Shown: positions 1 through 32,755 of the stretch, one piece after another
Layout of the letters: each line of letters opens with the position of its first letter
Numbering within the stretch: position 1 is the first letter of the stretch
Source of the DNA: an uncultured Actinomycetes bacterium
GTDB lineage: Bacteria; Actinomycetota; UBA4738; HRBIN12
DNA: 32,755 bases
Assembly: GCA_964655465.1 (NCBI GenBank)
Contig: CAZZND010000005.1
Span: 1-32,755 of the forward strand
Direction: 5' to 3'
Notes under the pieces: model-generated
The model's input: only the letters and a program-made list of their open reading frames with translations
Database searches by the model: none
Told to the model about the DNA's origin: nothing
Translations under genes and position numbers: made by a program

Positions 1-50
1 AGTCAAGGTACGCATACATCATGCTACCGCACTATTTCCCAGACAGACCA

Positions 51-263
51 CTAGCGCTGGAGGCGCATCTCACTGGGGACATGTCGTCCGGGGCGGTTCC
101 CCAGTGGATCCGCGCGGCCGCTGACGCGACCGAGGATCTCCTCGCGCGCCGCGACGCCTGGCTCGACCCTGCGTGTGCGCTGCTCGCTGAGGGCCCGGCC
201 ACATTCGTGATCGCGCCCGCCGGGCGGCTCTCTTCCGCTGAGCAGGGCGCCTTGATGTTCCGC
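51..263 (+). pseudogene. Internal fragment of a SIS-domain (GlmS-like sugar isomerase) protein
   Basis: Frame of ORF 21..488 reads LALEAHLTG...RAAADATEDLLARRDAWL...FVIAPAGRLSSAEQGALMFR, resembling actinobacterial SIS proteins. The resemblance stops near 263 and the first 50 nt look unrelated. Confidence 0.5.
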
Positions 264-1073
264 GTGGGGGGACCAAGTTCGTCATGGTGGCCACGCGCTC
301 GCCGATCGGTCGGTTCATCCTGGACGTGGAGCGCGTGCCAGATCCCGGCTCAGAAGCCGCGATCGCCGTCTGCTGCTTCGAGCGCCTGGCGCCGCACGTC
401 CCTGGGACCCAGGCGATCGTCTACGACACCGCGCTTCGGGGAGTCCATCACCAGAAGATCCTCAGAGAGCTCGGGATCGTGCCCGTGAACAAGGTCGCCG
501 CCGCGGAGACTTTCGCGAGCAAGACCCTCAGGCGCAAGATCAAGCGGCGCGAGAAGACCGTGCATGTCGAGGACAAGGAAGTCAGGCTTCCCGACGGCTC
601 GGCCCTCACGGTCCGGCTCTTCTCCGAGGCGGGAGCGATCGGCCTCATGCGCCCGACAGAGGCGGGTGAACTGGAGTTCACCCCCCTCGCTCGCAAGAGA
701 ACGCACCGGATGAAGGCGGCAGACTCAGGCCTGTATCGCTGGTACAGCGATTTTCGGCTGCCCGAGCACCTCGGCGGAGGGCAGATCACGGTGCGCCTCC
801 ACCAGAACGACTCCGACCGCAAGCGCAAGTTCAACCGGACCGAGAACGTTCGGCCCATCCCGCCCTCGGACCCGGATTTCCGCCGCCTCTACGGGCGCCG
901 GAACGACTCCGAATCGCTCAACCGGTCCTTGGAGGACACCCTGTTCCTCGGCAGAGCTCACAGCCTGGGATGGCGCCGTCAGCAGGTCGAGATGCTCGGC
1001 TGGGCTGTGATGGTCAACGCCCTCACGGATGGCTCGCCACAGAGCTGCTGAGGACGTCGAAGCGGCCGCCTGA
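263..1073 (+). mobile_element. 5'-truncated DDE transposase (IS4/IS5-superfamily-like) with a probable frameshift near the C-terminus
   Basis: ORF 284..1051 has IVYDTALRG (acidic catalytic region) and LYGRRNDSESLNRSLED (Y-x2-R-x3-E, YREK-like). No N-terminus is present. A 1-nt shift near 1028 gives a plausible tail MARHRAAEDVEAAA-stop at 1073. Confidence 0.6.
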
Positions 1074-1237
1074 CTCGCTCCACCCCCGGCACAACCCCGG
1101 CAAGGATCCGGGCTGCCCCGAAGGCACCCCTCAGGCCGAGATGGCGTTACCGCGCCCGCCCCCACCTCCACTCGCTACACTTCAACGCGCTGGTAGTGAC
1201 CTCGGTAGCGATCTCTGCCAGGTTTTCTACCGGCCCG

Positions 1238-1313
1238 GGCCAGGTAGCTCAGTTGGCAGAGCACGCGGCTGAAAACCGCGGTGTCGGCAGTTCGATTCTG
1301 CCCCTGGCCACCA
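1238..1313 (+). tRNA. tRNA-Phe (GAA)
   Basis: Acceptor stem GGCCAGG/CCTGGCC, D arm, anticodon stem CGCGG/CCGCG with loop CTGAAAA (GAA at 1271-1273), T-loop TTCGATT, encoded CCA at 1311-1313; 76 nt. Confidence 0.97.
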
Positions 1314-1330
1314 CCCCCTAGACTCCGCGC

Positions 1331-2689
1331 ATGTCCGGTGTCGATCCCGTCCGCGTGAAGGCCCTGAAGGACGCCGAGGACGCGCGTTTCCACGACGAAC
1401 ACCCCCGCTCCATCGAGCTCCGCAAGCGCGCCTCGGCCGTCATGCCGAACGGGGTCCCGATGGCGTGGCTCCGCAGCAGCTACCACCACGAGCCGCCGTG
1501 GGTCGCGCACGCGGCTGGCGCGCGGTTCACCGACGTCGACGGGCATACGTACAGCGACTTCAACATCGCCGACATGTCGATGTTCTGCGGCTACGCGCCC
1601 GAACCGGTCGTTCGCGCGGTCGACGAAGCGATGCGCAACGGCAACCAGTTCCTGCTTCCGACCGAGGATTCGATCGTCGTCTCCGAGGAGCTCGGCCGGC
1701 GCTACGGCCTGCCGATGTGGCAGTACACGTCGTCGGCGTCGCAGGCGAACGTCGAGGCGATCCGCGTGGCACGTGTGGTGACCGGGCGGCAGAAGGTGCT
1801 GTTCTTCGACGGCAAGTACCACGGGCACTTCGACCAGTCGCTCGTGGAGCTGGGACCGACCGGTGCGCTCGTGCCCGAGGAGCGCGGTCTGCCCGACACC
1901 GCCACCGCCCAGTCCGTCATGATCTCGTTCAACGACGTCGAGGCGCTCGCCGGGGCGCTCGGTCACGGCGACATCGCGATCGTGATGACCGAGCCGGCGC
2001 TCACGAACGCGGTCGGGCTGCTGCTGCCCGACGACGGCTTCCACGAGGCGCTCCGCCGGCTCACCCGTGAGGCCGGCGCTCTGCTGTGCTACGACGAGAC
2101 CCACACCCAGGTCTTCGGACCCGGAGGGCTCACCAGGGCCTGGGGGCTCGAGCCCGACGTGGTGACGGTCGGCAAGTCGATCGCCGGCGGTGTGCCGTTC
2201 GGCGCCTGGGGGATGACCGAGGCGATCGGCGAGGTCATGGTCCAGCGCAAGGGACCCGACGGGGAGCGATCCGAGCTGATCGCGACCGGTGGGACCCTGT
2301 TCGGTAACGCGCTCGCGATGGCCGCTGCGAGGGCCACGATGCTCGAGGTCCTGACCGACCAGGCCTACGCCCACACCCAGATGCTCGGGGCGGAGCTCGC
2401 CTACGGGATGCGTGCGGCCGTCGCCCGTGTCGGCCTTCCGTGGTTCATCCATCACCTCGGACCGCGCGCCGGCGCCCACTTCGCGCCGACGCCGCCCCAC
2501 GACGGGGCGGAGGCCCGCGCGACCTCCGACGACCTGCTCTCGCGGTTGACCCGGATCTGGATGGCGAACCGCGGGGTGTGGGAGGCCATCGTCGGCGCGG
2601 GGCCCGTCGTGTCGGTCCCCGCGACGCGCGAGGACGTTACGGCGTACGTGAGCGCGTTCGGCGATCTGCTCGACGAGCTGACACGCTAG
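1331..2689 (+). CDS. Class III PLP-dependent aminotransferase (glutamate-1-semialdehyde aminomutase-like)
   Basis: Motifs DVDGHTYSDF, FDGKYHG, YDETHT, VGKSIAGG (PLP lysine), GGTLFGN. TAGACT lies 6 nt before the ATG. Confidence 0.88.
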   Translation: MSGVDPVRVKALKDAEDARFHDEHPRSIELRKRASAVMPNGVPMAWLRSSYHHEPPWVAHAAGARFTDVDGHTYSDFNIADMSMFCGYAPEPVVRAVDEAMRNGNQFLLPTEDSIVVSEELGRRYGLPMWQYTSSASQANVEAIRVARVVTGRQKVLFFDGKYHGHFDQSLVELGPTGALVPEERGLPDTATAQSVMISFNDVEALAGALGHGDIAIVMTEPALTNAVGLLLPDDGFHEALRRLTREAGALLCYDETHTQVFGPGGLTRAWGLEPDVVTVGKSIAGGVPFGAWGMTEAIGEVMVQRKGPDGERSELIATGGTLFGNALAMAAARATMLEVLTDQAYAHTQMLGAELAYGMRAAVARVGLPWFIHHLGPRAGAHFAPTPPHDGAEARATSDDLLSRLTRIWMANRGVWEAIVGAGPVVSVPATREDVTAYVSAFGDLLDELTR

Positions 2690-3489
2690 TTGAACAGCTC
2701 GCGGCTGCGGATCTCGGCCCAGCGCGTCAGCACGTCCTGGTAGACCTGCGCCGCGTGCGCGGTCTCGTGACGCGACAGCGCGTCGAGGGCGTCCTGCACA
2801 TCGGCGGCGCTGCGGTCGTCGTCCATCTCGTCCCACGTGAGGAAGCCGCAGAGCTCGCCGTAGTCGAGCTCGAGCAGCGACCGGGCGTCGAACGAGGCCA
2901 TCCACTGGTGCAGGTCCACGAGCATCTCGCCGATCGCACCCAGGTCGGACTTCCTGAGGATCGGGATCGCGTTCTCGGCGCGCCGCATCGCGCGCCGGGT
3001 CGTCGTGACGTAGCGCAGATGGTGCTCGCCGTGCTCGTCCTCGGCGAGCGTGCGTTCGTCGTCCTTGAACAGCGTGAACCAGCGGATCGGCACGTGCCAA
3101 GGGCTCTGATGCACGAACGCGATCGAGTACGGGTCGCGGCGGCGCTGCCTGCCCAGCTGCCGCCGGGCTTGGCGGGCGAGGCGCTTCGTCACGAACCGGT
3201 CCGCGAGCTCCATCTCGCTCGCATCGGTGAACGACAGGACCGAGGCCAGCACCCGCATGCGCATGCGGTCCGGCGCCAGGTACGTGCGACCGTCGACCAG
3301 TCGCACCTCGGCGTGCTCACCATCGGCGGGCGCGATCAATCCGAGCCCCTCGGCGGTCACCCGGTCCGCGTACCGCGACGGGCGGGAGCGCCTGGGTCCT
3401 TCGATGAGGTAGCGCTCCCAGTGCAGTTGCTCGTCGCGTTCGAAACCGTCGAGCGGTTGGAACACGCGGAGGTACGCACTGGGGACCAT
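2686..3489 (-). CDS. Conserved actinobacterial hypothetical protein
   Basis: Starts MVPSAYLRVFQPL, contains WHVPIRWF and LLELDYG, ends RSRELFN. GC-skewed codon usage. TAGACT lies 10 nt upstream of the ATG at 3489. Confidence 0.8.
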   Translation of the reverse strand: MVPSAYLRVFQPLDGFERDEQLHWERYLIEGPRRSRPSRYADRVTAEGLGLIAPADGEHAEVRLVDGRTYLAPDRMRMRVLASVLSFTDASEMELADRFVTKRLARQARRQLGRQRRRDPYSIAFVHQSPWHVPIRWFTLFKDDERTLAEDEHGEHHLRYVTTTRRAMRRAENAIPILRKSDLGAIGEMLVDLHQWMASFDARSLLELDYGELCGFLTWDEMDDDRSAADVQDALDALSRHETAHAAQVYQDVLTRWAEIRSRELFN

Positions 3490-3562
3490 GGCGGCTCGCA
3501 GTCTAGTCGTGAGCGCTTCCCCTATCCTGTCGGCTCGCCGAGGACCGGAGCTGAGGGGGCCC

Positions 3563-4624
3563 GTGGACGCACCTGAGCATTGGGGTGGAACGGCACCGAG
3601 CCGGATCCTCGCTCCCGACGGCGAGGCCGTGGGCGACACCGACGTCGGCCTGTCCCCCGACGAGCTCCGCGCGGCCCTGCGGTGGGTTATCGTCGCCCGT
3701 CGCCTGGATCGCGAGTGCATCGCGCTCCAGCGCCAGGGCGAGCTGACCGTGTACCCCGGGTTCGAGGGGCAGGAGGCCGCCCAGATCGGCAGCGTGCTCG
3801 CCCTCGCGCCCCAGGACTTCATCTTCCCGACCTTCCGCGAGCTGGCCGTGGCGCTGGTGCGCGGTGTCGATCCGGTCCGCTACCTCTGGTACCACCGGGG
3901 CACGTGGCACGGTGGGCCGTACGACCCGCGGGCGACCCGGTTCGGACCCATCTGCATCCCGATCGCGACGCAGATCGTGCACGGGGTCGGTCACGCGCTG
4001 GGGCAGGCGCTCGATGGCTCGGATGGCGTGACCGTTGCGTACTTCGGCGACGGCGCGACGAGCGAAGGCGACTTCCACGAGGCCGCCAACATGGCCGGCG
4101 TGTGGAAGGTGCCGCTCGTGCTGTTCTGTCAGAACAACGGGTGGGCGATCAGCGTGCCGACCGCCTCGCAGACGGCGGGTGAGATCTGGCGGCGCGCCGA
4201 GGGCTACGGGTTCCCCGGCGTGCGCGTCGACGGCAACGACGTCCTCGCCGTCTACGCCGCGACGCGCGATGCGGTCGCGCGCGCCCGCTCGGGTGAGGGT
4301 CCGACGCTGATCGAGGCGCTCACGTACCGGATCGGCGCGCACTCGACGGCAGACGACGCCACGCGCTACCGGGGCGAAGACGACGTCGACAGGGCGCGAG
4401 CGTTCGACCCGATCGTGCGCTTCCGCGTGTGGATGCAGGCATCGGGTCATGCGGACGAGGACCTGGTCCGCGGCTACGAGGCCGAAGCCGAGACGTTCGC
4501 GCTCGAGGTCCGCGAGGCCCTGATCGCCCAGGGCGCGCCGCCCGCCGAGTGGGCGTTCGACTGGGTCTACGCCGACCCGCCGGGGCCCTTCCTTCGCCAG
4601 CGCGAGGAGGCGCTCGGTGGCTGA
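3563..4624 (+). CDS. pdhA: 2-oxoacid (pyruvate or branched-chain) dehydrogenase E1 alpha subunit
   Basis: TPP motif GDGATSEGDF...NN, GQEAAQ, YRIGAHSTADD. The GTG start at 3563 was chosen from an upstream GAGGGGG and is uncertain; substrate is not determinable (could be bkdA). Confidence 0.88.
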   Translation: MDAPEHWGGTAPSRILAPDGEAVGDTDVGLSPDELRAALRWVIVARRLDRECIALQRQGELTVYPGFEGQEAAQIGSVLALAPQDFIFPTFRELAVALVRGVDPVRYLWYHRGTWHGGPYDPRATRFGPICIPIATQIVHGVGHALGQALDGSDGVTVAYFGDGATSEGDFHEAANMAGVWKVPLVLFCQNNGWAISVPTASQTAGEIWRRAEGYGFPGVRVDGNDVLAVYAATRDAVARARSGEGPTLIEALTYRIGAHSTADDATRYRGEDDVDRARAFDPIVRFRVWMQASGHADEDLVRGYEAEAETFALEVREALIAQGAPPAEWAFDWVYADPPGPFLRQREEALGG

Positions 4625-5594
4625 GTGGACGATGAGCGGTGCGCTGAACCGGGCGCTGTTCGACGCGCTGGCCTCCGATCCCCGCGTGCTGGTGTTCGGC
4701 CAGGACGTCGGGGTCTCGGGCGGGGTGTTCCGCGTGACCGACGGCCTCCAGGCGGAGTACGGCGACCGGCGCGTGTTCGACACGCCGATCGCCGAGGCCG
4801 GCATCGTCGGAACCGCCGTCGGCCTGTGCTTCGCGGGCTGGCGGCCCGTGATCGAGATGCAGTTCGACGCGTTCAGCTACCCGGGGCTCGAACAGGTCAT
4901 CGACCACGTCGCGAAGATGCGGATGCGCACCCGCGGCCGGGTCGACATGCCTATCACCATCCGGATCGCGTCCTTCGGCGGCATCAAGGGCAAGGAGCAC
5001 CACGGCGAGAGCCCCGAGACCTACTACGTGCACACGGCCGGGCTGAAGGTCGTCGTGCCATCGTCGCCGCTCGATGCCTACCGGTTGCTGCGCTACGCCA
5101 TCGCGGACCCCGACCCGGTGGTCGTGCTCGAGCCGAAAGCGCGCTATTGGGGCAAGGAGTCGGGTGACCTCTCGGCCGAGGGGGCCGGGATCGGCGAGGG
5201 CCGGGTGCTGCGCAACGGCAACGACGTCACCTTGATCGCCTACGGCGCGATGGTGGCTAGGGGGTTGGACGCCGCGGCCGTCCTGGCCGACGAGGACGGC
5301 CTCGGCGCGCGGGTGGTGGACCTCCGGTCGCTCTCGCCACTGGACGAGGACCTGCTCGCGAGGTGCGCGCGCGAGACCGGCCGCATGGTCGTGATCCACG
5401 AGGCCCCGCGCACGCTCGGGATGGGCGCCGAGGTCGCGGCGCGCGTGATGGAGTTGGCCTTCGACTCGCTCGCGGCGCCGGTCGCGAGAGTGACGGGGTG
5501 GGACGCGCCCTATCCCCCGGCATCGCTGGAGCAGGGCTACCTGCCGAGCGTGGACCGGATCGTCGAAGCGGCGCGTCGGGTGGTGCGCTACTGA
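4617..5594 (+). CDS. pdhB: 2-oxoacid dehydrogenase E1 beta subunit
   Basis: GQDVGVSGGVFRVTDGL, FDTPIAEAGI, EMQF, HHGESPE, DLRSLSPLD. Overlaps the E1 alpha stop. Confidence 0.92.
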   Translation: MAEWTMSGALNRALFDALASDPRVLVFGQDVGVSGGVFRVTDGLQAEYGDRRVFDTPIAEAGIVGTAVGLCFAGWRPVIEMQFDAFSYPGLEQVIDHVAKMRMRTRGRVDMPITIRIASFGGIKGKEHHGESPETYYVHTAGLKVVVPSSPLDAYRLLRYAIADPDPVVVLEPKARYWGKESGDLSAEGAGIGEGRVLRNGNDVTLIAYGAMVARGLDAAAVLADEDGLGARVVDLRSLSPLDEDLLARCARETGRMVVIHEAPRTLGMGAEVAARVMELAFDSLAAPVARVTGWDAPYPPASLEQGYLPSVDRIVEAARRVVRY

Positions 5595-6658
5595 TGGCCG
5601 AGCGGGTGTTCACGATGCCGGACCTCGGCGAAGGCCTGGAGGAAGGGCGGATCGTCGAGTGGCTCGTGCGCGAGGGCGACGTCGTCGCGCTGAACCAGCC
5701 GCTGGTCGAGGTCGAGACGGCGAAGGCCGCGGTCGAGATCCCGTCGCCGTTCGCAGGGGTCGTTCTGACCCTGCATGGCGCCGAGGGTGAGGACGTGCCC
5801 GTCGGGGCAGCGTTGGTCACCTTCGACGTGAAAGGTGAACCGGGAACGGCCGGCGACGCCGCACCCGCTCGAGCGACACCGCCCGTGCGGAAGCTCGCGA
5901 AGGAGCTGGGGGTGGACCTGTCCGCCGTGTCCGGGAGCGGTCCTGGTGGGCGGGTCACGGAGGATGACGTGCGGGCTCTTGCTGGTGGCGCCCCGGTAAG
6001 CACGGTCGAGCTGACGCCCGCGCGGCGGGCGATCGCGGCGAACCTGGAGCGGCAGGCGGCCATCCCGCAGGTCACCACGTTCCGCACGCTGGACTGTTCG
6101 GCGCTGGAGACGTTCCGTCGCGAGCTCGAGGTCTCGCCGCTGCCGGTGCTGGTCGCAGCCCTCTGCAAGGCGCTCGCCACCCATCCGATGGCGAACGCCG
6201 CGTGGGGCGGGGACCACATCGCGACCCGAGAGACGGTCAACGTCGGTCTCGCCGCCGACACCGAGCGGGGCCTGGTCGTGCCGGTGGTGCACGACGCGCA
6301 GGACCGGGGCATCGGTGAGCTCGCCGGCGAGATCCGCCGCCTCGCCGAGGGCGCTCGGACCGGTGGCCTCACGGCGGCGGATCTCGCCGGCGCCACCGTG
6401 GCGGTCTCGAACACGGGCTCCTACGGCTCCGAAGCCGGGACGCCGATCCTCTCGCCGGGCACGAGCGTGACGCTCGCGTTCGGGGTGATCGCACCGAGAG
6501 CGGTGGTGGTCGACGGCCAGGTCGTGGCGCGGCCGGCCGCGATCCTGTCGCTCACGTTCGATCATCGCGTGCTCGACGGGGCCGCGGCCGGCCGCTTCCT
6601 GACCGACCTCGTCGCCGTCTTGCAGTCCCCGGACCGCCTGCGAGACTTGCCGCGATGA
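5594..6658 (+). CDS. pdhC: Dihydrolipoamide acyltransferase (E2) with a single lipoyl domain
   Basis: MPDLGEGL, lipoyl VETAKA, peripheral-subunit-binding ATPPVRKLAKELGVDL...GSGPGGRVT, catalytic FDHRVLDG. TGATG coupling with E1 beta. Confidence 0.92.
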   Translation: MAERVFTMPDLGEGLEEGRIVEWLVREGDVVALNQPLVEVETAKAAVEIPSPFAGVVLTLHGAEGEDVPVGAALVTFDVKGEPGTAGDAAPARATPPVRKLAKELGVDLSAVSGSGPGGRVTEDDVRALAGGAPVSTVELTPARRAIAANLERQAAIPQVTTFRTLDCSALETFRRELEVSPLPVLVAALCKALATHPMANAAWGGDHIATRETVNVGLAADTERGLVVPVVHDAQDRGIGELAGEIRRLAEGARTGGLTAADLAGATVAVSNTGSYGSEAGTPILSPGTSVTLAFGVIAPRAVVVDGQVVARPAAILSLTFDHRVLDGAAAGRFLTDLVAVLQSPDRLRDLPR

Positions 6659-7569
6659 AGATCGCGTCGCTCCTGCCGTCGGCCACCGAGATGGTCTACG
6701 CCCTCGGGCTCGGCGACGACCTCGTCGGGGTCACCGACGAGTGCGACTACCCCGCCGAGGCGGTCACGAAGCCGGTGATCAGCCGAAGCGCACTCCCCCA
6801 GGGCCGGGTCCAGACCGCGCGCCAGATCGACGACGCGGTCCGCGAGCAGGTCGGCCAAGGTCAGCCGTTGTACATCCTCGACACCGAGCTCCTGCGGCGC
6901 GAGCAGCCCGAGGTGATCTTGACCCAGGACCTGTGCCGCGTCTGCGCCGTGCCGAGCGGCCAGGTGAAGCAGGCGCTCGACAAGATCGGCCTGCCGGACG
7001 CGAAGGTGGTCACCCTCGACCCCAAGACCCTCGACGAGGTGATCGCGCAGCTCGAGATCGTCGGCAAGCTCCTCGGGCGCGCCGAGCAGGGCGCCGAGCT
7101 CGCGTCGACGCTCCGCGAGCGCGTGACCGCCGTCAAGGAGACCGCGAAGCGGGTGCCGACGGTGAGCGTCTTCGCGCTCGAATGGTCGGACCCGCCGTTC
7201 TCGGCCGGACATTGGATCCCCGAGATGATCGAGATCGTCGGTGGCACACCGGTGCTCGCAGAGAAGGGGCAGCCGAGCCGCGAGACCGCCTGGCACGAGA
7301 TCCGGTCGGCCGCGCCCGAGGTCATCGTGTTCATGCCATGCGGCTATTACCTGGAAGAGGCCGAGGACGAGGCCGCCGCGTTCCTCGATCACCCGGAGTT
7401 CACCGACACCCCGGCGGCCCGCAACGGCCAGGTCTACGCGGTCGACGCGACCTCGTTCTTCAGCCGGCCCGGTCCTCGGATCGTCGACGGGCTCGAGATC
7501 TTGGCGTGGGCGGTGCACCCGGACTTCTACCCGGCGCCGCCCGACGGCACGATCGCCAAGCTCGGCTGA
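6655..7569 (+). CDS. Cobalamin/Fe-siderophore-type binding protein (BtuF-like) with no evident signal peptide
   Basis: MKIASLLPSATE, VGVTDECDYP, TQDLCRVCAV, FSRPGPRIVDG. ATGA overlap with E2. Confidence 0.85.
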   Translation: MKIASLLPSATEMVYALGLGDDLVGVTDECDYPAEAVTKPVISRSALPQGRVQTARQIDDAVREQVGQGQPLYILDTELLRREQPEVILTQDLCRVCAVPSGQVKQALDKIGLPDAKVVTLDPKTLDEVIAQLEIVGKLLGRAEQGAELASTLRERVTAVKETAKRVPTVSVFALEWSDPPFSAGHWIPEMIEIVGGTPVLAEKGQPSRETAWHEIRSAAPEVIVFMPCGYYLEEAEDEAAAFLDHPEFTDTPAARNGQVYAVDATSFFSRPGPRIVDGLEILAWAVHPDFYPAPPDGTIAKLG

Positions 7570-8345
7570 TGCCGCCGACCGATCCCGCCGACGCGCCGAT
7601 CCTCGAGTTCGACCCGGCTCCGACGGCCATCATCGAGCCGAACGAGATCATCGACCCGATCGACATCCCGCACCACGTCGTCCTGTGCTTCTTCCAAGAC
7701 GTGATCGAGAAGGTCGTGGCCGAGCACGACGGCCGCCAGATCGACGTGCTCGTCTCCGAGATCGGGCAGAACCCGGTGTATGAGCTCGAGTACGGCGGCG
7801 AGCGGCTGGCCTTGGCGCACCCCGGGGTGGGTGCCCCGCTCGCCGCCGGGTTCACCGAGGAGCTGATCGCACGCGGATGCAGGGCGTTCGTCGCGTGCGG
7901 GGGCGCCGGGGTCCTCGTCGCCGATGTCGCGCTCGGCCACGTCGTCGTCCCCACGACGGCGGTCCGCGATGAGGGCACGAGCTACCACTATCTGCCCGCG
8001 GGTCGCACGGTCGAGCCGAGCGCCGAGGCGGTCGGCGCGATCGCCGCCACCCTCGAGCAGCACGGCGTGCCGTACGTCCTCGGGACCACGTGGACCACCG
8101 ACGCCCTCTACCGCGAGACCCGGGGGAAGGCCGAACGCCGTGTGGCCGAGGGTTGTCTGACCGTCGAGATGGAGGCGGCGGCGTTCTTCGCCGTCGCCGC
8201 GTTCCGCGGGGTCACGTTCGGCCAGCTCCTGTATGCGGGCGATGACCTGTCGGGCGAGGACTGGGACCAGCGGGGCTGGGACGAGCACGTCGAGGGGCGA
8301 GAGCTCCTGTTCCGCCTCGCCGCCGAGGCGGTCCTGCGCCTCTAG
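7569..8345 (+). CDS. Nucleoside (uridine/purine) phosphorylase family protein
   Basis: GVGAPLAA, CGGAG, AVRDEGTSYHY, WTTDALYRET, VEMEAAA. TGATG coupling. Confidence 0.9.
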   Translation: MPPTDPADAPILEFDPAPTAIIEPNEIIDPIDIPHHVVLCFFQDVIEKVVAEHDGRQIDVLVSEIGQNPVYELEYGGERLALAHPGVGAPLAAGFTEELIARGCRAFVACGGAGVLVADVALGHVVVPTTAVRDEGTSYHYLPAGRTVEPSAEAVGAIAATLEQHGVPYVLGTTWTTDALYRETRGKAERRVAEGCLTVEMEAAAFFAVAAFRGVTFGQLLYAGDDLSGEDWDQRGWDEHVEGRELLFRLAAEAVLRL

Positions 8346-8359
8346 TAGTCTCGCGCCCG

Positions 8360-8578
8360 ATGAGAGGGACGAACGCCGTGACGCCCGAGGATCTCGGTAA
8401 ACGCGTCACGTTCCAGTTCGAGCTGCCCAATGGCTACGTGAGCGAGGCCGTCGGCGTGTTCGAACGCTGGGACGAGGCCGCCGAGACCTACTTCGTGCGC
8501 AAGAAGGACGGCACCGAGGTCCGCGTACCGGCCCGCGGTGTGCGCCACGGCAAGATCATCCCCGACCCCGCCCCGTAG
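8360..8578 (+). CDS. Small beta-rich hypothetical protein (SH3-like)
   Basis: EDLGKRVTF...VGVFERWD...VRKKDGTEVRVP...GKIIP. Good codon usage; TAGTCT 8 nt before the ATG; alternative GTG start at 8378. Confidence 0.75.
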   Translation: MRGTNAVTPEDLGKRVTFQFELPNGYVSEAVGVFERWDEAAETYFVRKKDGTEVRVPARGVRHGKIIPDPAP

Positions 8579-8611
8579 ACCGGCGCCGACGCGCGACCCC
8601 AGGAGGAACCC

Positions 8612-9010
8612 GTGAGCGACCTGCCCACCTCGCTGATCCGTCTCCGTCTCGGCCAGGAGGACGCCCACTACGGCGGCAACCTGGTCGCCGGCTCCACGCA
8701 GCTCAAGATCGTCGGCGACCTGATCACCGAGCTCGCGATGCGCTACGACGGCGACGAGGGCCTGTTCCGCGCCTACGAGACCGTCGAGTTCCTGGCCCCG
8801 CTGTACGCCGGGGACTGGATCGAGGCGAGAGCCAAGATCGTGAGCGTCGGCAACTCGAGCCGCCGGTGCGAGTTCGAGATCCACAAGATCGGCGGCGCGC
8901 GGACCGACATCAGCGAAAGCGCCGCGGAGTTCCTGGACGAGCCCGTGCTCACCTTGAAGGCGATCGGCACCACGGTCGTGCCGAAGGAGCACCAGCGGTT
9001 CGATCACTGA
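8612..9010 (+). CDS. kal: 3-aminobutyryl-CoA ammonia-lyase (hot-dog fold)
   Basis: Signature DAHYGGNLVAG...GDLITEL...DGDEGLFRAY..VEFLAP.YAGD.IEA...GNSSR. AGGAGG Shine-Dalgarno before the GTG. Confidence 0.85.
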   Translation: MSDLPTSLIRLRLGQEDAHYGGNLVAGSTQLKIVGDLITELAMRYDGDEGLFRAYETVEFLAPLYAGDWIEARAKIVSVGNSSRRCEFEIHKIGGARTDISESAAEFLDEPVLTLKAIGTTVVPKEHQRFDH

Positions 9011-9027
9011 CCGCGGGCTCGCACCCC

Positions 9028-9414
9028 TCAGCCGACGAGCTCGAGGCCGTGGACGATCCGCATCAGCTCGTCGGTGTCGAACGGCTTCGCCACGTACGCC
9101 TCGGCGCCGAGTGCCGTGGCGCGCTCACGGTCGTCGGGCGTCGCCAGGGCCGTCACCATGATCACCCGGGGCCGCTCCTCGGGGAGCAGCTGATGCAGTG
9201 CCTCGAGGACCGACCATCCGTCCATCCGGGGCATCATCACGTCGAGCACCATGATGGCGGGGTGGTGTCGCTCGATCTGCGACATCGCTTCGAGGCCGTC
9301 GTGCGCCGCATAGGTCAGGTACCCGGCGGTGCGGAGGGTGAGCTCGAGGACGGTGACGACCTGCGGCTCGTCGTCGACCACCAACACGCTGATGTGATGA
9401 CCTGAGGCATCCAT
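9028..9414 (-). CDS. Stand-alone response regulator receiver (CheY-like)
   Basis: VLVVDDE, LDVMMPRMDG (phospho-Asp), VIMVTA, YVAKPF. No output domain. Confidence 0.88.
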   Translation of the reverse strand: MDASGHHISVLVVDDEPQVVTVLELTLRTAGYLTYAAHDGLEAMSQIERHHPAIMVLDVMMPRMDGWSVLEALHQLLPEERPRVIMVTALATPDDRERATALGAEAYVAKPFDTDELMRIVHGLELVG

Positions 9415-9592
9415 ACCTTGAGCAACGGCCGACCGATGGCCGAGCTGGATGCGCCCTCCGTCCAGATCGCGCATCGGCCGTCGGACCGACTCCGGCGACC
9501 GCTCCGGGTGATGCGTCCATAGCATCGCGTGATCAGACGGCGCTGTGCGCCGGCCATCCTTCGTCGCGAGCGAAGGGCGGTATCCTGGGCCC

Positions 9593-9775
9593 ATGGGAGA
9601 TGTCCTGATCACCGTGGCGATCTGGAGTGCGCTGGCGATCGGTGCGTGGATGGGCGCTCGGCAGCTCGACCGGGCCTTCCAGCTCCACGGCGACTACCAC
9701 GCGGGACCGAGGCCGTACCCAGATCAAGACCCGCCGCCGCACGCGACGCAGGACGCCGCGCGGACCGCACTCTAG
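9593..9775 (+). CDS. Small single-pass membrane protein (60 aa)
   Basis: Hydrophobic VLITVAIWSALAIGAWMGA then a Pro-rich tail. TATCCT 6 nt before the ATG. Stop overlaps the purM stop in CTAG. Confidence 0.6.
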   Translation: MGDVLITVAIWSALAIGAWMGARQLDRAFQLHGDYHAGPRPYPDQDPPPHATQDAARTAL

Positions 9776-10767
9776 GCGATCTGGAGGCCGGCGCCGGTGA
9801 CCACGGTCCCCACGCGCCGGGCGCCGTCCCCGCCGGCGAGCACCCGGTCGGCGTCCTCGGGCCCCACCACCAGCACCATCCCGAGGCCCATGTTGAACGT
9901 CGAGAACATGTCGTCGTCGCTCGCCCCGCTCTCACGCTGCACGAGCGCGAAGATCGGGTGCTCGGTCCAGGTTCCTCGCTCGATCGCAGCGCCGAGGCCG
10001 GGGGGCAACGCGCGCGGCACGTTCTCGTGGAACCCGCCGCCGGTGATGTGCGCGGCGGCGTGCAGCAGTCCTGAGCGGTGCAGCGCGAGCACCTCGGGTG
10101 TGTGGATGCGGCACGGCTCCAGCAGCTCATCGGCGAGTGACCGCCCGAGCTCGGGCGCTGTTGCGTCCAGGTCGCGTCCACCGAGCAGCGACTTGCGCAC
10201 CAGCGAGTACCCGTTCGCGTGCAGCCCGCTCGACGGCAAACCGATCAGGACGTCACCCTCGCGGACCCGGACGGGGCCGAGCAGCGCGCTCTCGTCCACG
10301 ATCCCCACGCAGAACCCGGCGAGGTCGAACTGGTCATCGGGCATGACCCCGGGATGCTCGGCGGTCTCGCCGCCCAGCAGGGCGCAACCAGCCAAGCGGC
10401 ACCCCTCGGCGACACCTTCGACCAGCGCAGCGACGCGTTCGGGCTCCACGCGACCGACCGCGAGGTAGTCGAGGAAGAGCAGCGGCTCGGCGCCGGTGCA
10501 GACGACGTCGTCGGCGGACATGGCGACGAGGTCGATCCCCACCGTGGAGAGCCGCCCCGTCATCCGCGCGATCTCGAGCTTCGTGCCGACGCCGTCGGTG
10601 GCTGCGGCGAGCAGCTTGCCCTCGCCGATCCGGAACAGTCCGGCGAATCCGCCGACCTCGTCGGCGACCTCGGGCCTGCGGGCGCGCGCGGCGAGGCCGC
10701 CGATCAACGCGACGGCCTTCGCGGCGGCCTCGGCGTCCACGCCCGCGGCGCGGTACGCCCCGCTCAC
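9772..10767 (-). CDS. purM: Phosphoribosylformylglycinamidine cyclo-ligase (AIR synthetase)
   Basis: YRAAGVD, TDGVGTK, GIDLVAM, LFLDY, GGETAEHPG, SSGLHANGYSLVR, HITGGG, FNMG. GTG start overlaps the purF stop. Confidence 0.96.
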   Translation of the reverse strand: MSGAYRAAGVDAEAAAKAVALIGGLAARARRPEVADEVGGFAGLFRIGEGKLLAAATDGVGTKLEIARMTGRLSTVGIDLVAMSADDVVCTGAEPLLFLDYLAVGRVEPERVAALVEGVAEGCRLAGCALLGGETAEHPGVMPDDQFDLAGFCVGIVDESALLGPVRVREGDVLIGLPSSGLHANGYSLVRKSLLGGRDLDATAPELGRSLADELLEPCRIHTPEVLALHRSGLLHAAAHITGGGFHENVPRALPPGLGAAIERGTWTEHPIFALVQRESGASDDDMFSTFNMGLGMVLVVGPEDADRVLAGGDGARRVGTVVTGAGLQIA

Positions 10768-12179
10768 CCGGTCGGCAGCTGGAGCTGGTCCTCCAGCAGG
10801 AACTTGCCGGCACCCTCGGGGACCGGGATCGGGTACTCGCCGTCGAAGCACGCCCGGCAGAACGACTCCTTCGCCCCGCCGGCCGCTTCGACCATGCCTT
10901 CGAGCGAGAGGTAGCCGAGCGAGTCGGCGCCGACGTAGTCGCGGATCTGCTCGACGGTCAGATCGGCCGCGATGAGCTCCTGACGCGTCGGGAAGTCGAT
11001 CCCGTAGAAGCACGGCCACCGCACCGGAGGACACGTGATCCGGATATGCACCTCGGTGGCGCCCGCCTCGCGGAGCGCCGCGACGACCTGCTTGGTCGTC
11101 GTACCGCGCACGATCGAGTCGTCGACGACAACCAGACGCTTCCCGTGGATCGACTCGGGCAGCGGGTTCAGCTTGAGCTTGACGCCGCGGTCGCGGAGCG
11201 ACTGCGACGGCTGGATGAACGTCCGGCCGACGTAGTTGTTCTTGTAGAGCCCGTCGCCGTAGGGGATACCGGTGACCTCCGAGAACCCCTGCGCGGCGGA
11301 GGTCCCGGTCGTCGGCACCGCGATCACCATGTCGGCTTCGGCAGGCGCCTCGCGCGCGAGGATCCGCCCCATCTCTCGACGCGCCTCATGTACGGTGCGC
11401 TCGCGCATCCGCGAGTCGGGCCGGGCCAGGTAGACGAACTCGAACACGCAGAGCGAGCGCTTCGGGCTCTCGGCGAACCGCGCGCTGTGCAGCCCGCGGT
11501 CGTCGAGCCGGACCAGCTCGCCGGGCTCGACGTCACGCAGGAACGCCGCGCCGACGATGTCGAGCGCGCAGGTCTCCGAGGCGATGACGAACCCGTTGGG
11601 CAGCCGGCCGATCGAGAGCGGGCGGACGCCGTGCGGGTCACGCGCCGCGAACACCGAGCGCTCGTCCATGAACACGAAGCAGAACGCCCCGCGAAGCGTC
11701 GGCAGGACGCGCATCGCGGCCTCCTCGAGGCCGCCCGCCGCCGGGGACTCGTTCGCGAGCATCGTCGTGACGAGGTCGGAATCGGTCGTCGCGGCGCCGA
11801 GGGTGCCAACCGTCTCGGCGATCTCGGCGGTGTTCACCAGGTTGCCGTTGTGACCGAGCGCGACCGAGTGCGCGCCGTCGGTCTTGAACACCGGCTGCGC
11901 GTTGTCCCACGTGGTGGACCCCGTGGTCGAATAGCGGGTGTGGCCGATCGCGAGGTCGCCGTGCAGCATGGTCAGCGCTGCCTCGTTGAACACCTGGCTG
12001 ACCAGCCCGAGATCCTTGAAGACGAGGATGTTGGTGCGGTCGCTGACCGCGATCCCGGCCGACTCCTGGCCGCGGTGCTGCTGGGCGAAGAGACCGAAGT
12101 AGGTGAGCCGGGCGACGTCGTCGCCGGGCGCCCATACGCCGAAGAGACCGCACTCCTCCTTGGGTGATTCGGCGCCCAT
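10764..12179 (-). CDS. purF: Amidophosphoribosyltransferase
   Basis: Propeptide plus EECGLFG, QHRGQESAG, GHTRYST, HNGN, VVDDSIVRGTT, and Fe-S cysteines (CFYGID, FCRACFDG). Confidence 0.97.
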   Translation of the reverse strand: MGAESPKEECGLFGVWAPGDDVARLTYFGLFAQQHRGQESAGIAVSDRTNILVFKDLGLVSQVFNEAALTMLHGDLAIGHTRYSTTGSTTWDNAQPVFKTDGAHSVALGHNGNLVNTAEIAETVGTLGAATTDSDLVTTMLANESPAAGGLEEAAMRVLPTLRGAFCFVFMDERSVFAARDPHGVRPLSIGRLPNGFVIASETCALDIVGAAFLRDVEPGELVRLDDRGLHSARFAESPKRSLCVFEFVYLARPDSRMRERTVHEARREMGRILAREAPAEADMVIAVPTTGTSAAQGFSEVTGIPYGDGLYKNNYVGRTFIQPSQSLRDRGVKLKLNPLPESIHGKRLVVVDDSIVRGTTTKQVVAALREAGATEVHIRITCPPVRWPCFYGIDFPTRQELIAADLTVEQIRDYVGADSLGYLSLEGMVEAAGGAKESFCRACFDGEYPIPVPEGAGKFLLEDQLQLPTG

Positions 12180-12228
12180 CGAGGGGCTCAGTGTACCGGC
12201 CTCCCGAGGGTCTCCATGGTGACGAGGC

Positions 12229-12849
12229 TCAGACGAGCACGGGCGGCAGCGAGCCCTCGAGACGAAGCAGCGCCTCCTTGCGGTGAAGCCCGCCCGAGTA
12301 CCCGGTGAGCCGCCCCCCTGCGCCCACGACCCGGTGGCACGGCACCACGATCGGGATGGGGTTGGAGCCGAGCGCCGCGCCCACCGCGCGCGCGGCCTTG
12401 GGCTTCCCGATCCGCTTCGCGACCTCGCCGTAGGTGGCGACCTCGCCGTAGCCGACCTTCGCCGTGGCCGCGAGCACGTCGCGAGCGAACGGATGCATCA
12501 GCCGGCGGTCGAGCGTGAGGTCGAACACGGTCCGCGATCCCGCGAAGTACTCGTCGATCTCGCGACGGACCTCGTCGGTCCCCTTCGCCGAGCGCAGGAT
12601 CCGGGGCGAGAGCTGCCTCGCGTACCGCGCGATGAGCTCGTCGCGGTCTTCGTCCTCGAACGCCACGTAGACGAGCCCCCGGGGGGTCACCGCGACCGTC
12701 AGCTCGCCGACGGGCGACTCGAACGCGCCGAGCGCGACATCGACGAGCCCATCGGCGGCGGCGGCCTCACGGACCCGCATCGCGGCCTCCCCCGCCAGTC
12801 GCTCGGCCTCGGCGCGCGACGCCAGTCTCTTCAGATCGCTCCCGCTCAT
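12229..12849 (-). CDS. ogt: Methylated-DNA--protein-cysteine methyltransferase
   Basis: TYGEVA, ARAVGAA, NPIPIVVPCHRV active site, GYSGG. ATG overlaps the sigma factor stop. Confidence 0.93.
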   Translation of the reverse strand: MSGSDLKRLASRAEAERLAGEAAMRVREAAAADGLVDVALGAFESPVGELTVAVTPRGLVYVAFEDEDRDELIARYARQLSPRILRSAKGTDEVRREIDEYFAGSRTVFDLTLDRRLMHPFARDVLAATAKVGYGEVATYGEVAKRIGKPKAARAVGAALGSNPIPIVVPCHRVVGAGGRLTGYSGGLHRKEALLRLEGSLPPVLV

Positions 12850-13316
12850 GCCACCCGCTCCCGCAGCTTCTTCATGCCCGCGTGCACGTTCGCACGCGCG
12901 GCCTCCTCGGAACACCCGAGCACCGCCGCGATCTCGTCGTAGGGCCGGTCGAGCACGTGGCGATGGACCACCGCCACGCGCTGTTTCGGCGGCAACCCTG
13001 CGACGGCCGCCCAGAGCTCGTCGTCGGGGGGCTCGTTGGGCGCCACGGCCCGCTCGGGCAGGTCGGCGGTGGGCGTCGCGGCGCGCGCAGACCGACGATG
13101 GTGATCGATCGCCTTGCGCGACGCGATCTTCAGCACCCACCGGTCCAGATGTCGCGGATCGTCGCACCGCGGGTAGGCCCGGAGCGCCGACAGGTAGGTC
13201 TCCTGGAACACATCGTCGGCGTGCTGCGGCCCCGCCGCGACGAGCAGGAAGCGCATCACCATCGGCCCGGTCTCCTCGAGGACGTCGTCGAACGGCGGCA
13301 AGACGGCTCGGCTCAC
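12846..13316 (-). CDS. ECF-type sigma-70 factor
   Basis: Region 2 ADDVFQETYLSALRAY...WVLKIASRKAID; region 4 LPPKQRVAV...YDEIAAVLGCSEEAARANV. Confidence 0.9.
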   Translation of the reverse strand: MSRAVLPPFDDVLEETGPMVMRFLLVAAGPQHADDVFQETYLSALRAYPRCDDPRHLDRWVLKIASRKAIDHHRRSARAATPTADLPERAVAPNEPPDDELWAAVAGLPPKQRVAVVHRHVLDRPYDEIAAVLGCSEEAARANVHAGMKKLRERVA

Positions 13317-13399
13317 ACGACCCACCACGTTCCATGAGTCTGCCTCCTTCCGCTCGTCACGTGGGAACAACGCGCCGAGGAGGCCCCGCGTGAGACGGC

Positions 13400-14140
13400 T
13401 CAGACGATCCCGAGTGCGGCGGGCAGGTCGGCGTGGTCGTCGAGCACGTGATCGGCCAGTTCGCCCGGCTCCTGCTCGGGGAGCCACGACGCCAGGTGAC
13501 GGAGCCCTGTGTACTGCACCGCGACCATCCCGAGCGCCTTCGCCCCCGTGACGTCGGTCCGCTCGTTGTCCCCGACGTGGGCGGCCTCGTGCGGAGCCAC
13601 CCCGAGACCCTCGAGCGCGGGCATGAACGCCTCAGCCGCGGGCTTGAACCAACCGGTCTCGTCGCTGAAGGCCCACGCGTCGAAGTATCCGAGCAGCCCG
13701 AACCCCGCGAGGCGGTGACGGAGCGTCGGCGCGGCCGTCAGCCCCACGTCGCAGACGATCCCGATCCGGAGACCCGCCGCGCGAAGCGTGCGGAGGCAAT
13801 GCTCGAGATGAGGCGCCGGCGTCAGTTCCGCGAGCTCCCCCACCACGCGGAACCCATCGATGAGCGTGTCCCGCAGGCCGTCGTCGAACCGCAGCCCGAG
13901 CCGCTCCCCGACGAAGTCGACCGTCTTCGGGGCGCCCCACTGGCCGCCGAGGGTGCGCCAGCGTTCCTCGAAGACATCCCAGTTCTCGCCGAACGCGGCC
14001 TCCAGGCCCTCGCGGGCCCGGGGTTGCCCCGCCTCCGTCAGCGTCGCGACCCATCGGTCGATCTGCAGCTCGCGCATGTGGCCGCGCCGCTCGGCCACGA
14101 GCGTCTGCCAGTAGTCGAACGTGACGGCGCGGATCGGCAT
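13400..14140 (-). CDS. HAD-superfamily hydrolase
   Basis: Motif I-like TFDYWQTL, FSDETGWFKP, HVGDNERTDVTGA. Confidence 0.88.
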   Translation of the reverse strand: MPIRAVTFDYWQTLVAERRGHMRELQIDRWVATLTEAGQPRAREGLEAAFGENWDVFEERWRTLGGQWGAPKTVDFVGERLGLRFDDGLRDTLIDGFRVVGELAELTPAPHLEHCLRTLRAAGLRIGIVCDVGLTAAPTLRHRLAGFGLLGYFDAWAFSDETGWFKPAAEAFMPALEGLGVAPHEAAHVGDNERTDVTGAKALGMVAVQYTGLRHLASWLPEQEPGELADHVLDDHADLPAALGIV

Positions 14141-14148
14141 GGGGCGGA

Positions 14149-16350
14149 TCAGACCGCCTCGCCGAGCAGCCGCGGGATCGCGTTCGACCACGCGTCGGCG
14201 AGCGCCTCGACCGGGAGGTCGACGAGCCCGTCGATCATCGCGCGCGGGCCGCCGGTCTCACCCAGGCGCACGCACGGCACCCCGTGCGCGGCCGCGAGCG
14301 CCACGAAGCGCTCCTCGTCCGCGGACTCGACCGACACGACGACCCGCGACGCGGACTCGCTGAACAGGGCGACGTGCGCGGGCAGATCGCCCGGTATGTG
14401 CACCGCGAACCCGTGCCCGGCGCCGATCGCGCACTCGGCGAGCGCGACCGCGACCCCCCCGTCACCGCAGTCGTGCGCGCTCGCGAGCACCGTCTCGCCT
14501 GCGGCCTCGACCAGCAGGTCGATCAACGCCGACTCCCGCGCCAGGTCGAGCGCGGGCGGCCGGCCACCGCCCGCCTCGAGCACCGTCTCGGCGAACTCCG
14601 ACCCGCCGAGCTCCGCGAACGTCTCCCCCAGCAGGTAGACCGAGAGGCCGCCCCGCGGGAACGCGCTCGGCACCCGGAGGCGGTAGTCGGGCAGCAGGCC
14701 GAGCATGCCGATCACGGGGGTCGGGTCGACCGCGCTGTCGCCGGACTCGTTGTAGAAGCTCACGTTGCCGCCGGTCACGGGCGTGCCGAGCGCCGTGCAC
14801 GCGTCGCGCATGCCCCGGATCGACTCGGTGAACTGCCCCATGACCTCGGGCCGCTCGGGGTTGCCGAAGTTCAGGCAGTTCGTGATCGCGAGCGGCCGGG
14901 CGCCGCTGGCTGCCACGTTGCGTGCCGCCTCGGCGACCGCGTGCATCGCACCGAGGTAGGGGTCGAGCCGCCCGTAGCGGCCCTTCCCGTCGGCCGCGAG
15001 CGCCAAGCCCTTCAAGGTCCCGTCGACGCGGATCACCGCGGCGTCGGAGCCGGGTCCGTCCACGGTGTTGCTCTGCACCCGCTGGTCGTACTGCTCGAAC
15101 GCCCACCGCTTGCTCGCGACGTTGGGCGCGGCGAGCACCTGCAGCAGCGCCTTCGACAGATCGCCGTCGAACGGGAGGAAGGTCGGATCGTCCCCGGCGG
15201 GTGGTGCCGGCGCGGTCGCCGGACGGTCGTACTCGGGCCCGTCGTCGGCGAGCGACCGCGCCGGCACCCGCGCGACCACCTCGCCCCCGAGCGAGATCTC
15301 GAGCTCGCCGCCCTCGGTCAGCTCTGCGATCACCGCGGTCCGCAGTCCCCACTTCGCGCAGACGGCCTCGACATCGGTCAGCTTCGAGGGGTGCACGATC
15401 GCGAGCATCCGTTCCTGCGATTCGCTCGTCAGGATCTCGAAGGCCTCCATGCCGGGCTCGCGGAGCGGGACGGCGTCGAGGTTCACCTTCGCGCCCATGC
15501 CGGCCCGTGCGGCCGACTCGCTCACCGCACAGGTGATCCCGGCGCCGCCGAGGTCCTGGAGCCCCTCGAGCAGCCCCGCCGCGATCAGCTCGAGCGAGGC
15601 CTCGATCAGCAGCTTCTCGGCGAACGGGTCGCCGATCTGCACGCTCGGCCGCGACGCCTCGGCACCCTCGTCGAGCGTGGCGCTCGCGAGCACGCTGACG
15701 CCCCCGATCCCGTCGCGTCCGGTCGCCGCGCCGTAGAGCACCATCAGCGAGCCGACCTGCGGGGTGAGCGACGTCGCGGTGACCAGCTCGTCGGCCTTCG
15801 CCACGCCGACGCACATCACGTTGATGCACGGATTGGTCGTGTGGGCGTCGGCGAACCGGATCTCGCCGCCGACGGTGGGCACCCCGATGCAGTTGCCGTA
15901 GCCGCCGATGCCCGCGATCACGCCCTCGAAGAGCCACCGGTTCCGCTCCTCGGTGAGGGGACCGAACATCAGTGGGTCGAGCAAGGCGACCGGCCGCGCA
16001 CCCATCGAGATGATGTCGCGGACGATGCCGCCGACTCCGGTCGCGGCGCCCTGGTAGGGCTCGATCGCGCTCGGGTGCGAGTGCGACTCCATCTTGAAGA
16101 CCACCGCGATGCCGTCGCCCACGTCGACCGCGCCGGCGTCCTGCCCGGGACCGACGAGCACGGCCGGCCCCTCGGTCGGGAGCGTCTTCAGGTGGATCTT
16201 CGAGGACTTGTACGAGCAGTGCTCGGACCACATCACGCTGTACATGGCGAGCTCGGCACGGTTGGGCTCGCGGCCGAGCGTGGCGATGATGCGGTCGTAC
16301 TCGTCGTCCTTGAGCCCGAGCGAGCGGTGCAGCGGCGTGGGGTTGGTCAC
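14149..16350 (-). CDS. purL: FGAM synthase subunit PurL
   Basis: MWSEHCSYKSS, ESHSHPS, GAATGVGGIVRD, QDLGGAG, SESQERM, NCLNFGNP, GGNVSFYN. Confidence 0.97.
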   Translation of the reverse strand: MTNPTPLHRSLGLKDDEYDRIIATLGREPNRAELAMYSVMWSEHCSYKSSKIHLKTLPTEGPAVLVGPGQDAGAVDVGDGIAVVFKMESHSHPSAIEPYQGAATGVGGIVRDIISMGARPVALLDPLMFGPLTEERNRWLFEGVIAGIGGYGNCIGVPTVGGEIRFADAHTTNPCINVMCVGVAKADELVTATSLTPQVGSLMVLYGAATGRDGIGGVSVLASATLDEGAEASRPSVQIGDPFAEKLLIEASLELIAAGLLEGLQDLGGAGITCAVSESAARAGMGAKVNLDAVPLREPGMEAFEILTSESQERMLAIVHPSKLTDVEAVCAKWGLRTAVIAELTEGGELEISLGGEVVARVPARSLADDGPEYDRPATAPAPPAGDDPTFLPFDGDLSKALLQVLAAPNVASKRWAFEQYDQRVQSNTVDGPGSDAAVIRVDGTLKGLALAADGKGRYGRLDPYLGAMHAVAEAARNVAASGARPLAITNCLNFGNPERPEVMGQFTESIRGMRDACTALGTPVTGGNVSFYNESGDSAVDPTPVIGMLGLLPDYRLRVPSAFPRGGLSVYLLGETFAELGGSEFAETVLEAGGGRPPALDLARESALIDLLVEAAGETVLASAHDCGDGGVAVALAECAIGAGHGFAVHIPGDLPAHVALFSESASRVVVSVESADEERFVALAAAHGVPCVRLGETGGPRAMIDGLVDLPVEALADAWSNAIPRLLGEAV

Positions 16351-17063
16351 GCGCGGGCGTCCTCCAGCGCCGCCTCGAGCAGCGACGCGAACAGCGCCTG
16401 GCCACCGGTCGGGCCCACGTCGGGGTCGACGGCGTGCTCGGGGTGCGGCATCAAGCCGACGACGTTGCCGGCGTCGTTGCGGACGCCCGCGATGTTGTTG
16501 GTGGCACCGTTCGGGTTGGTCGAGGCGTCGACGACACCCTCGGCCGAGGCGTAGCGGAACGCGACCAGCCCGTCGCCTTCCACGCGGGCGAGCTGCTCGT
16601 CGGTCGCCACCCACTGGCCCTCGCCGTGCTTCATCACGATCTCGACGACCTCGCCCGGCGTCAACCCGCGCGTCACCGTGCTCTGCGCGGTCTCGACCCG
16701 CAGCATCACGTCGCGGCAGATGAACCGCAGCGACCGGTTCCGGATCAGGGCACCCGCCAGCAGCCCTGCCTCGCAGAGAATCTGGAACCCGTTACAGATG
16801 CCGAGGACCGGTCCACCTCGCGCGGCGAACGTCACGACCTCGTCCATGATCGGTGCACGCGCGGCGATCGCGCCGGCCCGGAGGTAGTCGCCGTAGGAGA
16901 ACCCGCCGGGCAAGATCACGGCGTCAACGCCGCGCAGATCGTGCTCGGCGTGCCAGAGCGCGACGGGCTCGCCGCCCATCAACGCGACCGCGCGCCGTGC
17001 GTCTCGGTCGTCGAGCGAGCCCGGGAACGTCACCACGCCTACCCGGGGCGCGCGGTCGCTCAC
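16347..17063 (-). CDS. purQ: FGAM synthase glutaminase subunit
   Basis: FPGS, PGGFSYGDYLR, GICNGFQ, MPHPE. Confidence 0.97.
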   Translation of the reverse strand: MSDRAPRVGVVTFPGSLDDRDARRAVALMGGEPVALWHAEHDLRGVDAVILPGGFSYGDYLRAGAIAARAPIMDEVVTFAARGGPVLGICNGFQILCEAGLLAGALIRNRSLRFICRDVMLRVETAQSTVTRGLTPGEVVEIVMKHGEGQWVATDEQLARVEGDGLVAFRYASAEGVVDASTNPNGATNNIAGVRNDAGNVVGLMPHPEHAVDPDVGPTGGQALFASLLEAALEDARA

Positions 17064-17317
17064 TTCGCGGCCACCTCCAGCACCTGGACGTCCTCGATCA
17101 CCGAGTTGGAGAGCAGCCGCGCTGCCATGTCATCGACCTGGGCGCGCGCCGTGTCCTCGTCGGCGGCCTCGACATCGAGCTTGATGTGCTTGCCGACCTT
17201 CACGTTGGTCACGTTGGTCCAGCCGAGCGCCGGCAGCGAGGACTCGACCGCCTTGCCGGCCGGATCGGATAGGCCGGCCTTCAGCGAGACCAGCACCTCG
17301 AACGTGTACGTCGTCAT
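17060..17317 (-). CDS. purS: FGAM synthase subunit PurS
   Basis: DPAGKAV, VKVGK, LLSNSVIE; 85 aa, between purC and purQ. Confidence 0.94.
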   Translation of the reverse strand: MTTYTFEVLVSLKAGLSDPAGKAVESSLPALGWTNVTNVKVGKHIKLDVEAADEDTARAQVDDMAARLLSNSVIEDVQVLEVAAK

Positions 17318-18237
17318 GTCGTTGCTCCCATGCGTCGGAGGTAGTCGTCGAACGGCTCGCCGCTCAGTCGTTCATAGGCCTCGCGATAGCGTGCGGCCGT
17401 CGCCTCGACGACGTCGGCCGGTAGCCCGGGGGGCGGCGGCTCGTGGTTCCAGCCGCTCGCGTCGAGCCAGTCGCGGACGAACTGCTTATCGAAGCTCGGC
17501 TGCGCGTGGCCGGGCTCGTAGACGTCGGCCGGCCAGAACCGTGACGAGTCAGGTGTGCCGACCTCGTCGATCAAAGTGAGGTCGCCGCTCGCCTCATCGA
17601 AGCCGAGCTCGAACTTCGTGTCTGCGACGATGATCCCGCGCTCGAGCGCCGCGGCCGCGATCCGCTCGTAGACCGCGATCGCGACCTCCTTCAGGCGCTC
17701 GTAGAGGCCGAAACCGACGAGATCGCGGGCTTCGCCAGGGGTGAGGGGCAGGTCGTGGCCCTCAACGGCTTTGGTCGTCGGGGTGAAGATCGGCTCGGTG
17801 AGGCGCGCGGACTCGGTCAGTCCTTCCGGCAGGGCGATCCCGCAGACCGCGCTCGACGCCTGGTACTGCCCCCAGCCGCTGCCCGCCAGGTATCCGCGGA
17901 CCACGCACTCCATCGGGATCACGCGGGCGGTCCGGACGTGCATCGCCCGCCCGGCCACGTCCGGGTCGGCGTCGAACGGCGCCGGGAACGCGGCCCGGTC
18001 GGCGCTCACCAGGTGGTTCGGCACGAGGTCGGCGACCTGCCCGTACCAATGAAGCGAGCAGGCGGTCAGGACGCGGCCCTTGTCGGGGATCGGGGTCGGC
18101 AAGATCACGTCGAAGGCGCTGATCCGGTCGGTAGCGACGAGCAACAGGTACCCATCACCGGCCTCGAAGACGTCGCGGACCTTGCCCTGGGCGACTGGGA
18201 CCGCCACCCCGCTCCCCTGGCCATCGGTCGTCCCCAC
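17314..18237 (-). CDS. purC: SAICAR synthetase
   Basis: GKVRD, TDRISAFD, ECVVRGYLAGSG, ADTKFELG, DEVGTPDSSRFW, SFDKQFVRD. Confidence 0.97.
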   Translation of the reverse strand: MGTTDGQGSGVAVPVAQGKVRDVFEAGDGYLLLVATDRISAFDVILPTPIPDKGRVLTACSLHWYGQVADLVPNHLVSADRAAFPAPFDADPDVAGRAMHVRTARVIPMECVVRGYLAGSGWGQYQASSAVCGIALPEGLTESARLTEPIFTPTTKAVEGHDLPLTPGEARDLVGFGLYERLKEVAIAVYERIAAAALERGIIVADTKFELGFDEASGDLTLIDEVGTPDSSRFWPADVYEPGHAQPSFDKQFVRDWLDASGWNHEPPPPGLPADVVEATAARYREAYERLSGEPFDDYLRRMGATT

Positions 18238-18266
18238 GGCCTCAGTCTACGGAACGCGGTTGCGCC

Positions 18267-19561
<1,295 letters not shown>

Positions 19562-19565
<4 letters not shown>

Positions 19566-20038
19566 AACCGGAGCCCCTCCGCCAGGTCGTCCTTGAACTT
19601 CCATAGGGCCGCCTGGAGATCCTCGTCGGCGACGCCGAGGATCTGGCACGCGAGGAGCGCCGCGTTCACGCTCGCGTCGACGCCGACCGTGGCGATCGGC
19701 ACGCCGGTCGGCATCTGCGCCGTGATCGCGAGGGCCTCGTTGCCGACCATCTGCGGCGCCGAGGAGATGGGCACCCCGATCACGGGCAGCACCGTGCGTG
19801 CCGCCACGGCCGCAGCCAGGTGCCCGGACAGCCCCGTCGAGCAGATCACGACCTTGAGGCCGCGTTCGAACGCGGTGCGCGCGTATTCGTCGGCGAGGTC
19901 GGGGTTGCGCGAGGACGACATGATCCTGACCTCGTGCGGCACCTCGAACTTCTCGAGGATCAGCCCGGCCTGACGCATGATCGGCAGCTCGGCCGGCGAG
20001 GCCGCCAGCACGCCGACCAGCGGCGTCGGGTCGCTCAT
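19562..20038 (-). CDS. purE: PurE-family protein with a degenerate active site
   Basis: PurE-like sequence (HLAAAVAA.T.LPVIGVP, QMPTGVPIATVG, NAALLA.QILG) coupled to purD and purB. Canonical MGSxSD is replaced by AASPAE and SAHR by SSSR. Confidence 0.8.
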
Positions 20039-21324
20039 GGGGTGGCTCCTTCCAGCTCTACCGCGGCGGCGGCGATATCGGTCCGGTAGTGGGCGCCGTC
20101 GAAACGGATCCTCGAGACGCCGGCGTAGGCGCCTGCGCGCGCTTCGGCGAGCGTCGAGCCGGTGCCGGTGACGGCGAGCACCCGACCGCCGGCGGTGACG
20201 AGCTGGCCCGCGGCGTCGCGCGCCGTCCCCGCGTGGAACACGGTGACCCCGTCCAACGCCTCGGCGCCCTCGACCCCTTCGATCGGCACGCCCGTCTCGT
20301 ACGAGCCGGGGTAGCCGCCGCTCGCCATCACAACGGTCACCGCCGCGCCGTCGTCGAACCCGGCGTGGCCGGACTCGTAGGCGAGCCGCCCGGTCGCGCA
20401 CGCGTGCAGCAGCGTGCCGACGCGGTAGGGCATCCGCGGCATCAGCACCTCGGTCTCGGGATCGCCGAACCGGCAGTTGAACTCGAGCACCTTGGGACCG
20501 TCGGCGGTGAGCATCAGCCCCGCGAACAGCACCCCGCGGTACGGGCGGAGCTCGTCGTCCACATGGGCCATCACCGTGTCGAGGATGGTGGTGGCCATCG
20601 CTTGGTCGACGGCCGGCACCGGCGAGTACGCGCCCATGCCGCCGGTGTTGGGCCCGGTGTCGCCGTCGCCGACGCGCTTGGCGTCCTGCACGACGTCGAG
20701 CAGCACACATGAGCCTTTCCCGTCGGTCAGGACGAACACGCTGACCTCGGGGCCTTCGAGGACCTCCTCGATCACGATGGTCCGGCCGGCCTCCCCGAAG
20801 GCGCCGTCTGCGAGCGACGCGTGGATCGCGGCGACCGCCGTCGCGCGATCGAGGGCGACCGTGACCCCTTTGCCCGCAGCGAGGCCGTCTGCCTTGACGA
20901 CGGCCGAGCCGCCGAGCTCGTCGACGAACGCGACCGCCTTGTCGACGTCGTCGAACACGCCGCTCAGCGCCGTGGGGACCCCGCGGCGCGCCATGACCTC
21001 CTTCGCGAAGGCCTTCGAGCCTTCGATGCGTGCCGCCGCGGCCGACGGACCGAACACGTTGTGGCCGCGCTTGCGCAGCACGTCTGCGAGCCCCGCGACG
21101 AGCGGCGCCTCGGGTCCGACGACCGTGAGGTCGACCCCTTCGCGCTCGACCAGGTCAACGACGGCATCCACGTCGTCGGCGCGGACCTCGGGGTGGCACT
21201 CGGCCACCTGCGCGATCCCGGCGTTGCCGGGGGCCGCGAGCACGCACGTGACGGTGGGATCCTGTGCGAGACGCCAGCACAGCGCGTGCTCGCGGCCCCC
21301 ACCCCCCACGACGAGCACCTTCAC
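20035..21324 (-). CDS. purD: Phosphoribosylamine--glycine ligase
   Basis: GGGGREHAL, APGNAG, VGPEAPL, IEGSKAFAK, KADGLAAGKGV, GPNTGGMGAY, EFNCRFGDPE, GGRVL. Confidence 0.97.
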   Translation of the reverse strand: MKVLVVGGGGREHALCWRLAQDPTVTCVLAAPGNAGIAQVAECHPEVRADDVDAVVDLVEREGVDLTVVGPEAPLVAGLADVLRKRGHNVFGPSAAAARIEGSKAFAKEVMARRGVPTALSGVFDDVDKAVAFVDELGGSAVVKADGLAAGKGVTVALDRATAVAAIHASLADGAFGEAGRTIVIEEVLEGPEVSVFVLTDGKGSCVLLDVVQDAKRVGDGDTGPNTGGMGAYSPVPAVDQAMATTILDTVMAHVDDELRPYRGVLFAGLMLTADGPKVLEFNCRFGDPETEVLMPRMPYRVGTLLHACATGRLAYESGHAGFDDGAAVTVVMASGGYPGSYETGVPIEGVEGAEALDGVTVFHAGTARDAAGQLVTAGGRVLAVTGTGSTLAEARAGAYAGVSRIRFDGAHYRTDIAAAAVELEGATP

Positions 21325-22598
21325 GTCGTCACCGGGATGCTCTGCTCGCGGGCCGGGCCGACCCCGATGATCGTGACGGGGACGCCGCCCAGATCCTGGA
21401 GGAACTCGACGTAGCGCCGGGCCTCCTTCGGCAGATCCTCGAAGGTCCGCGCATCGCCCAGCTCCTGGTCCCAGCCGAGCAGCTCCTCGTAGACGGGCTC
21501 GGCCTGGTGGAACAGCGTCTGGTTGGGCGGCACGTCGTCCCAGACCTGCCCGCCAGCCCGGTAGCCCACGCACACCTTCAGTGTCTCGAACCCGCTCAGC
21601 ACGTCCAGCTTGGTCAGGCACAGCTCGGTCAGCCCGTTCAGCCGCGCGGCGTAGCGGAGCACCATCCCGTCGAACCAGCCGCAGCGGCGCTTGCGTCCGG
21701 TTACGGTCCCGAACTCGTGACCGCGCTCCCCGAGACGCACGCCGTCGTCGTCCAGCGCCTCGGTCGGGAACGGGCCGCTCCCCACCCGCGTCACGTACGC
21801 CTTCGTGATGCCGATGACCCGCTCAACGTACCGCGGTCCGATCCCCGCGCTCGCGAGCGCGTAGCCCGTCACCGGCGTCGAGGACGTCACGAACGGATAG
21901 GTGCCGTGATCGAGGTCGAGCATCGTGCCCTGTGCCCCCTCGAGCATGATGTGCTTGCCGGCGCGGAGCCCCTCGTCCAACAGCTTCGACGTGTCGGCCA
22001 CGAACGGCCGCAACCGCTCGGCGTAAGAGAGGTAGTCCTCGACGATCTTCTCGGCGCGGATCGCCATCCGGTTGTAGATCTTCGTGAGGATCTGGTTCTT
22101 CTCCCAGAGCACAACCTCGAGCTTCTCGCGCAGGATGTCCTCGTCGTAGAGGTCCTGCACGCGGATCCCGACGCGCGCCGCGCGGTCGGCGTAGGCCGGC
22201 CCGATCCCGCGCTTGGTGGTCCCGAGCGCGTTCTTGCCCAGGAACCGCTGCGTCACCTTCTCGAGCTCCAGATGGTAGGGCATGATCAGGTGCGCGTTCA
22301 GCGACAGGCGCAACCCCTCCGGATCGACGCCGGCCTCGCGGAGCTGCTCCATCTCTCGCAGCAGCACCGCCGGGTCCACGACCACCCCGTCGGCGATCAC
22401 GCTCGTGATGTGCGGGTACAGGATGCCCGAGGGGACGAGCTGGAGCTTCAGCAGCCGTCCCTCGGCGATGATCGTGTGGCCCGCGTTGTTCCCGCCCTGG
22501 TAGCGGACCACGAAGTCCATCCGGTCGGCGAGGTAGTCGACCGCCTTGCCCTTGCCCTCGTCCCCCCACTGGGTCCCGAGTACGACGGTGGCCGGCAT
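21321..22598 (-). CDS. purA: Adenylosuccinate synthetase
   Basis: QWGDEGKGK, GGNNAGHT, GTTKRGIGPAY, EGAQG, GTYPFVTSS, TRVGSGPFPTE, TGRKRRCGWFD. Confidence 0.98.
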   Translation of the reverse strand: MPATVVLGTQWGDEGKGKAVDYLADRMDFVVRYQGGNNAGHTIIAEGRLLKLQLVPSGILYPHITSVIADGVVVDPAVLLREMEQLREAGVDPEGLRLSLNAHLIMPYHLELEKVTQRFLGKNALGTTKRGIGPAYADRAARVGIRVQDLYDEDILREKLEVVLWEKNQILTKIYNRMAIRAEKIVEDYLSYAERLRPFVADTSKLLDEGLRAGKHIMLEGAQGTMLDLDHGTYPFVTSSTPVTGYALASAGIGPRYVERVIGITKAYVTRVGSGPFPTEALDDDGVRLGERGHEFGTVTGRKRRCGWFDGMVLRYAARLNGLTELCLTKLDVLSGFETLKVCVGYRAGGQVWDDVPPNQTLFHQAEPVYEELLGWDQELGDARTFEDLPKEARRYVEFLQDLGGVPVTIIGVGPAREQSIPVTT

Positions 22599-22621
22599 GA
22601 CGCCGTCAGTCTACGGAGCGG

Positions 22622-22800
22622 ACGGAGGCGGCGAAGCCGTCGACATCGATGAGCGCAACGGGGTGGTCGAGATCCAGGTGGCGCCCACGGACGTGACGGT
22701 CGAGGACACACCAGAGGGACCGGTCGCGAGACCCACCCGGGTCGTGCCGCCGTTGACCGACGAGGTGGTCCGCGACGCGCTGGAGCAGACCCGGCGTTGA
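22622..22800 (+). pseudogene. vapB: 5'-truncated AbrB/MazE-type (VapB) antitoxin remnant
   Basis: GGEAVDIDERNGVVEIQVAP...LTDEVVRDALEQTRR resembles the C-terminal part of actinobacterial AbrB-type antitoxins. The N-terminal DNA-binding strands and a start codon are missing. Stop overlaps the toxin TTG. Confidence 0.65.
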
Positions 22801-23200
22801 ACGCCGTCGACACCAGCGTCGCAGTGGCTGCGCTCGCGTCCCGGCACGAAGCCAACGACCTGGCTCGCGCGGCAGCCGACGGAGCAGCGATCCCGTCGCA
22901 CGCGATGCTCGAGACGTACTCGGTGCTCACGCGCCTGCCGTCTCCCCATCGACTGCATCGTGGTCGTCGCCGACCTTCTCGATCGATGGTCCCCGGCCGA
23001 CGAGATCCGTCGTGCCGACCGAGGACCTCGCGAGAGGGCTCGTCCGGCGATGCCGGGACGCCGGCGTCGACGGCGGGTGCGTCTACGACGCGCTCGTGGG
23101 TCTGACGACCGCCGCGGCCGGGATGACGCTGCTCACGAGGGACGAACGGGCGATCCCGACGTACGAGCGGCTCGGCATCGACTTCAACGTCGCCGGGTAG
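22797..23200 (+). pseudogene. vapC: PIN-domain (VapC) toxin split by about two frameshifts
   Basis: First frame AVDTSVAV...LETYSVLTRLP; second frame VVADLLDRW; third frame GGCVYDALVG...LLTRDERA..TYE.LG. The PIN acidic residues are spread over different frames. Confidence 0.8.
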
Positions 23201-23263
23201 GCCGGCCGAGGGCGCGGCCCCCGCCTGCACCGATCACGCTCGCGCGAGTGAGAAAGTGTGCGG

Positions 23264-24298
23264 ATGCAGATCGACTGGGGCATCGTGCTGGCCGGCGCGT
23301 TCGTCGGGTTCACGGTCGGCCTGACCGGGATGGGTGGGGGCGCGCTCATGACCCCCATCCTATTGATCTTCTTCGATATCTCTCCGACCGCGGCCGTCTC
23401 GTCCGACCTGATCGCCGCCATGATCATGAAGCCGGTCGGCGGCGGCGTCCACATCCGCCGGAAGACCGTCCGGTGGGGCCTCGTCCGCTGGCTCTGCATC
23501 GGATCCATCCCCACGGCGTTCGCCGGCGTGTTCATCCTGAACTCCACGGGAGACAGCGAACAGGTCGAGCACATCACCACGATCTTCCTCGGCGTGACCC
23601 TGCTGCTGGCGGCGACCGCCATGGTCGTGAAAGCCTGGATCCAGGGACGTCGCACGGCCCGGGCCCGCCTCGAGGGGCGAGCCACCGGACCCACCGGACC
23701 GCTCATGGTCAAGATCATCCCGACCGTGCTGATCGGGATGGTCGGCGGCATGCTGGTGGGACTCACCAGCGTTGGCTCCGGCTCGATCGTGATCATCTGC
23801 CTGATGCTGCTCTACCCCGTGCTTCGTGGCGCCGAGCTCGTCGGCACCGACCTGGTCCAGGCCGTCCCCTTGGTCGCGGCCGCCGCGCTCGCCCACATCC
23901 TGGTCGGTGACTTCGAGCTCGCACTGACCACATCGATCCTGATCGGATCCATCCCGGCGGTCTGGGTGGGCGCCCGCCTGTCCTCCAGGGCGCCGGACGG
24001 CGTGATCCGACCGATCCTGGTCTTCGTGCTGACGGCATCGGCGCTGAAGCTTCTCGGGGTGCCGAACGGGGTCCTCGGCGGGGTGCTGCTCGCGATCGCC
24101 TTGATCGGCCTCCCGGCGTGGGGTGCGATCGACGCCGCGTCGCACCCCGAGCGACAGTGGGACGCGACGGGCGCGTCACGCTCGTCGTGGATCAAACGGC
24201 AAGCCTGGCTCGCTCCGGTGGGTCTGGGGTTCGCCTACGCCGTCGCGTACTTCGCGAAGATCCGGCCGATGCTGGTGCTCGCCGGGGAGAGGGGCTGA
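23264..24298 (+). CDS. TauE/SafE (TSUP) family sulfite exporter/anion permease with a C-terminal extension
   Basis: VGLTGMGGGALMTP, AVSSDL, VGLTSVGSGS, LVGTDLVQAVPL; many transmembrane helices. Confidence 0.9.
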   Translation: MQIDWGIVLAGAFVGFTVGLTGMGGGALMTPILLIFFDISPTAAVSSDLIAAMIMKPVGGGVHIRRKTVRWGLVRWLCIGSIPTAFAGVFILNSTGDSEQVEHITTIFLGVTLLLAATAMVVKAWIQGRRTARARLEGRATGPTGPLMVKIIPTVLIGMVGGMLVGLTSVGSGSIVIICLMLLYPVLRGAELVGTDLVQAVPLVAAAALAHILVGDFELALTTSILIGSIPAVWVGARLSSRAPDGVIRPILVFVLTASALKLLGVPNGVLGGVLLAIALIGLPAWGAIDAASHPERQWDATGASRSSWIKRQAWLAPVGLGFAYAVAYFAKIRPMLVLAGERG

Positions 24299-24299
24299 G

Positions 24300-24713
24300 A
24301 TGTTCGAGCGGATAGTGGTGGCGGTCGACGGCTCCCGGGAGGGAGGCAAGACGGTTCCCGCGGCGGTGGAGCTCGCGTCGCGTTTCGGATCGGAGGTCAC
24401 GATCGTCCACGTCCGAGAGCACACGAAGTACGAGGGAGAGGACGTCGACCTCGGCCCCGAGCAAGACGCCGATGCGATCGTCCGCGGCGCCGTCGACGCC
24501 TTCCGTGCAGCCGGTGTCACCGCCGAGGCCGTGATCCGCCGGGTATCGCCGGGCGATACTCCGGAGGAGATCGTGGCCGTCGCCGAACAGATCCGCGCCG
24601 GGCTGATCGTCATGGGCACCCGCGGGATGACCGAGTTCAAGAGCCTCGTACTGGGCGGCGTGGCCAACAAGGTCGTCCACCACGCGCACTGCCCGGTCCT
24701 GCTCGTCCGCTAG
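24300..24713 (+). CDS. Universal stress protein
   Basis: FERIVVAVDGS, LIVMGTRG, VLGGVANKVVHHAHCPVLLVR. Confidence 0.93.
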   Translation: MFERIVVAVDGSREGGKTVPAAVELASRFGSEVTIVHVREHTKYEGEDVDLGPEQDADAIVRGAVDAFRAAGVTAEAVIRRVSPGDTPEEIVAVAEQIRAGLIVMGTRGMTEFKSLVLGGVANKVVHHAHCPVLLVR

Positions 24714-24718
24714 GACGC

Positions 24719-24748
24719 TTGACCCGTCTCCAGACCCTCGGCTACCAT
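24719..24748 (+). promoter_or_regulatory. Housekeeping-sigma promoter TTGACC-N18-TACCAT
   Basis: -35 at 24719-24724 and -10 at 24743-24748, intergenic. Implies a TSS near 24755-24756. Confidence 0.65.
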
Positions 24749-24755
24749 CTCCCCT

Positions 24756-24826
24756 GCATAGCTGACCGGACGACCGGAGGCCGTGGCGCATCGCGCCGCG
24801 GCCTTTCCGCATCTCAGGGGAGCCAG
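24756..24826 (+). promoter_or_regulatory. Structured 5' leader with two mutually exclusive hairpins (candidate attenuator or protein-binding RNA switch)
   Basis: Hairpin A, GCT-GA-CCGG-ACGA-CCGG-A-GGC (24761-24781), overlaps hairpin B, GGAGGCCGTGGCGC-ATC-GCGCCGCGGCCTTTCC (24776-24808). Confidence 0.55.
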
Positions 24827-26026
24827 ATGGGGAAGCAGGCCGAAGAGCTCGAGCGCTACGAACAGCAGCTCGTCGAGGTGGACGGCGAGTTCTGCATCCC
24901 TCAAGAGGCTGGTCAGACCCGGCACTACATCGACCTGGGCCCGATCTTCGGCGAGGTCGAGCGTTCGCCGTGGTACCTCGCGAAGAAGCTCCTGTTCTTC
25001 ATCCCCGCCCTGTTCCTGTTCATCCTCGCCATCCAGCTCATGAAGGAGGGCGCGGCCGCGATCGGGCCGTCGATCGAAGGCGCGTTCCCGTTCGCCAACC
25101 CGCTTTCGACCCTGGGCACGGGCTGGCTCGGGGCCTACTTCGTGCTCTCCGGATCGCCGGTGGCTGCCACGTCGATCAGCCTGTTCGGCGCCGATGCGAT
25201 CACGAAGCTCGAGGCGCTGACGATGCTCTCGGGCTCCCGGCTCGGCGCGTCCTTCATCGTGCTGGTGACGGGGTTCCTCTACACGATCCGCCACAAGAAG
25301 CAGCGGTCCGAGGGCCTGAGCATCGGCATCCAGGCGATGACGATGACCGCCGTCCAGTACATCCCCGGCATGCTGATCGCGTTCGCGATCATGCAGGCGG
25401 GATGGCTCGACGGCGTCAACTGGCACGCGTCGGGCAAGCTCGAGTCGTTCTTCGCTCGCCTGTGGGGGCCGATCGTCGACCTCGCGGCGGACAACCTGCC
25501 TGGGTGGGCGCTGTTCCTCGCGGGCCTGGCGACGATCCTCGTGTCGTTCAACCTGCTCGACCGGGTGCTGCCGCACGTCGACTCGGACGCGACGGCATCC
25601 AAGCGCAGCTCGTGGCTGCGGCACCCGTGGACCATGTTCCTCCTCGGGTGCCTCGTGGCGACCTTGACGCTGTCGGTGTCGGTCGCGCTCACGGTGCTCG
25701 TGCCGCTCGCGGTCAAGGGCTACGTGAAGCGCGAGGAGGCGCTCCCCTACATCATGGGCGCGAACATCACGACGCTCGCCGACACGCTGGTGGTCGCGAT
25801 GCTGCAGCCCGGCCCCGGCGCCGCGCAGGTGGTCCTGGCCGAGGCGATCGGCGTCACGATCGTGTCGGTGTTCATCCTCGCCTTCCTCTACCGGCCCGTG
25901 AAGGACGGCGTGCTCGCGTTGGACGACTACCTCGTCACCAGCAACCTGCGGCTGGCCGGGTTCGTGGTCGTGCTGTTCTCGCTGCCGATCCTGTTCATCC
26001 TCTCGGGCCTGATCCTCAAGACGTGA
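24827..26026 (+). CDS. Na+/Pi-cotransporter (SLC34/NptA)-like membrane protein
   Basis: LFLFILAIQLMK, GWLGAYFVLSGS, GSRLG, ATLTLSVS and YIMGANITT (compare SLC34 IMGANIGT); two-repeat topology; GGGGAG Shine-Dalgarno. Confidence 0.75.
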   Translation: MGKQAEELERYEQQLVEVDGEFCIPQEAGQTRHYIDLGPIFGEVERSPWYLAKKLLFFIPALFLFILAIQLMKEGAAAIGPSIEGAFPFANPLSTLGTGWLGAYFVLSGSPVAATSISLFGADAITKLEALTMLSGSRLGASFIVLVTGFLYTIRHKKQRSEGLSIGIQAMTMTAVQYIPGMLIAFAIMQAGWLDGVNWHASGKLESFFARLWGPIVDLAADNLPGWALFLAGLATILVSFNLLDRVLPHVDSDATASKRSSWLRHPWTMFLLGCLVATLTLSVSVALTVLVPLAVKGYVKREEALPYIMGANITTLADTLVVAMLQPGPGAAQVVLAEAIGVTIVSVFILAFLYRPVKDGVLALDDYLVTSNLRLAGFVVVLFSLPILFILSGLILKT

Positions 26027-26056
26027 CCCCGGCGACCAGGGCGTAGCATCCCGGCC

Positions 26057-26245
26057 ATGGCAGGCGCCACCGAACCGACGCCCGATCAGCAGCTCGAGGC
26101 CTTGTCGCTCACGGACGAGGAGAAGGCCGTCATGGCGCGCGTCGCCGAGATCCTGCGGCGGGTCCACTTCGGCACGGTGGTGCTGGTGGTGCAGGACGGC
26201 AAGGTCGTGCAGATCGAGATGGCCGAGAAGTTCAGGTTGCGCTGA
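26057..26245 (+). CDS. YezD/DUF2292 (OscA-like) small protein
   Basis: ILRRVHFGTVVLVVQDGKVVQIEMAEKFRL fits the family pattern FGsV.ivvqDGkvvQIe..EK.R. TAGCAT 7 nt upstream of the ATG. Confidence 0.8.
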   Translation: MAGATEPTPDQQLEALSLTDEEKAVMARVAEILRRVHFGTVVLVVQDGKVVQIEMAEKFRLR

Positions 26246-27057
26246 TGGCGGACCCGGTCACGACGCTCGTGGCGGATCGGCCGGCACCGGCCGCACCCAA
26301 GCTCGCCGTGCGCGAGCTGACGGTGTCGCGCACGCAGGCTTCCGGCGAGGTGGTAACCGCGGCCCACGACGTCACGTTCGAGGTCGCGGCCGGCGAGTTC
26401 GTTTGTCTGCTCGGTCCGAGCGGCTGCGGCAAGACCTCCATCCTCAACGTGCTCGCCGGTCTGGACGCGCCGGCCGGCGGTGAGGCGCTTCTCGACGGCC
26501 GTCCGATCACGGGCCCGGGGCCGGACCGGGCGGTCCTGTTCCAGGAACCGGCGCTGTTCCCGTGGCTCTCGGTGCGAGCGAACGTGGGGTTGGCGCTGAA
26601 GCTCATCGGCGTCGGCGAGCCGGAGCGTTCGGAGCGTGCGGCGGCGTGGCTGGCGAACGTGGGGCTCACGGGATCCGCCGGTGCCCAACCGCACGAGCTG
26701 TCGGCCGGCATGCGCCAGCGCGCGGCGCTCGCGCGGGCGCTGGCGTGCGAGCCCGAGGTCCTGCTCGGCGATGAGCCGTTCGGTGCGCTGGATGCGCAGG
26801 CCCGCGAGCTGCTGCAGGACGAGGTCCAGCGCGCCTGGATCCGGTCGGAAGGACGCACCACGTTCCTCTTCGTGACCCACAACGTCCGCGAGGCGGTCCT
26901 GCTGGCCGATCGCGTCCTGGTGATGAGCGCGCAGCCCGGCCGGCTGCTCGAGGAGTTCCGGATCCACGCGCCTCGGCCGCGCGACCTGGACGACGTCCTG
27001 GTCACGCGGGTCGTCTCGGAAGTGCACGAGCTGCTCATGCGGCAGGTGACCCGGTGA
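26245..27057 (+). CDS. ABC transporter ATPase, SsuB/TauB/NrtD family
   Basis: Walker A GPSGCGKT, FQEPALFPWL, signature LSAGMRQR, DEPFGALD, FVTHNVREAV. TGATG coupling. Confidence 0.92.
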   Translation: MADPVTTLVADRPAPAAPKLAVRELTVSRTQASGEVVTAAHDVTFEVAAGEFVCLLGPSGCGKTSILNVLAGLDAPAGGEALLDGRPITGPGPDRAVLFQEPALFPWLSVRANVGLALKLIGVGEPERSERAAAWLANVGLTGSAGAQPHELSAGMRQRAALARALACEPEVLLGDEPFGALDAQARELLQDEVQRAWIRSEGRTTFLFVTHNVREAVLLADRVLVMSAQPGRLLEEFRIHAPRPRDLDDVLVTRVVSEVHELLMRQVTR

Positions 27058-27833
27058 CCGTCCGGCGGGTCGTGCGCGAGGTGACCCCTCCGCTGGTCGG
27101 GGTCGCCGGGGTGATCCTCGTGTGGGGGATCGTCGCCGCCGTCTGGGACTCGCCGTCCCTGCCGTCCCCGGCCGCGGTGTGGTCGGCGTTCGTGGACGGG
27201 CTCGGCGACGGGACCCTGCTCGAGGCCGCCGCGCTGACGCTGATCCGCCTGGCGTTCTCGTTCGGCGTCGCCGTCGTCATCGGCGTGCTGCTCGGGGTCG
27301 GCCTCGCGCTGAACGAGTTCGCGCGACGGGCCATCCGTCCGCTCGTCGTGGCGTTGCAGATCACCCCGTTCGTCGCCTGGGTCCCGCTCGCCGTGATCTG
27401 GTTCGGCGTAACGGAGCGCGCAGTGGTGTTCGTCGCGATCGTGGGCTCGTTCCCGGCCATGACCCTCGCGACCATCCAGGCCATCCGGCAGGTCCCGCCT
27501 CTGTACCGCCGGGCCGGGCGCACGCTCGGGGCGGACGGCTGGACCCTGTTCCGGCAGGTGGTGTTCCCCGCCGCGCTCCCCGGTGTGATGGCCGGCCTCC
27601 AGCAGGCGTGGGGGTTCGCGTGGAAGGCCCTGATGGCAGGAGAGCTGATCGTGGCCGCGGCGGGCGCGACGGGTCTCGGCCACCTGCTCGCTCGTCAGCA
27701 GGCCGACGTCCCGGCGCTCCTCGCGACCCTCGCCGTGATCCTCGTCATCGGGGTCGCGGCCGACTACCTGCTGTTCGGTCTGCTGGACCGGCGGATCCGC
27801 CGGCGCCGTGGCCTGATCGTCGAAGGGGCGTGA
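27054..27833 (+). CDS. ABC transporter permease, SsuC/TauC family
   Basis: LPSPAAVW, LQITPFVAWVPLAVIWFG, EAA-like RAGRTLGA, AWKALMAGEL. Confidence 0.9.
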   Translation: MTVRRVVREVTPPLVGVAGVILVWGIVAAVWDSPSLPSPAAVWSAFVDGLGDGTLLEAAALTLIRLAFSFGVAVVIGVLLGVGLALNEFARRAIRPLVVALQITPFVAWVPLAVIWFGVTERAVVFVAIVGSFPAMTLATIQAIRQVPPLYRRAGRTLGADGWTLFRQVVFPAALPGVMAGLQQAWGFAWKALMAGELIVAAAGATGLGHLLARQQADVPALLATLAVILVIGVAADYLLFGLLDRRIRRRRGLIVEGA

Positions 27834-27836
27834 GGG

Positions 27837-28481
27837 TCACGGCCGCTCGAACGGGTCCTGCGGCGTCAGCACCTCGACAGGCACGGGCGCGGCCGCGTCG
27901 CGGAACCGGTCGGCGTCCGACGGCGAGCCCACGACGAACCCGAAGTGCATCGGCACCGCGAGCTGCGGGCCGATCGCCGTGATCAGGCCTCCGGCCTCCT
28001 CGGCGTCCATCGTGTAGGTACCGCCGATCGGCACGAACGCGACGTCGGTCCGGACGTCCTCGAGCTCCGTCAGGTGATCGGTGTCGCCCGCGTGGTAGTA
28101 CCTGCGCCCTCCGAGCTCGAGCACGTACCCGACCCAGCGGTTCGCGCGAGGGTGCATCTCGAGCCGTTCCTCGCGCACGTTGTACGCGGGCACGGTCATG
28201 AATCGGACGCCGGCCACCTCGTAGGACTCGCCCGGCACCACCGGCATGACGTCACCGCCGAGCTCGGACGCAACGTCGTGCGGCGCCACCACCTTGGTCG
28301 CCGGCGTGGACAGCCGCGCGATCTCGTCGGGCTGGAAGTGGTCGAAGTGCGCGTGCGTGATCAAGATCAGGTCGGCCGGCGGCGCGTCGTCGGGGGTGCC
28401 CCAGGGGTCGATGTAGATCGTGCGTTCGTCGTCTCGCCAGCGCAGCGCCGACTGCCGGAACCACGTGATCCGCTCGAGCAT
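27837..28481 (-). CDS. Metallo-beta-lactamase-fold hydrolase
   Basis: YIDPW, THAHFDH, YHAGDTD, PIGGTYTM, PMH. GGAGGT Shine-Dalgarno. Confidence 0.92.
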   Translation of the reverse strand: MLERITWFRQSALRWRDDERTIYIDPWGTPDDAPPADLILITHAHFDHFQPDEIARLSTPATKVVAPHDVASELGGDVMPVVPGESYEVAGVRFMTVPAYNVREERLEMHPRANRWVGYVLELGGRRYYHAGDTDHLTELEDVRTDVAFVPIGGTYTMDAEEAGGLITAIGPQLAVPMHFGFVVGSPSDADRFRDAAAPVPVEVLTPQDPFERP

Positions 28482-28529
28482 GCCCGCACCTCCGGTCGTT
28501 CCGGGACCCGGGCGGTAGTCTCGCAGCTC

Positions 28530-29798
28530 GTGGCTACCCGCGAGCGCCGAGCCGGCTTCCGCGAAGCGGTCGACCTGCTCGGTCGCAACCGCGACTTCCG
28601 CAGGCTCTTCCTCGCCTCGGTCATCTCGCTCGGTGGCGACTGGTTCCTGTTCGTCGCCGTCGGCGCCCTCGTGCTCGACGCGACCGGCACCGCCATCTCC
28701 ATCGGCCTGCTGGTCTTGGCGCAGGACCTGCCCGTGTTCCTGGCCACCCCGTGGGCGGGCTGGCTGGTGGATCACATGGACCGGCGCCGGTTGATGATCG
28801 CGTGCGACGTCGCGCGCGTGGGCATCTGCGCCGCGTTCCTGCTGGTCGGCCCCGACAACCTGTGGCTCGCCTACGGGCTGCTGGCGGCTCTCGCGGTGTT
28901 CGCCGCCGTGTTCGACCCGGCGTCGTCCGCGGCGATGCCGAACGTCGTCGACCCCGAGGACCTGCCCGTGGCCAACGCCCTGGGTGGATCGTTGTGGGGC
29001 ACGATGCTCGCGGTAGGCGCCGCGGTCGGCGGCGTGGTCACGGCCGTGCTCGGCAACGACGCGGCGTTCGTGATCGACGCCGTCTCGTTCGCCGCCTCGG
29101 CCCTGCTCCTGGCTGGGGTCCGCCGTCCGTTCTCGGAGTCCGACATCGCCTCGCACGAGCGGGTGGGCGCGCTCGAGGCCGCTCGCGAGACGGTCGAGTA
29201 CGCGCGGCGCGATCACCGCGTGATGGCGCTGCTCAGCGTGAAGTTCGGGTTCGGGCTCGCCGGGGGCGTCCTCGCGTTGATCGTGGTGCTGGCTGAGTCC
29301 GTGTTCGACGCCGGGGCGGTCGGCTTCGGGATCCTGCTCGCCGCCCGCGGGGTGGGGGCGCTGATCGGTCCCTTCGTGGGCCACCGGCTCTCCGGACCGG
29401 GGCACCGGCGCCTGCTCCCCGTGATCGCGGGCGCCCTGGCGGTCTTCGGCCTGGGCTACGTGGCGGTCGGCGCCGCGCCCTCGCTCTGGCTCGCCGCGCT
29501 CGCGGTGATGGTGGCCCACCTCGGCGGCGGCGCCCAGTGGGTGCTTTCGTCGTTCGGGCTGCAGCGGATCGTCCCGGATCGGATCCGCGGACGGATCTTC
29601 TCGTTCGACTTCGCGCTGATCACCCTGACGTTCTCGGTCTCAGCCGTCGTCGCGTCGATCCTCGCCGACCAGATCGGCGCCCGGCAGGCCACGCAGATCG
29701 TGGGCGCCGTCGCGTTCGCGTGGGCGGCGGTCTGGTGGCTCCTGACGCGCCGCGTCCGCCACCGCCCGCTGTTCGACGATGCCGGAGACGCGGTCTAG
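28530..29798 (+). CDS. MFS transporter (DHA3/macrolide-efflux-like)
   Basis: NRDFRRLFLA..IS..GDW, motif A GWLVDHMDRRRLMIACD, VPDRIRGRIFS; about 12 transmembrane helices. Confidence 0.9.
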   Translation: MATRERRAGFREAVDLLGRNRDFRRLFLASVISLGGDWFLFVAVGALVLDATGTAISIGLLVLAQDLPVFLATPWAGWLVDHMDRRRLMIACDVARVGICAAFLLVGPDNLWLAYGLLAALAVFAAVFDPASSAAMPNVVDPEDLPVANALGGSLWGTMLAVGAAVGGVVTAVLGNDAAFVIDAVSFAASALLLAGVRRPFSESDIASHERVGALEAARETVEYARRDHRVMALLSVKFGFGLAGGVLALIVVLAESVFDAGAVGFGILLAARGVGALIGPFVGHRLSGPGHRRLLPVIAGALAVFGLGYVAVGAAPSLWLAALAVMVAHLGGGAQWVLSSFGLQRIVPDRIRGRIFSFDFALITLTFSVSAVVASILADQIGARQATQIVGAVAFAWAAVWWLLTRRVRHRPLFDDAGDAV

Positions 29799-30466
29799 GC
29801 CGGGGGCGGCGGGGGGTCGGCGGTCCCGTCGCCGTCGGTGTCGGCGAGCGCACCCGCACCCGCGGCGGGCGGCGCCGGCGCGGCGCCGCCCGAGGATCCG
29901 GCGAAGTCGACCTTGGGAACGCCTTCGTCACCCCGGAGCGCGTCGTCGACCTCGAAGAACTCCTCCTCGGTGAACCCGGCGACCTTCGCAACGACCATCG
30001 ACGGGAACGACTGCACGCGCGTGTTGTACTCGCGCACGTTCGCGTTGTAGAAGCGCCGCGAGGTCTGCAGCCGATCCTCGGTGTTGGCGAGCTCGCCCTG
30101 CAGCTGCAGGAACGTCTGGTCGGCCTTCAGGTTCGGATAGGCCTCGGCGACCATCAGCAGCTGGCGGAGCGCCGCGACGAGCGGTCCCTCGGCGGCCGCC
30201 TGCTCGGCCGGCGATCCGGTGGCGGCGGTCGCCATGGCGCGGGCCTTCGTGACGGCCTCGAACGTCGCGCGCTCGTGGGACGCGTAGCCCCTCACCGTCT
30301 CGACCAGGTTCGGGATCAGGTCGTACCGGCGCCGGAGCTCGGTGTCGATGTTGGCCCAGGCGTCCTTGATCAGGTTCCTCTGGGTGACGAACCGGTTGTA
30401 GCTGACGACGCCACCCAGGACGAGCACCACCAGCAGCACGACGATCACGATCAGGGCAGGTTCCAC
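29795..30466 (-). CDS. lemA: LemA family protein
   Basis: N-terminal transmembrane helix, YNRFV, AWANIDTELRRRYDLIPNLVETVRGYASHE, AEAYPNLKA, SRRFYN, FPS. AAGGAGG Shine-Dalgarno. Confidence 0.95.
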   Translation of the reverse strand: MEPALIVIVVLLVVLVLGGVVSYNRFVTQRNLIKDAWANIDTELRRRYDLIPNLVETVRGYASHERATFEAVTKARAMATAATGSPAEQAAAEGPLVAALRQLLMVAEAYPNLKADQTFLQLQGELANTEDRLQTSRRFYNANVREYNTRVQSFPSMVVAKVAGFTEEEFFEVDDALRGDEGVPKVDFAGSSGGAAPAPPAAGAGALADTDGDGTADPPPPPA

Positions 30467-30496
30467 GGTTCCCTCCTTACAGGCTCGTTCGGCAGC

Positions 30497-31186
30497 TTAT
30501 CCCGTGCGCGGGTACAGGGAGAACACCACGCGGGGAACGGCCTGACGGAACCCCACGATGGAGGCCAGGAGTTCCTCCAGCATCGCGGCGTCGATCTGAC
30601 GGCGGATCAGGAGCAGCTTGTCGCCCAGGACCTCGTAGGCGACCCCGTCGCCCTGCTCGAGCATCCACGCGATCATGCGGGCGTCGATGAAAGCGTGGGC
30701 GAACGCCAGGTCGTCGCTCTTCACGTTGAAGGCGCGGTTGAACTCCTCGGACTCGAACGGGATGTCGCGCAGCGTGAGCGCGTCCGCGAGCCGCGTCAGG
30801 AAGTTCTCCTCGTCGACGGTCAGGTGGTGGCAGGCGGCTTCGATCGGGGCCACCGCGCACGTGAATCGGTAGTAGGTCTTGGAGCTGCCGCCCTTCCCGT
30901 CGGAGGAGCGCTCGTAGTACCAGTAGTCGAACGCCCGGACGGGCGCGCCATGCCACTCGCCGTGCAGGACGTTCTCGACCGCCCGGCCGTCGCCCTTGCC
31001 GAAGATCTCGAACGGCCAGTCGGCGATCCCGAACGGATCCTCGGGGTAGTAGGTCAGACCGTGGGCGAGACCGAACGCGGAGAACGCCGCCTGCCGCCGC
31101 TTCCCAGCCCGATACGAGGCGTAGGCCACCGCGAGCACCGCAGCGATGCCCAGCCCCAGCAGGATCGGGATCAGGTTCTCGTCCAC
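30497..31186 (-). CDS. Membrane-anchored hypothetical protein (DUF3137-like, tentative)
   Basis: N-terminal transmembrane helix; FDYWYY, FESEEFNRAFNV..DD..FA.AFID.RM, VPRVVFSLYP. Confidence 0.75.
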   Translation of the reverse strand: MDENLIPILLGLGIAAVLAVAYASYRAGKRRQAAFSAFGLAHGLTYYPEDPFGIADWPFEIFGKGDGRAVENVLHGEWHGAPVRAFDYWYYERSSDGKGGSSKTYYRFTCAVAPIEAACHHLTVDEENFLTRLADALTLRDIPFESEEFNRAFNVKSDDLAFAHAFIDARMIAWMLEQGDGVAYEVLGDKLLLIRRQIDAAMLEELLASIVGFRQAVPRVVFSLYPRTG

Positions 31187-31202
31187 CCTGGGGCAGTATC
31201 CG

Positions 31203-31964
31203 TCACGAGGGCGCCGGCTCGGAGGAGGACGTCGGCTCGGGGGACCAGCGCCCTTGCAGCCAGCGATCCTCATGCGGACCTTCGGCCGGACGCGGCGGGT
31301 ACAGGCTCGCGACCACCCGGGGCACGGCCCGGGCGAGACCGCGCGCGGCCTCGAGCAGCACCAGCACCTGCCCGGCGGGCAACGTCGGAGCGGCGAGCAG
31401 CATCGTCTGCTCGTTGACGTGGACCGTGACCGGGAGCGGCAACGCGAGCAGGGCTCGCATCATCCGTTGGTCCAGGAACGCGGTCGCCGCGCGCGCGTCC
31501 TCGGCCAGGACCAGGAACCGCCGGTTGAACGTGTCGAGCTCGAGGGTCACCTCGGCGCCGTGCAACGGCAGCCCCGAGGGGTCCGTCGCACCGCGAGCGA
31601 GGACGGTGAGACGCGGACAGGCCGATGACAGCCGGACGATCGCGCACGACAACGAGAGATGGTCGGTGAGGTTCTCCAGACCGCCAGGACGCTCCGACGC
31701 CAGGGACCGGACCCGGAGGTCGAACGCGCGGACAGCGTCGTCGCGGCGGTCCCACACCACGTTCGTGACCCGCGCGTGGCGTTCCTGGCCGAACAGCGGG
31801 AACGGCAGCCACATCACGTCCGGGAACGGGTTCAGCACCGAGAACCGCAGACCCGACCGCCAGCAGGCCAGCATGATCGCTCGCTGACGCCGGTCGGCCC
31901 CACGTGCCCGGAGCGCCCCGACCAGGGCGGACACGAGTGCGGCCAGCGCGGCGACCCACCACAT
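31203..31964 (-). CDS. Membrane-anchored hypothetical protein, paralogue of 30497..31186
   Basis: N-terminal transmembrane helix; WLPFPLFG, ELDTFNRRFLVLAED...AFLDQRM, VPRVVASLYP. Confidence 0.7.
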   Translation of the reverse strand: MWWVAALAALVSALVGALRARGADRRQRAIMLACWRSGLRFSVLNPFPDVMWLPFPLFGQERHARVTNVVWDRRDDAVRAFDLRVRSLASERPGGLENLTDHLSLSCAIVRLSSACPRLTVLARGATDPSGLPLHGAEVTLELDTFNRRFLVLAEDARAATAFLDQRMMRALLALPLPVTVHVNEQTMLLAAPTLPAGQVLVLLEAARGLARAVPRVVASLYPPRPAEGPHEDRWLQGRWSPEPTSSSEPAPS

Positions 31965-32018
31965 ACGAAGAGCGTCGGCGCCGCGAGACGCCGCCTTGAC
32001 CGCGGTACGCCGAGCGAG

Positions 32019-32755
32019 CTACACGGTCGTGAGCACCAGCCGACCGTCCCGCACGTCGACCTCGACGGTGTCGCCGTCGTGGACCCGGCCGGCGAGGAGC
32101 TCCATCGCGAGCGGATCCTGCAGCTCGCGTTGGATCAGACGTTTCAGCGGACGTGCGCCGAAGGCGGGGTCGTATCCATCCTCGGCCAGCAGGTCCCGGG
32201 CGGCGTCGGTCAGTCGCAGCGTCAGCTTGCGCTCGGCCAGGCGCTCGACGAGCTGGCCCACCTGGATGTCGACGATCGCGCGGATGTGCTCGCGGGTGAG
32301 CGGCTCGAACACGATGATCTCGTCCACGCGGTTCACGAACTCCGGCCGGAAGAACCCACGGACGTCGGCGAGGATGTCCTCCCGTCGCTCCTCGGGCGAG
32401 AGCGATGGATCTGAGAACACGGCCGAGCCCAGGTTCGAGGTCATGATGACGATCGCGTTGCGGAAGTCGACCGTGCGGCCTTGGCCATCGGTCAGGCGGC
32501 CGTCGTCGAGCAGCTGGAGCAGCACGTTGAACACGTCCCCGTGTGCTTTCTCCATCTCGTCGAGCAGGACGACGCTGTACGGACGCCGGCGGACGGCCTC
32601 GGTGAGCTGCCCGCCCTCCTCGTACCCGACGTACCCGGGAGGCGCACCCAGCAGACGAGAGACCGTGTGACGCTCCTGGTACTCGCTCATGTCGATCCTG
32701 ACGACCGCGCGCTCGTCGTCGAACAGGTACTCGGCGAGCGCCCGGGCGAGCTCGG
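32019..32755 (-). CDS. clpB: ClpB chaperone, C-terminal part (runs off the window)
   Basis: [80 protein letters not shown]. Confidence 0.93.

What the first reader, a model, noticed from the sequence alone, without database searches (positions are those of the whole stretch)
24719..26245. Candidate RNA switch paired with a YezD/DUF2292-like miniprotein: a possible undescribed protein-RNA attenuation system
Seen: a clean promoter (TTGACC-N18-TACCAT) gives a leader of about 70 nt. It begins with hairpin A, GCU-GA-CCGG-[ACGA]-CCGG-A-GGC (24761-24781), which has an asymmetric purine internal loop. The 3' side of A (GGAGGC) is also the 5' base of a long GC hairpin B (24776-24808) ending in UUUCC shortly before the Shine-Dalgarno, so the two cannot fully coexist. 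The gene directly after the regulated transporter encodes a 62-aa YezD/DUF2292-like protein. Known: YezD/OscA proteins are linked to sulfur starvation and sulfate-uptake loci, and I know of no assigned mechanism. I recall similar CTGACCGG-N4-CCGGAGGC sequences near such genes but cannot verify this here. Inference: the miniprotein binds hairpin A and acts as an antiterminator or translational regulator of sulfur/oxyanion uptake genes.
Basis: partly seen in the sequence, partly recalled or inferred. Interest (0 to 1): 0.85.

Follow-up and report, generated by a model that had tools for sequence, protein, structure and literature searches.

The report
Sulfur-uptake RNA hairpin tied to DUF2292
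A short, conserved RNA hairpin at the start of sulfur-uptake messages competes with an "off" structure, and it occurs almost only in genomes that also carry a tiny protein of unknown function (DUF2292/OscA), usually right beside that gene, so the two probably form an undescribed regulatory pair.

Summary
The promoter, hairpin A (24761-24781), the overlapping GC terminator hairpin and the 62-aa DUF2292 gene are all as described.

Hairpin A (5'-NNY-GA-CCRG-loop-CYGG-A-GN'N'-3') is a conserved RNA unit with covarying stems and no Rfam match. It precedes sulfur-uptake operons: NaPi-like and TauE permeases, SsuA-like and sulfate-binding proteins, and DUF2292-ABC.

Two expression platforms exist. 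In the window's type, the 3' side of hairpin A overlaps a terminator. In the other type, the 5' side of hairpin A pairs with the Shine-Dalgarno region. In both, a complete hairpin A would mean ON.

Across 151 genomes of the order:
- hairpin A and DUF2292 together: 78
- hairpin only: 2 (both incomplete genomes)
- DUF2292 only: 1
- neither: 70

The DUF2292 gene lies in the regulated operon, just upstream as a separate gene, or divergent. The same pairing recurs in another actinobacterial family and in a gammaproteobacterial order, where the genome-wide best hairpin hit lies beside DUF2292 in 4 of 4 genomes. One Pseudomonas oscA-sbp locus lacks it.

That DUF2292 binds the hairpin is the best-supported reading (about 0.55) but untested. 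A metabolite riboswitch remains possible.

The parts
24719..24748 (+). Promoter: -35 TTGACC (24719-24724), 18-nt spacer, -10 TACCAT (24743-24748). The inferred transcription start lies near 24755-24757.
   Evidence: One search found it as the only promoter-like site in 5.5 kb. In relatives, a TTGAC-N17-19-TAnnnT box sits at the same place. The distance from the end of the -10 box to the GACC core is most often 13 nt.
24761..24781 (+). Hairpin A, the conserved sensor unit. Outer stem G61-C81, C62-G80, U63-G79. Internal loop G64 A65 / A78. Inner stem C66-G77, C67-G76, G68-C75, G69-C74. Loop ACGA.
   Evidence: Model R2 hits 24758-24784 at 36.8 bits, the only strong hit in the own genome.
24778..24808 (+). 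GC-rich terminator-like hairpin (stem 24779-24789 / 24793-24803, loop AUC) followed by UUUCC. Its three lowest G-C pairs use G24779-C24781, which hairpin A's outer stem also needs.
   Evidence: Model R1 hits 24759-24808 at 63.1 bits. The upper stem covaries in relatives. 64 of 82 related leaders have at least 3 T after it.
24817..24829 (+). Shine-Dalgarno GGGGAG (24817-24822) and start codon ATG (24827-24829) of the transporter gene.
   Evidence: orthologues align from residue 1-6.
24827..26026 (+). 399-aa membrane transporter distantly related to Na/Pi cotransporters. Its substrate is unknown; an oxyanion such as sulfate is inferred from context.
   Evidence: PF02690, 37.2 bits. NCBIfam hits fall far below their cut-offs. 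It is the first gene after the motif in 22 related leaders.
26057..26245 (+). DUF2292 / OscA-like 62-aa protein, the candidate trans-acting partner of hairpin A. Its stop codon overlaps the ATG of the next gene.
   Evidence: PF10055, E 6.4e-15. NF033785 OscA scores 33.5 bits, below the cut-off of 85. AlphaFold2 gives a helix plus a beta-hairpin at pLDDT 78. A homodimer model scores 0.53 against a best control of 0.00.
26245..27057 (+). ABC transporter ATP-binding protein of the NitT/TauT type (SaoA/TauB/SsuB-like).
27054..27833 (+). ABC transporter permease (SaoP/SsuC/TauC-like). No substrate-binding protein gene lies in this operon.
   Evidence: The next long ORF (27837-29519) is on the opposite strand and was not searched against any family library.
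23258..24713 (+). Upstream TauE/SafE-family permease (23258-24298) and universal stress protein (24300-24713). They form a separate unit ahead of the promoter.
   Evidence: The same TauE-Usp pair precedes the motif in L033, L034, L043, L047 and L049.

Best explanation
The 5' leader is a two-state RNA switch built around a small conserved hairpin (hairpin A: 5'-NNY-GA-CCRG-loop-CYGG-A-GN'N'-3').

By default, the three outer base pairs of hairpin A give way to a GC-rich terminator hairpin that needs the same GGC. Transcription then stops before the transporter-DUF2292-ABC operon (OFF).

When a factor holds the complete hairpin A, the terminator loses its base next to the U tract and RNA polymerase reads through (ON).

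In a second architecture in related genomes, the same hairpin competes with a helix that buries the Shine-Dalgarno sequence, giving the same logic at the level of translation.

The factor is most likely the DUF2292/OscA-like miniprotein, probably as a dimer. It would act as an antiterminator and translation activator of sulfur-acquisition operons, in the manner of BglG/LicT on RAT hairpins.

Shown here: the conserved hairpin, its covariation, the competing structures, the sulfur regulon, and the genomic coupling to DUF2292.

Inferred: binding by DUF2292, the ON direction, and sulfur limitation as the signal.
For: (1) Conservation.
- The pattern CTGACCRG-N4-5-CYGGAGGC gives 22 hits in 20 of 38 genus genomes, against 1 hit for the reversed control.
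- Model R1 finds the motif in 79 of 151 genomes of the order at E <= 0.01, with up to 7 copies in one genome.

(2) RNA structure.
- The inner pair at columns 11-19 is G-C in 47, A-U in 43 and G-U in 2 of 92 distinct hairpins.
- The outer pairs vary: G-C 80 / A-U 7 / C-G 5; C-G 66 / U-A 12 / U-G 6 / G-C 5 / A-U 3; U-G 70 / C-G 22.
- Without pre-selecting on the outer stem, 68 of 97 distinct core matches whose inner variable pair is complementary have 3 of 3 outer pairs. Chance would give about 5%.
- Loop length varies from 4 to 6 nt.

(3) Position. The motif starts a few nt after the inferred transcription start and lies in the sense orientation ahead of a gene in all 86 leaders listed.

(4) Two platforms with one logic.
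- Terminator overlap.
- SD-sequestering helix that uses the 5' half of the hairpin: seen in the MFE of 8 of 10 type-2 leaders (not L245 or L259).

(5) Regulon. Downstream genes are NaPi-like (22), DUF2292-ABC, TauE (15 cluster members, including second genes), SsuA-like SBP (14), sulfate SBP, a sulfite-oxidase-like protein and a class-V aminotransferase.

(6) Coupling to DUF2292.
- 2x2 table over 151 genomes: both 78, hairpin only 2, DUF2292 only 1, neither 70.
- At least six genera are polymorphic, and the two features track each other genome by genome.
- 57 of 86 strong instances have DUF2292 within the fetched flanks: in the operon, just upstream as a near-leaderless separate gene, or divergent. 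Five more qualify on the coordinates.
- 29 of 35 metagenomic DUF2292 loci with at least 1400 nt of upstream flank carry the hairpin.

(7) Targets without the pair. Seven genomes have sbp but no DUF2292. The four inspected have no hairpin and an AT-rich leader instead.

(8) Recurrence outside the class.
- Two genomes of another actinobacterial family have the hairpin about 70 nt downstream of DUF2292.
- In a gammaproteobacterial order, 4 of 9 genomes have DUF2292. All 4 have the hairpin beside the gene (three with a second copy in tandem), and it is the genome-wide best R2 hit in each. The 5 genomes without DUF2292 have no hit better than E 0.08.
- DUF2292 is the only gene seen next to the hairpin in both the actinobacterial and the gammaproteobacterial loci. 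There the one downstream gene given to Pfam, in G369, is a Porin_O_P.

(9) Gene placement. A hairpin that controls the gene next to DUF2292, but not DUF2292 itself, is the usual layout of a regulator gene and its target.

(10) Dimer. A homodimer model scores 0.53 against a best control of 0.00. That mark was reached by 20 of 30 proteins solved as homo-pairs and 1 of 23 solved as single chains. The runs agree in all contacts and partner pLDDT is at least 77.
Against: - There is no direct evidence of binding.
- By my own count of its residues, the window's protein is slightly acidic (about -2 net charge), with only a short basic C-terminus (EKFRLR).
- The predicted fold (helix plus beta-hairpin) matches nothing in the PDB at E <= 0.001, and no solved relative exists.
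- A Pseudomonas oscA-sbp locus has no hairpin A, although the protein core is conserved (36% identity). The family's ancestral role may therefore not be RNA binding.
- 24 of 86 strong instances have no DUF2292 gene nearby. This is expected for a trans-acting factor but fits a riboswitch equally well.
- Related genomes are not independent, so the 2x2 table overstates the support.
- Part of the hairpin set was collected around DUF2292 genes. The genome-wide searches are free of that bias.
- The window's terminator has only three U.
- No transcript data could be used.
Confidence: 0.55

Rival explanations
1. Hairpin A is a very small metabolite-binding riboswitch aptamer, sensing for example a sulfur-status metabolite. 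It controls termination or translation by itself. DUF2292 is only a core member and neighbour of the sulfur-starvation regulon, as oscA is beside sbp in Pseudomonas.
For: - About 13 invariant nucleotides surround an internal loop.
- Two different expression platforms hang on one sensor.
- Tandem copies occur.
- Instances exist with no DUF2292 nearby (24 of 86).
- The DUF2292 core is conserved in a Pseudomonas locus that has no hairpin.
- The protein is acidic by my count of its residues, with no RNA-binding fold match.
Against: - It does not explain why hairpins at all loci vanish in genomes that lack DUF2292 although target genes remain.
- It does not explain why DUF2292 so often sits beside, but outside, the regulated transcript.
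- It does not explain why this pairing recurs in a second phylum, where the one downstream gene given to Pfam is a porin.
- The helices are conserved in sequence, and the loop varies in sequence and length. Both are more typical of protein recognition.
Confidence: 0.2
2. Hairpin A is bound by another trans-acting factor: a different RNA-binding protein, or DUF2292 acting only together with its ABC ATPase. DUF2292 would then be an accessory of the transporter whose gene travels with the regulon.
For: - The stop codon of DUF2292 overlaps the start codon of the ABC ATPase gene, which suggests coupled translation and perhaps a complex.
- DUF2292-ABC operons lack a binding-protein gene.
Against: - No other gene was seen next to the hairpin in both phyla.
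- In the gammaproteobacterial loci, and in 12 of the 86 actinobacterial instances scored, DUF2292 is a solitary gene immediately ahead of the hairpin (five read through; for the gammaproteobacteria).
Confidence: 0.13
3. The inverted repeat is a DNA operator for a dimeric transcription factor, possibly DUF2292 itself acting as a small DNA-binding dimer. On this reading the hairpin never matters as RNA.
For: - The site lies at about +3 to +25 of the promoter, a typical repressor position.
- CCGG-N4-CCGG is palindromic.
- The protein models as a dimer joined through beta strands.
Against: - The conserved 2x1 asymmetry (GA versus A) and the U-G pair next to it (70 of 92 hairpins) make no sense in duplex DNA.
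- The spacer varies from 4 to 6 nt.
- The orientation is strictly sense.
- The flanking sequence is built to form alternative RNA helices with a terminator or with the SD.
Confidence: 0.05

Closest known systems
BglG/SacY/LicT antiterminators with their RAT hairpins (recalled from established literature, not from a call)
   Same: A short hairpin with asymmetric internal loops at the start of the leader, whose 3' side overlaps the 5' side of an intrinsic terminator. Binding of a small beta-sheet dimer would stabilise it and allow read-through. The regulator can be encoded downstream of the terminator it relieves. A link to the cognate transporter is plausible.
   Different: The DUF2292 protein gives only a PF10055 hit and is 50-80 aa long, with no PRD domains. 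The RNA has a different sequence and shape and no Rfam match. The regulon is sulfur uptake, not sugars. A translational (SD-sequestering) version also exists.
ANTAR regulators (AmiR/NasR/EutV) and their dual-hairpin RNA targets (recalled)
   Same: Small tandem hairpins in leaders, with the gene-proximal one competing with a terminator. They are known in Actinobacteria.
   Different: By recall, ANTAR targets are defined by hexaloops with conserved A and G. Here the loop is variable (4-6 nt), and the conserved parts are the stems and an internal loop. Most leaders of the window's type have a single hairpin. No ANTAR-domain gene was looked for.
HutP and the hut operon of Bacillus subtilis (recalled)
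   Same: A small regulator gene placed immediately upstream of the terminator and antiterminator region of the operon it activates. This resembles the DUF2292 -> hairpin A -> SBP-ABC arrangement.
   Different: By recall, HutP is a hexameric, histidine-activated protein that binds UAG repeats. It has no sequence or fold relation to DUF2292.
Very small riboswitches, such as guanidine-II (mini-ykkC) hairpins and terminator-embedded aptamers like HMP-PP/thiS (recalled)
   Same: A hairpin of about 20 nt. The window's loop ACGA, closed by G-C, resembles one mini-ykkC hairpin. Copies occur in tandem. The sensor overlaps the terminator stem.
   Different: The loop is not conserved as ACGR (ACGA 15, ACCA 12, ACAA 10, ACAU 7 of 92, plus 5-6-nt loops). 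No Rfam model matches. The gene context is sulfur transport.
OscA of Pseudomonas (sulfur-starvation response protein; NCBIfam NF033785)
   Same: Same Pfam family (PF10055). The gene lies beside sulfate and sulfonate uptake genes. oscA inactivation gave Cr(VI) susceptibility, and oscA-sbp is induced by chromate (passages of PMC2996968 citing Viti et al. 2009).
   Different: The window's protein scores 33.5 bits against a cut-off of 85, so it is not an equivalog. The one Pseudomonas oscA-sbp locus inspected has no hairpin A.

Membership tests
Any Rfam 15 family | A covariance-model match at the gathering score, or any match at E <= 10 on the leader | tested here: not met
   The whole window gives only a tRNA. 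The leader 24650-24900 gives one E 6.9 chance hit outside the hairpin. Twelve related loci give none at gathering score. A tandem type-2 leader gives none at E <= 10.
Guanidine-II riboswitch (mini-ykkC) | Two hairpins with near-invariant ACGR tetraloops (recalled definition) | tested here: not met
   Loops among 92 distinct hairpins: ACGA 15, ACCA 12, ACAA 10, ACAU 7, and many others of 4-6 nt. Most leaders of the window's type have one hairpin.
Guanidine-II riboswitch (mini-ykkC) | Association with guanidine exporters or carboxylases (recalled) | tested here: not met
   Downstream genes are sulfur-uptake transporters.
BglG/SacY-type RAT-CAT antitermination | The antiterminator hairpin overlaps the 5' strand of an intrinsic terminator | tested here: met
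   G24779-C24781 are shared. Forcing the full hairpin A removes 4 bp from the terminator base. The same overlap appears in 21 aligned relatives.
BglG/SacY-type RAT-CAT antitermination | A regulator protein with CAT RNA-binding and PRD domains | tested here: not met
   Only PF10055 is found in the 62-aa protein. No PDB relative exists by sequence or by fold.
DUF2292 (PF10055) | A Pfam match above the gathering score | tested here: met
   54.9 bits against a cut-off of 22.
OscA equivalog (NF033785) | A score above the curated cut-off of 85 bits | tested here: not met
   33.5 bits.
Intrinsic (Rho-independent) terminator | A GC-rich stem-loop directly followed by a U tract | tested here: inconclusive
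   The window has an 11-12-bp GC stem but only UUU, and the consensus scan did not call it. 64 of 82 related leaders have at least 3 T, and many have UUUUU. No termination data are available.
RNA-binding protein acting on hairpin A (the proposed function of DUF2292) | Direct, specific binding to the RNA | not testable with these tools
   Only genomic coupling is available. The complex predictor takes no RNA chains.

The most novel reading that the evidence does not exclude
DUF2292/OscA/YezD is a new family of miniature RNA-binding regulators. As a dimer it clamps a dedicated hairpin (NNY-GA-CCRG-loop-CYGG-A-GNN) and so switches sulfur-uptake operons on, through antitermination or through release of the ribosome-binding site. 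Its activity would be gated by the ABC transporter with which it is translationally coupled. This would be a transporter-sensing protein-RNA circuit shared by Actinomycetota and some Gammaproteobacteria, and it would assign a function to a widespread DUF.
Probability: 0.4. Interest if true: 0.9.

Novelty: new variant of a known kind. Interest (0 to 1): 0.82.

Why it matters
Sulfur-starvation control is understood mainly through DNA-binding regulators such as CysB, CymR and SsuR, and through SAM riboswitches.

This result points to an RNA-level switch dedicated to sulfate and sulfonate uptake. It is common in a large, uncultured soil actinobacterial class and also occurs in some Gammaproteobacteria.

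It gives the first concrete, testable function for DUF2292/OscA/YezD. In the searches of the held library made here, that family appears only as a sulfur-starvation or chromate-response gene of unknown mechanism.

The hairpin is short, with clear invariant positions and two read-outs. Binding and reporter tests would therefore be simple, and the element could serve as a compact regulatory part.

The finding also adds a candidate RNA family missing from Rfam, with more than 90 distinct sequences and covariation already in hand.

Tried and rejected
- Rfam: no family matches.
- Guanidine-II likeness of the ACGA loop: rejected, because the loop is not conserved.
About 88 hits in Streptomyces, Proteobacteria and others are in-frame coding look-alikes (CTGACCGGC...) with no DUF2292 nearby and weak or no R1 score. 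They were dropped as chance.
- R1 hits L123 and L124 (40 and 36.7 bits): they lie at the end of a coding region with a broken inner stem, and I treat them as false positives.
- Weak R1 hits at E 0.001-0.01 in DUF2292-negative genomes: not supported by R2.
- Class-level search: it added no new families, because the class sample consists of the same families as the order.
- Fold search of the DUF2292 model: nothing at E <= 0.001; the best row has E 1.2.
- PDB sequence search: only a chance hit at E 0.024 to a de novo TIM barrel.
- Protein atlas: it returned only DUF2292 clusters.
- Literature: 'DUF2292' occurs in 2 papers (search listing only). 'YezD' and 'oscA' listings and a riboswitch/sulfur search gave no paper on an RNA partner. 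I read only the oscA passages of PMC2996968.
- RNA-seq: one metatranscriptome run holds 5% of the sampled words, as contigs only.
- B. subtilis yezD neighbourhood: not inspected, because control genomes have no handle.
- Five genomes reached through chance-hit loci (Oscillospiraceae and others): no DUF2292.
- A Fisher test on the 2x2 table is not quoted as a probability, because related genomes are not independent.

Unpublished genomes. The tallies include genomes flagged unpublished: G017, G049, G059, G085, G121, G041, G167, G109, G067, G068, G194, G393 and G495.
- In the 2x2 table, G041, G059, G121 and G167 count as 'both' and G109 as 'DUF2292 only'. G049, G067 and G068 count as 'neither'; G085 does too if one search drew the same genomes. 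Without the four, the 'both' cell is 74.
- No alignment, model or quoted sequence uses them, apart from the upstream stretches of L016 (G017) and L027 (G049) printed.
Full report
**The sequence.** The window comes from a high-GC genome (3.03 Mb in 324 contigs, 94% complete).

On the + strand lie, in order:
- a TauE/SafE permease (23258-24298);
- a universal stress protein (24300-24713);
- a promoter-like site, TTGACC-N18-TACCAT (24719-24748), the only one in 5.5 kb;
- a leader of about 70 nt;
- a 399-aa transporter distantly related to Na/Pi cotransporters (24827-26026);
- a 62-aa DUF2292 protein (26057-26245, PF10055, E 6.4e-15);
- an ABC ATPase (26245-27057);
- an ABC permease (27054-27833).

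The leader holds hairpin A (24761-24781, GCU-GA-CCGG-ACGA-CCGG-A-GGC). Next comes an 11-12-bp GC hairpin (24778-24804) followed by UUUCC. Nucleotides G24779-C24781 are needed by both structures.

The leader folds better than shuffled versions (z = -3.77). The MFE (-41.2 kcal/mol) keeps the inner stem of hairpin A plus the full GC hairpin. Forcing the complete hairpin A gives -34.6 kcal/mol and removes four pairs from the terminator base.

**It is a family, not a chance hairpin.** Orthologues of the transporter in the same genus carry the same leader, with CCGG/CCGG replaced by CCAG/CUGG.
- The pattern CTGACCRG-N4-5-CYGGAGGC occurs 22 times in 20 of 38 genus genomes, against once for the reversed control.
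- A covariance model of hairpin plus terminator (R1, from 21 sequences) finds the motif in 79 of 151 genomes sampled from the order at E <= 0.01. One genome has up to 7 copies, and some copies are in tandem.
- No Rfam 15 family matches the window's leader or 12 related loci.
Strong R1 scores came only from uncultured Actinomycetota records, plus one Chloroflexota-labelled and one Desulfuromonadaceae-labelled contig.
- Hits in Streptomyces, Proteobacteria and others are in-frame coding look-alikes without DUF2292.

**What is conserved.** Collecting every distinct copy gave 92 hairpins. The unit is 5'-NNY-GA-CCRG-loop-CYGG-A-GN'N'-3'.
- Invariant nucleotides are G7 A8 C9 C10 G12 / C17 G19 G20 A21 G22 (numbered along the window's 27-nt row, as one search reports them).
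- The inner variable pair is G-C in 47, A-U in 43 and G-U in 2 hairpins.
- The three outer pairs take several pair types, including U-G in 70 of 92 next to the internal loop.
- I had selected those 92 for outer complementarity, so I recounted without that filter. Of 97 distinct core matches whose inner variable pair is complementary, 68 have all three outer pairs, where chance would give about 5%.
- The loop is mostly ACNA but varies in sequence and in length (4-6 nt).
- The conserved 2x1 asymmetry, the wobble pair, the variable loop, the strict sense orientation and the position a few nt after the inferred transcription start all point to RNA rather than a DNA operator. The -10 box ends most often 13 nt before GACC.

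**Two expression platforms, one logic.** In the window's type, the 3' strand of the outer stem is also the base of a terminator-like hairpin. The upper stem of that hairpin covaries freely, and 64 of 82 related leaders have at least three U after it.

In a second type, hairpin A has a longer outer stem (UCG-NNY...GN'N'-CGA) and often occurs twice about 30 nt apart. It precedes sulfate-binding-protein genes (TIGR00971, 227 bits against a cut-off of 155.5). In 8 of the 10 type-2 leaders folded (not L245 or L259), the unconstrained MFE pairs the 5' half of the gene-proximal hairpin, together with the preceding CCUUUCG, with a downstream segment ending in the Shine-Dalgarno sequence (...CGAAAGGAG).

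In both designs the complete hairpin A excludes the OFF structure. Whatever stabilises hairpin A should therefore turn the genes on. This direction is inferred, not shown.

**The regulon.** I called genes downstream of 86 strong hits and clustered them. The architectures are:
- NaPi-like -> DUF2292 -> ABC ATPase -> permease (22);
- DUF2292 -> ATPase -> permease (about 17);
- TauE, alone or followed by DUF2292-ABC (15 cluster members, including second genes);
- SsuA-family binding protein -> ABC (14);
- sulfate-binding protein -> CysT/W-like permeases;
- single cases with a sulfite-oxidase-like molybdoenzyme, a class-V aminotransferase and a small PRC-barrel protein.

This is a sulfur-acquisition regulon.

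**Coupling to DUF2292.** A model of hairpin A alone (R2) was run over the same 151 genomes as a PF10055 search.
- With R2 at E <= 1e-3 the table reads: both 78, hairpin only 2, DUF2292 only 1, neither 70.
- The two hairpin-only genomes are G176 (87% complete, with the hairpin at a contig edge) and G078 (68% complete).
- The DUF2292-only genome is G109, which is unpublished.
- None of the 18 weaker R2 hits falls in a DUF2292 genome.
- At least six genera (g1, g23, g25, g26, g29, g31) contain both kinds of genome, and the two features go together in each. Kinship still inflates the table.

Location adds to this.
- 57 of 86 strong instances have a DUF2292 gene within the fetched flanks. Five more have one on the coordinates.
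- The gene is either inside the regulated operon, divergent, or a separate gene immediately upstream. In the last case it has its own promoter and almost no leader, and it ends 50-110 nt before the hairpin that controls the next operon.
- Of 80 metagenomic DUF2292 loci, 49 contain the hairpin. Among the 35 with at least 1400 nt of upstream flank, 29 do.

Targets can exist without the pair.
- Seven genomes have an sbp orthologue but no DUF2292.
- The four inspected have no hairpin A and an AT-rich, operator-like leader instead.
- These seven all belong to one family (f7), so they may reflect a single evolutionary event.

**Beyond the class.** In a sample of the phylum, DUF2292 was found in 8 of 151 genomes. 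Six belong to the window's class and two to another family. In both of those two, hairpin A (GUC-GA-CCGG-...-CCGG-A-GAC) lies about 70 nt downstream of the DUF2292 gene.

In a sample of Gammaproteobacteria, DUF2292 was found in 5 of 151 genomes.
- The Pseudomonas oscA-sbp locus has no hairpin.
- The two other published loci do have it, 45-100 nt after the gene. In G369 it lies ahead of a Porin_O_P gene. The first ORF downstream in G473 gave no Pfam hit.
- In the order of one of these genomes, 4 of 9 genomes have DUF2292. All four have hairpin A right after the gene, three of them with a second copy in tandem, and it is the best R2 hit of the whole genome in each.
- The five genomes without DUF2292 have nothing better than E 0.08.

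DUF2292 is the only gene seen next to the hairpin in both the actinobacterial and the gammaproteobacterial loci.

**The protein.**
- The DUF2292 sequences beside hairpins are highly conserved in ...L(S/T)(D/E)EE+xVLAKVAxI(V/L)R+IxFGTVVLV(I/V)QDGKVVQIEMAEKFRLR. The N-termini are variable and acidic.
- AlphaFold2 gives a helix (20-35) packed on a beta-hairpin (40-56), with mean pLDDT 78.
- Foldseek finds nothing significant, and no solved relative exists.
- A two-copy model passes the tool's mark, with a score of 0.53 against a best control of 0.00. That mark was reached by 20 of 30 proteins solved as homo-pairs and 1 of 23 solved as single chains. Contacts agree across the runs and pLDDT is at least 77. 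Strands 39-46 pair between the two chains. This supports a dimer but does not show it.
- By my own count of the residues, the protein is slightly acidic. That does not favour RNA binding.
- NCBIfam places it near OscA but below the equivalog cut-off.

**Weighing.** I regard it as very likely that hairpin A is a functional RNA switch element of sulfur-uptake operons. The identity of its effector remains open.

For DUF2292:
- hairpin and protein gene are gained and lost together while target genes persist;
- the regulator-like placement beside, but outside, the controlled transcript;
- recurrence of exactly this pairing in a second phylum, where the one downstream gene given to Pfam is a porin;
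- sequence-conserved helices with a free loop;
- the close analogy to BglG/LicT-RAT antitermination.

Against DUF2292:
- no binding data;
- an acidic protein with no recognisable RNA-binding fold;
- a Pseudomonas locus with the protein but no hairpin;
- 24 of 86 instances without a nearby DUF2292 gene, which a trans-acting factor or a riboswitch would explain equally well.

My estimates are:

| Reading | Probability |
|---|---|
| DUF2292 as effector | about 0.55 |
| Metabolite riboswitch | about 0.2 |
| Another or composite factor | about 0.13 |
| DNA operator | about 0.05 |

**Limits.**
- No transcript evidence was usable.
- B. subtilis yezD could not be inspected.
- Several tallies include unpublished genomes, listed under Tried and rejected.

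Noticed in passing
L007 and L009 (G021:C4 and G024:C1), about 90 nt upstream of the NaPi-like gene: Where the NaPi-like gene follows the DUF2292-ABC operon instead of leading it, its own leader lacks hairpin A. Both genomes share a different conserved structure there (CAACGGCCGACCUGC...GCAGAUCGGGCUCCCCCGUUG) of unknown role.
   Followed up: no
L054 (G024:C1:137445-137502, minus strand): A full hairpin A plus GC hairpin lies on the opposite strand, between the end of the ABC permease gene and the NaPi-like gene. Read on the operon's strand, it looks like a terminator whose U tract is the complement of the hairpin A loop. It may be an inverted relic or a bidirectional terminator.
   Followed up: partly
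L005 (G027:C50), leader of the NaPi-like gene: In a same-genus genome with no DUF2292 hit, the promoter and terminator hairpin are kept but the inner stem of hairpin A is destroyed (CUGACCGACGUUCAGGGGUCG). This looks like decay of the sensor after loss of its partner.
   Followed up: partly
L328, L329, L330 and L333 (sbp leaders in DUF2292-negative genomes); L021 upstream of a NaPi-like gene: Sulfate-binding-protein genes in genomes without DUF2292 carry AT-rich, partly palindromic sequences after the -10 box. In L021, the translated sequence just upstream of the NaPi-like gene resembled an Rrf2-type regulator when read by eye; no family search was run on it. This suggests a DNA-binding regulator replaces the RNA system there.
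   Followed up: no
L072-L075 and L058, DUF2292 genes upstream of the hairpin: These solitary DUF2292 genes start 7-11 nt after a TAnnnT -10 box, so they appear to be leaderless or nearly leaderless mRNAs.
   Followed up: no
window 26242-26247: The DUF2292 stop codon TGA overlaps the ATG of the ABC ATPase gene (CGCTGATGG), which suggests translational coupling. The DUF2292-ABC operons contain no substrate-binding-protein gene.
   Followed up: partly
L076, L083, L091, L092, L095 and L099 (family f6 genomes): Here the motif precedes a lone TauE-family gene. In five of the six loci that gene is followed by what read as rplM and/or rpsI from their first residues (not given to a family search), and no DUF2292 gene lies nearby.
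   Followed up: no
window 1238-1310 (+) and 21321-22598 (-): A tRNA gene (Rfam, 69 bits) and an ORF whose translation resembles adenylosuccinate synthetase (read by eye, not searched). Both are unrelated to the finding.
   Followed up: no
L123 and L124 (G120:C170 and G094:C240): R1 hits of 40 and 36.7 bits (CUGCUGACCUGACCACCGGAGGGCGGCGACC...) sit at the 3' end of a coding region and lack the inner pairing. They are probably ordinary terminators that resemble the motif.
   Followed up: partly
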